Shown here: piece by piece, positions 1 to 64,000 of the stretch | Layout: each line of letters starts with the position of its first letter | Position numbering within the stretch: position 1 is the first letter of the stretch | Assembly: GCA_965223325.1 (NCBI GenBank) | Contig: CBDCWI010000002.1 | Coordinates: 1,824,001 to 1,888,000 of the forward strand | Direction of reading: 5' to 3' | Source of the DNA: Candidatus Multivoradales bacterium | GTDB lineage: Bacteria > Acidobacteriota > Thermoanaerobaculia > Multivoradales > Multivoraceae | DNA length: 64,000 bases | The notes under the pieces: generated by a model | The model's input: the letters and a program-made list of their open reading frames with translations, nothing else | Told to the model about the DNA's origin: nothing | Database searches by the model: none | Translations under genes and position numbers: made by a program

Positions 1-245
1 GTGAAACGGAAGGTGTGCGAAAGCCGAAGCGGCCGGTTGACCTCCAGATACTCCCCCACGACCGCGGTGTAGCGCCCATCGGGGGAGCGCATGCGCAGTT
101 GCCCACCAGGCTCGATGCCGTCGGTGTGCAGGCGGTTGTTGAACATCGCCCGTTGCAGACCATCGGTGCGGGTGAGCTCTTGCCACACGTCGTCGAGCGA
201 CGCTTTGATGTGAACCTTGTAGACCGCGTCTTCTTCATACTTCAT
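1..245 (-). CDS. SRPBCC/AHSA1-like domain protein (partial, runs off window start)
   Basis: Read manually: ATG at 245 after an AAGGAG RBS, MKYEEDAVYKVHIKASLDDVWQELT...GEYLEVNRPLRLSHTF; overlaps the ArsR stop, the usual ArsR-SRPBCC pairing. Confidence 0.75.
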   Translation of the reverse strand, partial: MKYEEDAVYKVHIKASLDDVWQELTRTDGLQRAMFNNRLHTDGIEPGGQLRMRSPDGRYTAVVGEYLEVNRPLRLSHTFRF

Positions 246-576
246 CGTCTTTCTCCTTGTTCTCCAGTCGATACTTGAGACTTGTCAGGCGACCCGCCCA
301 GAGAGCGCTGTACTCGGTGGTCCAGCGGTCGTGGATCTGTTGGATGGGCACGACGTTGAAATAGAGGCAGCGCCTACGCCCCTCCTTTTCGCTCAACACC
401 AGATCGGCTTCCTCGAGCACCTTGAGGTGCTTCATCACGCCAATGCGGCTCATCTCGAAGCCGTCTGCGACTTCCTGCACCGTCGCTCCGGGGCTCGACT
501 TGATGAGGTCGAGGATCTGGCGACGCACGGGATGCGCGAGGGCTTTGAACGTCTTGTCCATCGGGTCGGGACTCAT
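235..576 (-). CDS. ArsR/SmtB-family HTH transcriptional regulator
   Basis: FKALAHPVRRQILDL...SRIGVMKHLKVLEEADLVLSEKEGR winged HTH. Confidence 0.9.
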   Translation of the reverse strand: MSPDPMDKTFKALAHPVRRQILDLIKSSPGATVQEVADGFEMSRIGVMKHLKVLEEADLVLSEKEGRRRCLYFNVVPIQQIHDRWTTEYSALWAGRLTSLKYRLENKEKDDEV

Positions 577-603
577 CGAGTCCTCCTCGAGGCAACTTCT
601 AAT

Positions 604-619
604 GTAACTAAATAGTTAC
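604..619. promoter_or_regulatory. Palindromic operator, probably for the ArsR regulator
   Basis: GTAACTA-AA-TAGTTAC perfect 7-2-7 inverted repeat just upstream of the ArsR start. Confidence 0.6.
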
Positions 620-767
620 CTATTCGACGCAACCCTGTCAAGCCCGTTGCGAAAAAAAGTTGCAACGACCGAGTCAGGGCGCGCCGGCCCACGGCGGCAC
701 GCCCCAGGATGGAGACCTACCTCGAACCCAGCCCGAGGCGATCGCAGCCGGCCCGACTCCTACGACT

Positions 768-1448
768 TCAGGAGTGCGCCTTCTTCAGAAGCTCAGGAAA
801 CTTCGCCTGGAACTTCTTGAGCCGCGGAATCGAAACGTTCCGCACGTAGGGATTGTTGGGATTGAGACGCTCGTAGTCCTGGTGGTATTCCTCGGCGCGC
901 CAGAACTTCTCAATCAACTGGATCTCAGCCGCGATCGGTTGGTCGTACTTGCCCGACGCAGCAAGGTCGGCCTTCTTCTTCTCGGCGATCGCCTTCTCAT
1001 CGTCGTTAGCGTAGAAAAGAACGGAGCGATACTGCTTGCCGAGATCCGGCCCCTGACCGTTCACCTGTGTGACATTGTGCGAGCCGAAGAAGACATCGAC
1101 CAGAGTGGCGTAGGAAACCACCTCGGGATCGTAGTAGACCTTCACCGCTTCGGCATGATCCGTCTGGCCGCGCCCGACCTGCTCGTAGGTCGGGTTCTCT
1201 TGTTGGCCGCCGGCGTAGCCCGAAACCGCTTCAAAGACCCCTTCGACGCTCTCGTAGATGGCCTCCACGCACCAGAAACAACCCGAGGCAAAGTAGGCAA
1301 CGGCAGCGTCTTCAGGAACCGGCATCTTCTCGGCAGCGACGACCGGAGCTGAGGCCCCCGACGGCCCCAAAACCAATGCCGCGAGGCCAAGGAAGGCAAG
1401 CGCGAGCAGCGCAACGGTGAACAGAGAGCGTGTGTGGCTGGATGACAT
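768..1448 (-). CDS. msrA: Peptide-methionine (S)-S-oxide reductase with N-terminal signal/anchor
   Basis: GCFWC active site, AEEYHQDY motif, hydrophobic N-terminus. Confidence 0.92.
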   Translation of the reverse strand: MSSSHTRSLFTVALLALAFLGLAALVLGPSGASAPVVAAEKMPVPEDAAVAYFASGCFWCVEAIYESVEGVFEAVSGYAGGQQENPTYEQVGRGQTDHAEAVKVYYDPEVVSYATLVDVFFGSHNVTQVNGQGPDLGKQYRSVLFYANDDEKAIAEKKKADLAASGKYDQPIAAEIQLIEKFWRAEEYHQDYERLNPNNPYVRNVSIPRLKKFQAKFPELLKKAHS

Positions 1449-1617
1449 GGCGGATCCCCCGCGGTCGTTTTCGTTTCTTCGGCACTACTTTTTCATACGC
1501 AGCTGGGCACGACCGCGGATCACCCGCTGTCGGAAAACTTTGTCGGGCTCCGGCGGTGTTCGGCAGTGCTACCTTGGCGTGGCCAACCACAACCGCAAAG
1601 AGACCTCGGAGATTCCC

Positions 1618-2238
1618 ATGTCGCCAACCGTCGAGTTCCACTTCGACTTCGGAAGCCCCAACGCCTACCTCTCCCACCTGGTGATTCCCGGCATCGAAGA
1701 GCGGACTGGTGTGTCCTTCGACTACATCCCCATCCTGCTCGGGGGTGTCTTCAAGGCAACCAACAATGTCTCCCCGGCCGTCGCCTTCGCCGGCATCAAG
1801 AACAAGCGCGAGTACCAGCAGCTCGAGACCGAGCGCTTCATCGCGGCGCACGGGATTACGGCCTTCGCGATGAACCCGCACTTCCCGGTCAACACCCTGA
1901 TGCTCATGCGCGGCGCGATCGTCGCCCAACGCGACGGCTACATGAAGCGCTTCGTCGATGAGATGTATCACCACATGTGGGCCGAGCCCAAGAAAATGGA
2001 CGACCCCGAAGTCGTCATGGCGGCCCTCGTGGAGTCCGACCTGCCAGCCGAGGCGATCGCTGCCGGCGTCCAGGACCCGGGGGTCAAGCAGCAGCTCATC
2101 AGCAACACCGAAGCGTCGGTGGCTCGCGGAGTCTTCGGCAGCCCGAGCTTCTTCGTCGATGATCAGCTCTACTTCGGAAAGGACCGTCTGCGCGACGTCG
2201 AAGAAGCGATCGTCGCGGCACGTCACGACGGCGCGTGA
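1618..2238 (+). CDS. 2-hydroxychromene-2-carboxylate isomerase / kappa-GST (DsbA-like) family protein
   Basis: FHFDFGSPNAYL, GVFGSPSFFV, FGKDRL motifs; ATG 1618 chosen after GGAG. Confidence 0.88.
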   Translation: MSPTVEFHFDFGSPNAYLSHLVIPGIEERTGVSFDYIPILLGGVFKATNNVSPAVAFAGIKNKREYQQLETERFIAAHGITAFAMNPHFPVNTLMLMRGAIVAQRDGYMKRFVDEMYHHMWAEPKKMDDPEVVMAALVESDLPAEAIAAGVQDPGVKQQLISNTEASVARGVFGSPSFFVDDQLYFGKDRLRDVEEAIVAARHDGA

Positions 2239-2539
2239 CCTGCGGCAGGGATGCCATGCGTTGGTGCGGGGGCTGGATGGCGCGTGGTGCGCCACCCAGC
2301 TCGGAGTGAAGGCTGTGGCAGGAAGGGTGGAAGGGTTCTGGTTGGAAGGTGGAGGGAAGCGGCGGCCGAATAGCCACCTGTCTTTCTCCACGCAAGAACC
2401 CGAACCAACCCGCCAGGTTTCACCAGCGGAACCACCGATCCGCAGACGAGAACCACCCGAGCGCATTCGCCACAACCACATCGGGAACAAAGCTCCCTTC
2501 GAGCGATTGATTCGGGTGCAACCTCCCCTCTAACCCAGC

Positions 2540-3172
2540 GTGAGACTCCCCATGCCGCTGGCCTCGAGCGACCGCAAGCTCCGCCGACGTCTTCTCGACG
2601 GCGACGAAACCGCCTTCGATGAACTCTTCCGCGACCTGGTGCCGCGGCTCTATCGCATCGTCCTGACACGCGTCGACGGGCGCAGCGATCTCGCCGAAGA
2701 CCTGGTACAACGCACTCTCTTCCTCGGCATGAGGAAGCTGCACACATACCGCGGTGAAGCGCGCCTTTTAACCTGGTTCGCCACCATTGCCATCCGTGAA
2801 GCGGGGCACGCAGCCCGCGCCGAGGGACGGCGGGCAGAAACTGTCTCGATCACCGAGTCGCCCGAGATTCGTTCAGCCCTCGAGTTGCTCGAATCTCAAG
2901 AGGCCTCACCGGAACAAACGGCGCAACAACGAGAGGTCAAGCGCCTGGTGCGAGAGGTCCTGGCACGCCTCCCGGAACGCTACGCCCGAACGCTCGAACT
3001 CAAGTATCTCGAAGAACGGACGGTCAAGGAGATCGCCGAGCACCTGGGAACCGGAACGGTGGCTGTGCAGTCCGTCCTGGCCCGCGCGCGAGAAGCATTC
3101 CGAACAAGCTTCGAACAGATTGCCGCCGATGCGGCCCTGGGCGGTGCACCGCCCGCAGGAGGCGCATCTTGA
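2540..3172 (+). CDS. ECF sigma-70 factor (FecI-like)
   Basis: Region 2 (AEDLVQ...YRGEARLLTWF) and region 4 HTH; followed by FecR and a receptor. Confidence 0.9.
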   Translation: MRLPMPLASSDRKLRRRLLDGDETAFDELFRDLVPRLYRIVLTRVDGRSDLAEDLVQRTLFLGMRKLHTYRGEARLLTWFATIAIREAGHAARAEGRRAETVSITESPEIRSALELLESQEASPEQTAQQREVKRLVREVLARLPERYARTLELKYLEERTVKEIAEHLGTGTVAVQSVLARAREAFRTSFEQIAADAALGGAPPAGGAS

Positions 3173-4233
3173 AGGACGACCGCAACGACAGCCCGGCGGA
3201 GCGACCAGACGCTGACCCGGTGGCACGTCTTGTCCGCCTGGCGAGCCTCGATGGTGCGCTCTCTGAGGACGCCAGAGAACGACTGCGCGAGACGACCCGA
3301 CCGCACTGGCAGCGAGCGGTCGCGCGCCAACGAAGGCGCTCGCAGCTCGCCAGGCCCGGTGCGGTTCGACTCATTGCCGCCGCCGGAGTGGCCGCCCTTC
3401 TTGTGGGCGGATTGCTTCTCGCGAGCTCGCACTGGGCGGACGCGGTGTTTGTGCGACCCATCGCCCGGGTGGTCGCGATCGATCGCGGAAACGGCATCGA
3501 AGCGGCACCGCGCCTGATCAGAACGTCGGAGAGCATCGCGACCCAAGACCAACGATGGGTGCTCGAGCTGCTTGGAGAGGGAGTCGCCGGTACGTCCGTG
3601 CGCCTCGACCGAGAGACCGAACTCTTCTTTCGAAGAGACGGCGGCATGCAGCTTCTACGAGGTGCGATCTATGTCGATACTCGAGGCCCGCTCGACCGCG
3701 CCATCTCGGTCTACACGCCACACATCCGCGCGGTGGACGTCGGCACGCAGTTCGAAGTGCGGCTGGTCGAGGAGAAAAACCAACGCGACGAAGAAGTGTA
3801 TGTGCGCAAAGGAGCGGTCGAAGTCACCCTTCTCGACCCTGCCACCGACGAGACAGGCCCGGCCTGGGCGGTATTTACAGGCGAACGCCTCGAGCTGCCC
3901 GCGGGGACCGAACAGCCGCTGATCGACGTCATCGCGGCTTCAGCGAGTCGTTGGTCCTGGGTGAGCGACCTGGCAAGCGCGCGCTCCTTCGATGGCCGAC
4001 CGCTCAGGGAGTTGGTCGCCTGGTCGGCACATGAACTGGGGCTCGAGGTCCACACCGAGGATGGCGAAGCGGCGAAAGCGGTTCAGGAAGCCACGGTCTT
4101 TGGCGACGTCTTGGGGCTGCGCCCGAAAGAGGCACTCGATACGGCCCTCGCGGTCTCGGGCCTCTTCGCCACCGTCGACGACGGGACCCTCCTAATCAGA
4201 GCGCGCGGCAAGCAAGGAGGCGTGTCGCCTTGA
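3169..4233 (+). CDS. FecR-family anti-sigma factor
   Basis: Single TM, then LLRGAIYVD and VDVGTQFEVR FecR motifs; TTGA overlap with the sigma gene. Confidence 0.85.
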   Translation: MKDDRNDSPAERPDADPVARLVRLASLDGALSEDARERLRETTRPHWQRAVARQRRRSQLARPGAVRLIAAAGVAALLVGGLLLASSHWADAVFVRPIARVVAIDRGNGIEAAPRLIRTSESIATQDQRWVLELLGEGVAGTSVRLDRETELFFRRDGGMQLLRGAIYVDTRGPLDRAISVYTPHIRAVDVGTQFEVRLVEEKNQRDEEVYVRKGAVEVTLLDPATDETGPAWAVFTGERLELPAGTEQPLIDVIAASASRWSWVSDLASARSFDGRPLRELVAWSAHELGLEVHTEDGEAAKAVQEATVFGDVLGLRPKEALDTALAVSGLFATVDDGTLLIRARGKQGGVSP

Positions 4234-6930
4234 ACTTTCCTCCGGCGAGTCGCTTCAGCTGGCACACCAAGTCGTTCGTCATCTCATGCTTCGCGTTGCT
4301 CACGCTGGCAGGCGCCACCCCAAGCCAAGAACGGAGCCGGGAGCAGGGCTACCAGGGTCGACCTGTCCGGGCGGTCCTCGAGGAGTTGCGCGATCGCGGC
4401 GTGCCGCTGGTCTGGAGCAGCTCGGTCGTAGGCAACGATCTCGCCGTCATCGACGAGCCCACGGCGGAACGACCCCTACGCGCTCTCCGGCAGATGCTCA
4501 GAAGCCACGGCTTGACGCTCGAGAAGGGCGCCCGCCAGATCTGGATGGTGGTACCGCTCGAACGAGAGGCTCGAAGCGACGGCCTGGTTCAACTCACGGG
4601 CGTCGTCGTCGACAGCGCGGGCGAGCCCGCTTCCGGCGTTCGCGTCCTACTGCCCGATCACAACCTCGAAGAAACCACCGATCAGGAAGGACGCTTCGCC
4701 TTCACTCCCCTGCCTCCAGGCCAAGCACGCCTGGAGGTGCTCACCGCCGCCGCGGGAGCACCGCAGGTCGTAGCCTCCGAAGAGTTGCTCCTCGAGACTC
4801 CCCGTGAAGGATCAGCCCAGGAGACTCCCCATGAAGTCTCCCTGGTGGTACGCGTTGAACAGGGGCCGATGGCCATCGACTCGATCGACGTCGTGTCGCG
4901 CATTTCGCTCCTCGAAGACACTCCGGTAACCGGCGTGTCACTCGATGAGGAGGCCATCGACGCCTTGCCCCACTTTGGTGACGACCTGCTACGTGCGGCC
5001 AAGGCCCTACCCGGAGTGGCCTCGGGCGACCTGACCGCCGACTTCCAGGTGCGCGGTGGCCTCGCCGACGAGGTCCTCTATCGCCTCGATGGGTTGGAAC
5101 TCTATGAGCCCTTCCACCTGCGCGACGTCAACGGCCTCTTCAGCCTCTTCGACCCGCAGATCATGGCCGGGGTCGAACTGATCCCCGGAAACTTCCCGGC
5201 CGAGTTCGGCGACCGCTCCGCCGGAGTACTCGACATGACGACAACCATCGAAGAGGCAACCAGGGGCAATGCCGGAGTGAGCTTCTCGAACCTGTGGCTC
5301 GGCGGCGGCGGTTCGTTCGACGAAGAGCGCGGACACTGGCTGGCCTCGGCGCGGCGCGGCTATCTGGACCTGGTGCTCGACCTCGCCGGCGAAGACGACG
5401 ACGACGACAACCCCGACCCAGAGTACTGGGACGCCTTCGGCAAACTCGACTACCAGGTGAGCGAGCGCAATCGCGTCGCCTTCCAGACCTTGATCGCCGA
5501 GGATCGCCTGGAGCTAACAACCGACGAGCCCGACGAGATCCTCGACTTCGAGACCACCTTCGTCGATCGCTACGCGTGGATACGCCATCAGGGAACCACG
5601 GGCAAGCGCGTCTCCGCCGACACGGTGTTCTCGGTCGCCCAGATCGACCACGACCGCTTCACTCTCTTTCGCGACTTTCGCCGCCGCGACATGCGGCTCG
5701 AAGAGTCATTCGATCTCGACGATGATCGTCGCGTCGACCTGGTGGGCCTGCGCCAGGATTGGCATCTCCAGCTGGCCGCCGAAAGGCCCTTCTCGCACCT
5801 GCTCAAGTTCGGGGCTGAGCTCCGTGCTTTCGACGTCTTCTTCGACTACGCCGCCACCGCGGTTCTCGAAGACCCGATCAACGACCCGCGTTTCAGTGCG
5901 GGTCTGGTTGTGCCCCAGGCAATCGAATCCTTCGACGGTGAGCACTGGTCGGTGTACGCGAGCGACAGGTTCCGCGTAGGCCCGCGCCTGGTCGTAGAAG
6001 CCGGAGTGCGCTACGACGAACAAACCCTCACCGACTCCGACCAGGTCAGCCCGCGGCTTCATCTCCTCTTGCCAATGGGCCGCACCGGAACCCTGCGCGC
6101 CGCCTGGGGCCACTACTTCCAATCCCAGAAGCCCCACGAACTCGAAGTGCAATTCGGCGAGACCGCGTTCCAGAGAGCCCAACGCGATGTGCACTGGAGT
6201 CTCGGCTGGGAGCACTACAACACGCGCTTCGGCACCCTGCGCGTAGAGGCCTACAGGCGCGAAAACGATCGGCCGCTGCGCCGCTACGAAACCGTCTTCG
6301 ACGCCTTCCGACCGCTGCCGCAAATCGCACCGGGCCTGACGCTCATTGCGCCCCAGCGCTCGGAGAGCGAAGGCCTCGAGATCTACCTCGCCGGCCGCAG
6401 CGACCGTCCGCTCACCTGGTTCGCTTCCTTCGGCCTCGCCGAAACTGTCGATGTGCTCCCGGATGGCACGCGTCAACCGCGCTTCTTCGACCAGGAGAAC
6501 AGCCTGACAGCAGCGCTCTTCTGGCGGCCCGGCCTGCGCTGGACCTTCGCAACCGTCCTCCGCTACCACTCGGGCTGGCCCACCACCGCCATCTCGGCCA
6601 CCGTCGACCGCAACGACGACCCACGCCAGCTCAACTACGAGATTGGGCCGTTCTACGCCGAAGACCTCGCCGACTACGCAAGCGTTGACGTACGCATCAA
6701 GAGAACGTCACTTCGAAAGCGCGGCGCTTTCTCGATCTTCCTCGACGTCCAGAACCTCCTCGACCGCGAGAACCGCCGCGGACACGACCTTGAAGACTTC
6801 CGTTTCGTCGACTGCCAGGCCGACGGCATCTGCGCGGTGGAGTTTCGGGAGACCGACTGGTTGGGGCATCTGTCGGCCTGGGTTTTCGTTGGACACATGA
6901 CCCGAGCTAAGTTCGGGTTGGAGGTGTCGA

Positions 6931-7278
6931 ATGTCGAAGACGAAACGAAGAGCTCCGAAGACGAAGGGCCGTTGGTCCGCAAAGCGCAAGGCCTCTGTGG
7001 TCCTGCGTCTTCTTCGCGGCGAGTCGCTTGACGAGGTGTCGCGCGAGACCGGCCTGACGGTGGCTCGTCTGAGCGAGTGGCGCGAGTCCTTCCTGAGCGC
7101 AGGTGAGGAGGGCTTGAAAGCCCGTACCGAGGATCCGGTGGTCGAGTCTCTTGTCGAGGACAAGCGGCGGCTGCAGGCGAAGATCGGTGAACTGACGATG
7201 GATCAGGAGCTTCTGTTCGAGAAGATCCATCGCTTGGAGGGCGAGAAGCCTTTTCTTGGATGGAGGTCGAGGAAGTGA
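6931..7278 (+). CDS. IS3-family transposase OrfA (HTH)
   Basis: RWSAKRKASVVLRLLRGESLDEVSRETG HTH and a coiled-coil LQAKIGELTMD. Confidence 0.88.
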   Translation: MSKTKRRAPKTKGRWSAKRKASVVLRLLRGESLDEVSRETGLTVARLSEWRESFLSAGEEGLKARTEDPVVESLVEDKRRLQAKIGELTMDQELLFEKIHRLEGEKPFLGWRSRK

Positions 7279-8180
7279 GTGCCGCACCCTCTCCCTCCAC
7301 AGGAATCCGCTACGGCATATCACGGGTCTGTCGTCTCTGGGAGGTTGCCCGGTCTGGCTTCTACGCCGCGCGCAAGCGCCGCGAGTCTTGCGGGATCGAG
7401 AAGCGCAAGACCGGCCCGAAGACGGCGGTCTCGGATCAGGAGCTGGTGGCCATGATCCAAGAGGTCGTGCGCGAGCTCGAGCAGGAGACCGGCTTGCGTG
7501 GCGAAGGGCATCGCAAGGTGAGGGCTCGCCTGAGGGCACGCGACGTCCACGTGGGTCGAGAGCGAGTGCTACGCCTGATGCGCGAGAACTCGCTTCTTGC
7601 ACCTACTCGCGTGGGTCGCGAGCGTGGCCCTCGGGTCCACGACGGGACGATCACGATGCCAGAGCCCGATCTGATGTGGGGCACCGACGCAACGATGACC
7701 TGGACGAGAGAGGAAGGCCTGGCCTGGATCTTCGTCGCCGTGGATCACTGCACCAGCGAGTGCATCGGGATCCACGCCTCGAGGTCGGGGAATCGCTTCG
7801 AGGCTCTCGAGCCTGTGCGCCAGGGCGTTCGTGAGCACTTCGGCGAGCCCGATCAGGGCGTCGCGCTGGGCCTGGGCCTGCGCCACGACTGGGGCAGCGC
7901 GTACGCCAGCCGAGACTTCCAGCAGGAGATCGACTTTCTGGGCATCTGCTCGTCGCCGAGCTTCGTGCGGGCTCCGGAAGGCAACGGTGTCGCCGAGCGC
8001 TTCATCCGAACCCTGAAGGAGCAGCTGCTCTGGGTGAAGAGATTCGACACCGTCGAAGACCTGCGTCTCGCGTTGCTCGACTTCAAGGCGAAGTACAACC
8101 AGAACTGGCTGGTCGAGAAGCACGGCTACCTGACGCCCGCTCAGATCCGTTCAGAGTGGAAGCTCTCAAAGGCCGCCTGA
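7275..8180 (+). CDS. IS3-family transposase OrfB (DDE integrase core)
   Basis: WGTDAT, RHDWGS, NGVAERFIRTLKE; GTGA overlap with orfA. Confidence 0.9.
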   Translation: MSAAPSPSTGIRYGISRVCRLWEVARSGFYAARKRRESCGIEKRKTGPKTAVSDQELVAMIQEVVRELEQETGLRGEGHRKVRARLRARDVHVGRERVLRLMRENSLLAPTRVGRERGPRVHDGTITMPEPDLMWGTDATMTWTREEGLAWIFVAVDHCTSECIGIHASRSGNRFEALEPVRQGVREHFGEPDQGVALGLGLRHDWGSAYASRDFQQEIDFLGICSSPSFVRAPEGNGVAERFIRTLKEQLLWVKRFDTVEDLRLALLDFKAKYNQNWLVEKHGYLTPAQIRSEWKLSKAA

Positions 8181-8364
8181 GGAGCGCCACGATGGCGGTA
8201 CCTGCACCATGCAACACCCGCGAGAAGCCCAACACAGGGCAACCTCGCGATCCGATTCCCAAGGCGACGAGGCAGAATCGCCGTCATCACAAACAACTGT
8301 CCACTAAACCAAGACCGCTACAGGGCTCCTCCCGTCACTGGGTGTGTCCTGGGAGTTCTAGCGG

Positions 8365-8476
8365 CTAGCCAAGGGCGTGGTCTTGCGGCTTTCTACAGAG
8401 GACCTTGGTTGGGATGGCGGTACGGGTAGCGGCGACCTTGCTCTTGTGGTTGGTCGTGTACCACGCCCCTGGCTAG
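8365..8476. repeat. Small CTAG-bounded inverted-repeat element (MITE/REP-like)
   Basis: Ends CTAGCCAAGGGCGTGGT and ACCACGCCCCTGGCTAG are reverse complements at 16/17 positions. Confidence 0.55.
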
Positions 8477-9233
8477 CGTCACCCTTGCGGCTCAAGCGGT
8501 CCGCCGGGCGGGATTTGTTCCAACGCGCTCGCCCTGCACCAGCGACTTCGGACTGCGATGGTCTGGCGCGCGCCGCGGATTCTTGACTTTGCTAAAACGC
8601 CCCTGTTCGGATCGGGACCGCTTCGTTTGCCTCGGCTGAGAGTCGCTACCGGGGTGGACGGGATCGCGTGATCGTCTGGCAAACTAGGCACGCCTTGCGC
8701 TCGGCCAGTCGCGCGCTTTGGAAGGACTTCCATTGGACGAACAACAACGCGCGGTTCTAAGCGCGCTCTTCATGCGCCAGTCGGTACTTTCGCCCGCCGT
8801 CACCATTGACGGCGCACCACTCCTCGGCCAGGCCCTCTTCGCCTTCCAGCCCGAGCGCTGCGCTCCTCGTGCACGTCTCGAGCCTGGCGCGCCACGCGCG
8901 GGCTCGGCGAGATCTCGCGCGAATGACCGCGCTGACCAGTTGCATACGAATCAGCTGCTCTACCCCGGTAGGATTTGGGCGCTTTCTTGACACCAGGAGT
9001 ACCATACGCAATACTGTTGGTCCCCAAGTCGTCCCTTTTGCCGGACACTTGGCTAAATCATCTCGTCTCACACCCTTGCCAACTAGCTAGGTGATCCCTG
9101 AGAGGGTTAGGCCCTTGCCTCAGCGCACGTGACGTGCACTGGGTGCGACCATCTGCAGCCTGAGGTGCCGCTTCTCGATTGCTCGAGATCGACTAGGGCG
9201 GCTGCAACCAAAACCCTTGTAGGAGGAACATGC

Positions 9234-9446
9234 ATGTTGAAGACGAAACGGTTCTGGCTGATCGCCCTTTTCCTGGCCATTGCTGCATTTGGCCTCGCCT
9301 TCAGTGGTTCGCTCTTTGCGTTCGGTTGTCGCACCTGCGGCGGCTCCGGGTTGGGCCCCGGCGCATGTGTCAACGGTGGCGACGCGCTCATCTGCATCTA
9401 CGAACCCGGGACCGGATGCATCGACTACTCCAGCTGCACCTACTGA
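9234..9446 (+). CDS. Small secreted cysteine-rich peptide (70 aa, 6 Cys)
   Basis: AGGAGG RBS at 9221; MLKTKRFWLIALFLAIAAFGLAFSGSLFA signal-like, then GCRTCGGSGLGPGACVNGGDALICIYEPGTGCIDYSSCTY. Confidence 0.75.
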   Translation: MLKTKRFWLIALFLAIAAFGLAFSGSLFAFGCRTCGGSGLGPGACVNGGDALICIYEPGTGCIDYSSCTY

Positions 9447-9478
9447 ACCGGCCAGGCAACCCCCTGGTTTACTAGTCG

Positions 9479-11860
9479 ATGACTCTCACGGGCCCCTCTT
9501 ACGACTCCTCGCTGATCGGCGAGGCCCCAGGAGGGGCCCCGCTTGCTCCTCAGTTCCCTACTCAGCCTCTTGTACTCGCCATGGTCATGGCTATGTTGAT
9601 TCTTCTGCAGACAGCAGTTCCCGCTGTGGGGCAGCTTCGCATCGTTACCTCACCTGCTCGTCCCGACCAAGTTGCGGCCGAACAGACACACGTCATGATC
9701 AAAGCCACTCCGCTGGATTCCACCACCAACAATGGGAAAAGTATCTACGCAGGAGTTTTCGTTCCCGGAGAGGTAGAGCTGCCAGCCACGTCTGGTGGTT
9801 GGACCATTGAACTCCGTCGAGAGAAACGGCGGGACTTTAGCTACTGGACACCGCCCAAGGTTCTTGCGGACGTCGCGCTTACGCGTTCCGTAGATATGGA
9901 GATCTGGCCCACCGGCTCTTTCTCAACACAACTTCTTGCAGAGAGTGATGGCGGTGGGGTGCTAGAGCTTCCTAGCGACGTCGGACCTTTGAAAGCTCGC
10001 TTCTCGCGAGCCCAAGCGCGTCGTAGCTGCTGCGCCAAGGTTGATCTTGAACCCACAGGAGAAGTCGAGTGCAGCCGGGAAACTGAAGGCGAAACCGCTT
10101 TTCGGTGTGCACTTCCGGCAGCTGCCTTGGACGTCCGTCTGAGACTAGAAGGCTACTCGGCTCACTACCTGTGGGGGCACCAGGTCGAAGAGGGTAAGAA
10201 CTCTCGACTGGGGCCAGTGAAACTCGAGAAGGGAGCTTCACTAGTGGGCTGGGTGGTGACCTCCGACAATGGCCCACTAGATCGCAACATTCGGGCTACG
10301 GCAATGCCCGGAAACATGTTCGACTTCGACGATAGGCGTGGAGTCGATCAGATCACCCTAGAAGCTGTCGCCGATGACCACGGCTTCTTCCAGTTCGATG
10401 GACTCAAGCAAGGTACGTACGCACTGGAAGTTGAGAAGCCCGGCTATGCCACCACCCGCGTCAATGGGATCGAGATCTTCGATGACCTGGAAGCCAGCCT
10501 GATCCACCCGGTGGAGCTCCGCCGCCCGGCCGTCGTAACCCTGGTTGTTGACCCACCACGCGATCCTTCCGACCGCGCCTGGCGTGGGTTTCTTATCAAC
10601 AGGGTTCGAGACGCCGAGATATCTCCAGTGTTTCAGTTCGACGATGGGGGCACCTACCAGTCTCAGGGGCTCCAACCAGGCAACTACATCCTCCATGTGC
10701 GGTCAGCCTCAGGCAGCACCTACTACTCAGGGTATGCCGATATCGACGGGGAGACCTTTCTCCCGGTATCGATCCCACTGATTCCAGTACGGGGCTTAGT
10801 CAAACTGGGGAAGGAGCCCGTTGAAGCCGATCTGGTTTTTGGCCCGCCGGAAGAAATCAAGATGCGATCTGGGGAAGACGGCCAGTTCGAGGGCTACTTA
10901 CCTCGCGATGGAGCTTGGGAAGTAGAGATCTTCTCAAAGAAGCAAAACGTCCACAGGCGACTTCGAAAAGTGAAGGTTGAGGAACGAAACGGTACCGCAC
11001 GCCTACGCTTCGATCTTGAGGACACCTTGATCGAAGGCATCGTTGTCGATCCCAGGGGAGACCCCATCGATCGAGCCCTCGTGGTAATCCGCCCTGAGGG
11101 GTCTACCGAGTCCAACTTCAACGTCGACATCCACCAAGAAGACGCCGGCCACTTCGAGGTTCGTGGCCTGCCAGAAGGCGACCTCATCCTCAGCGCTCAC
11201 AACGACACGGCGGCGAGCCCCGAGTTCAGCGTACGCCTCACCGAGGGCATGACCCCTCCCCCCATGCGCCTGGTCCTCGAAGAACGACGCACTGTGACCG
11301 GCCGCCTGGTGGGTCCCTACGGGGTAGTGCCTGGCGCTACGGTCGCTGCTGCACCGACTGGACTAGCGATGCCCTACGCATGGTTTCTCCAGGATCATTC
11401 CGACGCACGGGGCCAGTTCTTCATACGAGCCCCACCGGAAACATCAGAGCTCCTTCTCTGGGTTTATGCGCCAGGCTATTCGTTGAGAGCCCTCAGGGTA
11501 AGCGCCACATCCGAGGACTTGGGCGAGATCCACCTCGATCGAAACGGAGGCACCCTGAGTCTCAGGTTCCCACCTGAAAGAGCCAACGACATCCTTCTGT
11601 TCAACAGTGGTGGGCCTCTCAGCATCCACAATCTGCGGCATTGGATTCGCACCAATCCCAGCCTGAACACTTTCTCCGGGCCAGGGACGCTCATCGTTCC
11701 GCAGGTCGCGCCTGACCTGTACATCGGGTGCCTCCTAGAAGATGGGACCGCCGAGTACTACACCGCCATCCGTGCGGGAGGGCGGGTTCCGCTTGGAGAC
11801 TGCGTACAACCACAGCAACTAGACCCTGGCTCCGAAGTGAGCATCAACCTTTCTGAGTAG
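9479..11860 (+). CDS. Exported protein with repeated carboxypeptidase-regulatory-like beta-sandwich domains (true start may be ATG 9581)
   Basis: Repeats such as ADDHGFFQFDGLKQGTYALEVEKPGY, GHFEVRGLPEGDLILSA, SDARGQFFIRAP. Confidence 0.75.
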   Translation: MTLTGPSYDSSLIGEAPGGAPLAPQFPTQPLVLAMVMAMLILLQTAVPAVGQLRIVTSPARPDQVAAEQTHVMIKATPLDSTTNNGKSIYAGVFVPGEVELPATSGGWTIELRREKRRDFSYWTPPKVLADVALTRSVDMEIWPTGSFSTQLLAESDGGGVLELPSDVGPLKARFSRAQARRSCCAKVDLEPTGEVECSRETEGETAFRCALPAAALDVRLRLEGYSAHYLWGHQVEEGKNSRLGPVKLEKGASLVGWVVTSDNGPLDRNIRATAMPGNMFDFDDRRGVDQITLEAVADDHGFFQFDGLKQGTYALEVEKPGYATTRVNGIEIFDDLEASLIHPVELRRPAVVTLVVDPPRDPSDRAWRGFLINRVRDAEISPVFQFDDGGTYQSQGLQPGNYILHVRSASGSTYYSGYADIDGETFLPVSIPLIPVRGLVKLGKEPVEADLVFGPPEEIKMRSGEDGQFEGYLPRDGAWEVEIFSKKQNVHRRLRKVKVEERNGTARLRFDLEDTLIEGIVVDPRGDPIDRALVVIRPEGSTESNFNVDIHQEDAGHFEVRGLPEGDLILSAHNDTAASPEFSVRLTEGMTPPPMRLVLEERRTVTGRLVGPYGVVPGATVAAAPTGLAMPYAWFLQDHSDARGQFFIRAPPETSELLLWVYAPGYSLRALRVSATSEDLGEIHLDRNGGTLSLRFPPERANDILLFNSGGPLSIHNLRHWIRTNPSLNTFSGPGTLIVPQVAPDLYIGCLLEDGTAEYYTAIRAGGRVPLGDCVQPQQLDPGSEVSINLSE

Positions 11861-11933
11861 GACATGGACAGGCCAGAGGGATGGTCCATTGTCGGTGGCT
11901 CACCGCCGCTTCTGACCATTTCTCTCCGCGGCG

Positions 11934-12400
11934 TCAGGAACCCCTTCGCGTGAATGGCCGCGTGCGGTCCCGGGGGCGCCGCAGGCACTCATCGCTCCCT
12001 AGCTCGAACTCCTCCATGTCCTCGGTAAAGTCGAGAACCATCTGGATCGCCGCCTCATCCACGTTGTTGTCGTTGTAGCTGTCAACGTCGCTCCGGAGCT
12101 GCCAACAGCCGCCAACGATCTGCCTACGGCGCTGCTTGAAGGCAATCTCCACGTGGGCGTGGCTCGCGGTCCGGATCTCTGCCCATAGCGTGCGCTGCCC
12201 CCTTCCCCACCGGAACTCGAGCCACATGCTTCGTGCAAACTCGACGCCCCTGTGGATGGGTGAAGTACCCCTGCCAAGACGCGCTATCTCGCCAAGCTAC
12301 CGAGTGGTGAGATCACGTTTGGGCTGGGCGACTTCACGCTCTACGAGTTGGCGATCGAGAGTGGGCGCTTCGTCTCCGGTTTCGCGGGGGCCCACACCAT
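11934..12400 (-). pseudogene. Frameshifted remnant of a hypothetical protein
   Basis: Protein-like pieces in different frames: YFTHPQGRRVCTKHVAR and TLWAEIRTASHAHVEIAFKQRRRQIVGGCWQLRSDVDSYNDNN...QMVLDFTEDMEE; limits approximate. Confidence 0.5.
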
Positions 12401-12439
12401 CAACCGGGAGATCCTGGCGGAGCTGCCGGCCCTTTCTAC

Positions 12440-14128
12440 CTAGCGGTGTCGGTTCCAGGTCACCATCAAGGGCGCGAGAACGAAGGGCAGGAACACACCA
12501 CACAAAGCCGCCGGAACCAGGAAAAGCGGCAGGCGCTCGATCGACGAGATGCCGGGTGCCATCGCGTCACGAAGAGCGGGGAAGCGCACGAGCAGGAGCA
12601 CCGAGAAGAAGAGCAGGGCGAGCGCGCCGCGTGCCAGGGTGCGGCCGCTCCAGACCCGCTCGCGCAGGCAGATCCAGGAACTCACTGTCAACGCCACGGG
12701 TAGGAGCGCTGCGACGAAAGCCACTGCCATCGGCATGGCGCCGCGCCACGCGGACCAGCCGGTAATCCGTTCGGCGACGAAAAGGAGGGCGATCGAAGCG
12801 AGTGGCGCGATCGAGAACACGTTCAGAACCCAGTTGCGGCCCGAAAGCGCAGCGCTCAAGACACAGCCGCAGGCTGCCAGTGCCCAACCGACCAGCACTG
12901 CGGCCAGGAGCAGAAGGTCGAAAGAAGTGGTGTGGCTCAGGGCCTCGGCGATTCCTTGGACGACGAGCGCGACACGCTCACCGTCGCCCCAGAGCCGCAG
13001 GAGGCCAACGACCAGAACCACCGCAACGAGCGCCACTGCCCAACTCGCCGCCACACTTCGAAGTGCCGCCCTGAAGAGGAGGAGTGCCAGATCCCTGTCG
13101 CTGACTGGTCTGGTCGCACGCAGGCGGTCGAGACCTGCCTCGCTCATCGACTGGTCGAAGCGACCGTGCAGCATTCCGGTGGCGATCGGAGCCATGAAGA
13201 TCGCCAGAGCCAGGTACACAAAGGACGTACGAAGCAGACTGCCGGTTTCGTAGCTCGGGAAGGACCCCGCCAGAAGACCGGTGCCGAACGAGAAGAGCGT
13301 CAGAAGCGGCACGTAGCGCCCCTTCTCTCGCCACTCCATCCACAGCTGCGCATGGCGAGCGTCCCTGAACAGATTGCGGCGCGCAACCCGCGTTTCGGAG
13401 CCTGGGCCGGTTGCCGCTTTCTGCCACAGCCGTTCGGAGCCAACCAGGAGACCGGTCGTCGGCCGAGACTCGGCCCGATCGAGCCTCACGCCAACGGTTG
13501 CTGCCGCCACACCCAGAGCGCTCGCCAGGAGAAGAAGCGCCACCTCGAACGTTCCAAAGTCCGCCCAGTGCGCCATGACCGGAACGTCCCGCGGTTTGAG
13601 CCAGGGCTTTAGCCAACCGAGTAGCACAAACGCCAGGGGCAGACCAGCTGGCGCAAGCAGGTAGGGCCGCGTGCCCAACGACCAGCTGAGCGCTAAGGTC
13701 CACACCGTCACCGTGACCATCACCAGGGTCGGGCCGAGGATTGGCCAGCGAGAATCGAAGACAAAACCCACGAAGGCGACGGTCACCAGGTACATCAAAG
13801 ACGCGGTCAAGAGAGCGGGTAAGAGCCTGCCGAGGACCAGGCCGAAGGTCGACACCGGAAGGCGGTAGAGGCGGCGTTCGAAGCCCAGGGCCAGGCCCTC
13901 CGCCCGACACGTCAACAACGTCAGCACGTAGACGAGGAGAACGGTGACAAAGAGTCCCAGGAAAGCGTGTGCCTCCCGTCGTGCGCCCAGCGGCTCGAGC
14001 GCTACTCGATAGATCCCCGCCAGAACGCAGCCCGCAACCGTCACCGTGGCCACCGGTCGCCAAGCCAGCCGCCAGTACTCCCAACCCATGGCACGGGCCA
14101 CCGAAAGACGACCGCCGGGAGCGTTCAA
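12440..14128 (-). CDS. Multi-pass membrane protein, probable ABC permease with internal duplication
   Basis: Two similar halves (WEYWR...RLPVS and WMEWR...TRPVSD), many TMs, downstream of an ABC ATPase. Confidence 0.7.
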   Translation of the reverse strand: MNAPGGRLSVARAMGWEYWRLAWRPVATVTVAGCVLAGIYRVALEPLGARREAHAFLGLFVTVLLVYVLTLLTCRAEGLALGFERRLYRLPVSTFGLVLGRLLPALLTASLMYLVTVAFVGFVFDSRWPILGPTLVMVTVTVWTLALSWSLGTRPYLLAPAGLPLAFVLLGWLKPWLKPRDVPVMAHWADFGTFEVALLLLASALGVAAATVGVRLDRAESRPTTGLLVGSERLWQKAATGPGSETRVARRNLFRDARHAQLWMEWREKGRYVPLLTLFSFGTGLLAGSFPSYETGSLLRTSFVYLALAIFMAPIATGMLHGRFDQSMSEAGLDRLRATRPVSDRDLALLLFRAALRSVAASWAVALVAVVLVVGLLRLWGDGERVALVVQGIAEALSHTTSFDLLLLAAVLVGWALAACGCVLSAALSGRNWVLNVFSIAPLASIALLFVAERITGWSAWRGAMPMAVAFVAALLPVALTVSSWICLRERVWSGRTLARGALALLFFSVLLLVRFPALRDAMAPGISSIERLPLFLVPAALCGVFLPFVLAPLMVTWNRHR

Positions 14129-15099
14129 GTGCGCTCCGCACCGCCGTCGCTGAGCCCCTGGAAGACCTCATCGAGGGTCGCGGGCGCCGAGTCGAGGAGT
14201 TCGAACCCGCGTTCGGACCACGCGGCCGCTGCCGCCTCACCTTCGAGTGGAACCGCTTCATAGCGGACGAGTGCTGAACGCTCTCCTCGATCACTTCCGT
14301 CGCACCGCGAGAGGCTCGCCAGCGTGACTCCAGAGACCTCCAGGAGCCTTCGCACAAGAGCGCGCTCATCGCCTGATGCTTCAGGAAGAGCAAAGCTGAC
14401 GTGTCGAAACGAATCGAGCACCTCGAGCGTCGCGCCTTTGAACAGAATGCGCCCGCGGTCGATCATCGCCAACTGATCTGAGATGCGCTCCACCTCACCG
14501 AGCAGATGCGACGAGAACAGAACCGTGCGGCCGTCTCGCGCGACACTCTGGATGACGGCCTCTAGAACGTCGCGCCGCACGACCGGATCGAGCCCTGAGG
14601 AAGGCTCATCGAGCACCAGGAGCGGGGGCCGCGGCGCCAGCGCGAGAACCAGCGAGGTGCGGACGTGCTGGCCGCGCGACAGCTCACGCACCCGCTGGCG
14701 CCCATCGAGAGCGAACGACCGACAGAGCGAAGACGCAAGCTCTTCGTCCCACTGCGGATAGAAGGCCCGTGTGTAGCGCAACAGTTCGTCGATACGCATC
14801 CAGCCGGGCAAGTCGCGCTCCTCCGACACGTAGCCAATGCGCGCCAGGATCTCTTTGGGTTGTTTGACCGGGTCGAGCCCGAACACCCGCACCGTTCCGG
14901 ACTGCGCCTTCAAGAGGCCGAGAACGTGACGGATGAGGGTGGTCTTCCCAGCACCGTTACGGCCAATGAGGCCGAGAACTGTCCCTTCTTCGATGTCCAG
15001 GTCGACACGGTCAAGCGCCTGGTGTCGACCGTAGCGTCGGGACAAACCCGCCACCTCGACAAGCGCTCGAACAGCCGCTGCCTGTCTGACCGGACTCAC
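14125..15099 (-). CDS. ABC transporter ATP-binding protein
   Basis: GRNGAGKTT, LSRGQ, LVLDEP, SSH. Confidence 0.93.
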   Translation of the reverse strand: MSPVRQAAAVRALVEVAGLSRRYGRHQALDRVDLDIEEGTVLGLIGRNGAGKTTLIRHVLGLLKAQSGTVRVFGLDPVKQPKEILARIGYVSEERDLPGWMRIDELLRYTRAFYPQWDEELASSLCRSFALDGRQRVRELSRGQHVRTSLVLALAPRPPLLVLDEPSSGLDPVVRRDVLEAVIQSVARDGRTVLFSSHLLGEVERISDQLAMIDRGRILFKGATLEVLDSFRHVSFALPEASGDERALVRRLLEVSGVTLASLSRCDGSDRGERSALVRYEAVPLEGEAAAAAWSERGFELLDSAPATLDEVFQGLSDGGAERT

Positions 15100-15497
15100 G
15101 AACTGCCGGCCTGTGCGCGCGTGCGCTTCTCGAGTGCAGCGCGCCGGCGAAGAACTTTCACCACGTCTTCAAGTGGGATGTCGAGCTGCTCTGCTTCGCC
15201 CAACAATCGATCGACTGCGCGGTCGAGCAGCTCTTGCCGATCGCGCGCCAGAAACGGCGACGAACGATCCGCAACAAAGACCCCATCGCCCTGCCGGCTG
15301 ATGACGAAGCGATCGTGCTCGAGTTCGCGGTAGGCACGGGCGACGGTGTTGGGATTGACGGTGAGCGACTCCGCCAGCACACGTACCGATGGCAAGCGCT
15401 CGCCGGCCGCCAGACGACCCGCGGCGATGCGGCGACGAATCTGGTCGGCGATCTGTTGGTAGATGGGCGTGCTGCCGGGCTGGATTCTCAACCTCAC
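15096..15497 (-). CDS. GntR-family (YtrA subfamily) regulator
   Basis: PIYQQI...LPSVRVLA...NPNTVARAYRELE; short C-terminal domain; heads an ABC operon. Confidence 0.92.
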   Translation of the reverse strand: MRLRIQPGSTPIYQQIADQIRRRIAAGRLAAGERLPSVRVLAESLTVNPNTVARAYRELEHDRFVISRQGDGVFVADRSSPFLARDRQELLDRAVDRLLGEAEQLDIPLEDVVKVLRRRAALEKRTRAQAGSS

Positions 15498-15519
15498 TGT
15501 ATTAGTGTATCAATACAGT
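15496..15519. promoter_or_regulatory. YtrA-type operator
   Basis: ACTGTATT-N8-AATACAGT palindrome overlapping the GntR start codon. Confidence 0.7.
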
Positions 15520-15563
15520 AGACAGACCACCAGCTACGGTGCCACAGAGGTGTCGAAGGCCCG

Positions 15564-16580
15564 CTACCGCGTCAGGCTGGCGTAGATGTTCTCGAGCCAG
15601 CCTCCGGGCGGGCCATGCATGACGGAGTCAGAGCGCGCCTCGTCGAACCAGGCTTGCCACCCCCTCGGAACACCGTTCTCCGCCACCTCCTCCACCGAAG
15701 CGCCAGCGTCGATCTCTGATTGAACCCACGCGGTGATCTCGACGAGAAGCCGCTGGTATTCCGCGAGATCAGCCCGCGCCCAGACCTGGCCAATGCCGCC
15801 GTGGCCGCCGACCACGCGGGCTCCCTCTGGCAATCGTGCGAGCACGCGCTCGAGCACTAGCGCGAGAGATTCGATGTCTCCGCCCGAGTGCTGCCAGTCG
15901 GCCGCCGAGCGGCCCCCGCGGCCATGGAAGAGATCGCCCACATGCAGAACGTTCGCGCCGGGAAAGTACACCGCCAGGTCGCCATCGGTATGGCCGGGGC
16001 CGAAGTGCCAGATCTCGACTCGGTGACCATGGAAGTCGAGCTGGTCGCCATCGCTCACCGTCTCACCTGGAAGAAAGCGCTCTTCGAGTGCCGGCGCGGC
16101 CGGAAGGAGCTTGTTCGGCCTCGGTCGTTCGGTCAAACGCCGCCTACTGTTCTCATGCGCCATCACCCTCGCACCGTCCGGCAGAAAACTATTGCCTCGC
16201 GCATGATCGGGGTGCGGATGGGTGTTGATCACCACCTCTAGAGGGCCAGCGCCCTGTTCGTCGAGCGCCGCCCTCACCTTCGCAGAAACGGCGGAGGTCA
16301 TCGGTGCGTCGACCAGGAGGGTCCCAGCAGATGAGACCAGGGCGAGATGGCTGCCGCCGATTTGTCGATCCCTCAGGGTGGCATCGAGCATGAAGAGACC
16401 ATCAGCGATCGGCGTCACGACGACCTCGGAAGCCCCGGACTGCTGCTCCATCAACACGCCGGCGATCTTCCAGAAGTTCAACCAGCCAAGAACGAGCACC
16501 ACCAGCAGACCTCCAACCAGGCCAGCGCAGCCTCTCTTCAGGAGACTTCTCTTGCGATTCGTTGGGCGCGATCCACTCAT
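15564..16580 (-). CDS. Membrane-anchored metallo-beta-lactamase-fold hydrolase
   Basis: THPHPDH, GHTDGD, GDLF, GGHG; N-terminal TM; ATG 16580 after GAGG. Confidence 0.85.
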   Translation of the reverse strand: MSGSRPTNRKRSLLKRGCAGLVGGLLVVLVLGWLNFWKIAGVLMEQQSGASEVVVTPIADGLFMLDATLRDRQIGGSHLALVSSAGTLLVDAPMTSAVSAKVRAALDEQGAGPLEVVINTHPHPDHARGNSFLPDGARVMAHENSRRRLTERPRPNKLLPAAPALEERFLPGETVSDGDQLDFHGHRVEIWHFGPGHTDGDLAVYFPGANVLHVGDLFHGRGGRSAADWQHSGGDIESLALVLERVLARLPEGARVVGGHGGIGQVWARADLAEYQRLLVEITAWVQSEIDAGASVEEVAENGVPRGWQAWFDEARSDSVMHGPPGGWLENIYASLTR

Positions 16581-16609
16581 TCCCGACACCTCCGTCGACG
16601 TTAGGCCAT

Positions 16610-16632
16610 TGACCTTACCCGATGTAAGGTCA
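16610..16632. promoter_or_regulatory. Palindromic operator upstream of the MBL hydrolase
   Basis: TGACCTTAC-CCGAT-GTAAGGTCA; same core as 17379-17395. Confidence 0.6.
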
Positions 16633-16657
16633 TCCTCGCCAGACGTTCGACCTCTCG

Positions 16658-17023
16658 TCACGCGAACAGGTCGATCAGCGCCATCGCCACGCCCAGGTAG
16701 GCACACTCGCCGACACCAAGAGCGATGAGGAGTACCAGGCCTGCGAACGGCAGGACGGGTACGCCACCGATCCGGGTCGCGCCTCTACCAACCGACTGAT
16801 CCCAGACCGCATAGGCGAGCGACGTGAGAAGACCGACCAACAGGGACAACCAGAAGGACAGTCGAGCTCTCGGCGAACGCCCGCTCGCCACACAGCCGCG
16901 CCACAGCTCATCGCGATGGGGTTCGAATGCAAGCATGCGGAGTCGTTCAGGCAACAACCGCCCCAGCAAAGTCGATGCTGGCGGCGGCGCATACGCGGGC
17001 ACTCGATCACGCATGTGAGCCAT
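16658..17023 (-). CDS. Small membrane protein associated with PadR
   Basis: PPP...LL..LLP...FEP N-terminus and 2 TMs; overlaps the PadR gene. Confidence 0.6.
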   Translation of the reverse strand: MAHMRDRVPAYAPPPASTLLGRLLPERLRMLAFEPHRDELWRGCVASGRSPRARLSFWLSLLVGLLTSLAYAVWDQSVGRGATRIGGVPVLPFAGLVLLIALGVGECAYLGVAMALIDLFA

Positions 17024-17318
17024 CGAACTGCGCGATGATGCGCCGGTGATGTTGTGCCGTCTGGTTCCGCGCTCGACGCCCGGCGGCAGTAGCCTGGTAG
17101 AAGCGCTCGCGCACGATCTGGCGGTCGATGACCTCCTGCTCGTACCAGCCGCTCACCAACTTGGCCTCTTCGAGGCGTGCCATCAGTCGATAGAAGGCGG
17201 GCCCGCTCTTCTCGAGGTCGAGACTTGCCAACCGGCTGCGCACCTCGCGACCCGAAATCGATTCGCCGGCGAGTACACAAAGCACTGCGAACTGCAAATG
17301 TGGAAGCGGAGCGGCCAT
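17007..17318 (-). CDS. PadR-family regulator
   Basis: LQFAVLCVL...SGPAFYRLMARLEEAKLV...RFYQATAAG. Confidence 0.85.
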   Translation of the reverse strand: MAAPLPHLQFAVLCVLAGESISGREVRSRLASLDLEKSGPAFYRLMARLEEAKLVSGWYEQEVIDRQIVRERFYQATAAGRRARNQTAQHHRRIIAQFDGSHA

Positions 17319-17378
17319 CGAGGGTCTCGTGGAGGGTTCAGGAGTGCCGGGAATCCGCAGCCAGATTACACCAGGAAC

Positions 17379-17395
17379 CCTTACATGACGTAAGG
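17379..17395. promoter_or_regulatory. Palindromic operator upstream of PadR
   Basis: CCTTAC-ATGAC-GTAAGG. Confidence 0.6.
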
Positions 17396-17449
17396 CATGT
17401 TCGAGCGCAAGGCCTCCTACTCTTCAATGCCGGCGAGATCTTGAATCCA

Positions 17450-18373
17450 CTACGGACAGGCTGGCTCGCCGGCGAAGAACTCGCCCTTCTTGCCGGCGGT
17501 GATCGCCCAGCGGTGCAACCAGCTGATCCCGCCGACGCCGGTCCACTCGTCGGCCGAGGCGTAGGCTTCGTCAGCAATCGCCTCGTCCAGGCCAATGAAG
17601 CGGTAACCACGTTCCTTGTACATCGCGAGAAGTGCGTCGAGCGCCGCGGCGTTGAGATGGTTCTGATGGATGAGGAGGGTGTGGGGAATCGACCTGCCAA
17701 ACAACGCCTGTGTCTGTTCTTCGTAGTAGGCGGTCTTCTCTTCCATGTACGCCACGTAGGTGCTGGCGACGCGCTTGGCGAGGCCCGGGTCGTCCTTCCC
17801 GAGCGCTTCGCGGTACGCGGCCGCAAAAATCCACTCCGAGTTGTCGATGGTGACTGGCGCGACCCAGTAGCCGTTCTCTTCGAGGTGGCGACGCACCTGG
17901 TCGCGCGCTGCGATCGAAGTGCCGGTGTGCAGGTAGGGGTGGCGAAAAAACCGCAGGCCGGCGCCGCGGCTTTCCATCAGTGAGCGGGTCTGGCGCTCGC
18001 CGCGCTCGATGTCTTCGATGAAGCGCTCGGGCAGGGCGCGGTGAAGATCTAGGTGGGAGTAGCCATGGTTGCCGAGCTCGAGACCGGCATCGAGCCATGT
18101 CTCGAGCGTGCCCACCAGCGCGGGTACGACGGTGCCGCCGCGCTCGAGCTTCGCCTCGTTGACAAAACCGATCGCCGGCACTTCATGCCGGCGCAGCGCT
18201 TCGACGACCTGGTCGTTGATCCGAATGATCTCCGGCACCGCGGCCTGTGGACCCTGGAGCGGCAGGTCGTCGACCGTGATCACGATCGCACGCTCTCCTG
18301 GAGCAGCGCCGCAGAGTGGGACGGCGGTGAAACACAAGAGCGCTAGACAGCTAGCAAGGGTTTGCTTCAACAC
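17450..18373 (-). CDS. Secreted polysaccharide deacetylase (CE4/NodB-like)
   Basis: ITVDDLP, GNHGYSH, FRHPYL, LLIH; signal peptide. Confidence 0.88.
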   Translation of the reverse strand: MLKQTLASCLALLCFTAVPLCGAAPGERAIVITVDDLPLQGPQAAVPEIIRINDQVVEALRRHEVPAIGFVNEAKLERGGTVVPALVGTLETWLDAGLELGNHGYSHLDLHRALPERFIEDIERGERQTRSLMESRGAGLRFFRHPYLHTGTSIAARDQVRRHLEENGYWVAPVTIDNSEWIFAAAYREALGKDDPGLAKRVASTYVAYMEEKTAYYEEQTQALFGRSIPHTLLIHQNHLNAAALDALLAMYKERGYRFIGLDEAIADEAYASADEWTGVGGISWLHRWAITAGKKGEFFAGEPACP

Positions 18374-18437
18374 GAGGCGAAGCCTATTTCACCGCGAGCA
18401 GAGGCGGGCCGATGGACCGAGGCTGCGATAATCGCGC

Positions 18438-19373
18438 GTGATGTGTGAGGAGGATCTCTTCGCGTTGGTCGCCCAGCGGATCGTCGCCAACGGCGAGTTG
18501 CAGCGCTCGTGGCCGCTAGCGGGTGGCGTTTCCGCTGCGATGCACGCAATCGAAGTCAAAGACCCTGGCGGCCAGACGCATCGCTTCGTCATCCGCCAGC
18601 ACCAGGCGACCGACTGGCGCCTCAACGAGACCGGTGTCACGGCGCGCGAGTACGCCTTGCTCGAAGCGCTCAGGCTCAACGGCCTGGAGGCGCCGCAACC
18701 TGTAAGACTCGACCAGAGCGGCGAGATACTTCCGACGCCGTATCTGGTTCTGGAGTACATCGACGGCACGACAACCGTCGAACCAGAGAACCTCGAAGGC
18801 TCGCTCCTCCAGATGGCGGCCTTTCTAGCGCGCCTCCACGCGGTCGACACTGACGACCGTGACCTGCCGCAGCTTCCGGATCTCGAAGACCCGGTCGCAG
18901 GCGCCCTGGAGTATCTCTCGATCTCCGGCCAGGGAGCAGGGTGGCGACCGGCCCTCGAGCAACTCCAAGCTGGTTCGCGCGCCAGATTCGGCGAGCGGCG
19001 CGCGCTTCTGCACGGCGACTTCTGGCCCCACAACGTCCTCTGGCGCGACGGCAAGATTGCCGCGGTGATCGACTGGGAAGACGCGACCTTCGGCGACCCA
19101 CTTTCAGACCTCGCCGCCTGTCGGGTCGAGCTGCTTTGCTACTACGGCGAAGCGGCGATGGAGAGCTTCACGAAGCACTACAAGGAGCGCGGACGGTGGA
19201 GCATCGATCCATTGCGCCTCGAGCTCGCGGTCTGGGAACTCTACGTCTCGGCAGCCGCCCTGGCGACGATGGGCAACTGGGGCCTCGAGGCAGAGGAGCT
19301 CATAAGGCGGCGCGAGACGACGACCCGCTTCATGGAGCGCGCCGGCCGGGCCATGCTCGATTCGTTGGCCTGA
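18438..19373 (+). CDS. Aminoglycoside phosphotransferase (APH) family protein
   Basis: LHGDFWPHNVL, VIDWEDA. Confidence 0.88.
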   Translation: MMCEEDLFALVAQRIVANGELQRSWPLAGGVSAAMHAIEVKDPGGQTHRFVIRQHQATDWRLNETGVTAREYALLEALRLNGLEAPQPVRLDQSGEILPTPYLVLEYIDGTTTVEPENLEGSLLQMAAFLARLHAVDTDDRDLPQLPDLEDPVAGALEYLSISGQGAGWRPALEQLQAGSRARFGERRALLHGDFWPHNVLWRDGKIAAVIDWEDATFGDPLSDLAACRVELLCYYGEAAMESFTKHYKERGRWSIDPLRLELAVWELYVSAAALATMGNWGLEAEELIRRRETTTRFMERAGRAMLDSLA

Positions 19374-19393
19374 AGAGGCCTTCCATCCTGACG

Positions 19394-19559
19394 CTAGTAC
19401 CCCGTACCATTGAAACGCACAGCGTCTGCGCGGTCCTCGCGCTCGATCTCTGTGTTGTCACTCCTCGACAGATCACCAATACGCCTGCGTCGTGACGCCT
19501 TGATCTCGAGCACGATCATCCGCTCAGCCACTATCCGTTTCAATGGTACGAGGTACTAG
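19394..19559. mobile_element. 166-bp MITE-like palindromic element, copy 1
   Basis: TIR CTAGTACCCCGTACCATTGAAACG / CGTTTCAATGGTACGAGGTACTAG; near-identical inverted copy at 58958-59123. Confidence 0.85.
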
Positions 19560-20770
19560 GTCAACGCCCCGTAGACGATCGAGCGCAGCTGGCCGCGGAA
19601 GTTGAAGGTCCCCGAAGGCATGAACTGGGTCATGAAGATCACCGTCAGGTCTTCCGCCGGGTCGTTCCAGAACACTGTGCTCGCCAAGCCGCCCCAGAAG
19701 TACTCCCCGAGCGAGCCGCTCGACTGCGCCTTGATGAGATCGACCACCGTAGCCAGCCCGAGCCCGAAACCGATTCCGCTGTAGGTTGTTTCGCTCCACG
19801 AGCCGGTGGCGAGCTCGGTGAGGTCTCGCCCGCCGGGCAGGTGATTCGCCCGCATGAGGTCAATCGTCTTGCGGCCCAGAATTCGCGCGCCGCCGAGCTC
19901 GCCCCCGGCGAGCAACATGCGGCAGAAGCGATGGTAGTCGGCCGCCGTCGACACCAGGCCGCCACCGCCCGAGAGCAGATCGGGCTTTGTGAGGTAGGGG
20001 CTCGTTTCGGGGTCGTCGACCAGGCGGAGCTTCCGGTCGGGGCCGCGCTCGTAGTTGGCGCCAAACCGCGACTGGCCAGCGGCATCAACCCAGAAACCCG
20101 TATCAACCATGCCCAGCGGGCCGAAGATGCGCTCTAGAAAGAAGTCGTCGAGCGGCTGCTCCGCAATGACCTCGACCAGCCGCCCAAGAACATCGGTGGC
20201 CACCGAGTAGTTCCAGCGCTCGCCGGGTGAGAACTCGAGCGGTAGTTCGCCGAGCTGGCGCATCATGCCCGCAAGATCGACCCCTTCCCAGCGTTCTCCC
20301 ACGCGACGCTCGCGGTAGGCCGCATCAACATTGGACATCTCCAGGAAGCCATAGGTGAGACCCGAGGTGTGGCAGAGCAGATCCCGGATCGAGATCTCGC
20401 GGCTGGCTGGCACCGTCAAAAAGCGGCCGTCGACCCCGCCAGTGAAGACTCTCGGTTGCGCCAGCTCCGGAAGGAAACGTGCGACGGGGTCGTCGAGCTG
20501 GAAGTGGCCCTCTTCGTAGAGCATCATCACCGCCACCGAAGTGATCGGTTTGGTCATCGAATAGATGCGAAAGATGGTGTCCTCGGTCATCCGAACGCCG
20601 CGCTCACGGTCGCGTTCCCCAATCGCCGAAAGCCATGCGACTTCACCGCCGCGCGCCACCAGGGACACCGCACCGGTAATCTTCCCCGGTGTCACGTAGC
20701 GCCGCTCCAGGTGATCGTCGATGCGCGCCAATCGTTCGCTCGACAGGCCAACGCTCTCAGGCGATGTCAT
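19556..20770 (-). CDS. Serine hydrolase, beta-lactamase (AmpC/esterase) family
   Basis: FRIYSMTK (SxxK), LLCHTSG, WNYS, GGGGL, WGG; start approximate. Confidence 0.9.
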   Translation of the reverse strand: MTSPESVGLSSERLARIDDHLERRYVTPGKITGAVSLVARGGEVAWLSAIGERDRERGVRMTEDTIFRIYSMTKPITSVAVMMLYEEGHFQLDDPVARFLPELAQPRVFTGGVDGRFLTVPASREISIRDLLCHTSGLTYGFLEMSNVDAAYRERRVGERWEGVDLAGMMRQLGELPLEFSPGERWNYSVATDVLGRLVEVIAEQPLDDFFLERIFGPLGMVDTGFWVDAAGQSRFGANYERGPDRKLRLVDDPETSPYLTKPDLLSGGGGLVSTAADYHRFCRMLLAGGELGGARILGRKTIDLMRANHLPGGRDLTELATGSWSETTYSGIGFGLGLATVVDLIKAQSSGSLGEYFWGGLASTVFWNDPAEDLTVIFMTQFMPSGTFNFRGQLRSIVYGALT

Positions 20771-20797
20771 AACACCCGCTGTCACTCCACACATGAC

Positions 20798-20842
20798 ACC
20801 TCTCCAGGAAGTACTTATCCAGGCAGTACCTCTCCAGGACGT
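20798..20842. repeat. 3 x 15-bp tandem repeat in a divergent intergenic region
   Basis: ACCTCTCCAGGAAGT / ACTTATCCAGGCAGT / ACCTCTCCAGGACGT. Confidence 0.7.
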
Positions 20843-21008
20843 ACTTTCGGTTTCCCGCAAGCTATCAGGGCACTCCCACCTGTATAGTGACTTCACGACT
20901 CCAAGGACAACTCAACTCGGGCCCAGCAGGAAATCTCACCTGCTCCGTCGTCGCTACGAGCACGACCACCGAGCCTTCCTGCTGGACCCCAACACGGGAG
21001 CATCCAGC

Positions 21009-21476
21009 ATGAGAACCAAAACTTCGATCCTTCTCGGCCTTGCCGCTCTACTTTTCCTGATGGCCGGCGCTGCCGCAGCAGAAGACGAATACACCTTCGT
21101 CTTCACGTTCGAAGAAGACGAAGCCCTCGAGCTCGAAGGCGGCGTGACCGTCAGTGTTTTCACCCAACGCGGCTTCGCGGTCTTCGACGACCCGGATCAT
21201 CCGCTCCACATGGCAGCCCAGAACTGCTACGGGACCCAGGTCATTTCGGCCGAGGGCTCGGTTGGTAGCGGCTACTGCACCACCGTGCCCACCGGCGAGA
21301 CCGGCGGCATCTGGGCGGCCTGGGAAGGTGACCAGGACGGTGGCACCTGGCACGTCATGCGCGGCGCCGGCACCCTCGAAGGAATGACCGGCAGCGGTAC
21401 GTACAGCGCCACCGGCGGCCAATGGGCAGACGGCAAGGGTTACAACCGGGTCAAGGGCACCTTCAAGCAACCCTGA
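21009..21476 (+). CDS. Secreted hypothetical beta-rich protein
   Basis: GGAG RBS, signal peptide ending AAAA-E, GGTWHVMRGAGTLEGMTGSGTY. Confidence 0.75.
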   Translation: MRTKTSILLGLAALLFLMAGAAAAEDEYTFVFTFEEDEALELEGGVTVSVFTQRGFAVFDDPDHPLHMAAQNCYGTQVISAEGSVGSGYCTTVPTGETGGIWAAWEGDQDGGTWHVMRGAGTLEGMTGSGTYSATGGQWADGKGYNRVKGTFKQP

Positions 21477-21537
21477 TCGAGCAGCCCTGATCGAGAAAAA
21501 CTGACCGTCTACCAGGGCGCGGTACCCTCAAGCCCTC

Positions 21538-22707
21538 ATGACAGAGGGCATCGACCCGCGCGGGGTCATCGGCTTCACCAGGGACCTGGTGCGTTGTCGG
21601 AGTGTGTTGGGTGGTGAGGGCGAGGCGGCTCGGGCCGTCGTCGCCCAGATGACCGCCCTCGGCTTCGACGACGCATCGATCGATGAGGCCGGCAACGCCG
21701 TCGGCGTCCTGCGGGGCCGTGCACCTGGACCTTGCCTGCTCTTTGACGGGCACCTCGACACCGTCGATGTCGTGCCGCGCGAAGCCTGGACCTGGGATCC
21801 GTTCGGCGGCGAGATCTCAGACGGTCGCATGTACGGTCGCGGCACCAGCGACATGAAAGGCGCCATTGCGGCCATGGTTTATGGCGCCGCGCTGGTTGAC
21901 CGCGATGCAATCCAGGGCTCGATCGTGGTCTCGGCCTCGGTCGGCGAAGAGTTGGTCGAAGGAGCGGCGCTCCGTTTCGTGCTCGAACAGTACCCGGCAG
22001 ACTTCGTCGTCATTGGCGAAGCTTCGAACCTCGACATCGTCTTCGGCGGCCGCGGGCGAGCCGAGTGGAAGATCACCACTCACGGTGTACCGGCACATGC
22101 CAGCTCGCCACACAAAGGCGACAACGCGGTGCACAAAATGCTGGCGGTAGTGGCTGAAATCGAGAAGATCGCCGTTCCTGGAGAATCGCCGGTGGGCCCC
22201 GGCGTGGTCGCGCTCACCGACATCATCTCCGACCCCTACCCCGCCCACTCGGTCATCCCCAGTGGCTGCACCGTCACCTACGAGCGCCGACTGGTGCCCG
22301 GCGAGACAGAGGAGACGGTCACCGAAGACCTGCGGCGAGCCTGCCGGCGCGCCGAAGCACCCGAGACCTCGATCGAGCTGGCGACGATCGACTACCAGTC
22401 CTACACCGGCTGGAGGTGCTCACAACCGAAGTGGTTTCCCGCCTGGGCACTCCCTCGAGACGACCCGTTCGTAGTCGGCGCGCAAGCGGCCATGGAGGCG
22501 GCCGGGCTCTCGCCCGGACTGGCCAGTTACCAGTTCTGCACCAACGCCGCCTACTCCACGGGGATAGCGGGCATTCCAACCATCGGCCTCGGGCCGTCCG
22601 ACGAGGCACAGGCTCACATCGTCGACGAGTCGATCGAGGTCGAAGAACTCGTGCGCGCCGTTACCGCCTATCGCGCCGTCGCCGAAGCGGTGCTTCGCCG
22701 TTCCTAG
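21538..22707 (+). CDS. M20 metallopeptidase/amidohydrolase (YgeY/ArgE-like)
   Basis: DGHLDTV, GRGTSDMKG, GEE, GEAS, AHIVDE. Confidence 0.88.
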   Translation: MTEGIDPRGVIGFTRDLVRCRSVLGGEGEAARAVVAQMTALGFDDASIDEAGNAVGVLRGRAPGPCLLFDGHLDTVDVVPREAWTWDPFGGEISDGRMYGRGTSDMKGAIAAMVYGAALVDRDAIQGSIVVSASVGEELVEGAALRFVLEQYPADFVVIGEASNLDIVFGGRGRAEWKITTHGVPAHASSPHKGDNAVHKMLAVVAEIEKIAVPGESPVGPGVVALTDIISDPYPAHSVIPSGCTVTYERRLVPGETEETVTEDLRRACRRAEAPETSIELATIDYQSYTGWRCSQPKWFPAWALPRDDPFVVGAQAAMEAAGLSPGLASYQFCTNAAYSTGIAGIPTIGLGPSDEAQAHIVDESIEVEELVRAVTAYRAVAEAVLRRS

Positions 22708-22720
22708 CCTTCAAGAGCCC

Positions 22721-23785
22721 TCAGGAAGCGGCCCGCCGCTTCACCTCGACCGCGCCGATCGCAATCAACGACTCGACGCAATCACGCAGCGACTCGTCGA
22801 ACGACCGGAACTCGATGCCGGTGAGTGCACGAATGCGATCGTTGCGCAGCTCGACCCCGTCCCAGATGCGGCGTAGTTCCTCTTCGCGCGCCTGAATGCG
22901 CTCGGGGAAAGGATCGGTGACCTCAGGGGTTTCGTGCTCGAGCTCGGGCAGCAGGCGATCAATGCGCGCGCAAACTTCTTCGACCGGGATCGCATCGGTT
23001 GACCAGGCGATGTAGCGCTCACCGTTCCTGGCGTCGGTGCTCTCGAGCAGCCGAATGTGACACTCGGCGTCGTCGCGCACGTCGACGGTCATCCACGGGC
23101 GATAGGCGCCGGTCTGCTCGTACTCACCGAGCAGCATGCCCTCGATGATGTGCTGCCAAGGACCTTTCTCTTTCTGGTGCTTGGCCTGGATCGGCCCGAC
23201 GTTGTCGCCTGGGCAGCAGGTGATCGCATCCCACGAGCCACTTTCGGCGGCGGCGTCCGAGAACATGCGCTCAGCCGTCACCTTGCCCATCGAGTATCCC
23301 TGCCCTCTCTGCGGCGTGCGCTTTGGGTTCGCTTCGTCGGGATAACGGTCTTCGTAGAGCACCGGGCGGCGCACGAACTCCTGAATGTCGACCTCCGAGA
23401 TCACCGCCGCAATGCTCGAGGTCACCACCACCCGCTGCACGGTTCCTGAATCGTTGATGCTTCGGATGATGTGATCGCAGACGCGCCGGACGTACTCCTG
23501 GTCGTCATAGTCGCTGACGTGTGACACGTGAGCCACACCGTGGCAACCTTTGAAGACGTCGTCGAAGCACCCGTCCTCATCGAGATCGGCCGAGTGCAGG
23601 GAGAGCCGACCCGACGCGTAGCCAGGCATGGCCCGCAGGAACCCGGTCTTCGCCTCGTCGGCGGCGTCTCGGACACAGGCGCGTACCCGGTATCCCTTTT
23701 CGAGCAGCAAGCGCACCACCCACCCGCCAACAAAGCCCGCGCTACCCGTCACTGCGACCGTTCCGCCACCTGGAATAGGTGCCAT
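22721..23785 (-). CDS. NAD-dependent epimerase/dehydratase (extended SDR)
   Basis: TGSAGFVG, TSS, YSMGK, VDVRD. Confidence 0.88.
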   Translation of the reverse strand: MAPIPGGGTVAVTGSAGFVGGWVVRLLLEKGYRVRACVRDAADEAKTGFLRAMPGYASGRLSLHSADLDEDGCFDDVFKGCHGVAHVSHVSDYDDQEYVRRVCDHIIRSINDSGTVQRVVVTSSIAAVISEVDIQEFVRRPVLYEDRYPDEANPKRTPQRGQGYSMGKVTAERMFSDAAAESGSWDAITCCPGDNVGPIQAKHQKEKGPWQHIIEGMLLGEYEQTGAYRPWMTVDVRDDAECHIRLLESTDARNGERYIAWSTDAIPVEEVCARIDRLLPELEHETPEVTDPFPERIQAREEELRRIWDGVELRNDRIRALTGIEFRSFDESLRDCVESLIAIGAVEVKRRAAS

Positions 23786-23990
23786 GAGCGCTCCCTTTCC
23801 TCGGCCATCCAGCCGATTCTCTTCGTGATCCGTCGAAATCGAGATCGTGAGGCTACACCGATCGGTAGCTCATCGCCCTGCGAGTACCAGCGCTCCCAGT
23901 TTCCAGACCTACCGAAACAAAGGGGCGCCTCAATCGTCGTAGAAGAAACCGGACAATCCCAGACCAGCTCGCATTCTCGAGGAGGCGGCC

Positions 23991-26390
23991 ATGCTTCAAG
24001 ATCTCCGCGTCGCGCTACGGGCCCTCGCACGCACGCCCACTCTCACCTTGCTTGCACTCATCACCATCGGGCTCGGTGTTGGCGCAGCGACGGCGCTGTG
24101 GAGCGTCGTGCACTCCGTCCTGCTCAGTCCGCTCGCCTACGAGGAAAGCGAGCGCCTGGTGCGCGTCTTCGCCTCCAACCCCAGCCAGAGTGTCGATCGG
24201 GCCGGCATGGCGGGAGGAGACTTCGTTGATCTGGCCAACGATGCCCGCAGCTTTGACCATGTCGGTGCCTTTCGCTGGTTCGGCGTCGCGATCACCGAAG
24301 ATGACCGCCCGCGCGAGCTCGCCACGATCATGGTCACTCCCGGTCTGCTCGAGCTTCTCGGAACTCCCCTCATTGGGCGCGGATTTCTCGAAGAAGAAGG
24401 CATTCCAGGACAGGACCGGGTTGCGGTGCTCAGTGAGGCCCTTTTCGAGGAGGAGTTTGGTGGCGACCGAGGACTGATCGGCAACACCGTGATCTTCGAT
24501 GGTGCGCCGTACCAAGTCGTAGGGGTCATGCCGCGCGACTTCGTCATGCCCGCGCCAGGCATCGAAGTGTGGCTGCCCTGGGCTTTCGAGAAGGCAGGCC
24601 AGGGGCGCCGCGCCCACTGGTGGAACGTCATTGCACGCCTCGACGAAGGTGTCGCCCTCGAAGAGGGCCAGCGCGAGCTCGAGACGTTCGCGGCTCGCCT
24701 CGAGGACCAGTACCCGGACACCAACGCCGGCTGGACGGCTCTAGCGGTTCCGCTGCACGAAACGGTCGTCGGCAACTCGCGCGCGGCCCTGGTGGCGCTC
24801 ATGCTGGCGACCCTCGGCGTTCTCCTGGTTGGTTGCGCCAACATCGCCAATCTCCTGTTGTTGCGCGGCCTCGGTCGGCAGAGTGAATTCGGCATTCGCA
24901 CCGCGCTCGGCGCCGGCCGCCTGCGCTTGATTCGGCAGCTTCTCGTCGAAAGCGGTGTGCTCGCTCTTCTCGGCGGCCTGCTCGGAGTAGGAATCGCTTT
25001 CTCCGGCCTCCGCCTGTTGATTGCCAACGCCCCCGAAGAGCTCCCGCGCGCCCAGGAGATCGCGCTCGATGCGCCGGTTCTCCTCTTCTCGCTTCTCCTG
25101 ACCCTCGCCGTCGGCCTACTCTTCGGACTCGTGCCGGCGCTGCGGCAGTCATCGGTCGAGGTCGCCCCCGGCCTCGCCTCGACACGCGGCCGCCTGGGAG
25201 GTGGCGGGCGACTGCGCGCTGGCCTGGTCGCCGCCCAGCTGGCGCTGTCGCTGGTGTTGCTCTTCGGAGCGGGGCTCTTGTTGCGCAGTTTCCAGAACAC
25301 CCTTTCTGTCGACCCCGGGTTCCATCCCGAGGAACGCGTCGCGATGCAGCTCTTCGTCTACGGCGATCGCTACGAAGATCCCGCGCAGCAGCGAAGTTTC
25401 CTCGAACGCCTCACCGAGAAGCTTGGCGCCGTGCCTGGTGTGCGGCGCGTCGGCGCGACCTCGGTCCTTCCACTGAGCGACATCGGGGGTGGTTCGGCGC
25501 CTTTCGAGATCATCGGGCGCGCCGAACCCGAAAGCGAACAAATCGGAATGCGCATCGCAACGCCCGGGTTCTTCTCCACCATGGGAATCCCACTCCAAGC
25601 CGGGCGTTCCCTGGATGAGCGCGACCGCGACGGAACCGCCCCCGTCGCCGTCATCAACAGCGCGGCTGCCGAGCGCTTCTGGAAAGACCAGTCACCGATC
25701 GGTGAACGGCTGCGGTTCGAGGGCGCCCTGGACGCCGAACCGATCGAGATCGTCGGCGTGGTCGGTAACGTGCGCGGTGCCAGCCTGCAGCGCGACCCAC
25801 ACCCGGAGATCTATCTTCCTTTCGAGCAGAACGTCACCGGAACAATGACCGTGGTGGTCGAAACCGAGGGCCCGCCCGACGCTCTCGTGCGCACCATCGA
25901 AGAGCAGGTGTGGGCGGTCGACCCCAACCAACCGATCTGGCGTACGGTGACCCTCGAGACGCTGATCGAAGACGACACCGCCTCCTCCCGCTTCCTGACT
26001 TCGTTGATCACAGTCTTTGCCGGCCTCGCCCTCCTGATCGCCGCCGTCGGTCTCTACGGCGTCATCTCCTTCTCGGTCGCCCAACGCACCCGTGAACTCG
26101 GCCTGCGAAAAGCCATCGGCGCGACCACCCGCGACCTGGTCGGCCTGGTCTTACGGCAGGGCGGCGTTCTCATCGGCGGCGGCATCGTGCTCGGCATAGC
26201 AATCGCTCTCGTTCTGGGCCGGTCACTCGAAGCACTGGTCGCACCACTGCTCTTCGAGACCCAGCCCAACGACCCGCTGACTCTGGCGGTCGTCGCGGTG
26301 GCGCTCGCGGCGCTGGGTTTGCTCGCCTGCGCGGTACCGAGTTGGCGCGCATCGCGGGTGGACGCGGTGACCGCGTTGCGTGACGACTAA
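23991..26390 (+). CDS. ADOP-type duplicated MacB/FtsX permease
   Basis: LQDLRVALR, GCANIANLLL, RTALGA, QRTRELGLRKAIGA, RVDAVTALR; no ATPase adjacent. Confidence 0.92.
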   Translation: MLQDLRVALRALARTPTLTLLALITIGLGVGAATALWSVVHSVLLSPLAYEESERLVRVFASNPSQSVDRAGMAGGDFVDLANDARSFDHVGAFRWFGVAITEDDRPRELATIMVTPGLLELLGTPLIGRGFLEEEGIPGQDRVAVLSEALFEEEFGGDRGLIGNTVIFDGAPYQVVGVMPRDFVMPAPGIEVWLPWAFEKAGQGRRAHWWNVIARLDEGVALEEGQRELETFAARLEDQYPDTNAGWTALAVPLHETVVGNSRAALVALMLATLGVLLVGCANIANLLLLRGLGRQSEFGIRTALGAGRLRLIRQLLVESGVLALLGGLLGVGIAFSGLRLLIANAPEELPRAQEIALDAPVLLFSLLLTLAVGLLFGLVPALRQSSVEVAPGLASTRGRLGGGGRLRAGLVAAQLALSLVLLFGAGLLLRSFQNTLSVDPGFHPEERVAMQLFVYGDRYEDPAQQRSFLERLTEKLGAVPGVRRVGATSVLPLSDIGGGSAPFEIIGRAEPESEQIGMRIATPGFFSTMGIPLQAGRSLDERDRDGTAPVAVINSAAAERFWKDQSPIGERLRFEGALDAEPIEIVGVVGNVRGASLQRDPHPEIYLPFEQNVTGTMTVVVETEGPPDALVRTIEEQVWAVDPNQPIWRTVTLETLIEDDTASSRFLTSLITVFAGLALLIAAVGLYGVISFSVAQRTRELGLRKAIGATTRDLVGLVLRQGGVLIGGGIVLGIAIALVLGRSLEALVAPLLFETQPNDPLTLAVVAVALAALGLLACAVPSWRASRVDAVTALRDD

Positions 26391-26395
26391 GGACC

Positions 26396-26626
26396 ATGAA
26401 CCGCGCCGCCGGCCTGCGCCACGACGGCCGCCTCGCATGGTCGGTGTTCGTGGTCGAAGAAGAGGAGACCATCGAAGCCGCGGGAGAGACTTTCGAGACC
26501 GTCCGGGTTCGAACCGCCTACGGCACTGCCTGGCTCGCCACCCGGCCGCCCTACCTGATCAAGCGAAAAGTGGCGCGCGGCCCAAGTGTTTGGAAGCTCG
26601 AGAGCGCGACGCTCGAGGAGGAGTGA
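26396..26626 (+). pseudogene. Probable C-terminal fragment of a larger protein
   Basis: VEEEETIEAAGETFETVRV...WLATRPPYLIKR looks like a domain end; very short. Confidence 0.4.
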
Positions 26627-26767
26627 AACGGCGAAAGCAACTGGACAGAACCCTGGTAGGCCCGCGCTACACTGACTGGACTCATTGCCCTTCGTTTCCG
26701 GCGCTTCGTGACCGCCGGAGCCGCGGGTCCAGTCAAAGGGCCCATGTCCTGTCAAGGGGATCTACGC

Positions 26768-28336
26768 ATGGTCGACTCTCTCCTACCCTCGTCGCACCGG
26801 TCGCCTGGCAAGCGTTGTCGAGCGCCGTCGCTCACCGCCTGTCTTCTCACCGCCCTCGCGTTTCCATTGACAGTGGGCGCACAAGGTGCCGAGTCACCGC
26901 TCCTCGTCTCGGCCGAGGAGTTGGCCCGGGACCGAGCGCAGGCACTCGTCCTCCAGGTCGATACGACCGCCAAAGCCTTCGAAGAGGGGCATGTGGAAGG
27001 TGCCCGCTGGCTGCCGTACCGCGCGCTGGTGACCAACCGACAGGTCGACGGCGGCACCTTGATCAACGAGATCGCCGATCAGGAAGCGATCGTGGAGACA
27101 ATGCGCGGGCTCGGCGTGAACTCTGACTCGTGGGTCGTGCTCTATGGCCACCCCGTCCTCACGGCACGCGCCTTCATGACTCTCGACGTGCTGGGCCACC
27201 CAAGCGTTTCCATCCTCGACGGCGGTCTCGAGGCCTGGCGGGCCGCCGGGCAGACGGTTCGAACGGGTGCAGCAAGAGCGGCCGAGCCCGGCGACTTCTC
27301 GGCCCGTCCCAAACCCGCCGTGCTGGTCGACGCGACCTGGGTCGAAGCCAATCGATCGCGCTCCGAAGTCGCGCTGGTCGATTCGCGCCCGCTCGCCGAG
27401 TACACCGGCGCCGACGGCGGCATGGGAGGGCGCTTTAAAGCCGGCCACATCCCCGGCGCCGGTCACCTCTACTGGGAGGAGCTCGTCGATCCCGCGACCG
27501 GCCGCTTCCTGTCGCGCGACGCTCTGCGCCAGCGCTTCGAAACCGCCGGCCTCGACCAGGGCGACACTCTCGTCTCCTACTGCGCGATCGGTATGCGCGC
27601 CAGCGTCAACTACTTCCTCGGCCGGCTGCTCGACTACGACGTGAAGTTCTACGACGGTTCCTGGAACGAATGGAGCCTTACCGATCACGAAATCGCCACC
27701 GGTCCTGACCCCTCGGCCCCGTTCTCGGAAGCTGCGCGGCGCGACGAGGGCGGTTGGGTGTCGCTCTTTGACGGCTACACCCTGACTGGATGGCAAGCGA
27801 GTGAGAATCGTGAGTCCTGGTCAGTCGAAGACGGCACGCTCACCTGCCACGGTCCGCGCAGCCATTTGTACTTCGAGGGCGGCCCGGGCGAGGACGACAA
27901 TACGTTCACCAACTTCGAGCTGCGCGCCGAAGTCCGCACGACGCCGGGCAGCAATTCGGGCATCTACTTCCACACGCGCTACCAGGAGACCGGCTGGCCC
28001 CGGTACGGCTACGAGACCCAGGTGAACCTCACCGGCAGCGATCCCAAGCGCAGTGGCAGCCTCTACGACGTAGTCAACGTCACCGAGCAACATGCCAACG
28101 ACGGCGAGTGGTACACGCAGACGATTCGCGTCGAGGGCCAGAAGATCACGCTGACGATCGACGGTAAGGTGCTGGTCGACTATGAGGAGCCGCCCGGCAA
28201 GAAAGCACACTCCGAGGCTTTCGAACGCAGGCTCGGCTCGGGCACCTTCGCACTCCAGGCCCACGACCCGAAAAGCAAAGTCCAGTTCCGCAACCTCCGC
28301 GTTCGACGACTCGACGCAGCAGACGCAAGGGAGTAG
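26768..28336 (+). CDS. Exported tandem-rhodanese sulfurtransferase fused to a DUF1080 (3-keto-disaccharide hydrolase-like) domain
   Basis: GHVEGA, LDGGLEAW, GHIPGA, YCAIGMRA, YDGSWNEW, then GWVSLFDG, NSGIYFH, ALQAHDP...FRNL. Confidence 0.85.
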   Translation: MVDSLLPSSHRSPGKRCRAPSLTACLLTALAFPLTVGAQGAESPLLVSAEELARDRAQALVLQVDTTAKAFEEGHVEGARWLPYRALVTNRQVDGGTLINEIADQEAIVETMRGLGVNSDSWVVLYGHPVLTARAFMTLDVLGHPSVSILDGGLEAWRAAGQTVRTGAARAAEPGDFSARPKPAVLVDATWVEANRSRSEVALVDSRPLAEYTGADGGMGGRFKAGHIPGAGHLYWEELVDPATGRFLSRDALRQRFETAGLDQGDTLVSYCAIGMRASVNYFLGRLLDYDVKFYDGSWNEWSLTDHEIATGPDPSAPFSEAARRDEGGWVSLFDGYTLTGWQASENRESWSVEDGTLTCHGPRSHLYFEGGPGEDDNTFTNFELRAEVRTTPGSNSGIYFHTRYQETGWPRYGYETQVNLTGSDPKRSGSLYDVVNVTEQHANDGEWYTQTIRVEGQKITLTIDGKVLVDYEEPPGKKAHSEAFERRLGSGTFALQAHDPKSKVQFRNLRVRRLDAADARE

Positions 28337-28387
28337 CCGAGCGGTCCCAGTCACCCGGCGAGGCACCGAAACAAACCAGTTGGCGAC

Positions 28388-29857
28388 ATGTATAGTCGCA
28401 TAGCTATGCCTCCTCGCCTTGGTGCACTCCCGATTGCAACCGCGCTGCTCCTAGCGAGCACACCAGGCAACGCGCATAACCCCGCCGCGCCAATCTTCCA
28501 GGACTCCTTCGACACCGGTGACCTGTGGGGCTGGACGGTCCAACGAGGTGGCTCGGAGAACATCGGCGCCTGCCCGGTCGAGTTGGAAGAGCGCGGGCAG
28601 CGCCACTTTGTCGACCCCGGAGCTGGCAGCGATACAACTGGCGACGGGACCGCCGCCAACCCGTGGCGGTCGCTCCAGTTCGTCGTCGACGAGCGGGTTG
28701 CCTGCGTTGACCAGAGCGGCGTCCCCCACCACGCCGACGCTCCGGTCGAAGGTGGCGACACGATTGTTCTTCTTGGCACCACAGGGCACTCGGTCGCACT
28801 CGAGATCTCAGGCTGCTACAACGCCGACTACGTCACCATCACCGGCGAGACGCTTCACGAGCCGGCGCTTTCATCGGTGCACTTTCGTGGTGGTGGTCAT
28901 TGGCGCCTCAGTGGGCTTCATATCGAGAACGACCGCGGGGGCAGCCTGGTGCGGCTCGACGACCACTCCACCCACGGGCCGGTCAGCCACATCGACTTGT
29001 GGAACAACCGCTTGACCTCTGGCGACCTCACAACGATGGACGACTATACCCACCGCGCCAGCGACGGCTTCCGCATCCTCAGCCAGGGGCCTAGCCGCCT
29101 TCGTTGCAACGAGCTCTCGAAAGTCGCCCAGGCGATGAGCATCGCTGGCTCGCACAAGGACGTCATCAAGAACACCGTCGAGTACTTCACCCGCGATGCC
29201 ATTGCAACGGGTGGGCACTACAACCGCTTCCTCGGCAACCAGGTCTACGACTCGATCAGCCTCGGCGACGGCCACCACGACGATTTTTTTCAGAGCCACA
29301 TGGGTGCCAATCCCGACGTCTCGTCACACATCACGATTGCCTACAACCGCTTCATCCAGCGCTACTCCAACCAGCAGCCGGCTCTAAGCTGGGCGCCCAC
29401 GCAATGTCTGAGTGCCTTCGAAGACGGCAACAAGACCGACATTCGGATCTACAACAACATCTGTAAGACCGACCACTTCCACGGCATCACCTGGAAGGAC
29501 ACCAACAACTCGCTATTCATCAACAACACCGTCGTCGGCGGCTCCGACTACCGCGGCCTACCCCCCGGGTCGGCCAGTTGGCCGAGCCGCAGCTGGATCT
29601 CGGTCTCGGGCTCGGGCAATGTCGTGCGCAACAACCTGGTGACACGCAACAGTACCGGCGGCGACCACAACATCGAGGTCGAGCCAACGGAGCTCGACCT
29701 CTACTTCAACAACTGGGACGACGAAGACCTCTCTCTGGCCACCGGCTCGCCCGCAATCGACGCGGGCGACGCCGCCGCGGCGCCCGAAACGGACATCGAC
29801 CACCGCCCGCGCCAGGGTTCGCCTGACGTGGGCGCCTACGAGTCCAACGGGGACTGA
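28388..29857 (+). CDS. Secreted right-handed beta-helix protein with choice-of-anchor Q-like C-terminus
   Basis: GDGTAANPWRSLQ, Asn-ladder repeats, HHDDFFQ, SPAIDAG...PDVGAYE. Confidence 0.8.
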   Translation: MYSRIAMPPRLGALPIATALLLASTPGNAHNPAAPIFQDSFDTGDLWGWTVQRGGSENIGACPVELEERGQRHFVDPGAGSDTTGDGTAANPWRSLQFVVDERVACVDQSGVPHHADAPVEGGDTIVLLGTTGHSVALEISGCYNADYVTITGETLHEPALSSVHFRGGGHWRLSGLHIENDRGGSLVRLDDHSTHGPVSHIDLWNNRLTSGDLTTMDDYTHRASDGFRILSQGPSRLRCNELSKVAQAMSIAGSHKDVIKNTVEYFTRDAIATGGHYNRFLGNQVYDSISLGDGHHDDFFQSHMGANPDVSSHITIAYNRFIQRYSNQQPALSWAPTQCLSAFEDGNKTDIRIYNNICKTDHFHGITWKDTNNSLFINNTVVGGSDYRGLPPGSASWPSRSWISVSGSGNVVRNNLVTRNSTGGDHNIEVEPTELDLYFNNWDDEDLSLATGSPAIDAGDAAAAPETDIDHRPRQGSPDVGAYESNGD

Positions 29858-30825
29858 CCGGCGGTCGCCTCGGTCGGCACCGACGCGTCGCCTCGGTAGC
29901 CGAGCTGCTGGCCGCCAAAGAAAACGAGCGCCGACCCGAAAACCACGTAGGGCACGGCGTGCAGAAAATCCACCAGGGCACCTGAGATGGTCATGTCCGT
30001 GCCGCTGATTCCGACCGAGTCGTTCGAGAGACCGTGGACGGCGATGGCCATGAGGGTGCTGCCTCCGACCTTGTTCCAGAAGTAGCTGATGATGATGGTC
30101 AAGAAAACAGAGACAACGAAGAACGACAGCTGCGACCGCAAGAGGGCGCCGATGCCATCGTAGGAGCCCGCCGCCTCGCGTGGCAGGTGCCAGACAGCCC
30201 AGAACAGGCCGAGTACCACCGCGGCCCGAAGAGGCGTTGCGAGGCTGTCCTGCAGAAGCGGCAGTGCGTAGCCGCGCCAACCGACTTCCTCGAGAAGGCC
30301 ACCCTGGTCGAGAAAGGCGGCACTCAGGTAGTACCAGAGAAAGGTCACCGACAGGACGTTGGTTCCCCAGCTCAGAACCGGGTTCAATCCGAAAGCCCGA
30401 TAGAGCCCGAACTCGAAGAGCTTCATGACGAGGAGGAACGCCGCCATCACCCCCCACCAGCGCACTCCCTCGCCCGCCGACACACCTTCACGCCACGGCC
30501 GCAAGCGGTCGACGAGCAGCGCGAGCCCGCGACGACCATGAGTCGCCGCCGCCATGATCACGCCGGCGATGGTGGGCGCAACAGCAAAGAGGGCCAGCAA
30601 CCAGAAGACCGGCTGAATGAGCGCCACCCGCACCACCGGCACCAGCGCCGACCCACGCCAGTGGACTCCCGCCTCCTCCATCGTGCTCTCGAGGAGCGGC
30701 CAGAAGTCACCGATCTCTTGCAGGCCGAAGAGTCCGGGAGCAAGAACGCCGGTAGCCACGATGGCGATCGGAATCGCCAGCGCGATCAGGTAGTAACAGA
30801 GGAAGGAGCGTAGCTTCGTGTTCAC
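29836..30825 (-). CDS. CPBP (CAAX/Abi) intramembrane glutamic endopeptidase
   Basis: EEVGWRG, WAVWHLP, HGLSN; many TMs. Confidence 0.88.
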   Translation of the reverse strand: MNTKLRSFLCYYLIALAIPIAIVATGVLAPGLFGLQEIGDFWPLLESTMEEAGVHWRGSALVPVVRVALIQPVFWLLALFAVAPTIAGVIMAAATHGRRGLALLVDRLRPWREGVSAGEGVRWWGVMAAFLLVMKLFEFGLYRAFGLNPVLSWGTNVLSVTFLWYYLSAAFLDQGGLLEEVGWRGYALPLLQDSLATPLRAAVVLGLFWAVWHLPREAAGSYDGIGALLRSQLSFFVVSVFLTIIISYFWNKVGGSTLMAIAVHGLSNDSVGISGTDMTISGALVDFLHAVPYVVFGSALVFFGGQQLGYRGDASVPTEATAGQSPLDS

Positions 30826-31068
30826 GGTTCAGGGGGCTCCTCGAGCCATGGTAGCGCTCCAGGCGAGGAGGCGGAGCGCACGGGCTACTGGTCGATCAAC
30901 CGCGGCGGTACCGAGGCCACAGGGTGGGGGTTCTCTTCCTTCGAATGCCGCCCTCCCACTGAGCGCCGCGCAGTCGAAGGCTTGGTCCCATGCCCGGAAG
31001 CGACCACCGCCAGGCTTCCTGCAGACACTCACTTCAACCAGGGCGCGGCTTACGACGTAGACTAGGGC

Positions 31069-32538
31069 ATGGGCAGACTTTCGTCCGCGCCGACACCTCT
31101 AGCGTTCGAACCGCGCTCCGGCGAGCTCTTCGTCGATGGACGCGCGCGGCGGCTGACGCACAAGGCGACCACTGTGTTTGCCCTCCTACTGGAGCATTCA
31201 GGCGAAGTGGTAACCAGAGGCGAATTGCTCGAGAGAGCCTGGGATGGCCAAGCGATCTCAGACGACGCCATGACCACGGTGATCTACGAGCTTCGCAAGG
31301 CGCTCGGCGACAACGCCCGCAGGCCACGCTACATCGAGACGATTCGAAAGACTGGCTACCGCTATATCGGCCCGGCGCCTCGAAGCGCTCCTCTGCCGGA
31401 AGAACTCGATGGCGCCCTCCCGTCACCTGACGCCTTGGCCAAGCGGAAACGCCCCATCCTGGTCGCCGCCCTTCTACTCTCGATCCTCTCAGCGTTCGTT
31501 CTCGTCTCTGGGCCCGAGAGCAGAGCAGCGCTGAGCTCGAAGCCGGCACTAGAACTGTCGAGAGCGGGCGACGAGGGTCCTCCGCGGGAGGTGTGCGACC
31601 TCTTGCTGCGCAGTGAGATTTTGTCGCGCCGCCAAACCACAGGAGCGGTGCAGCAAGCCATTGACCACCTCGAACAGGCGATCGCGCGCGCTCCGGACTA
31701 CGGAGTTCTCCATCTCGCACTGAGCGACCTCTACGCGCGACATGGGGCAGGCTTGCTCGGGCTCGATCTCGACGAGGTCCAGAGCGTCACGGAGCGCTTG
31801 ACCCGAACAGCCGAAGCGAATGGCACCGATGAAGCAGCGCTGCTTCGCGCGCGGGCGACGCTCAGCTTCCTGCGGGACCACGACTGGGAACGAGCCGAAA
31901 GAGCCTATCTGCAATCACGCGACAAGAGTTCGTGTTCCACGCCAGCGATCGATCTCGGCTACCTCCAGTTGCTCAATGCGCTCGGCCGCCTGGACGAATC
32001 CAGAGCGCTCTTGCAGGACATCATCGACCAGACTCCCGGCAACAGCACGGTCCGTTTTGAGCTCGCGCGCGCTCACTTCTTCGCCCACGACTTCACGCAA
32101 GCCCTGGCTGAGCTCGAGTGGGTCAACGTTCTCGATCCCCATCACGCCCCAGCTCACTTCCTCTCAGGTCTCCTGCACACCCAACGAAACGAGCCAGAGC
32201 GCGCGCTGCTGTCCTTCGAGCGCGAGGCCCGCGCACAGGCTGCAACGCCTGCCGCTCTGTCCTCGCTACGGGAAAGCTACGCCAGCCGCGGGCTCGAAGG
32301 CCTGTTGGAATGGCGGCTACGCGAAGAAGCGACTCGCAATCGCGACCCGATCGAGCAGGCGCGCCTCCTCACCCTTCTCGGTGACCAGAGGCGCGCAACC
32401 GCCCAGCTGCGCCGCGCAGTCAAAGAGAGCCGCCCCTCTCTGGTCTGGATCTTCGCAGATCCGACCTTCGAACCCCTGCGACGCACCCCCGAGTTCCGCG
32501 AGCTGACGGCCAGCCTGTCCTTCGCTGCCGGCGGGTAA
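31069..32538 (+). CDS. CadC/ToxR-like winged-helix, TM, TPR one-component regulator
   Basis: GEVVTRGELL...IYELRKALGD...YIETIRKTGYR, TM, TPR helices, DPTFEPLR. Confidence 0.85.
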   Translation: MGRLSSAPTPLAFEPRSGELFVDGRARRLTHKATTVFALLLEHSGEVVTRGELLERAWDGQAISDDAMTTVIYELRKALGDNARRPRYIETIRKTGYRYIGPAPRSAPLPEELDGALPSPDALAKRKRPILVAALLLSILSAFVLVSGPESRAALSSKPALELSRAGDEGPPREVCDLLLRSEILSRRQTTGAVQQAIDHLEQAIARAPDYGVLHLALSDLYARHGAGLLGLDLDEVQSVTERLTRTAEANGTDEAALLRARATLSFLRDHDWERAERAYLQSRDKSSCSTPAIDLGYLQLLNALGRLDESRALLQDIIDQTPGNSTVRFELARAHFFAHDFTQALAELEWVNVLDPHHAPAHFLSGLLHTQRNEPERALLSFEREARAQAATPAALSSLRESYASRGLEGLLEWRLREEATRNRDPIEQARLLTLLGDQRRATAQLRRAVKESRPSLVWIFADPTFEPLRRTPEFRELTASLSFAAGG

Positions 32539-32685
32539 TCCGCCCAGCCTGGGAGCCCCTCGGTTCCGGACCCACCGCAGGGAGAACTCAGGAAGATCAC
32601 AGTTGAATCTCATGCTCGAGAGGTTGCGAGCGGTCACGCTGCACCCGTCGCCGAATCTTTCCGAACACCTGAAATCGAGCAACCC

Positions 32686-33786
32686 GTGTCGATCAACCTC
32701 GCGAACGTCTTCCCCATCGCCCCCCTTCTGGCTCCCGCGCTCCTGGCGCTGGTGCCAGCCGGCCCCGCTCTGGCTCAGGCGCCAAGCCAGGTCGAACCGG
32801 TTCGCTCCTGGACCTTCGATACCGAGGGCTGACTCTTCACCACTCCCACGGTCGTGGGGGACGCGGTGTTCGTCGGCTCATGCTCAGGTGTCGCCTACTC
32901 GCTCGATCGCTCATCCGGCGAAGTCACCTGGAGCTACGACACCAGGCAAGACGCCGGCCCCGCACAATTCCACGGCGACCCGGTAGTCATCGGAGGTCAA
33001 ATCGTCACCGGTAGCGACACCGCCGAACCGAGCTTCAGCTATTCCTTCGACAAGAAGACGGGCGAGCTCAACTGGAAGGTCGAGGGACACGTCATCGAAA
33101 CCGATGTGCTTTCGGTCGGCGGAGTGCTCTCCGGAAGGACCAGGACCGGCGCGCTGATAGGTATCGAACCCGCGACCGGCACCAAACTGTGGGCGGTGGA
33201 GGCCGAGGGTCGCACCTGTGGCGAACGCTCCTACTCGCCAGCGGCGAGGGGCAGAACGGTCTACAGCCCGCAGACCGATGGCACTCTGGTCGCAGTGGAT
33301 GCGACCTCTGGAGCGGTCCGTTGGAAGAGCACGGTGGGTTGTGCGAGCACGGCGGTGGCAATGGATGGGAACGCCCTGTTTCTCGGGGTCTCACCCGATC
33401 GCCTGATTCGCCTGGACCCCAACACCGGCGGGATACTCAGCGAACGAGAACTCAACGGCCGTGTCCGAGACCGCCTGACCCTGCTCCACGATCAGTTGGT
33501 GGCCCTGGTCGATGGTCACCGCGTCGTCGCCTTTGATCGTGATCTGAAGCAGACGCTGTGGACCCTGGAACACGGATCCGAGATCACCTCACCTCGACCG
33601 CTCCTGTGGCGCGAGACCATCCTGATCGGCGACAGGTCCGGCCAGCTCCTCGCCATTGCTCCCGAACGCGGAGACGTTGTGTGGAGTCTCGAGGTCGACG
33701 GCATCATTCGGGGGCTCGGGTCCGGTGGTAGCAATCTCTATGTTGGAACTCTGGAAGGCGTTCTCCACGCCCTGCGACTCGACTGA
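32686..33786 (+). CDS. Secreted PQQ-binding-like beta-propeller protein with in-frame UGA at codon 49 (candidate selenoprotein, or a nonsense allele)
   Basis: GTG 32686, signal peptide ...GPALA-Q, WTFDTEG-TGA-LFTTPTV in frame with ORF 32854-33786; repeated A-x-D-x-x-TG-x-x-x-W blades. Confidence 0.75.
32838..32868 (+). promoter_or_regulatory. Candidate bacterial SECIS hairpin
   Basis: CTCCCAC-GGTC-GTGGGGG upper stem-loop plus CACC/GGTG lower stem; loop begins after a 17-nt spacer from the UGA. Confidence 0.5.
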
Positions 33787-33956
33787 GCTGAGGCCCCGGC
33801 GCTTGTACATCTTCTGATGCGAGAGCGCGGCCGCGCCTGCCGGGACCTTCTCTTTGGTGGGCCGGGCCCTCGGCCCGTCGGGTTGCGCTGTCGCCCCGGG
33901 GCTCCGAGCTGCCGGTTGCCAGCGTCTGAGCCCGGTAGCAATAAACTAGCGGGCAC

Positions 33957-36782
33957 ATGACCAGCGCACAGGACCCCGGACCACGCCTCGAGAGAGGCCA
34001 GCGCGTCGGCCGTTACGAGGTGAGCAGCCTGTTGGGTGTCGGCGGGATGGGCGAGGTGTACCGAGCCCTGGACCTCGAAGTCAATCGCGAGGTGGCCCTC
34101 AAGGTGCTTCCCGCCCATCTCCACCTCGACGCCGAACGCCAGGCGCGTTTCGAGCGCGAGGCACGCCTCCTGGGCGCCCTGCGGCATCCGGGAATCGCCC
34201 GACTCTACGAAGTCGGCGAGCACCATGGCCTGCGTTTTCTGGCGATGGAGCTGGTCGAAGGCGAGTCGTTTGCCGACACCTTGAGGTCTCGGGGGCTCGA
34301 AGACAAGGAGCTTGTCCTCGACCTGTTTGCGCAACTGGCCGCAGCTCTCGAAACGGCCCACAAGAGTGGAATCATCCACCGCGATGTCAAGCCGTCGAAT
34401 CTGCGGCTCACGAAGGAGGACAACCGCCTCAAACTGCTCGACTTCGGCCTCGCCAAAGCCAGCGGCAGCCTCACCAGTGACGCGGTGCTCTCGGACTCGC
34501 CGACCCGCACCCAGCGTGACGCGGAGACTGCCACCGGAATGCTGGTCGGCACCGCTCCCTACATGAGCCCCGAGCAGGCACGCGGTCAGGAAGTCGACCA
34601 TCGCAGCGATATCTGGGCGTTTGGCTGCGTGCTCTTCGAAGCGCTTTCGGGGCGTCGACCCTTCGAGGGGCCGTCGCCATCGGACATTCTGGTGCGCATT
34701 CTGGGGCACGAGCCCGATTGGTCACTCTTGCCAGCCGACACCGAACCTTCCCTCCTCCGCCTGCTGCACAGTTGCCTGCGCAAGGAGAAGAAACTCCGCC
34801 TCCAGCACATGGGCGACGCGCGGGTGATCCTCGAAGATCTCGCCAGCGGCGAAAGCTCACCGGCACTCGAGGCGCTCGACCAGGCTTTCCTCAGCTCACA
34901 AAGTGCGCTCTCACCGGCGTCCACCTCGGGGCAGCGCAAACGCCGGCTGGCGGTGCTCGCTGCTACAGCGGTTCTCGCTGGATTACTCGGCGCTGGGACG
35001 TCTCTGGCGACCCGGCCTGATGCAGGAGACTCTGACCGCCGGGTCATCCGCTTCACCCTGCAGGAAGATTCCGCGACGGTCGGTTATCCCGTCGCCATCT
35101 CACCCGGCGGGCAGCGCATCGCCTACGACGGGAAGGGCGGCATCCACGTTCGCGATCTCGCCGGTGCCACTCTGTTGGTTGCCGACGGATCTCACCCAGT
35201 GTTCACGCCAGACGGTGGCTCGCTGTCCTATTCGACCTACGATCCGGGGTCGATCTGGAAGCACTCCCTCTCCGGCGGTACACCCGTCGACGTCGCAGCG
35301 CATGGCAACGCCAAGGGACACACCTGGGCAGGAGATGGCACGCTCGTTTTTGCCCCCTTCACTGAAGGTGGTCTCAGCCTGCTTCGACCGGGCGGTGAAG
35401 TGAGCGCCCTGACAGTTCCTGGACCGAGCGAGCACAGCCACCGATGGCCACGCTTCCTGCCCGGTGACGACGCTGTGCTCTTTACCGTATTGGACCTCGA
35501 AACCCAGGTTTGGCGGGTTGAGGTCGTTGAGGTCGCGAACGGAAAGCGCCGGGTGCTGGTCGACAACGCGTTGGCACCGCACTTTGTCGAAGTACCAGAC
35601 GATGTCGAAGTGCCAGGCCTCTCGGAGGGGCTCCTCTTGTTCGCCCAGGGGGAGACGATTCTCGCGGCACCCTTCGACCTCGATGCACTCGAAGTGATTG
35701 GAGAATCGGTACCTGTGCTGACTGGGGTTCCCAACCAGGGCGGCTACTCTGCATTTGACGTGGCGAAGAACGGAACTCTCGTCTACCGGACAGAGAACGT
35801 GCCAAGCAGCGATCGAGCCGGAAGAACGATGGCCTGGATCGACCGCACGGGAGCGGTCACACCCATCCCCACCCGCTGGAAAGACTTCAGCACGGTGGCT
35901 CTTTCTCCCGACGGGCGCAAGATCCTGATGCAGACCGGAAACGAAGTGCACAGCACCTGGCTCCACGATCTTGACAGTGGCACGACCACCTGGGCGACAC
36001 CAGGCTACGGTGGCTCGACCCCTGCGTGGGCACCTGACTCCGAGCACTTCGTCTTCAGCACCGGTGCACACCCCACGCCGAATCGCCGGACCGGTGCACG
36101 TGCCCTGTTCCTGGCGCCGATCGATCGCAGTCGTGAGCCGGAACAACTCACCATCACCGACTACGAGCACTTCCCCTCGTCGTTCTCACCTGACGGTCGC
36201 TTTCTCGCCTTCAGCGAGATCCGGACTCGTGACGCGCTCGACGTCTGGATGCTGCCGATGGACGAGGCAGACCGTCGGTCGCGACCGTTCCTCACGGGCC
36301 GAGCTGCGGAAGCTTCGGCGATGTTTTCGCCCGACGGCCGCTGGGTGGCGTACCTGTCGACCGAATCTGGTGAGCCTGCCATCTTCGTGACTCGTTTCGA
36401 CCCCGAGCAGGTCGTGGCCACCGACCCCGACGGAAGCGCACCGCCGCGTGAGCGCCACCGCATTTCAGCGGGGCAGGGGATGGCACCGCAGTGGTCGCCC
36501 GACGGTGAGTATCTCTACTACCGCGAAGGTCGGAACCCCCGCATTCTGCGCGTCAAGGTCCAGACCGAGCCCGCCTTCGAGGCCGGTCTCCCCGAAGTTG
36601 CAGTCGAGAACGAAAGACTCCTCGGCCCAATCTTCGAGCTGCCGAAGTGGACGCCCCATCCTGACGGTGAGCGATTCCTGGTTCGGCTCGGCGGCGGTGA
36701 CGACTGGGGCACGCGCTTGCATGTGGTCACCAACTGGTTCCGAGAACTCGAACAAACGCTTGCCGAATCCCACCAGCGGTGA
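33957..36782 (+). CDS. Hanks-type Ser/Thr kinase with TM and TolB/PD40 beta-propeller (kinase 1)
   Basis: GVGGMG, VALK, HRDVKPSN, DFG, YMSPE; SPDG repeats; VVTNWFREL. Confidence 0.93.
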   Translation: MTSAQDPGPRLERGQRVGRYEVSSLLGVGGMGEVYRALDLEVNREVALKVLPAHLHLDAERQARFEREARLLGALRHPGIARLYEVGEHHGLRFLAMELVEGESFADTLRSRGLEDKELVLDLFAQLAAALETAHKSGIIHRDVKPSNLRLTKEDNRLKLLDFGLAKASGSLTSDAVLSDSPTRTQRDAETATGMLVGTAPYMSPEQARGQEVDHRSDIWAFGCVLFEALSGRRPFEGPSPSDILVRILGHEPDWSLLPADTEPSLLRLLHSCLRKEKKLRLQHMGDARVILEDLASGESSPALEALDQAFLSSQSALSPASTSGQRKRRLAVLAATAVLAGLLGAGTSLATRPDAGDSDRRVIRFTLQEDSATVGYPVAISPGGQRIAYDGKGGIHVRDLAGATLLVADGSHPVFTPDGGSLSYSTYDPGSIWKHSLSGGTPVDVAAHGNAKGHTWAGDGTLVFAPFTEGGLSLLRPGGEVSALTVPGPSEHSHRWPRFLPGDDAVLFTVLDLETQVWRVEVVEVANGKRRVLVDNALAPHFVEVPDDVEVPGLSEGLLLFAQGETILAAPFDLDALEVIGESVPVLTGVPNQGGYSAFDVAKNGTLVYRTENVPSSDRAGRTMAWIDRTGAVTPIPTRWKDFSTVALSPDGRKILMQTGNEVHSTWLHDLDSGTTTWATPGYGGSTPAWAPDSEHFVFSTGAHPTPNRRTGARALFLAPIDRSREPEQLTITDYEHFPSSFSPDGRFLAFSEIRTRDALDVWMLPMDEADRRSRPFLTGRAAEASAMFSPDGRWVAYLSTESGEPAIFVTRFDPEQVVATDPDGSAPPRERHRISAGQGMAPQWSPDGEYLYYREGRNPRILRVKVQTEPAFEAGLPEVAVENERLLGPIFELPKWTPHPDGERFLVRLGGGDDWGTRLHVVTNWFRELEQTLAESHQR

Positions 36783-39700
36783 GCCAATCCAGCGACCCTT
36801 TCGAACGCTTCGAGGAGGCCGATGCGCTGCTCGTGACGCTCCTCGAACTCCCCTCGAAAGAACGGCTCGCGCACCTCCAGGAAGCGTGCCAGGGCGACCA
36901 GGAACTCGAAACCATGGTGCGGGGAATGCTCGCCGACGTGCCAGTCGTACCCACCGCCCCGGACGATGAGGCTTCGTCGGACAGTCTCCCGCTGAGCTCT
37001 TCTTCGCCAGCAGTTCCCCCACGCGACACCCTGCTCGAAATCGGTGCCCATGCCGGGCGTGTGATCGAACGCCTGGTCTGGGACGGCGAGAATGAACAAA
37101 CGAGCGCCGGCTCTCTGCCTGGCACCAGGCTCGGTGTCTACGAGATCGCCGAACGCGTTGGCGTTGGCGGCATGGGCGAGGTCTATCGCGCCCGCGATAC
37201 CCGGCTCGACCGCGACGTCGCGGTCAAAGTCCTACCCGACGGTTGGAAGAGCCACCCTGAGCGGGCGGCGCGTTTCGAGCGCGAAGCACGCCACCTGGCA
37301 ACCCTCAACCACCCCAACATCGCCGGCATTCACCACTTCGGCACCGAGAGCGGTAGCGCCTTTCTGGTCATGGAGCTGGTGTCTGGCGAGACCCTCTCCG
37401 AGGTCATCGCGCGCGGCCCGGTTCCGGCCGAGCGCGCCCTTCGGATCATGCGCCAGGTCGCAGAAGCACTCGAGGCGGCGCACTCCCAGGGCATCGTCCA
37501 TCGCGACCTGAAGCCCGCCAACGTCAAGATCACCCGCGACGACGAGATCAAGGTGCTCGACTTCGGGCTCGCCAAAGCGATGGAGCCGAGCGTCGCCGGT
37601 CTCGAAAGCCTGGCGCCTCGCGAGGGTGAAACCGAAAGCGGGCGCCGTGTGTACCCAACCGCCTCGGGGGTCATGCTCGGAACCCTGCCGTATATGAGTC
37701 CCGAGCAGGCGCGCGGCCAGGAGGTCGACCACCGTACCGACATCTGGGCCTTCGGTTGCCTGCTCTACGAGTTGCTCACCGGTCAACGCGCCTACTCAGG
37801 CCCCACTTCGTCCGATGTGTTGGCGCGCATCCTCGAACATCAACCCGACTGGTCACTCCTCGATGACGGCCTCGACCCGCGCGTGCGGAGGCTTCTCCGG
37901 CGCACTCTGCGCCATGACAAGCACTACCGGCTCCAGCACATCGGCGACGCGCGGGTGGCGATCGATGAAATCCTCGGCGGAGCTTTCGAGGAGCCGTTTC
38001 CTTCCGAGGCCCCCACGGCGCGAGCGGGCGGTGCACTTTCGAACCCGATGGCGCGCTGGGTCGCCGCCGCAGCTCTACTTCTCGCGGCATGTGGCACGAC
38101 CTGGTGGTTGAGCCGGACCCTGGCGACCGAGACCGCCGATCTCAGAAAGCCCACTCGATTCAAGATCGAATCACCGGTCCTCGCCGCGGACTCCTGGAGT
38201 GAGATCGCCGTCGCGCCAGACGGGCGAAGCGTGATCTTCCGTGCCACAGGGGCAGCCGACGAGGCGGCGGCTCCCTTGTCGATCTATCGCCTGGGTGAGG
38301 GTGCGACCGGCCCGGTCGCCGGCAGCGAGGGGGGCACGCAGCCCTTCTTCTCTCCCGATAGCGGGGCGATCGGCTTTTTCCACTCCGCCACCCATACGGT
38401 GCGCACCGTGTCGCTCGGCGGCGGCGCGCCGCGCGAAGTCGCCTTCGCTACGGACTTCCAGGGTGGGACGTGGACCGAGGACGACACGATCGTGTTTTCG
38501 CCCCACCGCAGCGATGGGTTGTTCGAGGTCAAAAGTAGCGGCGGCGAGGTCGCACGCCTGACGACGGTCGACCCCGGGCACCAGGAGCTCAGCCATCGCC
38601 ACCCGTGGGCACTTCCGGGAGGCCAAGCAGTTCTGTTCACCATCGCAACGCTCGACCTCGAGACCTGGGATCGGGCCCGCGTGGATGCCGTCGAGCTGTC
38701 CACTGGCGAACGCCGCTCGGTTCTGCCAACCGGCACGTCACCGCAGTTCGCGTCCTCGGGCCACCTCTTGTTTCAGCAGACCGAATCGCTGATGGCGGTG
38801 CCGCTCGACCTCGAGAGCCTGACCGCGGTCGGCGAGCCCGCTCGGGTCGTTCCGGACATTGCCGAATGGCGAGGTAAGGCAAGCTACGCAGTGTCGGCCA
38901 CCGGGACGCTCGTCTATGTCGCGGGCGCCGCACCCCCACCTCCCGCCGCACTCCACTGGGTCGACGCGGAAGGCAACAAGCAACCCTTCGCCTTCGAACC
39001 GTGGTGGATCGAGAGTCTCCGCATCTCGAGGGATCGGCGGCTGGTGCTCTCCCGGCTCGATCCGACGCCCGACATCTGGTTGCACGACACCGTGCGCAAA
39101 ACGACACCGGTCTTGACTCGTCGTGGCCACAACAGAACGCCGATCTGGACGCCAGGAGGGGACATCCTGCTCTACAGCTCTTCGACCGGCGGCGCGGCCC
39201 AGATCACCCGCCGCCCGGCCGATATGAGTCGCAACCCCGAGATCCTCACCGAAGGGGAGTGGGACAGCTGGCCGGGATCGGCCTCGGCCGACGGCCGCAC
39301 CCTTGCCTTCGTTCGGCTCCATCCCGAGACCGGCTACGACATCTGGTTCCTCGAGCTCGCCGGGTCCAGCGGCGACCGACCTGCCCCGCGCCCGTTCCTC
39401 ACCAACCCAGGCCTCGATGCCCAACCGGAGTTCTCTCCTGACGGCCGGTACCTGGCCTACACCTCCGCCGTGAGCGGACGATCCGAGGTGTACGTCGCGG
39501 CGGCGGCCGGGCGCGAGCCAGGGGTCAAAGTATCGAATGGCGGCGGGAGCGCCCCGGCATGGCATGGCGACGCCCTCTACTTCCGCCGCGGCCAGCGGAT
39601 GATGATGACTCTCCCTACAGGCGACGACAGTGGCCGTTTCGATCGCCCAAGCGAGCTCTTCGAGGAGGCGCTCTGGGAGTCCGACCCACCCGCCACCCGC

Positions 39701-39838
39701 ACTTGGGACATCGCGCCCGACGGCCGCTTCCTGCTGCCCCTCGTCAACCGGAAAGAGGCCGCCCCGAGCCCACCGATTCGGCTGGTCCTCGACTGGTGGA
39801 GTGAGCTCGAAGAGGCAGTCCCTCACCCGAACCGTTAG
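36779..39838 (+). CDS. Hanks-type Ser/Thr kinase with N-terminal helical extension, TM and PD40 propeller (kinase 2)
   Basis: ERLAHLQEACQGDQEL extension, [20 protein letters not shown] repeats; GTGA overlap. Confidence 0.93.
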   Translation: MSQSSDPFERFEEADALLVTLLELPSKERLAHLQEACQGDQELETMVRGMLADVPVVPTAPDDEASSDSLPLSSSSPAVPPRDTLLEIGAHAGRVIERLVWDGENEQTSAGSLPGTRLGVYEIAERVGVGGMGEVYRARDTRLDRDVAVKVLPDGWKSHPERAARFEREARHLATLNHPNIAGIHHFGTESGSAFLVMELVSGETLSEVIARGPVPAERALRIMRQVAEALEAAHSQGIVHRDLKPANVKITRDDEIKVLDFGLAKAMEPSVAGLESLAPREGETESGRRVYPTASGVMLGTLPYMSPEQARGQEVDHRTDIWAFGCLLYELLTGQRAYSGPTSSDVLARILEHQPDWSLLDDGLDPRVRRLLRRTLRHDKHYRLQHIGDARVAIDEILGGAFEEPFPSEAPTARAGGALSNPMARWVAAAALLLAACGTTWWLSRTLATETADLRKPTRFKIESPVLAADSWSEIAVAPDGRSVIFRATGAADEAAAPLSIYRLGEGATGPVAGSEGGTQPFFSPDSGAIGFFHSATHTVRTVSLGGGAPREVAFATDFQGGTWTEDDTIVFSPHRSDGLFEVKSSGGEVARLTTVDPGHQELSHRHPWALPGGQAVLFTIATLDLETWDRARVDAVELSTGERRSVLPTGTSPQFASSGHLLFQQTESLMAVPLDLESLTAVGEPARVVPDIAEWRGKASYAVSATGTLVYVAGAAPPPPAALHWVDAEGNKQPFAFEPWWIESLRISRDRRLVLSRLDPTPDIWLHDTVRKTTPVLTRRGHNRTPIWTPGGDILLYSSSTGGAAQITRRPADMSRNPEILTEGEWDSWPGSASADGRTLAFVRLHPETGYDIWFLELAGSSGDRPAPRPFLTNPGLDAQPEFSPDGRYLAYTSAVSGRSEVYVAAAAGREPGVKVSNGGGSAPAWHGDALYFRRGQRMMMTLPTGDDSGRFDRPSELFEEALWESDPPATRTWDIAPDGRFLLPLVNRKEAAPSPPIRLVLDWWSELEEAVPHPNR

Positions 39839-40048
39839 CGCTCGCGATAACCACGGACTCGCAATATTGCACAAGTAAGTGAGCCCTGGCACTACACTGA
39901 TGGTGTCCCTCCTACGACCACTCGCACCTCGGTCTTCCTCTCCTCGTCCCGGTCGGCGTAGGTCTAGCTGACGGGCGTCTGCACTTCGTCGTCCGGTCTT
40001 GAAGTCTTCTGGCCCTGCCCACCGGAACCACTCGACGAGAGGAAGAAG

Positions 40049-42871
40049 ATGAGCCGTTCAAAGTCACCGTCGCCGCCGCCGGGGAGCGGCCCCCAGCTGG
40101 TCGCTCTTCTCCTGGTGGGGCTTCTGGGCCTCGCCGCCGGCCCGCATCTCGCTGCCCAGACCGTCACCGGGCAGATTGCCGGCGCGATCACCAGTAGCGA
40201 TGGGTCGGTCCTTCCCGGGGTCGCAGTGCGCGTCACCGGAAGCTACATTGGCGCCGAGAGAGTCGTCCACACGAATCAGCGCGGGCAATACAGGGTCGCC
40301 AACCTGCCGCCGGGCCTCTACGAGCTCGAAGTCACAGCCCAAGGCTTCCAGGCCCAACGCATCGAAGGGGTGCGCGTTTCGGTGGGTGCCGTCACGACTC
40401 TCGACGCCAGGCTCGAGGTCGGCAGCGTCGAAGACCTGATTACGGTGGTTGCCGAGACGCCGGTGATCGACCGTGAGACGAGCAAGGTCGGGACAGTGAT
40501 GGACCGCGAATGGATCGAGGCCATGCCCCAGGATCGCTTCAGCGTCAACGGCATTCTCGGGCAGGCACCGGGAGTCCTCAGCAACGGCACCGCCAACATG
40601 TCCATTTTCGGTTCTTCCAACGACGAGAACCTCTTCCAGGTTGACGGGGCCGACACCAACGACAGTTTTGCCGGCTATGCCACTGCAGCGCCGAGCCCGG
40701 AGACTGTCGAAGAAATCGAGGTGCTCACCCTCGGGGCGCCCGCCGAGTACGGCAACACGCCGGGCGGCGTTCTCAACGTCGTCACGCGCCAGGGCAGCAA
40801 CGACTTCCGCGGCAGCGTCGCGAAGTTCTATCAAAGCGACCAACTGACCTCCCGCAACACCACTGAAGAGCTCGACGGCGGCTACCCCGTAACGCTCGAG
40901 AAGTACCGCGACGAGTCGATCGACGCAGGCGGTCCTATTCTGCGCGATCGCCTCTGGTACTTCGGTGCGTATCAGTTGATGGAGGTCGAAGAGTCCTCCC
41001 CGGGCCTCCCTCGGGAGCTCGGAGGCTCACACCTCGAACGCGACGTCTTCTTTGCCAAGTTGAGCGCCCAGGTCAGCGCCTCCCATCGCATCGATGGGAC
41101 GCTGCACAGCGATGAGACGTCGCGGGGTTTCGGCCGGCTGCCCGAGGAACTCGAACTGACCTTCTATGGCTTCCACTACGCTGCACCGACGACGGCCTTC
41201 AGCTATACCGGGCTCCTGGGGCCCAGGACGACACTCGAAGCTCGCTATTCCGGCTTCAACGCCGACGACGAGCTGTTGCCCCTCGACCCCAACGAAGACC
41301 GCTCAATCCCGATCGTCTACGACGCGGTCACTGAAACCTACACCGGTCCCCAGTTCTTTCAGAGCTGGGACTACGAATCGACCCGCGACACGGTCAGCGT
41401 CAAGGCCTCACAGAACGCCGAGGAGCTGCTCGGCGGCGGGCACGAGTTTCGCTTCGGCATTCAGTACAACACGGCTGAAGCAGGCGGTCTGGTGGACTCC
41501 AACAGCTACCTCTACTCCTACGGCGACGGCTACGCCTTCAGCTACCTCCGCGATCCATTCAGCTACGCCGCCGGTACCGACGGCTGGTCGGCGTTCGTCG
41601 ATGACAGCTGGCAGGTCAACGACCGGCTGACCCTCAACCTCGGCATCCGCTACGACACCAGCGATGCCTTCTCACCCGCGCAAGACGAGCTGGACGCGAG
41701 CGGCCAACTCGCCGGCCGAACCTTCGAGCGCATCGACTACTACGACTGGGAAAACGTCTCACCTCGCCTGGGATGGAACGCCGCGCTCACCGGCGATGGT
41801 CGCACTCTCTGGAAGGGCCACCTCGGGCGCTACCACCGTGCGATCACCACAGCCGAGTTCGGAATCGATGTCGGGCCTACGATCAAGCCAGGCTTCTTCG
41901 GGCTCTACAGCTTCGCCGCCCAGGATCACGTGTTCTTGTTTCAAGACGGCGACAACTCGAACCTGGGGGTCGACCCCGACTACTCGAGCCCTTACCAGGA
42001 CCAGCTCTCGATGAGCATCGAGCGCCAGTTTGGGCGGAACTTCGCGCTCGCTCTCCATGGTTCACACAAACGGGGCCGGAACTACCAGGCCTGGCAGGAC
42101 ACAACAGGTGTCTGGGAAGACTCGGTCTGGATCGATGGCGACTTCGACCTCGACGGGATTCCCGATCTCGACGTCGACCCGTATGCGACTGGCCAGCCGC
42201 TCACCCTCCAACGCCTGGTGAGTGATCCCGAAGACCGCATCTTCATCATCACCAACCGGCCCGAGATGGATCGCGAAACCACCTCAGCCAGCCTGGTGGT
42301 CACCAAGCGCCGCGCCAATGGCTGGTACCTGCACTCCTCTCTCACCTGGCTCGATACGTACGGACGCACCCCCGACAGCTGGAGTCACACCAGAATCTCG
42401 CAACGCGGTGGCCTTCAGTTCCGAAGCTTTGGTCAAAACCCCAACCAGTTCGTCAACACAAAGGGACCGCTACGCGGGGACGTTCCCTGGAACTTCAAGC
42501 TGATGGGTTCCTATGAACTCCCCTGGGGCATTCAAGCATCGGGCTACTTCAGAATGCGCAATGGCGCAGCGCGCGTGCGCCTGGTCAATGTCCCGCGATC
42601 GGTCACCGGTATAAGAAGCCGCATCGTCGCCGACCAACGCGGCACGGTGGGCCGCATGCCAGATCTGGCGCTCCTCGACCTGCGACTCACTAAAGCGTTC
42701 TCCCTGCCGCGCAACCTCGAACTGGTGTTGACAGTCGACGCCCTGAACGTCTGGAACGACGACACGCCCAACACCACGCGCTCCTCATTCTCGACGTCGT
42801 CCCAGTTCGACACGCCGACTGCGCTGCCCGCACCAAGAACCTTTCAGCTGGGTGCGAGGTTGCGCTTCTGA
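40049..42871 (+). CDS. TonB-dependent receptor (Oar-like, N-terminal carboxypeptidase-regulatory-like domain)
   Basis: Signal peptide, LPPGLYELEVTAQGF, plug APAEYG...GGVLNVVTRQG, GGPILRDRLW, C-terminal LGARLRF. Confidence 0.92.
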   Translation: MSRSKSPSPPPGSGPQLVALLLVGLLGLAAGPHLAAQTVTGQIAGAITSSDGSVLPGVAVRVTGSYIGAERVVHTNQRGQYRVANLPPGLYELEVTAQGFQAQRIEGVRVSVGAVTTLDARLEVGSVEDLITVVAETPVIDRETSKVGTVMDREWIEAMPQDRFSVNGILGQAPGVLSNGTANMSIFGSSNDENLFQVDGADTNDSFAGYATAAPSPETVEEIEVLTLGAPAEYGNTPGGVLNVVTRQGSNDFRGSVAKFYQSDQLTSRNTTEELDGGYPVTLEKYRDESIDAGGPILRDRLWYFGAYQLMEVEESSPGLPRELGGSHLERDVFFAKLSAQVSASHRIDGTLHSDETSRGFGRLPEELELTFYGFHYAAPTTAFSYTGLLGPRTTLEARYSGFNADDELLPLDPNEDRSIPIVYDAVTETYTGPQFFQSWDYESTRDTVSVKASQNAEELLGGGHEFRFGIQYNTAEAGGLVDSNSYLYSYGDGYAFSYLRDPFSYAAGTDGWSAFVDDSWQVNDRLTLNLGIRYDTSDAFSPAQDELDASGQLAGRTFERIDYYDWENVSPRLGWNAALTGDGRTLWKGHLGRYHRAITTAEFGIDVGPTIKPGFFGLYSFAAQDHVFLFQDGDNSNLGVDPDYSSPYQDQLSMSIERQFGRNFALALHGSHKRGRNYQAWQDTTGVWEDSVWIDGDFDLDGIPDLDVDPYATGQPLTLQRLVSDPEDRIFIITNRPEMDRETTSASLVVTKRRANGWYLHSSLTWLDTYGRTPDSWSHTRISQRGGLQFRSFGQNPNQFVNTKGPLRGDVPWNFKLMGSYELPWGIQASGYFRMRNGAARVRLVNVPRSVTGIRSRIVADQRGTVGRMPDLALLDLRLTKAFSLPRNLELVLTVDALNVWNDDTPNTTRSSFSTSSQFDTPTALPAPRTFQLGARLRF

Positions 42872-45612
42872 AGGAAGAAGAACCGAGGACCGAGCTCGCC
42901 AGTGGCACCCGCATCGGCGGATACGAGGTCAAAGGCCTTCTCGGGGCCGGTGGCATGGGCGAGGTCTACCGGGCGCGCGACACCACCCTCGGGCGCGACG
43001 TGGCGATCAAGGTCCTGCCACCGTCGGTGGCCCGCAACAAGGAGCTCCGGGCGCGCTTCGCGCGCGAGGCCAGATTGCTCGGCTCCCTCCAACACCCGGG
43101 CATCGCCTCGGTGCATTCGTTTGAGGAGGAGCCGGTCGCTGCGATCGTCATGGAGCTCGTACCGGGCAAGACGCTCGACGAGCGGCTGCGGCGAAGCCCC
43201 CTCCAGGCGCGCGAAGCGCTTCCGATCTTCCGGCAGCTCGCCGAGGCCCTGGAAGCCGCGCACGAACTCGGCATCATCCATCGCGATCTCAAGCCGGCCA
43301 ACATCAAGGTCACCCCCGAGGGCCGCGTCAAGGTCCTCGACTTCGGCCTCGCCAAGTCAGTCGCCAGTGGTTTGCACCACAACCCGCTCGAGGCCGGAAA
43401 CACCCAGACCTTGACCGCTCACACCGCGCGCGGCGTCGTTTTGGGAACCGTCCCGTATATGAGCCCGGAGCAGGCGCGCGGCGAGCGTGTCGATCTCAGA
43501 ACCGACGTCTGGGCCTTCGGCTGCCTCTTGTTCGAAGCGTTGGCTGGCGAGCGGACCTTCGCCGGCGAATCTGCCGCCGACGTCACCGCGCAGATCCTCG
43601 AGCGCGAACCCGATTGGTCGCGGCTGCCCGACGATCTGGACCCCCGCATCCGGCTCCTGCTCGAACGCTGCTTGCGAAAAGAACCCGAGCGCCGGCTGCA
43701 GCACCTGGGCAACGCGCGGGTGGAGCTCGAGGACATCGCTTCGGCCTCGTCGCTCTCGGCCTCGTTCTCAGGCTCTTCGGGCGGCGCGGGTTCTCTGGTG
43801 TCGTCGGCGGCAGGGCCTCCGGAGGCGACGACCTTCGAGCGACTGTGGATGCCCCTTCTCGTCACCAGCATCCTGGCGGCAGGTGTCATCGGCTGGACAC
43901 TTCCCAGAGGATGGGCGAGCGACCCCGGTCCGCCTCCCGGACATGGGCCGGTTCTCCGCTTTCAGTTGGCCGAGAAGGTTTTCCCGGCTCCCCATCGCCG
44001 GCTTTCGATCTCCGCTGACGGCACACGCATCGCCTACGACAAGTCGCAAGGGGCCTCCGTCCGAACTCTCGACAGCGAGGAGCTTCTCGTCCTGGATGCG
44101 AATGGTGCCGGAGCACAGATTTCACCTGACGGCGACTGGCTGGCGTACCACTACTTCGTCAAGGGCCTGGTGAACAAGATCTCGCTGGGCGGTGGTACGC
44201 CCGTCACCCTGGGAGCCGCCGACATCGTGCGCGGCATGAGCTGGAGCGACAACGGCCTTCTCGTCTACTCCAATCGGCCTTCGGGCGGCGACCTGGTCCT
44301 GGTCCGCGACGACGGCGAGGGAGAGCCCGAGATCCTGCTGTCGCCCTCCCCCGACCAAGGAGAAGACGGTTTCCGCTGGCCAACGTTTCTTCCCGGCGGC
44401 CAGGACGTTCTCTTTACCGTCGTCCCTACTGGGACGCCCGACTTCGACAATTGGCGCATCGATGTAGTCTCGCGCACCGACGGATCGCGCAAGACCCTGG
44501 TCGAGAAGGCGAGCGACGGCCGCTATCTCGAGAGCGAACGCCTGGGAAGCTGGCTCCTCTACTCACAAAGCGGGTCGGTCTTCGCCGCTCCCTTCGACCG
44601 CGAGAAGCTGGCGGTTGTCGGTCCGGCGATCGAAGTCCTGCCGGGAGTCGCTGCAACGGTGGGTGCCGCCCCCTATGCGGTCTCACGCAACGGAACGCTC
44701 GCCTACGCGCCGGGAGTCGCGGTCCGGCCGCCGACCAGGTATTTCTTCGTCGATGAGAGTGGTAACGAAGAAGAGGCCGCGATCACAGCCGACGAGGAAT
44801 CCCGTCACCCCCGGATCTCGCCAGACGGCCGCTTCCTGGTTCTCCAGCATCGAGCCGGGGGCCTCTGGGTTCACGACTTCCAGAGAGCCGTCACCGAGAA
44901 ACGCGGCGACGGAGGCGTCATGGTGACACCCATCTGGTCACATGACGGAGAGACCATTTACTACAACGATGGCCCTCGCCAGCTCTTCGAACGGCCCGCC
45001 GATGGCAGCGGCGAACCCCGACAGCTCACCTTCCGCGAAGACTCTGTCATCCCTACGTCGGCCTCTCCGGACGGCCGCTTCCTGGCCGTCAACGCCTACG
45101 ACGGCGACCGCGGCTGTGACGTCTACCTCGTCGAGCTGCCCGCGGGCGACGACCCTCGTGCCTCCATCGAACTCCGACCCCTGGTCACTTCCGGCGACTT
45201 CGAAGCCAACGGCCGCTTCTCGCGCGACGGGGAGTGGCTGGCCTACGTAGCAGTCGAGAACGACCAGCGCAACATTTTCGTCACCCGACCGGAAGCGGGC
45301 AGTGCCACGATGCAGCTCTCGAGCTCCGGTGGCGGTTCACCCCTCTGGTCGCCCAACGGTCAGGAACTCTTCTTCATCAGCGAGGCCAGCGAAGTCTGGG
45401 CGGTGCGGGTGCCCACGAATCCAGGTGACGAGTGGGGGCTGCCCGAGCGGCTCTTTGAAAGCGACAAGTTGAGGCCCGGCTACGACGTCTCTTTTCCCGA
45501 GATCCTCTCCGACGGGCGCTTTCTCGGCAGCGCACTGAACGAACCACCCGATCTGGTTCCTGTCCACGTGGTGGTCAATTGGTTCACTGAACTCGAAGAG
45601 CTTCTGGGCTAG
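42868..45612 (+). CDS. Hanks-type Ser/Thr kinase with TM and PD40 propeller (kinase 3); CTG start inferred
   Basis: Frame open from CTG 42868 through [19 protein letters not shown]; [11 protein letters not shown]; VVVNWFTEL. Confidence 0.9.
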
Positions 45613-45803
45613 AGCTGCGATGCAGCATAGAGCGGCAGAGAACGGAGCCGATCGGCAGATTCACCATCAGGCATCTTCACCTTCAAATCCTCGACTCCAA
45701 CCGCCCCCTGATGGAGCCGCACCCCTTCTCGCGCACCAGAGCGCCACAGAAACTGGTGCATGGACTTCAACGAACCCGCAGCTTTGGTCTTCACCTCGAC
45801 GGG
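45609..45803 (-). pseudogene. C-terminal remnant resembling AAA ATPase/DUF4143 proteins
   Basis: PVEVKTKAAGSLKSMHQF...LRSLPLYAA resembles the nuclease-like C-terminus of that family. Confidence 0.55.
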
Positions 45804-45917
45804 CCGTGTTTCGGTATCAAGCCGACCGAAACACCATTGTGTTTTACACTCAAGAAGAGCAATACACGACCGTGTTTAGCGCTTCTTGGCCGCTCAGCCA
45901 ACCCCCCAGCGCCTCCC

Positions 45918-46886
45918 TTAGCGCTCGACGACCACCAGACCGTTTTCGAACCGCACCCTGGAACCGACCAACTCCAGCGTCGGGGCGATGGAGGACTCGG
46001 GCGACGTCCACACCACGTCACCGCGCAGGCGCTGGTCGAGGATGGAGGTTTCGACCCCGGCGCCGAGGCGTACCTCGAGGCCGCTTTCGCGTTCTACCCA
46101 ATCGAGGAACTCGCCGATGGTGCGGCCGTCGATGTCGAACGGCTCGACCAACGGGTGCGTCCACTCGAACCGCGGGTCGGCCGGCGAGAGCTCTTCGAAC
46201 TGACGCGTGCCGTTCGCGCGCAGGCGCATGACCTGCCCGCGTTCAACAACGGCGCTGGCGCCGCGACGAGGTTCTACCAGCACCTTGCCCGCGCGCACCG
46301 CAACGAACAGATCGTCCCCCTTCATTCGTGCCTCGTAGCTCGTGCCCCGGTTGACGAGGGTCGCGATGGGTGTCGTGATCTCGACCGCTTGATCCGCCTC
46401 TCGACTCTGACTGGAGTCGAAGTAGAGGGCCCCCGCCTCGAGTTCGAGCCGGGCCCGGCCATCGAGGCGAACGCGGGTCGAAGAGTCCAAGCGAACGCGC
46501 GAACCGTTCTTCAAACGAAACGCCGCCCGCCCCTTGTACGCCGTTTCGAGCACGCTGCCCGGACCAAGCGCGACCATTCGTTCACCAGAGTCGTTCCAAT
46601 CGCGAGCGTCGACTTCGACGTCGCCGACGATCTGCTCGAGATCGGCAAGCGGGGCGTTGATCATCGCCGCTCTCGGCCACAGGGATGCTCCCGCCACCAT
46701 AGCCAGCACCAGAGACGCTGCCGCAGCGAGCGCCAACGTGGCCCGACGACGGGCGTGCCGCCTCAGACCTTCCCGCCACGCGATGTGCGCCTCTCGATGG
46801 GCGCGTTCGACCGCCATCGGATCGGGTTCCGGAAGGTCTTTCGAGAGCCGCAAGAGCGCTGCAACGGGATCGTTTCGTTCGTTCAT
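45918..46886 (-). CDS. FecR-family anti-sigma factor
   Basis: TM, GSRVRLDSSTRVRL, LEAGALYFD, NRGTSYEAR. Confidence 0.88.
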   Translation of the reverse strand: MNERNDPVAALLRLSKDLPEPDPMAVERAHREAHIAWREGLRRHARRRATLALAAAASLVLAMVAGASLWPRAAMINAPLADLEQIVGDVEVDARDWNDSGERMVALGPGSVLETAYKGRAAFRLKNGSRVRLDSSTRVRLDGRARLELEAGALYFDSSQSREADQAVEITTPIATLVNRGTSYEARMKGDDLFVAVRAGKVLVEPRRGASAVVERGQVMRLRANGTRQFEELSPADPRFEWTHPLVEPFDIDGRTIGEFLDWVERESGLEVRLGAGVETSILDQRLRGDVVWTSPESSIAPTLELVGSRVRFENGLVVVER

Positions 46887-47506
46887 GTTCGGCTCCTGTC
46901 GACGGCCGCAGAGCGCAGCGGGCTCGAAGCGAGCACCAGATAGGCCTCTCGAAAACTGTTGCGGGCCCGGGTAAGGACAGACTCGGCCGCCTTCTCGCTG
47001 ACCTCGAGGCGCTCAGAGATCTCACGCACACTCCTGCCCTGGATGTATTTCCACGACAGCGCCTGGCGATGGCGCGGGTGCACCCGATCGAGGGCTCGCT
47101 GAATGCGCTCTCGCACCTCGGCGCGCTCCGCCATCTTCTCGGGGTCGTCACCAGTATCCGTCAGCGACTCGAGGGCCGAGGCGAGCTCGTCGTCGAGGTC
47201 CGCCACCGGGACCGCGGCGGCGTGGCGGCCCTCCGCGCGGTACCAGTTGGCGATCTCGCGACGACAAATGGTCAGCACCCAGGTGAGTAATGCGGCTTCA
47301 CCACGATAGGTACCAATGCGGGCGAGGGCGGTGCACACGGTCGATTGCGCGACCTCTTCCGCCGCCGCCTCGTCGCCGCCCATGCGACGCAAGCTGAAAC
47401 GATAGGCGACCGAGAAATGCCGTTGGAAGAAGGCCTCGAAGGCGCGCTCATCGCCACGTCGGACGCGTTTGGCCAGGGCTCGATCTTCGAGGTGGAGGTT
47501 CATCAA
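46883..47506 (-). CDS. ECF sigma-70 factor
   Basis: YRGEAALLTWVLTICRRE, region 4 SVREISERLEVSEKAAESVLTRAR; paralog of 2540-3172. Confidence 0.9.
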   Translation of the reverse strand: MMNLHLEDRALAKRVRRGDERAFEAFFQRHFSVAYRFSLRRMGGDEAAAEEVAQSTVCTALARIGTYRGEAALLTWVLTICRREIANWYRAEGRHAAAVPVADLDDELASALESLTDTGDDPEKMAERAEVRERIQRALDRVHPRHRQALSWKYIQGRSVREISERLEVSEKAAESVLTRARNSFREAYLVLASSPLRSAAVDRSRT

Positions 47507-47680
47507 TGGGTTAGACGCTAACGGAGCAGGAAATCCTTCGGCTGAGAAGCGATGGGTCCAATGAGAGGCAGGTGAGAGCTTGCCACCGAAGGATTTGGCG
47601 CACTCGAGCCGTCGAACAGAACGAACCCCTCAGTTGAGGACACTCTGCCAAGTACCCTCTGAGCAACGAGAGTAACGATT

Positions 47681-50600
47681 ATGAAGACGAGCCCGCACCT
47701 CACTCTGTTTCTTTGTCGCATGACCCTCTGTTCGAGCTTCGCCATGCTGGCCGGCAGCCTCGCCACCGCCCTGCCCGCTGACGCGACCTCCGGCGAGCGG
47801 TATCGCTGCCGTTCGGTTCCCGAGGCGATCGACATGCTGCGCGCCTCGGGCCTCGAGGTCGCCTACAGCGAGGGACTCGTCTCGGAACGTATGTTGGTGC
47901 GCCGCACACCGACCGCGGAGGACTCTGCCGGCCTGCTTCAAGAGATCGTTGGGGACTACGGCCTGGAGGTCAAGCAACTGCCGGGCAAAAGCCTGTCGAT
48001 CGTCCCCAGCGCGTCGCAGTCGGTCGAACGTTTACGCCGCATCTCCTCACCGTTGCTCGTTCGCGAAGACAGCTACGACGCGCTCCCCGAGTGGCGCAAC
48101 CTCACCGACATCGGTCGGAGCGTCGCCTTCATCTCCTTCGTCGAGGGCAGCGGCACCGCAGCTGCTCCGAGTATCGATCAGGGTGTCGACTTCATCATCT
48201 GGCGCCTGCCGGAAAGGCTGGGCGACAAGGCGCGCGCAGCGTTCGAGCTCAAGCAACAGATCGTCGCCACCGGCTCGCGCGCCCCCACCGCCCGAATGGG
48301 GCTCGAAGGCTCGCGGGCAGTGGTCGAAGCATTGATGGACAGAGAGCTTGCGCCCTACGTCGACGGCTACGTCTTCGAGCGTGATCCGTGGGTACCAGAA
48401 CTCGACGCCACCGGGCGCCCCTGGTGGAAGACCTCGCTCGCCAGCGCGTCGTCCGACACGCTGCTCGAGCTTCTACTCGATGGAGCGAGAAAGGGCGCTG
48501 CCTTTGTGCTCGTTCAGGATCGAGGGCCGAATGCATCCGAGAGCGGCCTGCTCGACGCGGTTCGGGCGACGGGTGCGGGTGCTCTCGAGGATCAACCGCA
48601 GACCGCCAGCCAGGAACGAATCAACGCAACCGTCTTTCTCGAGCCCCGCAGTGGCAACTTCCAGGTCGCGGTCTACAACCCGAGTGGCGGCGGCCGCGTA
48701 AGTCTCGAGCTCGAACCCGGCCTGGAGGCCAGGGTGATCTATCCACAGGGAGAACACGTCGCCACAGACTCCTACGGAAGGTTTGTGGCCCTGCAGTTCC
48801 CAGGTGGAGCCGAGCACTGGCTGATCGAGCTCGAGAAGAGCCGCGATCTTGCCCGTGCTGGTGAAGCCCTGGTCGAAGACGAAGTCATCGTCGATCCCTA
48901 TGAAGTGGTCGTCAGGAACCAGATCTTCCAGCGTGCCGAGGTCGACAAGGTCCTGTCGGTCGACGTGATGGAGTACGCGAGTGTGACGCCGGGTTGGCGC
49001 AACGGGCGGCGCTCTTTCTGGGAACACAGGATCTTTCAGCGCCGCGGGCGCCTCGATGAGTACCTTCACCTCGAGGTCTACCGTGACGGCGTCAGGCTGC
49101 CGCGCGACAAGATGTACAAGAGCATCCTGGGCCGGCCGGTCGAGCGCATCGAGCTCGCTCCGCTGACGGTCGAGAACCGCAAGACCTATCGCTATCGCTA
49201 TCTGGGCAGCGATGAGATCGACGGCCATCCGACCTGGAAGATCGGCTTCGACCCGGTCGTGCCGGGACGGCTGGTTTCGGGCGTGATCTGGATCGATCAG
49301 GTCACTGGTGCCCACCGACAGATTCGCGCCAAGCACCACAACCTCGGCGTTGGCATTCTCTCGGGTGACTACATCACGCGCTACCGCTGGATTCCGGGCC
49401 CCGACGGCTGCCACTGGGACTGGGATCGCCGCTACGGCAGCGAGACCTACGACTACCTCGACTTCGAGGGCGTGGCCCAGATCGACTACAAGCGGGAGAA
49501 TTTCCGCTACAACCGGGCCGACATCGAAGAGGTGATCCAAGCCGCCCACGAGAGCGATGTGCTGATTCACGTCGCGACTCCGCCCGAAGGTCATCGCTGG
49601 TTGCTGCGCGGAGCAGAGATCAAGCCGAAGCGCGGTGATCTCCCGTACGAAGACGGCGTCTTGCGGGTTGAGGACATGCCGGAAGTGAAGCCGGACTCGA
49701 GCGACGAGGAACTGCCGTTAGCGGACGAGCCCGCGATCGAGCGCCAGGCGGAGCGACCCGCCGAGGAGGCCCCCGGCCCCGCATTGACAGCGTCGCTAGG
49801 GAGCGCAACGAGCCGCGGCGAAGGCGACGCCCTGACTGAAATGCTCGCAGGGCCCTGGGCTTTTCCGTCGCGGTCGCGCATCAGCGTCGGATATTTCGGC
49901 AACAGCAGCTCGGATTCCGACCTCGACTTCGGTTTCAACTTTCTCGACTGGGACTTCCTGCGTCGTGGACGCAAGGGCCGAGACCCTCTCTACCTGTGGA
50001 TCGGTGGCTTCGGCGAAGACGGTCTGGTTTCGCTGACCGACCCGCATCTCTTCGGTTCGGAATGGTCACTCACCGGCTCGTTCGACCTTCAGCTCGACCC
50101 CGATCAGGACTTCCTGTTTCGGCAGAACACTGAGACGCCCGGCGACGAAAGCACCGTAAGCAACCTGAGCCTCGACTCGCGGAAGGTTGGCTTTCGCTTC
50201 TCCTTCGGCCGACCGTTGACGGGTTCGGTCTCGATGCGACTCAAGCTCGGGGTGCATTCGCTCAACTTCATGAGAAAGTCTGGCACCGACCCGAATTTCA
50301 TCCTGCCCGCCAACTCGAGTGAGGTCACCCTGCGCAGCGAGCTGTCGTGGAGCCGCCGTTCCACGCATCTCGTCCTGGGTCTAGAGGGCGGGCGACGTGG
50401 AAGTGACTGGCGCGCCTGGGGCCTCGACGGTCGACAAGAAGCGATCGATCAGTGGTCGCGCTACGACGCCCGTCTGACCTGGGCCCATCCAATCGGGCGC
50501 TCGCAGACGTTGGCGGCCAGCCTCGGCATTTTTGGAGGCTCGGACCTCGATCGGTTCTCCCGTCGACGACTGTTCGAGGTCGACGCACGAGTACCGGGCT

Positions 50601-50902
50601 ACAGTTCGAGCATTGGCTTCGACGAAGGTACGCATGTATCGGTGAGTTACAACTTTCGCGTCTGGAAACTGCCGTTGCGTTTGCGCACCGACTACGCCGA
50701 GTTGAACTACGACGTTCACGAACTCGAGCCCGAGCTCGTCGACCAGGAGCTCCTCGGCACGCAGCTGAACCTCAATCTCCATGGGCCCTTCCGGACCGAT
50801 CTCCTGTTCGGGGTCGGTCGCGCACTTCACGCCGAACCGGCTCGGGCCGAGAAGATCACCAGTTGGTGGCTCATTGTCTCGCGACGCTTTGGCAAGGACT
50901 AG
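47681..50902 (+). CDS. Large exported, probably outer-membrane, protein with an N-terminal signalling (STN-like) extension
   Basis: Signal peptide; N-domain resembles that of receptor 4230; central TWKIGFDP...GVIWIDQVTG (LolA/RseB-like); C-terminal amphipathic beta strands; no plug motif seen. Confidence 0.7.
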   Translation: MKTSPHLTLFLCRMTLCSSFAMLAGSLATALPADATSGERYRCRSVPEAIDMLRASGLEVAYSEGLVSERMLVRRTPTAEDSAGLLQEIVGDYGLEVKQLPGKSLSIVPSASQSVERLRRISSPLLVREDSYDALPEWRNLTDIGRSVAFISFVEGSGTAAAPSIDQGVDFIIWRLPERLGDKARAAFELKQQIVATGSRAPTARMGLEGSRAVVEALMDRELAPYVDGYVFERDPWVPELDATGRPWWKTSLASASSDTLLELLLDGARKGAAFVLVQDRGPNASESGLLDAVRATGAGALEDQPQTASQERINATVFLEPRSGNFQVAVYNPSGGGRVSLELEPGLEARVIYPQGEHVATDSYGRFVALQFPGGAEHWLIELEKSRDLARAGEALVEDEVIVDPYEVVVRNQIFQRAEVDKVLSVDVMEYASVTPGWRNGRRSFWEHRIFQRRGRLDEYLHLEVYRDGVRLPRDKMYKSILGRPVERIELAPLTVENRKTYRYRYLGSDEIDGHPTWKIGFDPVVPGRLVSGVIWIDQVTGAHRQIRAKHHNLGVGILSGDYITRYRWIPGPDGCHWDWDRRYGSETYDYLDFEGVAQIDYKRENFRYNRADIEEVIQAAHESDVLIHVATPPEGHRWLLRGAEIKPKRGDLPYEDGVLRVEDMPEVKPDSSDEELPLADEPAIERQAERPAEEAPGPALTASLGSATSRGEGDALTEMLAGPWAFPSRSRISVGYFGNSSSDSDLDFGFNFLDWDFLRRGRKGRDPLYLWIGGFGEDGLVSLTDPHLFGSEWSLTGSFDLQLDPDQDFLFRQNTETPGDESTVSNLSLDSRKVGFRFSFGRPLTGSVSMRLKLGVHSLNFMRKSGTDPNFILPANSSEVTLRSELSWSRRSTHLVLGLEGGRRGSDWRAWGLDGRQEAIDQWSRYDARLTWAHPIGRSQTLAASLGIFGGSDLDRFSRRRLFEVDARVPGYSSSIGFDEGTHVSVSYNFRVWKLPLRLRTDYAELNYDVHELEPELVDQELLGTQLNLNLHGPFRTDLLFGVGRALHAEPARAEKITSWWLIVSRRFGKD

Positions 50903-51086
50903 CTGAAGGCCCCAGCTTCACCATGATGCTGTAGCCCTTGGCGTTCTCACCCAGGTAGAGGAACCCTTTCTTGCGCGCCTTGAAGCTACGCTTGACACCC
51001 GAATCGCCTTCGGCGACCTCGGGATAGCAGAGCGCCAGTTTGCGCAACTGGCGGACGATCGGATTCTCGAATCGTTCGGTTGCCAT
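50903..51086 (-). pseudogene. Truncated MmcQ/YjbR-like fragment
   Basis: LRKLALCYPEVAEG...RSFKARKKGFLYLG...MVKL, then runs into the convergent gene. Confidence 0.5.
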
Positions 51087-51203
51087 GGAAAAACGACAAC
51101 ACCGGCCCACCGATTCGCTGCAAGAATCGGAGATCTGAGAGCTCCGACTCACCGGGGCCCGTTCCCTACTTCCCCATCCTTACTCCCTACCGCCACCCCG
51201 ACT

Positions 51204-53099
51204 GTGACGACCACCGCACCACCGCCGCGCGCGGCCAGACCCACCCTACGTCTCGTCGCCTTGCTGGCCGCCCTTGTCGTGGCTGCCGGAGCTCTGTGGT
51301 TCACCCGCACCCGGCCGGACAATCCCACCTCCCTGGTTCTCATCGTTGTCGACACGCTGCGTAGCGATCATTTGCCGAGCTATGGCTACCGGCGCGACAC
51401 GGCGCCCTTTCTTACGCGTCTGGCCGAAGACGGCATTCAGGTACAGGGCTACAGTGCGTCGCCGTGGACCAAAGCCTCGATGGTGACTCTTCTCTCTGGC
51501 CTCCATCCACAGCGACACCAGACCTTCGGCTTCGAGGACGCGTTGCCGGAGGAGGTCCCATACCTTCCGGCGCTGCTGGCGGAGCGCGGCTACCGAACCG
51601 TCGGTTTCAACTCGAACGGAACGCTGGCCAGTTTCCTCGGCCTAGCGCGCGGCTACCAGAAATACCTCGAACCGCCGCCGGAGCGTACGGCAAAGCCCGA
51701 CGCCAAGGAAGTCACCGATGCCGTCCTCTCGCTAGCTCGTAACCTGGCTTCTGGAGGTGACGAGCCCTTCCTGCTCTATGCCCATTACCTCGATCCGCAC
51801 GATCCGTACGAGCCTCCCCGCGCATTCGGCAGTGACCTCTCCCCTGCCGAGTTTGTCCAGCCACAAGACGTTGTCGAGGGGCGGCTGAGCCTGACCGGGT
51901 CCGTCCTCGAGAAGTTCCGCGACCAGTACGACGGCGAGATCCGGCAGATGGACGAAGAGATCTCGCGCCTTTTCGACGGGCTCGATGCCCTCGGTCTGCT
52001 CGACGACGACACCATACTGGTGGTGACGTCCGATCACGGCGAAGAGTTCGGCGACCACGGGCGCATCGGTCATGGCAAGACTGTGCACGCGGAGTCGGTT
52101 CAGGTGCCGCTCATCTTCTGGCGAAGGAGTGATATGGCGCGATATGTCTCGGACGACGCGTTTCACCAGGTCGACTTCTTGCCCACCATCCTCGAGGCGC
52201 TGCAGCTTTCATCGGACCCGGAACTCGGCGCCCTGATGGCCGACCTCGATGGGCGCTCGAGATGGCGCGACCTGCAGAACCAGGCGCTCGGGCCTGCCAG
52301 TGACTTCCATTTCCACCTCGATCTATACCCGGCTGGCGAACTCGGGCTCCTCGACGGAAGGCACAAGTTCATTCACCGTCGCGGCACGCCCAGCAACCTG
52401 CTCTTCGACGTCGAGGTTGACCCGGGCGAACGCACCAACCTGGTTTCAGCTGGTAAGAAGCGAGGCGAGTTTCTCGCCCGGGTGATTGCACACCACAACA
52501 CTCACAGCGCAACCGCACACGAACGAGTGATCACCGAGGAAGGAGACAGCGCGAGGGCTGCGCTCGAAGCCCTGGGCTACGTGGAACCCGAGAACGCGAG
52601 CCTTTCCAGCCGGCGCATGCCCACAACGCTCGAGGTCTTCGACACCCGGGTGCTGGGCCTCTTCGGAGACGAAGACCCTACTGCCTGGCAAACTCGCCTC
52701 GACCTGCCGGCAAACTCGCCGCAGCTCCTCGGGTCCTGGAAACCGGTGGACACGGCTGCCGAACATCGACTTCGAGGTCCGTGGTCGGGTGCATTCGCGA
52801 CCGTCGTGCTTCCGATTGAGGGCGACGGCTCGCAGTCGGTCGTGGTCACCGGCCTCGTGTCGGGGGCGACCACCCGCCAATGTCGAATCACTCTCAGCGG
52901 CGGAGAATCGGCCGCCGCGAAGACAGAGCCTCGGGTTCACAGCCTCGAAGAGGGTCGCTTCGACCTGCGCATCCCGGTTCCGGCCGAACTTTCGGTAGGG
53001 CCGGTGCTCTACGTTGACCTTGAAGTGCGACCCCTTGCCGGTGAAACGGCGGCTGGAATGGCCGGGTTGCAGATCGAGTCTGTCGGCTGGGCACCCTAG
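51204..53099 (+). CDS. Membrane-anchored sulfatase-like hydrolase/transferase
   Basis: VVDTLRSDH, HYLDPHDPY, YDGEI, SDHGEEF, LEALGYV. Confidence 0.87.
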   Translation: MTTTAPPPRAARPTLRLVALLAALVVAAGALWFTRTRPDNPTSLVLIVVDTLRSDHLPSYGYRRDTAPFLTRLAEDGIQVQGYSASPWTKASMVTLLSGLHPQRHQTFGFEDALPEEVPYLPALLAERGYRTVGFNSNGTLASFLGLARGYQKYLEPPPERTAKPDAKEVTDAVLSLARNLASGGDEPFLLYAHYLDPHDPYEPPRAFGSDLSPAEFVQPQDVVEGRLSLTGSVLEKFRDQYDGEIRQMDEEISRLFDGLDALGLLDDDTILVVTSDHGEEFGDHGRIGHGKTVHAESVQVPLIFWRRSDMARYVSDDAFHQVDFLPTILEALQLSSDPELGALMADLDGRSRWRDLQNQALGPASDFHFHLDLYPAGELGLLDGRHKFIHRRGTPSNLLFDVEVDPGERTNLVSAGKKRGEFLARVIAHHNTHSATAHERVITEEGDSARAALEALGYVEPENASLSSRRMPTTLEVFDTRVLGLFGDEDPTAWQTRLDLPANSPQLLGSWKPVDTAAEHRLRGPWSGAFATVVLPIEGDGSQSVVVTGLVSGATTRQCRITLSGGESAAAKTEPRVHSLEEGRFDLRIPVPAELSVGPVLYVDLEVRPLAGETAAGMAGLQIESVGWAP

Positions 53100-53129
53100 C
53101 GAGATCTGCGACCGGCTACCACCCGACCA

Positions 53130-55570
53130 TCAGCCTTCGCCGGCTCCGATCTCATCGACTGCAACGATCTGAGTCTCGCTGGTGAGGGTGCGGTGAACGG
53201 GACAGCGACTTGACACCTTGAGCAATCGTTGGCGCTGCGCTTGGTCGAGGGGCCCGTCCAACCAGAGCTCCTTTTCGATCCGATCGATGCGCCCCTTCTT
53301 CGTCTCGCACTCGGCACAGTCCTGAGCGTGGACCCGTGCGTGACGAAGTCGAACACGAACGGACTCGAGGGGGATCTCTTCGCGATCGGCGACGATGCGG
53401 AGCGTCATCGAAATGCAGCTGCCGAGACCAGCAAGCAGCATCTCATAGGGCGCGGGGCCACTGTCTGCGCCGCCAAACGAGGCCGGCTCATCCGTCTTGA
53501 GCACGTGTCCCCGGGTTCGCACCCGCTGCGCGAATCTGGCGCCGTCTACACTCTCGACTTCGACAACACCCTCGGGAAGAGGGCTCTTCTCGGTTCTGGA
53601 ATCGAGACCTCTGGCGTCGCGCGCTGGCGGTTCATCCGCAGGAATGTAGCGCGCCGCCCAGGTTGCCAGCATCGAGGCCGCGAAGTCGGCATCTAGAGGC
53701 CGTTCGAGCAGGAGATGATCGGCGCCATCCAGTGCGACGAAGCTTTTCGGATGCTTCGCCGCCTGGAAAATCTCGCGCGCGTGGTCGACACTCACCACCT
53801 TGTCGACGGGCGAGTGCATGACCAGGAGCGCACGCCGCAGAGCGCCGAGCGTTTCGGTCAGCCGATGGCCCTCGAGATCGGCAAAGAGCTCACGCCTGAT
53901 CGTGAAGGTCCTTCCACCGAGCAGAACCGAGCTGAGTGCAGCATCGCGATCGACGTCACCGAGAATTCCTTCGGCGAGATGGGCGGGAGAACTCGGCGCG
54001 CCAAGGACCGCCACCGCCACGACTTCCGGGATGGGCTCTTCAGGATCTGAGGTGGGTGGCGTAGCCTTCGGGCCATGCGTGACACGGAACTGTACGGTCG
54101 GATTCTCGGCCTCACTCGTCCTTGGCGTGTGAGCGATGTGGTGTTGGAGGAGGCCTCGACGAAGGTCGAGGTTTATGTTGATCACGGTGGTGAGGGTCTT
54201 CGCTGTCCCGCCTGCGAAGGGTCGGTGACGGTCCACGACCATCGCGAGCGGCGTTGGCGTCACCTCGACACCTGCCAGTTCCAGACGATCCTCGTCGCTC
54301 GGGTTCCTCGAGTGCGGTGCAAGGAGCACGGAGTGAAGACGATCCAGGTGCCCTGGTCCGATCCGGGTTCGGGGTTCACGGCTCTGTTCGAAGCGCTGGT
54401 GATCGACTGCTGCAGGCTGCGAACACGTCGGCCGTGTCCAGACTTCTTGGCTTGACGTGGGACGAGGTCGACGGGATCAAGCAGCGAGCGGTGGCCCGTG
54501 GTCTGGCCCGCAGGGAACTCGCGGTGCCCGAAGACATCGGTGTCGACGAGACGTCTTTCCAGAAGCGTCACGAGTACGTGACGGTGGTCGCAGACACGCA
54601 GGCGAACGTGATCCACTGGGTGAGCGACGGCCGTGGGAAGGAGTCCCTGTCTTCGTACTTCGAGTGCTTCGAAGTGGCTGAGCTGCAACAGGTTCGCAGC
54701 ATCACGATGGACATGTGGCGGCCCTTCATCCAGACGACGTTGGAGCGTGTGCCTGGCGGCGCATCGAAGATCGCCTTCGGCAAAGATGTGGCGATGCACC
54801 TCGGCCAGGCCGTGGACAAGGTCCGTCGCGAGGAGAACCGGCAGCTGCTCGAGTCGGGCGACGAGAGTCTCAAGGGGACGAAGTACCTCTGGCTGTACCA
54901 CCCCAGCTGGCCGAGCGAACCTCGGAGTCGCGCCTGCTCGACTTCGACTCCTTGCTTCGTCGCTCGCTTCGGACAGCTCGAGCCTGGCGCCTCAAGGAAA
55001 TGCTGATGGAGATCTGGGTGCCGATCGCGATCGACCGTACTCGTGGGCGATTCGTTCACGCCACGATGAAGCGAGCACGCATGATCCAGCTTCGAAGGGG
55101 CGAGATCGCGCTCGGCGTCACCAACGCCAAGGCGGGCTTCAACACCAAGAAGTGGCTCGGCGCGCGCGAAGGACCGCCACCGCCACGACTTCCGGGATGT
55201 GGGGCGCCGCCGAGAGCGCCGCTGTTCCGCCGAGACTGTGCCCGATCAGCAATCGCGGCGCCTCCTCGTGAGCGCGCAGATGATTCGCCGCGGCGATTAG
55301 ATCGTCTCGGTTGGAGGAGAAATCAGTACCGGTGAAATCACCTTCACTTTCGCCGAGGCCGGTGAAATCGAAACGCAGCACGGCGTAGCCGTCTTTAGCG
55401 AGAGCGGTGGTAATGCGCTTGGCCGAGCGAAGGTCCTTCGTGCAGGTGAAGCAGTGCGCGAATAGAGCCCAGGCACGAATTGGTTGGCCGTCGGGTGGCA
55501 ACTCAGCCCACCCGACCAGTGGGTGCCCCAAGGAACCCTCGAATTGCATCTTCTGCGCACGTCCCGCCAT
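53130..55570 (-). pseudogene. Bifunctional alpha/beta-hydrolase/OsmC protein split by an ISL3 element
   Basis: 5' part 55570-55156 (FAHCFTCTKD, GHSLGG) and 3' part 54033-53130 (LDGADHLL, LGSC, CPVHRTL). Confidence 0.88.
54034..55155 (+). mobile_element. Degraded ISL3-family element
   Basis: Left end GGCTCTTC; zinc finger CPAC...RRWRHLDTCQF, IGVDETSF, TMDMW, GVTNAKA; several frameshifts; no right IR. Confidence 0.85.
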
Positions 55571-55779
55571 CGGTCGACTCCTCTCTTCCTTCATACGGCC
55601 AAGGAGCGTACCGCCGCGGCTGGTGAGCTCGCTGACGAGTGGTCCAACCGTGGGCCAGGCCCGGGAGTGCTTCGGCTCCAACGAGGAACTCAAAACCCAT
55701 AAATAGAATTTTTCCCGTAAATCTGGGATACTTTCGCCCTGAACGACCAGGCCGTTAGGCTAGAAATTGGAGATCTACT

Positions 55780-58700
55780 TTGCTGAACGATGTCAGGGAC
55801 TGTCAGAGGGATGCGCCGAGAACGAACCGCCGGAGAGATCAGGTTGCCGCAATCCGACGCAGGACCAGCACGAGCTGGGCAGCAGCCGGTCTCCTGTTGA
55901 GCAGCGTCGCCGTTCAATCCGTCAGTGCCCAGACCGGCAACTACGACGCAGTTCTCGAGGTCGGTGCCGATTTTCAGGCAGCGGTCGACGCACACCCTCC
56001 GGGGAGTTCCTTCCTGATTGCCACCGGAGTCCATCGACTGCAATCGGTAACGCCAAAAGACGGAATGACATTCGATGGTGAGGTGGGCGCGGTAATGAAC
56101 GGCTCGAGGCTCTTGTCGAGTTTTCAGTTCGACGGCACCTGGTACTACGTGGATGGGCAAACGCAAGAGGGTTACCGCAATGGCTCCTGCGAGAGTGGCT
56201 ATTCGCGCTGTCACTATCCAGAAGACGTCTTTGTCGATGACGTGCCCCTGCGACACGTGGCAGGGTACGCCGACTTGGCTCCAGGTACCTTCTACTTCGA
56301 CTATGCAGCGGATCGGATCTACCTCGGGGAGAACCCCAACGGCCACCAGGTCGAGACCAGCGTTTCGCCGAGTGCGTTTTCGGGTCCTGCGGTCGACGTT
56401 TCAATCCGGGGTCTGGTGATCGAGAAGTACGCCAACCCAGGTCAAACCGGTGCCATCGGCCCTGAGGGATCTGGCTGGTTGACCGAGAACGTCGAGGCGC
56501 GTTTGAACCACGCCGGCGGCATCCGACTCAAGGAGAGCAGTGTGATCCGCGGCTGCTTTGCTCACCACAACGGTCAGGCTGGAATCTTGACCAACGGCGC
56601 CGACGTCCTGGTCGAAGACAATCGTATCGGGTGGAACAACTTCGCCCACCACAGCCAGGATTGGGAAGCGGGCGGCACCAAGTTCGCTCACGCCCTCAAC
56701 GCGGTCATTCGCCGTAACTGGGTGCACGACAACCTCGGCTCCGGGCTCTGGGTCGACATACGCGGCGAGAACGCCATCCTCGAAGACAACGTCTCGGAGC
56801 ACAACTTCCGCGCCGGCCTGCACTACGAAGTCTCCAACGGCGGCATCGTGCGATACAACTACATGGAGGCAAATGGCCTGGACGACCCCCGCAACAGTTG
56901 GCTCTGGGCATCCGGCATCCTGGTTGCCGCTTCTCGCGACGTCGAAGCTCACGACAACGTCGTGGTGACCAATGGCAACGGCATCACCGGCGTCCAACAG
57001 ATGCGTGGCAGCGATACGTGGGGCGAGCTCTGCGTCACGGGGCTCGATGTTCACCACAACACGATCACCATGGCGCGCGGCGCGACCGGCGTGGCCGCCG
57101 ACTACACGCCCCCCGGCGGATCTGAAGACTGCTCGATCAACGTCTTTGGAGCAGCCGCGAACAACCACTTCGAGTCGAACACGTACTACGTCGATTCACT
57201 TGGAGCCTCACGGTGGGCCTGGAACGGTGGCTACCGAGACTTCTCCGCGTGGCAGGGCTTCGGACACGACCTGCAGGCGACGACCCAGGTGATCTCCAGC
57301 GAGCCCCCCACCTGGTCAGGCAGCGTGGCCGTCGACAGCCAGAGCGAGACCCAGGTGGCGCTCTCGTGGGCACCGGCTAGTGACGCCGAGGGGGTGGCGG
57401 CCTATCGGGTCTATGAAGACACGCTCGGACAGGTCGCAACAACCAGCGGCTCTTTGTCCGTGACCGTGCGTTGGCTCGAGCCTGGCATAACCTACTCGTT
57501 TCGAGTCGAAGCCGTCGATGTCATGGGAAACGAGTCTGAAGATGGACCGGCAGTGACTGCTACGACAGTGATCGACTGTGGCGACAGTGCCTGTGCGCCT
57601 TCGGGCCTGTCGGCCTTAGCCGGCGGACAGAACTCCATCGAGCTCACTTGGACCGACAACGAACCCGCCGAAGTTGGATACGAAGTCGAGCGGTCTGTCG
57701 ACGGGTCGTCCTGGGCAACGCTGGCCACGCTTTCGGCTGACTCCGAGAGCCATACCGACAGTGGGCTGAACGCCGGCAGCACCTTCTACTACCGCGTGCG
57801 GGCGATCGGTGGGAGCGGGCCCTCCCCCTACTCGAACGTCGCCCAGGCGACCACGGATTCCGAGATCGAAACCAGCGTACATCTGGCCACCGCCGAGACC
57901 TCGCAGAAGGGCACTCAAACCAACAACTTTCAGGCAACCCACTCTCAGGGAGGTCTCGTCGAAACGCTAGAGGAAATCCAGAGCGGCGGTAACCCAGCGA
58001 ACCAACGCAGCGTCCTCGACCATCGTTGGACAATCCCAGTCTCCGGCGCCGGCACGCACTCCCTGGTGCTCACCGCCTGGGCCACCGGAGCTGAAGGTGA
58101 ATCCTTCGTCATCTCCTATGCCACCGACGGCGCTACCTTCACCGACCTCTTGACGGTCTCGGGAACCAGCGCAACGACGTACGTCGAAGAGCTCCCCGCG
58201 CTGGCGAGTGGCCAGTTCACCGTGCGCGCCCTCGACTCCGATCGCACGCGCGGCAACTCTGCTCTCGACAGCCTACACGTCGACTACCTGGCGGTTGAAA
58301 CCATCGGCTCACCCGGTGGCCCAGGCGATCCGCCTACAGCTCCCAGCAACCCTGAAGCGACAGCGACCTCAACCAGTCAGATCGCGCTTTCGTGGACCGA
58401 CACTTCGGACAACGAGCTCGGGTTTGCGATTGAACGCTCCGAAGACAGTTCAAGCTTTTCCGAGATCGCTCGGACGGCAGCCAACACCACCTCGTACCAG
58501 GACACCAATTTGACGGCCGGAACGACCTACTACTACCGCTTCGTGAGCTACAACGCAGAGGGATCATCGGCACCGAGCTCGGTCGTCCAGGCAACCACGA
58601 ATGAACCCAGTGGCGGCATCGAGCTCGCTGCAAGTGGCAGCAAAGAGAAGGGAAAGCACATCATCGCCTTGAGCTGGAGCGGCTCGAGCGCCAGTTCCTT

Positions 58701-58851
58701 CACGGTCTGGAGAGACGGCCAGACGCTGGCAACCGTCTCCGGCCAGTCCTACACCGACAACACCAACAACAGAGGCGGAAGAACCTACACCTACCGCGTC
58801 TGCGAGGCCCCGTCGGGCCTCTGCTCGGCCGAAGTACAGGTCAACTTCTAG
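55780..58851 (+). CDS. Secreted right-handed beta-helix protein with fibronectin type III repeats
   Basis: WEAGGTKF, NWVHDN.G.GLWVD, LHYEVS; FN3 repeats LTWTD...YYYRV; start uncertain. Confidence 0.85.
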   Translation: MLNDVRDCQRDAPRTNRRRDQVAAIRRRTSTSWAAAGLLLSSVAVQSVSAQTGNYDAVLEVGADFQAAVDAHPPGSSFLIATGVHRLQSVTPKDGMTFDGEVGAVMNGSRLLSSFQFDGTWYYVDGQTQEGYRNGSCESGYSRCHYPEDVFVDDVPLRHVAGYADLAPGTFYFDYAADRIYLGENPNGHQVETSVSPSAFSGPAVDVSIRGLVIEKYANPGQTGAIGPEGSGWLTENVEARLNHAGGIRLKESSVIRGCFAHHNGQAGILTNGADVLVEDNRIGWNNFAHHSQDWEAGGTKFAHALNAVIRRNWVHDNLGSGLWVDIRGENAILEDNVSEHNFRAGLHYEVSNGGIVRYNYMEANGLDDPRNSWLWASGILVAASRDVEAHDNVVVTNGNGITGVQQMRGSDTWGELCVTGLDVHHNTITMARGATGVAADYTPPGGSEDCSINVFGAAANNHFESNTYYVDSLGASRWAWNGGYRDFSAWQGFGHDLQATTQVISSEPPTWSGSVAVDSQSETQVALSWAPASDAEGVAAYRVYEDTLGQVATTSGSLSVTVRWLEPGITYSFRVEAVDVMGNESEDGPAVTATTVIDCGDSACAPSGLSALAGGQNSIELTWTDNEPAEVGYEVERSVDGSSWATLATLSADSESHTDSGLNAGSTFYYRVRAIGGSGPSPYSNVAQATTDSEIETSVHLATAETSQKGTQTNNFQATHSQGGLVETLEEIQSGGNPANQRSVLDHRWTIPVSGAGTHSLVLTAWATGAEGESFVISYATDGATFTDLLTVSGTSATTYVEELPALASGQFTVRALDSDRTRGNSALDSLHVDYLAVETIGSPGGPGDPPTAPSNPEATATSTSQIALSWTDTSDNELGFAIERSEDSSSFSEIARTAANTTSYQDTNLTAGTTYYYRFVSYNAEGSSAPSSVVQATTNEPSGGIELAASGSKEKGKHIIALSWSGSSASSFTVWRDGQTLATVSGQSYTDNTNNRGGRTYTYRVCEAPSGLCSAEVQVNF

Positions 58852-58874
58852 CCCGCCCCTGGCCTCGGCGCTCA

Positions 58875-58961
58875 GGTCGCGCGCTCGATGCCGAACCGGC
58901 TCGCGCCGAGAAGATCACCAGTTGGTGGTTCATCATCTCGCGTCGATATGGAGACGCCTAG
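58875..58961 (+). pseudogene. C-terminal remnant of a paralog of 47681-50902
   Basis: GRALDAEPARAEKITSWWFIISRRYGDA* versus GRALHAEPARAEKITSWWLIVSRRFGKD* (50816-50902). Confidence 0.85.
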
Positions 58962-59123
58962 TACCCCGCACCATTGAAACGGATAGTGGCTGAGCGGATG
59001 ATCGTGCTCGAGATCAAGGCGTCACGACGCAGGCATATTGGTGATCTGTCGAGGAGTGACAACACAGAGATCGAGCGCGAGGACCGCGCAGACGCTGTGC
59101 GTTTCAATGGTACGGGGTACTAG
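58958..59123. mobile_element. 166-bp MITE-like palindromic element, copy 2 (inverted)
   Basis: Reverse complement of 19394-19559 with only a few substitutions; CTAG at both ends. Confidence 0.85.
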
Positions 59124-59905
59124 ATACCTGCGTACGCTACGGAGTGACCGTAGGTGAACTCCGCGATTGGCTTCGACAGCCAGAGCCAGGCTGGCTCGTC
59201 ATCGTCACGGACGCGAACGACGACGACCGTCGCATCGCAGCCCGGGTTCTCCCGATGCGCCGCCGTCACGATCAGCTGCGCAAGATGGCGCGGGGGTATC
59301 TCCCCGACGGTGTCAGACAGGGTCACCTTTTCGACAACATGCTCGGCCCCATCCGTACAGAGCAGGAACGTGTCGCCTGCACGAAGGTCGATTCCAAAGG
59401 TGTCGACCTCGAGACTCTCGAGCTCGCTCTCGGCGCCGCTCGCAGTGGGTCGAGCCAGGTCGAGTGAGGTGGTCAGCGCGTGGTCGTGCGTCAAGAGGTG
59501 GGTCTCGAAGTCCCGATGGAGGTAGACGCGACTATCACCGGCGTGACTCACCGCGCCCCGGTGTGCATGAACGAGGAGCATCGAAAGCGTCGTCGCCATG
59601 CCTTCAAACGCGGGTACCTCGCGCGACACATCGAGCACCGCATGGAGTGCATGGCGAACCGCCCGCTCAGCGAAACGGGACGATGAGAACGTGCGCGCGA
59701 GCGTCGTCCCCCAACGACTCTGCTCTCGCTCGACAAACTCCTCGAGCGCCGAAACCGCAGTTCCGGCGGCGATCTCTCCAGCCGGCCGCGCGCTCGCACC
59801 GTCGCAGACCACGTAGAGACCGAGGCCCTCCTCGGCGAGAAAAGCGTCTTCGTTGTGTGAGCCGTCGCCACGACCCCGCGAAGCACCGGATCCGACTGTC
59901 TTCAT
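59120..59905 (-). CDS. PP2C/PPM-family Ser/Thr phosphatase (divergent)
   Basis: NEDAF, VCDG, AGDSRVY, LTHDH, LCTDG, DATVVVV. Confidence 0.85.
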   Translation of the reverse strand: MKTVGSGASRGRGDGSHNEDAFLAEEGLGLYVVCDGASARPAGEIAAGTAVSALEEFVEREQSRWGTTLARTFSSSRFAERAVRHALHAVLDVSREVPAFEGMATTLSMLLVHAHRGAVSHAGDSRVYLHRDFETHLLTHDHALTTSLDLARPTASGAESELESLEVDTFGIDLRAGDTFLLCTDGAEHVVEKVTLSDTVGEIPPRHLAQLIVTAAHRENPGCDATVVVVRVRDDDEPAWLWLSKPIAEFTYGHSVAYAGI

Positions 59906-60027
59906 GGTGGTCACTCCCAAAGGAACGCCACCATGCTACCCGCACTCACCCTCAGTCGGAGCGACTTTCCCTGCCAGTCGACCCAACCCTCCAGGCTCAG
60001 ACGGGCAGGATCCGGGCGCGACGACTC

Positions 60028-62445
60028 TCACTCTGAGCGAAGCGTTGAGCTCGGATCGACCCGCACAGCCCGCCTGGCGGGGACGTAGCCGGCAATGACG
60101 GTCGCCCCCAGCAAGAGCGCAACGACGACACTGAAGACCGCTGGGTCACGCGCGCTCACTCCTTGCAACATGCTGGCACCAAGTCTCGTCACCAGCAGCG
60201 CAAAGAGAACTCCCAGGCCGACGCCGCCGATCGCCAGAGCCAGGACCCTCGCCAGCACCATCTGCAGGAGATCACGCGGTGACGCACCGAGTGCAGTCCG
60301 TATTGCCATCTCACGCATCCGTCGCACGATCGAATCCGCCGTCAGTCCGTAGAGTCCAACGAGCGCAATCAGAGTTGCCAGCAGAGCGTAGACGGTGAAT
60401 TGCTGACTGAAGAGTCGCCCGACCCACTCGACGCGGTCGACCGCCTCAGCCATCGAAAGGACGTCCCCGACGGGAACGCCAGGGAGTGCGCTGGCCAGCG
60501 CACCTCGCAGGCGCCCTGCCGCGGACGGAAGCGGAGTCTCAGTCGTCACCAGAACCGTCACCGTCGACACCTCGTTCGTCGCGAAGGGAACGTAGAGCTG
60601 AGTCTTCGCCTGATCTCCGAAGTCGACCATGCTCTGCCCGGGTCGAACATCAGGAACGACGCCAACCACCGACATCAAGGGCCTCTCCGCACCGGCTCCC
60701 TGCTGAAGTCTCCGGCCGACGACGTCGATAGAGCCCCAGAGCTCGCGCGCCAGCCCTTCGCTCACGATCGCCACCGGTGCACCCTCAACCTCTTCCACTC
60801 GACTGAACAGGCGGCCGCGCGCCGCTTCTAGCCCCAGGGCATCGAAGTACCCGCGGCTGACCACCAACAAGGCCCCCTCAACTTCCTCTCCGGGCACGGT
60901 GTTACGGCCCTCCGCCTCGACTTTGACGACGGCATTCGACATCGAGACCGGCAGTCGGCTGGTGATTCCCGGCGCCTCGAACTCGGCCTGGCCAGCCAGC
61001 GCGGCCATCAAGCGCTCAACGGTCGCACTCTTTTGCCCCTGCGCCTCGTAGTCCGAGCCAACCAGCGACAGCTCGGCAACCAACACACCGTCTACCTCGT
61101 AGCCCAACGGCTGGGCCTTCCCCACCAGAACGCTCTTGACCATCAAGAACGCCGCGATCAAGAGCGCGGTCGAGATCGCGAGTTCACCGACGATCAGAAG
61201 TCGGCGGAGCCCAACGGCCGAACGACTCGAGCCGCCGCGCGCGCCGCCCGAGCGAAGCACCGTTTGAACGTCGAACCGAGATGTGCGCGCCACCGGGGCC
61301 AGCGCGCAGACGAAGCCGGCGAAAACCGCCACCGCCAGAGTGTAGAGAGCGGCGGAATAGCTGAACCCCATCGAAAACAGGTAGGGCGGGTCAACGGGAA
61401 CCAGTTCGAGTTGCCAGCGAACCGTCAGGCTGCCGATCCACGCACCGAGAAGGCCTCCCGGCACCGCCAGCAGCATCGCTTCGATGATGTTCTGCCGCAC
61501 AAGACGACCCGGACTCGCGCCGAGGGCCGTGCGCAGCGCGTACTCGCGGGTCCGCGCGCTCGCCCTGGCGAGCATCAGGCCGGCGACATTGGCACAGATG
61601 ACCAGCAACACGAAGATTCCCATCGCCAGGGACGCCGAGATCGCTAGCGTAATCACCGGCGGCACGAAGGCTTCTCGCAAGCTTTGAACGTGCACGCTCC
61701 AGCCCCGGTTGGTTTCGGGAAACTGGCCCGCGGTGCGTTCGGCAAGCGCCGAGAGCTCCGTCTGGGCGGTCTCAATGCTCGCGTGCGGAGCGAGACGCGC
61801 AATGACGTCCAGCCATCTCTGGTCGCGTGGGCCTTCGTCGAGCTCGAGTCCCAGCGGCGTCCAGACGTCGGACCATTCGGGAAAGGCAAAGCCCTCTTCC
61901 ATCACGCCGACGATCTCGCGGACGCGCCCGTCGACACGGATCTCGCGGCCTACAACCTGTGGATCTCCTGCGTACCGCTGTTCCCAGATCTGATGCGAGA
62001 TAAGCGCCACATCTCGAGCGGCGCCTGGCAGGTCGTCTTCTTGCGTGAAGGTTCGCCCGAGAATCGGCTGCTTGCCGAGCATTGGAAACAGGCTCGACGT
62101 GACCCGAGCCCCAAAAACCCGAACCACCTCGACATCGTTCCCGAGATTGAAGTTCGCACGGCTATAGGCACCCATCTCAGAAAAGGAGAGCGCCTCACGC
62201 GACCAGTCTCCCAACGCCCTTGGCGAGACCGCGCGCTCGAACCGATGGAAGGCCGGCTGGGACTCGCTGACCGCCACCAGACGCTCGGGATCGTCGAAGT
62301 CGAGGGGCCTGAGAACCCACGCCTCGAAGCCCGAGAACATGCCGGTGTTGGCGCCGATCCCCAGCCCGAGAACCAGAACCATGCTGAGCGTCCAGCCGGG
62401 ACGACTCAGCAATTGCCTGACACCGTATTTGAGATCTCGAATCAC
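60028..62445 (-). CDS. ADOP-type duplicated MacB/FtsX permease
   Basis: IRDLKYGVR, ICANVAGL, RTALGA, RVDPSSTLRSE; GTG 62445 after GAGGAG. Confidence 0.9.
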   Translation of the reverse strand: MIRDLKYGVRQLLSRPGWTLSMVLVLGLGIGANTGMFSGFEAWVLRPLDFDDPERLVAVSESQPAFHRFERAVSPRALGDWSREALSFSEMGAYSRANFNLGNDVEVVRVFGARVTSSLFPMLGKQPILGRTFTQEDDLPGAARDVALISHQIWEQRYAGDPQVVGREIRVDGRVREIVGVMEEGFAFPEWSDVWTPLGLELDEGPRDQRWLDVIARLAPHASIETAQTELSALAERTAGQFPETNRGWSVHVQSLREAFVPPVITLAISASLAMGIFVLLVICANVAGLMLARASARTREYALRTALGASPGRLVRQNIIEAMLLAVPGGLLGAWIGSLTVRWQLELVPVDPPYLFSMGFSYSAALYTLAVAVFAGFVCALAPVARTSRFDVQTVLRSGGARGGSSRSAVGLRRLLIVGELAISTALLIAAFLMVKSVLVGKAQPLGYEVDGVLVAELSLVGSDYEAQGQKSATVERLMAALAGQAEFEAPGITSRLPVSMSNAVVKVEAEGRNTVPGEEVEGALLVVSRGYFDALGLEAARGRLFSRVEEVEGAPVAIVSEGLARELWGSIDVVGRRLQQGAGAERPLMSVVGVVPDVRPGQSMVDFGDQAKTQLYVPFATNEVSTVTVLVTTETPLPSAAGRLRGALASALPGVPVGDVLSMAEAVDRVEWVGRLFSQQFTVYALLATLIALVGLYGLTADSIVRRMREMAIRTALGASPRDLLQMVLARVLALAIGGVGLGVLFALLVTRLGASMLQGVSARDPAVFSVVVALLLGATVIAGYVPARRAVRVDPSSTLRSE

Positions 62446-62697
62446 GGCTGCGATCTCCTCCTCTGGAACAAGTTCGTCGAAGTCCGTCGCATTGGTCTCA
62501 ATACGAGGGCGGCGCGACGCATGTTCCAGCGTCGGCGCGAGCAACGTGCTGAAACCCTGATGACATTCGGGTCACGACCTCTCTTAGCCCTCCATCGGGA
62601 GCGGCGATCCGATCATCGGCCTTCGTCAACATCGATCTCAACGACCGCGATGATCTCTCTCTCGCAGGTGAGGGTGCGGCGAACGCGACAGCTACCA

Positions 62698-62790
62698 GAC
62701 GTGCTGGTCGAGGACAATGTTACGAGTGCCATGGCGGCCGACTTCACGCCTCCGGCCGGGCCCGAACACTGCTCGATCAACGTCTTCGCC
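62698..62790 (+). pseudogene. Internally deleted remnant of a paralog of 55780-58851
   Basis: DVLVEDNV joined to AADFTPPAGPEHCSINVF versus AADYTPPGGSEDCSINVF at about 57094-57147. Confidence 0.7.
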
Positions 62791-62857
62791 ACCCCCACAG
62801 TCAGGGGGACTTCCCGCGCCGCACCAAGGGCGCGGCGCAGGCTCTTCGCTCTGGGGC

Positions 62858-64000
62858 CTACTGCCCGGGCTGATATGTGCGGGTGGCGCGTGAATCGACA
62901 TCGTCGCGGTAGTAGGCAACGTCTTTGAACTGGCGCTCGACGTAGCGCTCGGCCTGATCGTCGAAGTGCAGCGACAGAGGGTCGCCGCTTTGACCACCCG
63001 CCAAGAGACTCCTGGCGCGCACCTTGTCGCCGAACTCGACCACCGCGACGAAGCTGTTGCCGCTCGTGCCGTAGATACGTCTCGTGTTCTCTCCTGCTCG
63101 TGCACCAAAGGAGGCCAGGGCGCCCCACCGTCCTGACGCCATACCGACCGGCAAGCTGGGGCGCTGGTCGTCGAATTGCTGCTCAATCGCTCCATCGAGA
63201 CGCTGGTAACGGTTGATCTCGCCCCACGGAGTGTCCCAACGACCGAAGTCGTCTTCGATGGTCTGGACGGCGCGGTGCAACATCTCGACGCGCTCCTCTC
63301 TCGGCGAGGCGTTCGACAGATAGGAAATGCGCTCGAGGCCCGAGAGTCCTTCGGGAACTTCGCCCTCGCGCTGGTAGATCGTGGCGTAGTAGTGCGCCAA
63401 CGACATGGCAACGGACTCGACCGAGACGGTGAAGTCCCACCTGCGCAGCACGTCGATCGCCGGCGCCAGATCAACATCAGCTGACAACCTGCCGCCTGCC
63501 TGGAGCTCGTCCCAGGCGCTGAGCAACCCTGGAATCAACACCTCGAACGCCGGCAGCGCCGGGTCGTAGGCAAGCTCGATCAAACCGTCGAGCGTCAGCT
63601 CGGTCGCCTCCTCGAGGAGCCGCACCGCATGGAGACCACGAAAGTTCTCCGGATCGGGCGCCATGTAGACCGGATAGGCCTCGCGCGCCGGACTGTTCTC
63701 TGCGGCCGCTGTGAACGGCGTCGAGTTGGCGTTCTGGATCCAGCCGTTGACCGGGTTCAGAAGCTGCACCGTCTCATCGAGCGCATGGAGACCCTGCCAA
63801 TCGGTCGCCGGATTGCTGCCATCCACGGGCCTGCCATAGTCGAAGCGCGGATCCCTGCGCGGCACGAAGTTGCCGTGGTAGTACGCGATGTTGCCGTCGC
63901 GGTCGGCGTAGACAGTGTTGTTCGACGAGTTGGTGCGAATGTTCATCATCCGGTGGAACTCGTCGTGTCCACGTGTCTTCGTGCGCGTGTAGGACTGCTC
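62858..64000 (-). CDS. Penicillin acylase / AHL acylase family Ntn hydrolase (partial, 5' end beyond window)
   Basis: YADRDGNI, GWIQNAN, WGEINR, GNSFVAVVEF, GQSGDP.S.HFDDQA. Confidence 0.9.
   Translation of the reverse strand, partial: EQSYTRTKTRGHDEFHRMMNIRTNSSNNTVYADRDGNIAYYHGNFVPRRDPRFDYGRPVDGSNPATDWQGLHALDETVQLLNPVNGWIQNANSTPFTAAAENSPAREAYPVYMAPDPENFRGLHAVRLLEEATELTLDGLIELAYDPALPAFEVLIPGLLSAWDELQAGGRLSADVDLAPAIDVLRRWDFTVSVESVAMSLAHYYATIYQREGEVPEGLSGLERISYLSNASPREERVEMLHRAVQTIEDDFGRWDTPWGEINRYQRLDGAIEQQFDDQRPSLPVGMASGRWGALASFGARAGENTRRIYGTSGNSFVAVVEFGDKVRARSLLAGGQSGDPLSLHFDDQAERYVERQFKDVAYYRDDVDSRATRTYQPGQ

Follow-up and report, generated by a model that had tools for sequence, protein, structure and literature searches.

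Locus and reading frame

The window (the whole stretch of 64,000 nucleotides analysed here) carries on its forward strand a gene for a predicted exported beta-propeller protein, with an in-frame TGA early in its reading frame and a SECIS-type hairpin shortly downstream of this codon, and the gene lies between a CadC-like regulator gene and two Ser/Thr kinase genes (Table 1).

Table 1. Features of the locus, with positions counted along the window
Feature	Position	Strand	Description
CadC-like membrane regulator, upstream neighbour	31069..32538	+	Pfam Trans_reg_C (winged-helix) and TPR; context only
Whole gene, read as a selenoprotein gene	32686..33786	+	366 codons including Sec49; terminal TGA (33784-33786) is the ordinary stop
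Predicted signal peptide	32686..32775	+	Residues 1-30; cleavage between ...PAGPALA and QAPS, site read by eye
In-frame TGA, read as selenocysteine (Sec49)	32830..32832	+	Column conserved; present in contigs of 3 runs
SECIS-type hairpin	32838..32868	+	Fold, covariation, bSECIS constraints, match to FdhA-type SECIS
Hairpin lower stem	32838-32841 / 32865-32868	+	CACC pairs with GGUG
Hairpin upper stem	32843-32849 / 32854-32860	+	CUCCCAC pairs with GUGGGGG, 7 bp
Hairpin loop	32850-32853	+	GGUC, 17 nt between UGA and loop
Cys66, likely partner of Sec49	32881..32883	+	S-C-S-G turn, 17 residues after the TGA; conserved
His96, start of blade 2	32971..32973	+	F-H-G-D-P motif, invariant; start of strand 94-102 in the model
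Two Ser/Thr kinases with PD40 (TolB-like) repeats, downstream	33957..39838	+	Pfam Pkinase and PD40; context only

Translation from GTG 32686 gave a single internal TGA and an otherwise open frame up to the terminal stop. This confirmed two points of an earlier note on this DNA, namely that the frame of the ORF called from 32854 stays open upstream to GTG 32686 and that the TGA at 32830 lies inside a propeller blade, WTFDTEG-[TGA]-LFTTPTV. With translation table 11 the ORF comprises 310 amino acids and begins, in the same frame, at GTG 32854. The read-through product starts with MSINLANVFPIAPLLAPALLALVPAGPALA, continues after the predicted cleavage site with QAPS and later contains WTFDTEG-U-LFTTPTVVGD; the peptide across Sec49 reads SWTFDTEG-U-LFTTPTVVGDAVFVGSCSGVAYSLDR, and the mature product would have ~335 residues.

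From a listing of the in-frame starts, GTG 32686 emerged as the sole one retaining the signal peptide that had been proposed to precede the TGA. This start has no clear Shine-Dalgarno sequence, its leader peptide contains no basic residue, and the AlphaFold model has a pLDDT of ~50 over residues 1-30. The homologues also encode leaders upstream of the TGA, of the classical signal or lipoprotein-like kind, preceded in two of them (L007 and L008) by Shine-Dalgarno-like purine runs. With regard to a sequencing error, contigs from three runs, representing three samples of one study that is possibly the source of this DNA, each spanned 32600-33800 with 0 differences. The “nonsense codon at 17450” that the earlier note had cited as a lesion belongs to an ORF on the minus strand (17450..18373), for which it is the normal TAG stop; it carries no information on lesions in the sequence.

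The UGA column among homologues

Homologues with ~30-47% identity were found to carry TGA at one and the same alignment column in 15 genomes, a count that includes two further genomes (L085 and L088) and the unpublished genome G083, and the motif W-x-x-[DKE]-[TSA]-x-G-U-[VLI] surrounds this column in all TGA-form homologues. When 61 related genomes were searched, the six best matches (the window's own genome and five others) held one TGA each and the weaker matches (≤27% identity) held none. From 401 sampled genomes of the phylum, we retrieved 12 matches in 11 genomes with an E-value threshold of 1e-50, with TGA in 10 of the 11 genomes.

The earlier note had asked whether homologues keep TGA or Cys at this position or instead show Trp, Arg or Gly. 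Besides the 15 TGA-form genomes, Cys occupies the column in three metagenomic clusters (P0189, P0191 and P0192, with G-C-[IL]-[YF]-SSPAI), which form one clade in a quick tree (SH-aLRT 100), and Ala occupies it in one divergent relative from an unpublished genome; none of the homologues compared has Trp, Arg or Gly there. These three Cys-form clusters stand against more than 100 truncated ones. The codon that follows the TGA is GTG in 7 of 13 sequences and no start codon (CTC, CTG, CTT or ATC) in the other 6. The G255 homologue contains a further TGA, which falls on a Trp column and has no hairpin, and may itself be broken; another genome (G046) holds a second, decayed copy of the gene.

All 22 aligned family gene calls start at or after the residue following U, as do 47 of 48 single-domain representatives drawn from the best 150 matches in a library of 1.84 billion proteins; 35 of the 48 begin at the residue after U or no more than 3 residues from it. 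Gene callers thus cut family members short at the UGA, the window's own gene being reported as the 310-aa ORF (P0002), and one family record sourced from NCBI is named only “PQQ-binding-like beta-propeller repeat protein”. The mis-annotation is systematic: the export signal, the first strand and the presumed catalytic residue are lost in nearly every call examined. Counted within the same best 150 matches, the family comprises at least dozens of 50%-identity clusters and is large, with most members in Acidobacteriota-type metagenome genomes.

The hairpin downstream of the UGA

We folded positions 32825-32900 with RNAfold and obtained, as the minimum free energy structure (-31 kcal/mol, z = -1.87 against shuffles), the hairpin of Table 1, with the GGUC loop, the 17-nt spacer and both stems just as the earlier note had drawn them. 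Taken alone, the fold of this single sequence is only mildly unusual. The minimal hairpin of the window's gene has -11.5 kcal/mol, and a hairpin in the same register is present in 15 of 15 TGA genomes (-8.3 to -14.5 kcal/mol), with compensatory base changes, which answers the note's question of conservation among homologues.

To quantify the pairing we used 13 sequences, of which 3 pair only with the 3' arm shifted by 1 nt. Paired cells amounted to 83.5%, as compared with 75.7 +/- 2.1 in shuffles, and the covariation score was 0.299, as compared with 0.150 in shuffles; 0 of 500 shuffles were as high in either measure, although this control is not a probability, as the sequences are related. 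Sliding the 3' partner by 1-3 columns lowered pairing to 45-68% of cells. At hairpin pair 28-35, A-U and G-C occur in 5 sequences each, pair 24-39 occurs as five standard pair types, and because of the hairpin pairing the peptide alternates between PTVVG (ACG..GUG) and PAVAG (GCG..GCG). Part of the hairpin's conservation is protein-driven, as it overlaps the peptide most conserved in the family. Among 10 scored non-Sec relatives, none had a same-register stem with a G-first loop. It is thus the comparison among genomes that places the predicted hairpin beyond chance, a single fold being insufficient.

In PMC13188914, the bSECIS model is given as a loop of 3-9 nt, a stem of 4-16 bp, G in loop positions 1-2, a spacing of 16-37 nt and an MFE ≤ -7.5 kcal/mol. 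The window's hairpin fits all four constraints quoted there (GGUC, 7 bp, 17 nt, -11.5 kcal/mol). A search of positions 32750-32950 against Rfam (E ≤ 10) gave no match, and short bacterial SECIS hairpins may not be modelled in that database.

Selenocysteine machinery and a second selenocysteine gene

The genome encodes SelA (4.3e-110), a SelB-specific wing domain (6.6e-17) within a 648-codon frame, SelD (222.8 bits, above cut-off) and one tRNA-SeC (anticodon tca), so that all parts of the selABCD set for which the earlier note had proposed a check are represented. SelA was also detected in 13 of 13 TGA-form genomes tested (of the 15). None of the three observations that, according to that note, would speak against selenocysteine (Trp, Arg, Gly or variable residues at the column, a genome lacking selABCD, an error in the reads) came out against this reading.

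A second Sec gene of the genome, of FdhA type, lies on contig 2 (TGA 861665, minus strand, CAAT-U-HAPTVAG), and its SECIS has a 7-bp stem (GGUCGCC/GGUGACC) and the loop GGUCU, 18 nt after the UGA. The two genes are alike in what would be fdhF-type SelB/SECIS decoding, each with a 7-bp G+C-rich stem inside the coding sequence and a GGUC(U) loop 17 or 18 nt from the UGA; the loop of the E. coli fdhF SECIS also contains GGUC. They differ in their host proteins, the present one being an exported propeller unrelated to the molybdopterin oxidoreductase and having its Sec close to the N-terminus of the mature protein. A TGA at 536254 of contig 1, within another PQQ-like frame, was also considered and rejected, being the ordinary stop of that gene.

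Fold and putative site

The product matches Pfam PQQ_2 (PF13360) with 3.4e-31 and 109.1 bits (gathering threshold 27.6), and AlphaFold modelled it as eight four-stranded blades (pLDDT 90.3, pTM 0.85). The query used for the Pfam and other profile searches and for the search of the 61 genomes included one additional residue at the C-terminus, the terminal TGA having been read as U too, with no consequence for the conclusions. The segment before the UGA (residues 38-45) is modelled as a propeller strand, with a mean pLDDT of 95 over residues 41-50.

Of the two Cys residues to which the earlier note had drawn attention, the one 17 residues after the UGA (GSCSG) proved to be general, being present in 48 of 48 representatives read, whereas the second (VG-C-AS) is real in the window's protein and occurs in 3 of 5 full-length homologues, and is thus not family-wide. 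No substitution of C66, F95, H96 or D111 occurs among the 31 aligned family members, and at least 90% of these sequences retain R342, which makes Cys66, His96, Asp111 and Arg342, unlike the Cys of VG-C-AS, the apparent family-wide partner residues. In the Ala-type relative, a single case from the unpublished genome, Sec and Cys66 are lost together and His is kept.

According to the model, Sec49 would sit in the loop leading into blade 1 and Cys66 in the B-C turn of the same blade. Blade 2 would contribute His96, at its entry, and Asp111, in its B-C turn, and Arg342 would lie at the entry to blade 8. Given this blade topology, we infer that the five residues lie on one face of the propeller and form one putative site.

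Gene neighbourhood

To compare neighbourhoods, we inspected ~6 kb on each side of the gene in 11 other genomes and searched 88 ORFs against Pfam, which were chosen greedily by length in G+C-rich DNA, some being spurious. No conserved operon was found within these limits. The placement between a CadC-like sensor and a kinase cluster, as noted earlier, holds for the window and does not define the family: among 13 context loci, a CadC-like homologue stands directly upstream only in L066 (33% identity, 3.5e-43) and L067, and is thus common to the three closest genomes only, and the kinases with PD40 repeats are not conserved beside homologues. A small Cupin_7/DUF4437 gene adjoins in 3 and a UbiE-type methyltransferase gene is nearby in 2 of the 11 other genomes. 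In 4 of the 12 loci, metal-related genes lie no more than 6 kb away. Their products are, in G008, a CusB/HlyD-type protein with a YtkA domain; in G255, a cation-efflux protein and a multicopper oxidase; in G388, an AcrB-family pump; and in G051, Nramp. No link to BAM genes was seen among the neighbours in the loci examined by Pfam. Taken together, the neighbours give no consistent functional hint.

Likeness to known proteins

The best structural match was BamB (YfgL), a lipoprotein of the outer-membrane beta-barrel assembly machine (8orr, TM 0.82, rmsd 2.4, 21% identity), which like the window's protein belongs to the PQQ_2 repeat family, is exported and has eight blades. The protein misses both BamB cut-offs (TIGR03300, 115 vs 285.2 bits; NF008351, 79.8 vs 423), and in a search of the whole genome no frame reached the TIGR03300 cut-off. 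To our knowledge, the conserved Sec/Cys/His/Asp/Arg set has not been described from BamB. PQQ-dependent alcohol and methanol dehydrogenases share the repeat type and the eight blades, with partial matches to TIGR03075 and to quinoproteins in the PDB; however, the protein falls short of the corresponding cut-offs (TIGR03075, 54.7 vs 480.05 bits; TIGR03074, 30 vs 832.65), only single blades align, and solved PQQ enzymes have ~570-600 residues compared with ~335 in the mature protein here.

Tetrathionate hydrolase from Acidithiobacillus ferrooxidans (PDB 6l8a, 7cqy) was also retrieved (TM 0.76-0.79, profile match ~5e-23), at 16% identity and as a match to the generic fold only. This enzyme is active outside the cytoplasm without requiring a cofactor, and we know of no Sec or Cys pair in it; it shows that a propeller fold can be an enzyme acting on sulfur oxyanions.

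A catalogue published in 2026 lists 119 predicted prokaryotic selenoprotein families and subfamilies (Table 1 of PMC13188914). The present family shares their computational criteria, namely conservation of the TGA, a hairpin resembling a SECIS and homologues forming a Sec/Cys pair, and departs from nearly all of them in one respect, as they are reported with abundant Cys homologues whereas Cys forms are far rarer than Sec forms here. The earlier note had stated that no selenoprotein family with this fold was known, and our searches agree: Table 1 of PMC13188914 has no entry with a PQQ, BamB or propeller domain, no propeller selenoprotein family was found in NCBIfam release 20, and no beta-propeller, PQQ or BamB selenoprotein was found in the main texts of the literature searched; the supplementary tables of BSepDB and deep-Sep may list further families.

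Interpretation and alternatives

By computation we found that the UGA is conserved, that the hairpin co-varies and that Sec machinery is present in the genome, together with the Sec/Cys pairing at the column and the fold. The proposal of the earlier note that the UGA encodes Sec gains support from the TGA column, the hairpin, the Cys forms, the machinery and the likeness to the FdhA-type SECIS, and the reading of the in-gene TGA at 32830 as a selenocysteine codon is strongly supported by these comparisons. The locus very probably encodes one exported, eight-bladed, BamB-like propeller in which UGA 32830 is decoded as Sec, as is normal in its family. In the proposed decoding step, SelB carrying Sec-tRNA(Sec) would bind the hairpin starting 10 nt after the UGA, with the GGUC loop 17 nt after it.

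Three other readings of the TGA were weighed. That it arose by nonsense mutation or reflects an error of sequencing or assembly, leaving a pseudogene or, as the callers report (P0002), a real gene equal to the 310-codon ORF from 32854, is barely credible: broken copies do exist in the family (the extra TGA of G255, the decayed copy of G046), but 15 genomes share the TGA column at 30-47% identity, the contigs of three runs match the sequence exactly, upstream of the TGA both the peptide W-x-x-D-T-x-G and a signal peptide are conserved, and an ORF from 32854 would lack the export signal and the first propeller strands. We consider it highly improbable that there are two genes, a short leader peptide ending at the TGA and a propeller re-initiated just after it, with the hairpin coupling the two or pausing the ribosome. 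The GTG that follows the TGA in 7 of 13 sequences could serve as such a start, and callers accept a start at or within 3 residues of the post-U residue in part of the family (35 of 48); the next codon is nevertheless CTC, CTG, CTT or ATC in the other 6, the three Cys-form relatives are continuous across this point, the model places the residues before the TGA, with high confidence, in a propeller strand, and the re-initiated product would have no signal peptide even though every upstream part encodes one. Read-through with a residue other than Sec (e.g. Trp, Cys or Gly), in which the hairpin would stimulate near-cognate decoding, is very unlikely as well. Computation cannot distinguish the inserted residue, and the relative from the unpublished genome has Ala at the column; however, loop, stem length and spacing are those of the genome's own FdhA-type SECIS and fit the bSECIS model, Cys is the sole sense codon at the column within the family proper, and TGA also serves as the ordinary stop of the same gene. 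The presence of SelA in all 13 TGA genomes tested points the same way, weakly, as 301 of the 401 genomes of the phylum sample have SelA.

With Sec at position 49, the putative site would most likely cycle through a Sec49-Cys66 selenenylsulfide outside the cytoplasm, and the substrate would be small and periplasmic, perhaps an oxyanion or else a compound of sulfur or selenium. It is possible, although on balance unlikely, that Sec49, Cys66, His96 and Asp111 instead bind a metal or metalloid, as in a sensor, a chaperone or a metalloenzyme, with no selenenylsulfide cycling. A Sec/Cys/His/Asp set is plausible as a metal site, ~70% of the ligand interactions predicted for selenoprotein families involve metals according to PMC13188914, and metal-related genes lie near the gene in 4 of 12 loci. 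These neighbours vary by locus, however, and no one of them directly adjoins the gene in two or more genomes; the joint loss of Sec and Cys with His retained, in the single Ala-type relative of the unpublished genome, fits a redox pair better.

A bolder extension of the redox reading, which we hold to be doubtful, is that the protein represents a new class of cofactor-free extracytoplasmic enzyme, in which a bare propeller would use the N-terminal Sec49 with Cys66 as a selenenylsulfide pair, together with His96, Asp111 and Arg342 at its flanks, to reduce or transfer a small oxyanion of sulfur, selenium or another element in the periplasm. Sec would be ancestral and almost obligatory in such an enzyme because Cys replaced it in one small clade only. 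If true, this cofactor-free Sec propeller would be one of few selenoprotein families not derived from a Cys enzyme.

For the selenoprotein reading itself, the novelty is in the host protein, Sec insertion being textbook. Across the sequences compared, Sec appears as the normal residue of the family, with Cys rare, and is probably the ancestral one. According to its authors, deep-Sep may drop families without Cys homologues; because Cys forms are rare here, the two standard routes of discovery, searches for Cys/Sec pairs and deep-Sep, tend to miss this family. The family is thereby a test case for the incompleteness of selenoproteomes, above all in soil Acidobacteriota, and a candidate source of new extracytoplasmic chemistry that depends on selenium.

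Reading frame and sequence of the gene

Translation of the forward strand bears out the earlier note's reading that the table-11 ORF 32854..33786 (310 aa) is only the end portion of a longer frame, which reaches back to a GTG at 32686 and has as its sole interruption the TGA at 32830-32832. The read-through product comprises 366 residues, with a hydrophobic N-terminal leader ending ...PAGPALA-QAPS followed by WTFDTEG-U-LFTTPTVVGDAVFVGSCSG, and the annotated GTG start at 32854 falls within the 3' arm of the hairpin listed in the table. Since the gene's own terminator is TGA too, TGA is an ordinary stop in Candidatus Multivoradales bacterium. Contigs of three runs (three samples of a single study, from which this DNA may itself come) each span 32600-33800 with 0 differences; the TGA at 32830 is not due to an assembly slip. 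A nonsense codon suspected at 17450 proved to be the TAG ending a minus-strand ORF of 307 codons (17450-18373); the next minus-strand ORF, 16675..17280, sits in a different frame.

Positions of the hairpin elements, cupin neighbourhoods and conserved residues
Feature	Position	Strand	Remark
Hairpin lower stem	32838-32841 / 32865-32868	+	
Hairpin upper stem CUCCCAC/GUGGGGG	32843-32849 / 32854-32860	+	
Hairpin loop GGUC	32850-32853	+	17 nt after UGA
Cupin neighbourhood, genome G255	L071 2211-6204		
Cupin neighbourhood, genome G093	L072 5091-7647		
Cupin neighbourhood, genome G167	L073 3464-3919		
Sec49	link from N-terminal strand into strand A of blade 1		AlphaFold2 model strands
Cys66	blade 1 B-C turn		AlphaFold2 model strands
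His96	strand A start, blade 2		AlphaFold2 model strands
Asp111	blade 2 B-C turn		AlphaFold2 model strands
Arg342	strand A start, blade 8		AlphaFold2 model strands

Conservation of the TGA among homologues

In a six-frame search of 61 related genomes, the top six matches were the gene itself and five others (32-47% identity), with exactly one TGA each; weaker matches (27% or less) had none. When 401 genomes drawn from across the phylum were searched with a profile, 12 matches reached E <= 1e-50; they fall in 11 genomes, 10 of which carry the TGA and one of which lacks it. The TGA column is constant within the motif W-x-x-[DKE]-[TSA]-x-G-U-[VLI]-[FYS]-x-x-P-[TA]-V. Scanning one genome for each prokaryotic species added two further TGA genomes (loci L085 and L088), for a total of 15 genomes (one, G083, unpublished); 4 of the 6 best loci of that scan had already been counted, and the best loci lay in Thermoanaerobaculia or Acidobacteriota metagenome genomes.

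Two copies showed irregularities. The copy in G255 (L039 nt 1900; G255:C86, ~31714) has a second in-frame TGA where the close relative G093 has Trp (FQDN-W); no hairpin lies 3' of this second TGA, which probably arose by a nonsense change or an error, and the copy may be broken. A second copy in G046 (L035 1474-2689; G046:C5:222000-226000) has a TGA and a strong hairpin, with an unconserved peptide before the TGA and in-frame similarity lost beyond ~250 residues, and looks like a decaying paralogue.

A SECIS-type hairpin under covariation

The hairpin proposed in the earlier note is present, and 32825-32900 adopts it as its minimum-energy fold (-31 kcal/mol). Its z-score against shuffles is only -1.87, and this single-sequence fold alone would not be convincing. 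A 5-7-bp stem in the same register, overlapping the most conserved peptide of the propeller family, is kept in all 15 TGA-form genes (minimal hairpin -8.3 to -14.5 kcal/mol), with loops GGUC (11 genes), GGUCC or GUC with one extra closing pair (1), AGUUC (1), AGUU (1) and GUC/UGUCA (1). In a 13-row alignment (A3), 83.5% of cells are paired vs 75.7 +/- 2.1 in shuffles (reached by 0/500) and the covariation score is 0.299 vs 0.150 (0/500), figures that are not probabilities, the sequences being related. Sliding the partner by 1-3 columns leaves 45-68% of cells paired. At pair 28-35, A-U and G-C occur in five rows each, and pair 24-39 takes five standard pair types. Rows G046, G167 and G143 are unpaired in the common register; a one-base shift of the 3' arm gives each of them the same stem, at a place where their peptide is PTVRG or PAVSG.

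Among homologues the peptide over the hairpin alternates between PTVVG and PAVAG: at 32843-32860, the Thr55 codon (ACG) pairs with the Val57 codon (GUG), and other genomes carry Ala (GCG/GCG) at both places. RNA pairing visibly shapes the protein, the switch being predicted by pairing and not obviously demanded by protein function. As a control, the same-register stem with a G-first loop was found in 0 of 10 scored non-Sec relatives; one of these, L052, has a 7-bp stem but the loop ACUG. The hairpin agrees with the bSECIS model on all four constraints given in the Fig. 2 legend of PMC13188914, and the region has no Rfam match.

Selenocysteine machinery

We searched the genome (6.69 Mb, 2 contigs, 98.2% complete) for the Sec machinery and found SelA (4.3e-110), a 648-codon frame with the SelB-specific winged-helix domain, SelD above its curated cut-off and one tRNA-SeC with anticodon tca. 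The SelD match (contig 1, 1389082-1390062) lies within a 769-codon open frame that has no internal stop and no Sec codon, and may be fused to another domain. SelA occurs in 13/13 TGA-form genomes examined (the set before L085 and L088 were added), a weak association because SelA is also found in 301 of the 401 phylum genomes. On contig 2, an FdhA-type molybdopterin oxidoreductase has an in-frame TGA at 861665 (minus strand) in a classical Sec site, ...CAAT-U-HAPTVAG, followed by a textbook SECIS that has a 7-bp stem (GGUCGCC/GGUGACC), the loop GGUCU and a spacing of 18 nt from the UGA. The candidate hairpin is a near-match (7 bp in both, loop GGUC vs GGUCU, 17 vs 18 nt), and so resembles something that the same SelB already reads.

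Rare cysteine forms and truncated gene calls

Using the read-through product as a query, we obtained 41 protein matches at E <= 1e-10, of which 26 family clusters (P0002-P0027) cover just 83-86% of the query; the 22 of these that were aligned all start at the residue following U (M/V-F-T-T-P-T-V-V-G-D) or further in. The NCBI-sourced record P0009, for instance, is truncated (321 aa) and named 'PQQ-binding-like beta-propeller repeat protein'. A profile search of 1.84 billion representatives yielded 13,564 matches at E <= 1e-30, the bulk of them large generic proteins with PQQ repeats; the top 150 included 48 single-domain family members, 47 of them starting at or after the U column. The lone full-length member, P0189 (391 aa), has Cys at the Sec column (...ILWAFDAKG-C-IYSSPAIRGDLVFLAPCRG). 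Of the 76 matches read from a search with P0189, three are Cys forms, including the two further ones P0191 and P0192, 72 are fragments or proteins starting at or after the U column, P0263 has an unalignable N-terminus and P0262 is a generic PQQ protein. The classical Sec/Cys pair thus exists in the family, with Cys as the rare state. The family would be an exception to the published pattern by which nearly all selenoprotein families have abundant Cys homologues.

We built a quick maximum-likelihood tree from 110 rows, of which 12 are TGA-verified, 91 are truncated calls, 3 are Cys forms, 1 is the Ala form and 3 are outgroups. Because the Cys forms are a single clade (SH-aLRT 100) nested beside truncated forms, and TGA-verified rows occur in every major clade, including a pair adjoining the outgroups, this tree, which has a subset of the P0189-search matches, a midpoint root and weak deep branches, suggests that Sec is ancestral, with one Sec-to-Cys change.

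The earlier note's central claim is supported by the conserved TGA, the co-varying hairpin, the Sec machinery and the Cys forms: UGA 32830 very probably encodes Sec.

Protein fold and conserved site

The read-through protein matches Pfam PQQ_2 (3.4e-31) and, far under their cut-offs, the NCBIfam BamB and quinoprotein models; it matches no NCBIfam selenoprotein model. Genome-wide, 55 BamB-model matches fall in dozens of PQQ-repeat frames, many kinase-fused or very long, none over the BamB cut-off. An AlphaFold2 model from a 31-row alignment (pLDDT 90.3, pTM 0.85) has eight four-stranded blades, with segment 38-45, before the UGA, as a propeller strand. The top Foldseek match is BamB (8orr; TM 0.82, 21% identity), and tetrathionate hydrolase also matches (TM 0.76-0.79). 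C-terminal extensions of ~130-280 residues past the propeller occur in G379 (L038), P0088, P0092, P0129, P0146, P0172 and P0186; a Pfam scan of the G379 frame found no further family there.

Sec is present in 10/10 full-length rows of the alignment; C66, G68, G78, F95, H96, D111, W130 and several Gly and Trp are invariant (31/31), and D85, R342 and P305 are kept in at least 90% of the 31 sequences. In a four-stranded antiparallel blade, D-to-A connections and B-C turns share one face, and Sec49, Cys66, His96, Asp111 and Arg342 should therefore, from topology, come together as a single site around blades 8, 1 and 2. In the divergent relative G209 (L045, an unpublished genome), Ala stands in the Sec column and Asn in that of Cys66, the F-H motif is kept, and a weakened remnant of the hairpin is left (CCCAC-GGUGAU-GGG, -6.2 kcal/mol); this joint loss, a single case, fits a cooperating Sec-Cys pair.

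Proposed function and alternative

SelB and Sec-tRNA(Sec) would insert Sec49 at UGA 32830; after export, Sec49 would act as nucleophile and Cys66 as resolving residue, yielding a selenenylsulfide, while the His, Asp and Arg might bind a small and perhaps anionic substrate or activate it. The computations show a single gene that encodes an export signal and a propeller fold with a Sec/Cys column and a conserved polar cluster, its UGA being accompanied by a SelB-type hairpin. The main rival is a metal or metalloid site in place of the selenenylsulfide, and the neighbours do not decide between the two: only in the three closest genomes does a CadC-like regulator lie directly upstream, three others (G255, G093 and G167) have a small ChrR-type cupin gene (Cupin_7/DUF4437) adjoining the propeller gene, and other loci have assorted efflux, methyltransferase and kinase neighbours. 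The G255 cupin is preceded by genes for a UbiE-type methyltransferase, a DinB_2 + FGE-sulfatase protein (EgtB-like) and a GT1 glycosyltransferase, which may resemble the selenoneine genes senA and senB.

Relation to known selenoprotein families

The claim that no selenoprotein family with this fold is known agrees with Table 1 of PMC13188914 (May 2026; 119 families and subfamilies), which has no PQQ, BamB or propeller entry, and with the literature searched. The main texts of PMC13188914 and deep-Sep hold nothing relevant on propeller, BamB, PQQ or quinoprotein (the review's sole 'BamB' is an author name in its reference list), and that of BSepDB has 0 occurrences of these four terms; supplementary tables could still list the family. 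Counts were likewise 0 in the Haft preprint, PMC9312934 and PMC2398784 (propeller, PQQ, quinoprotein, YfgL, BamB, WD40) and in PMC5029168 (propeller, PQQ, quinoprotein, YfgL, BamB), and a wider literature search found nothing relevant to a propeller selenoprotein. The decoding mechanism is ordinary and the host family is unlisted. We offer the function of the family as a hypothesis; what makes the family interesting is its propeller fold, the almost complete lack of Cys forms and the way its members are systematically mis-annotated.
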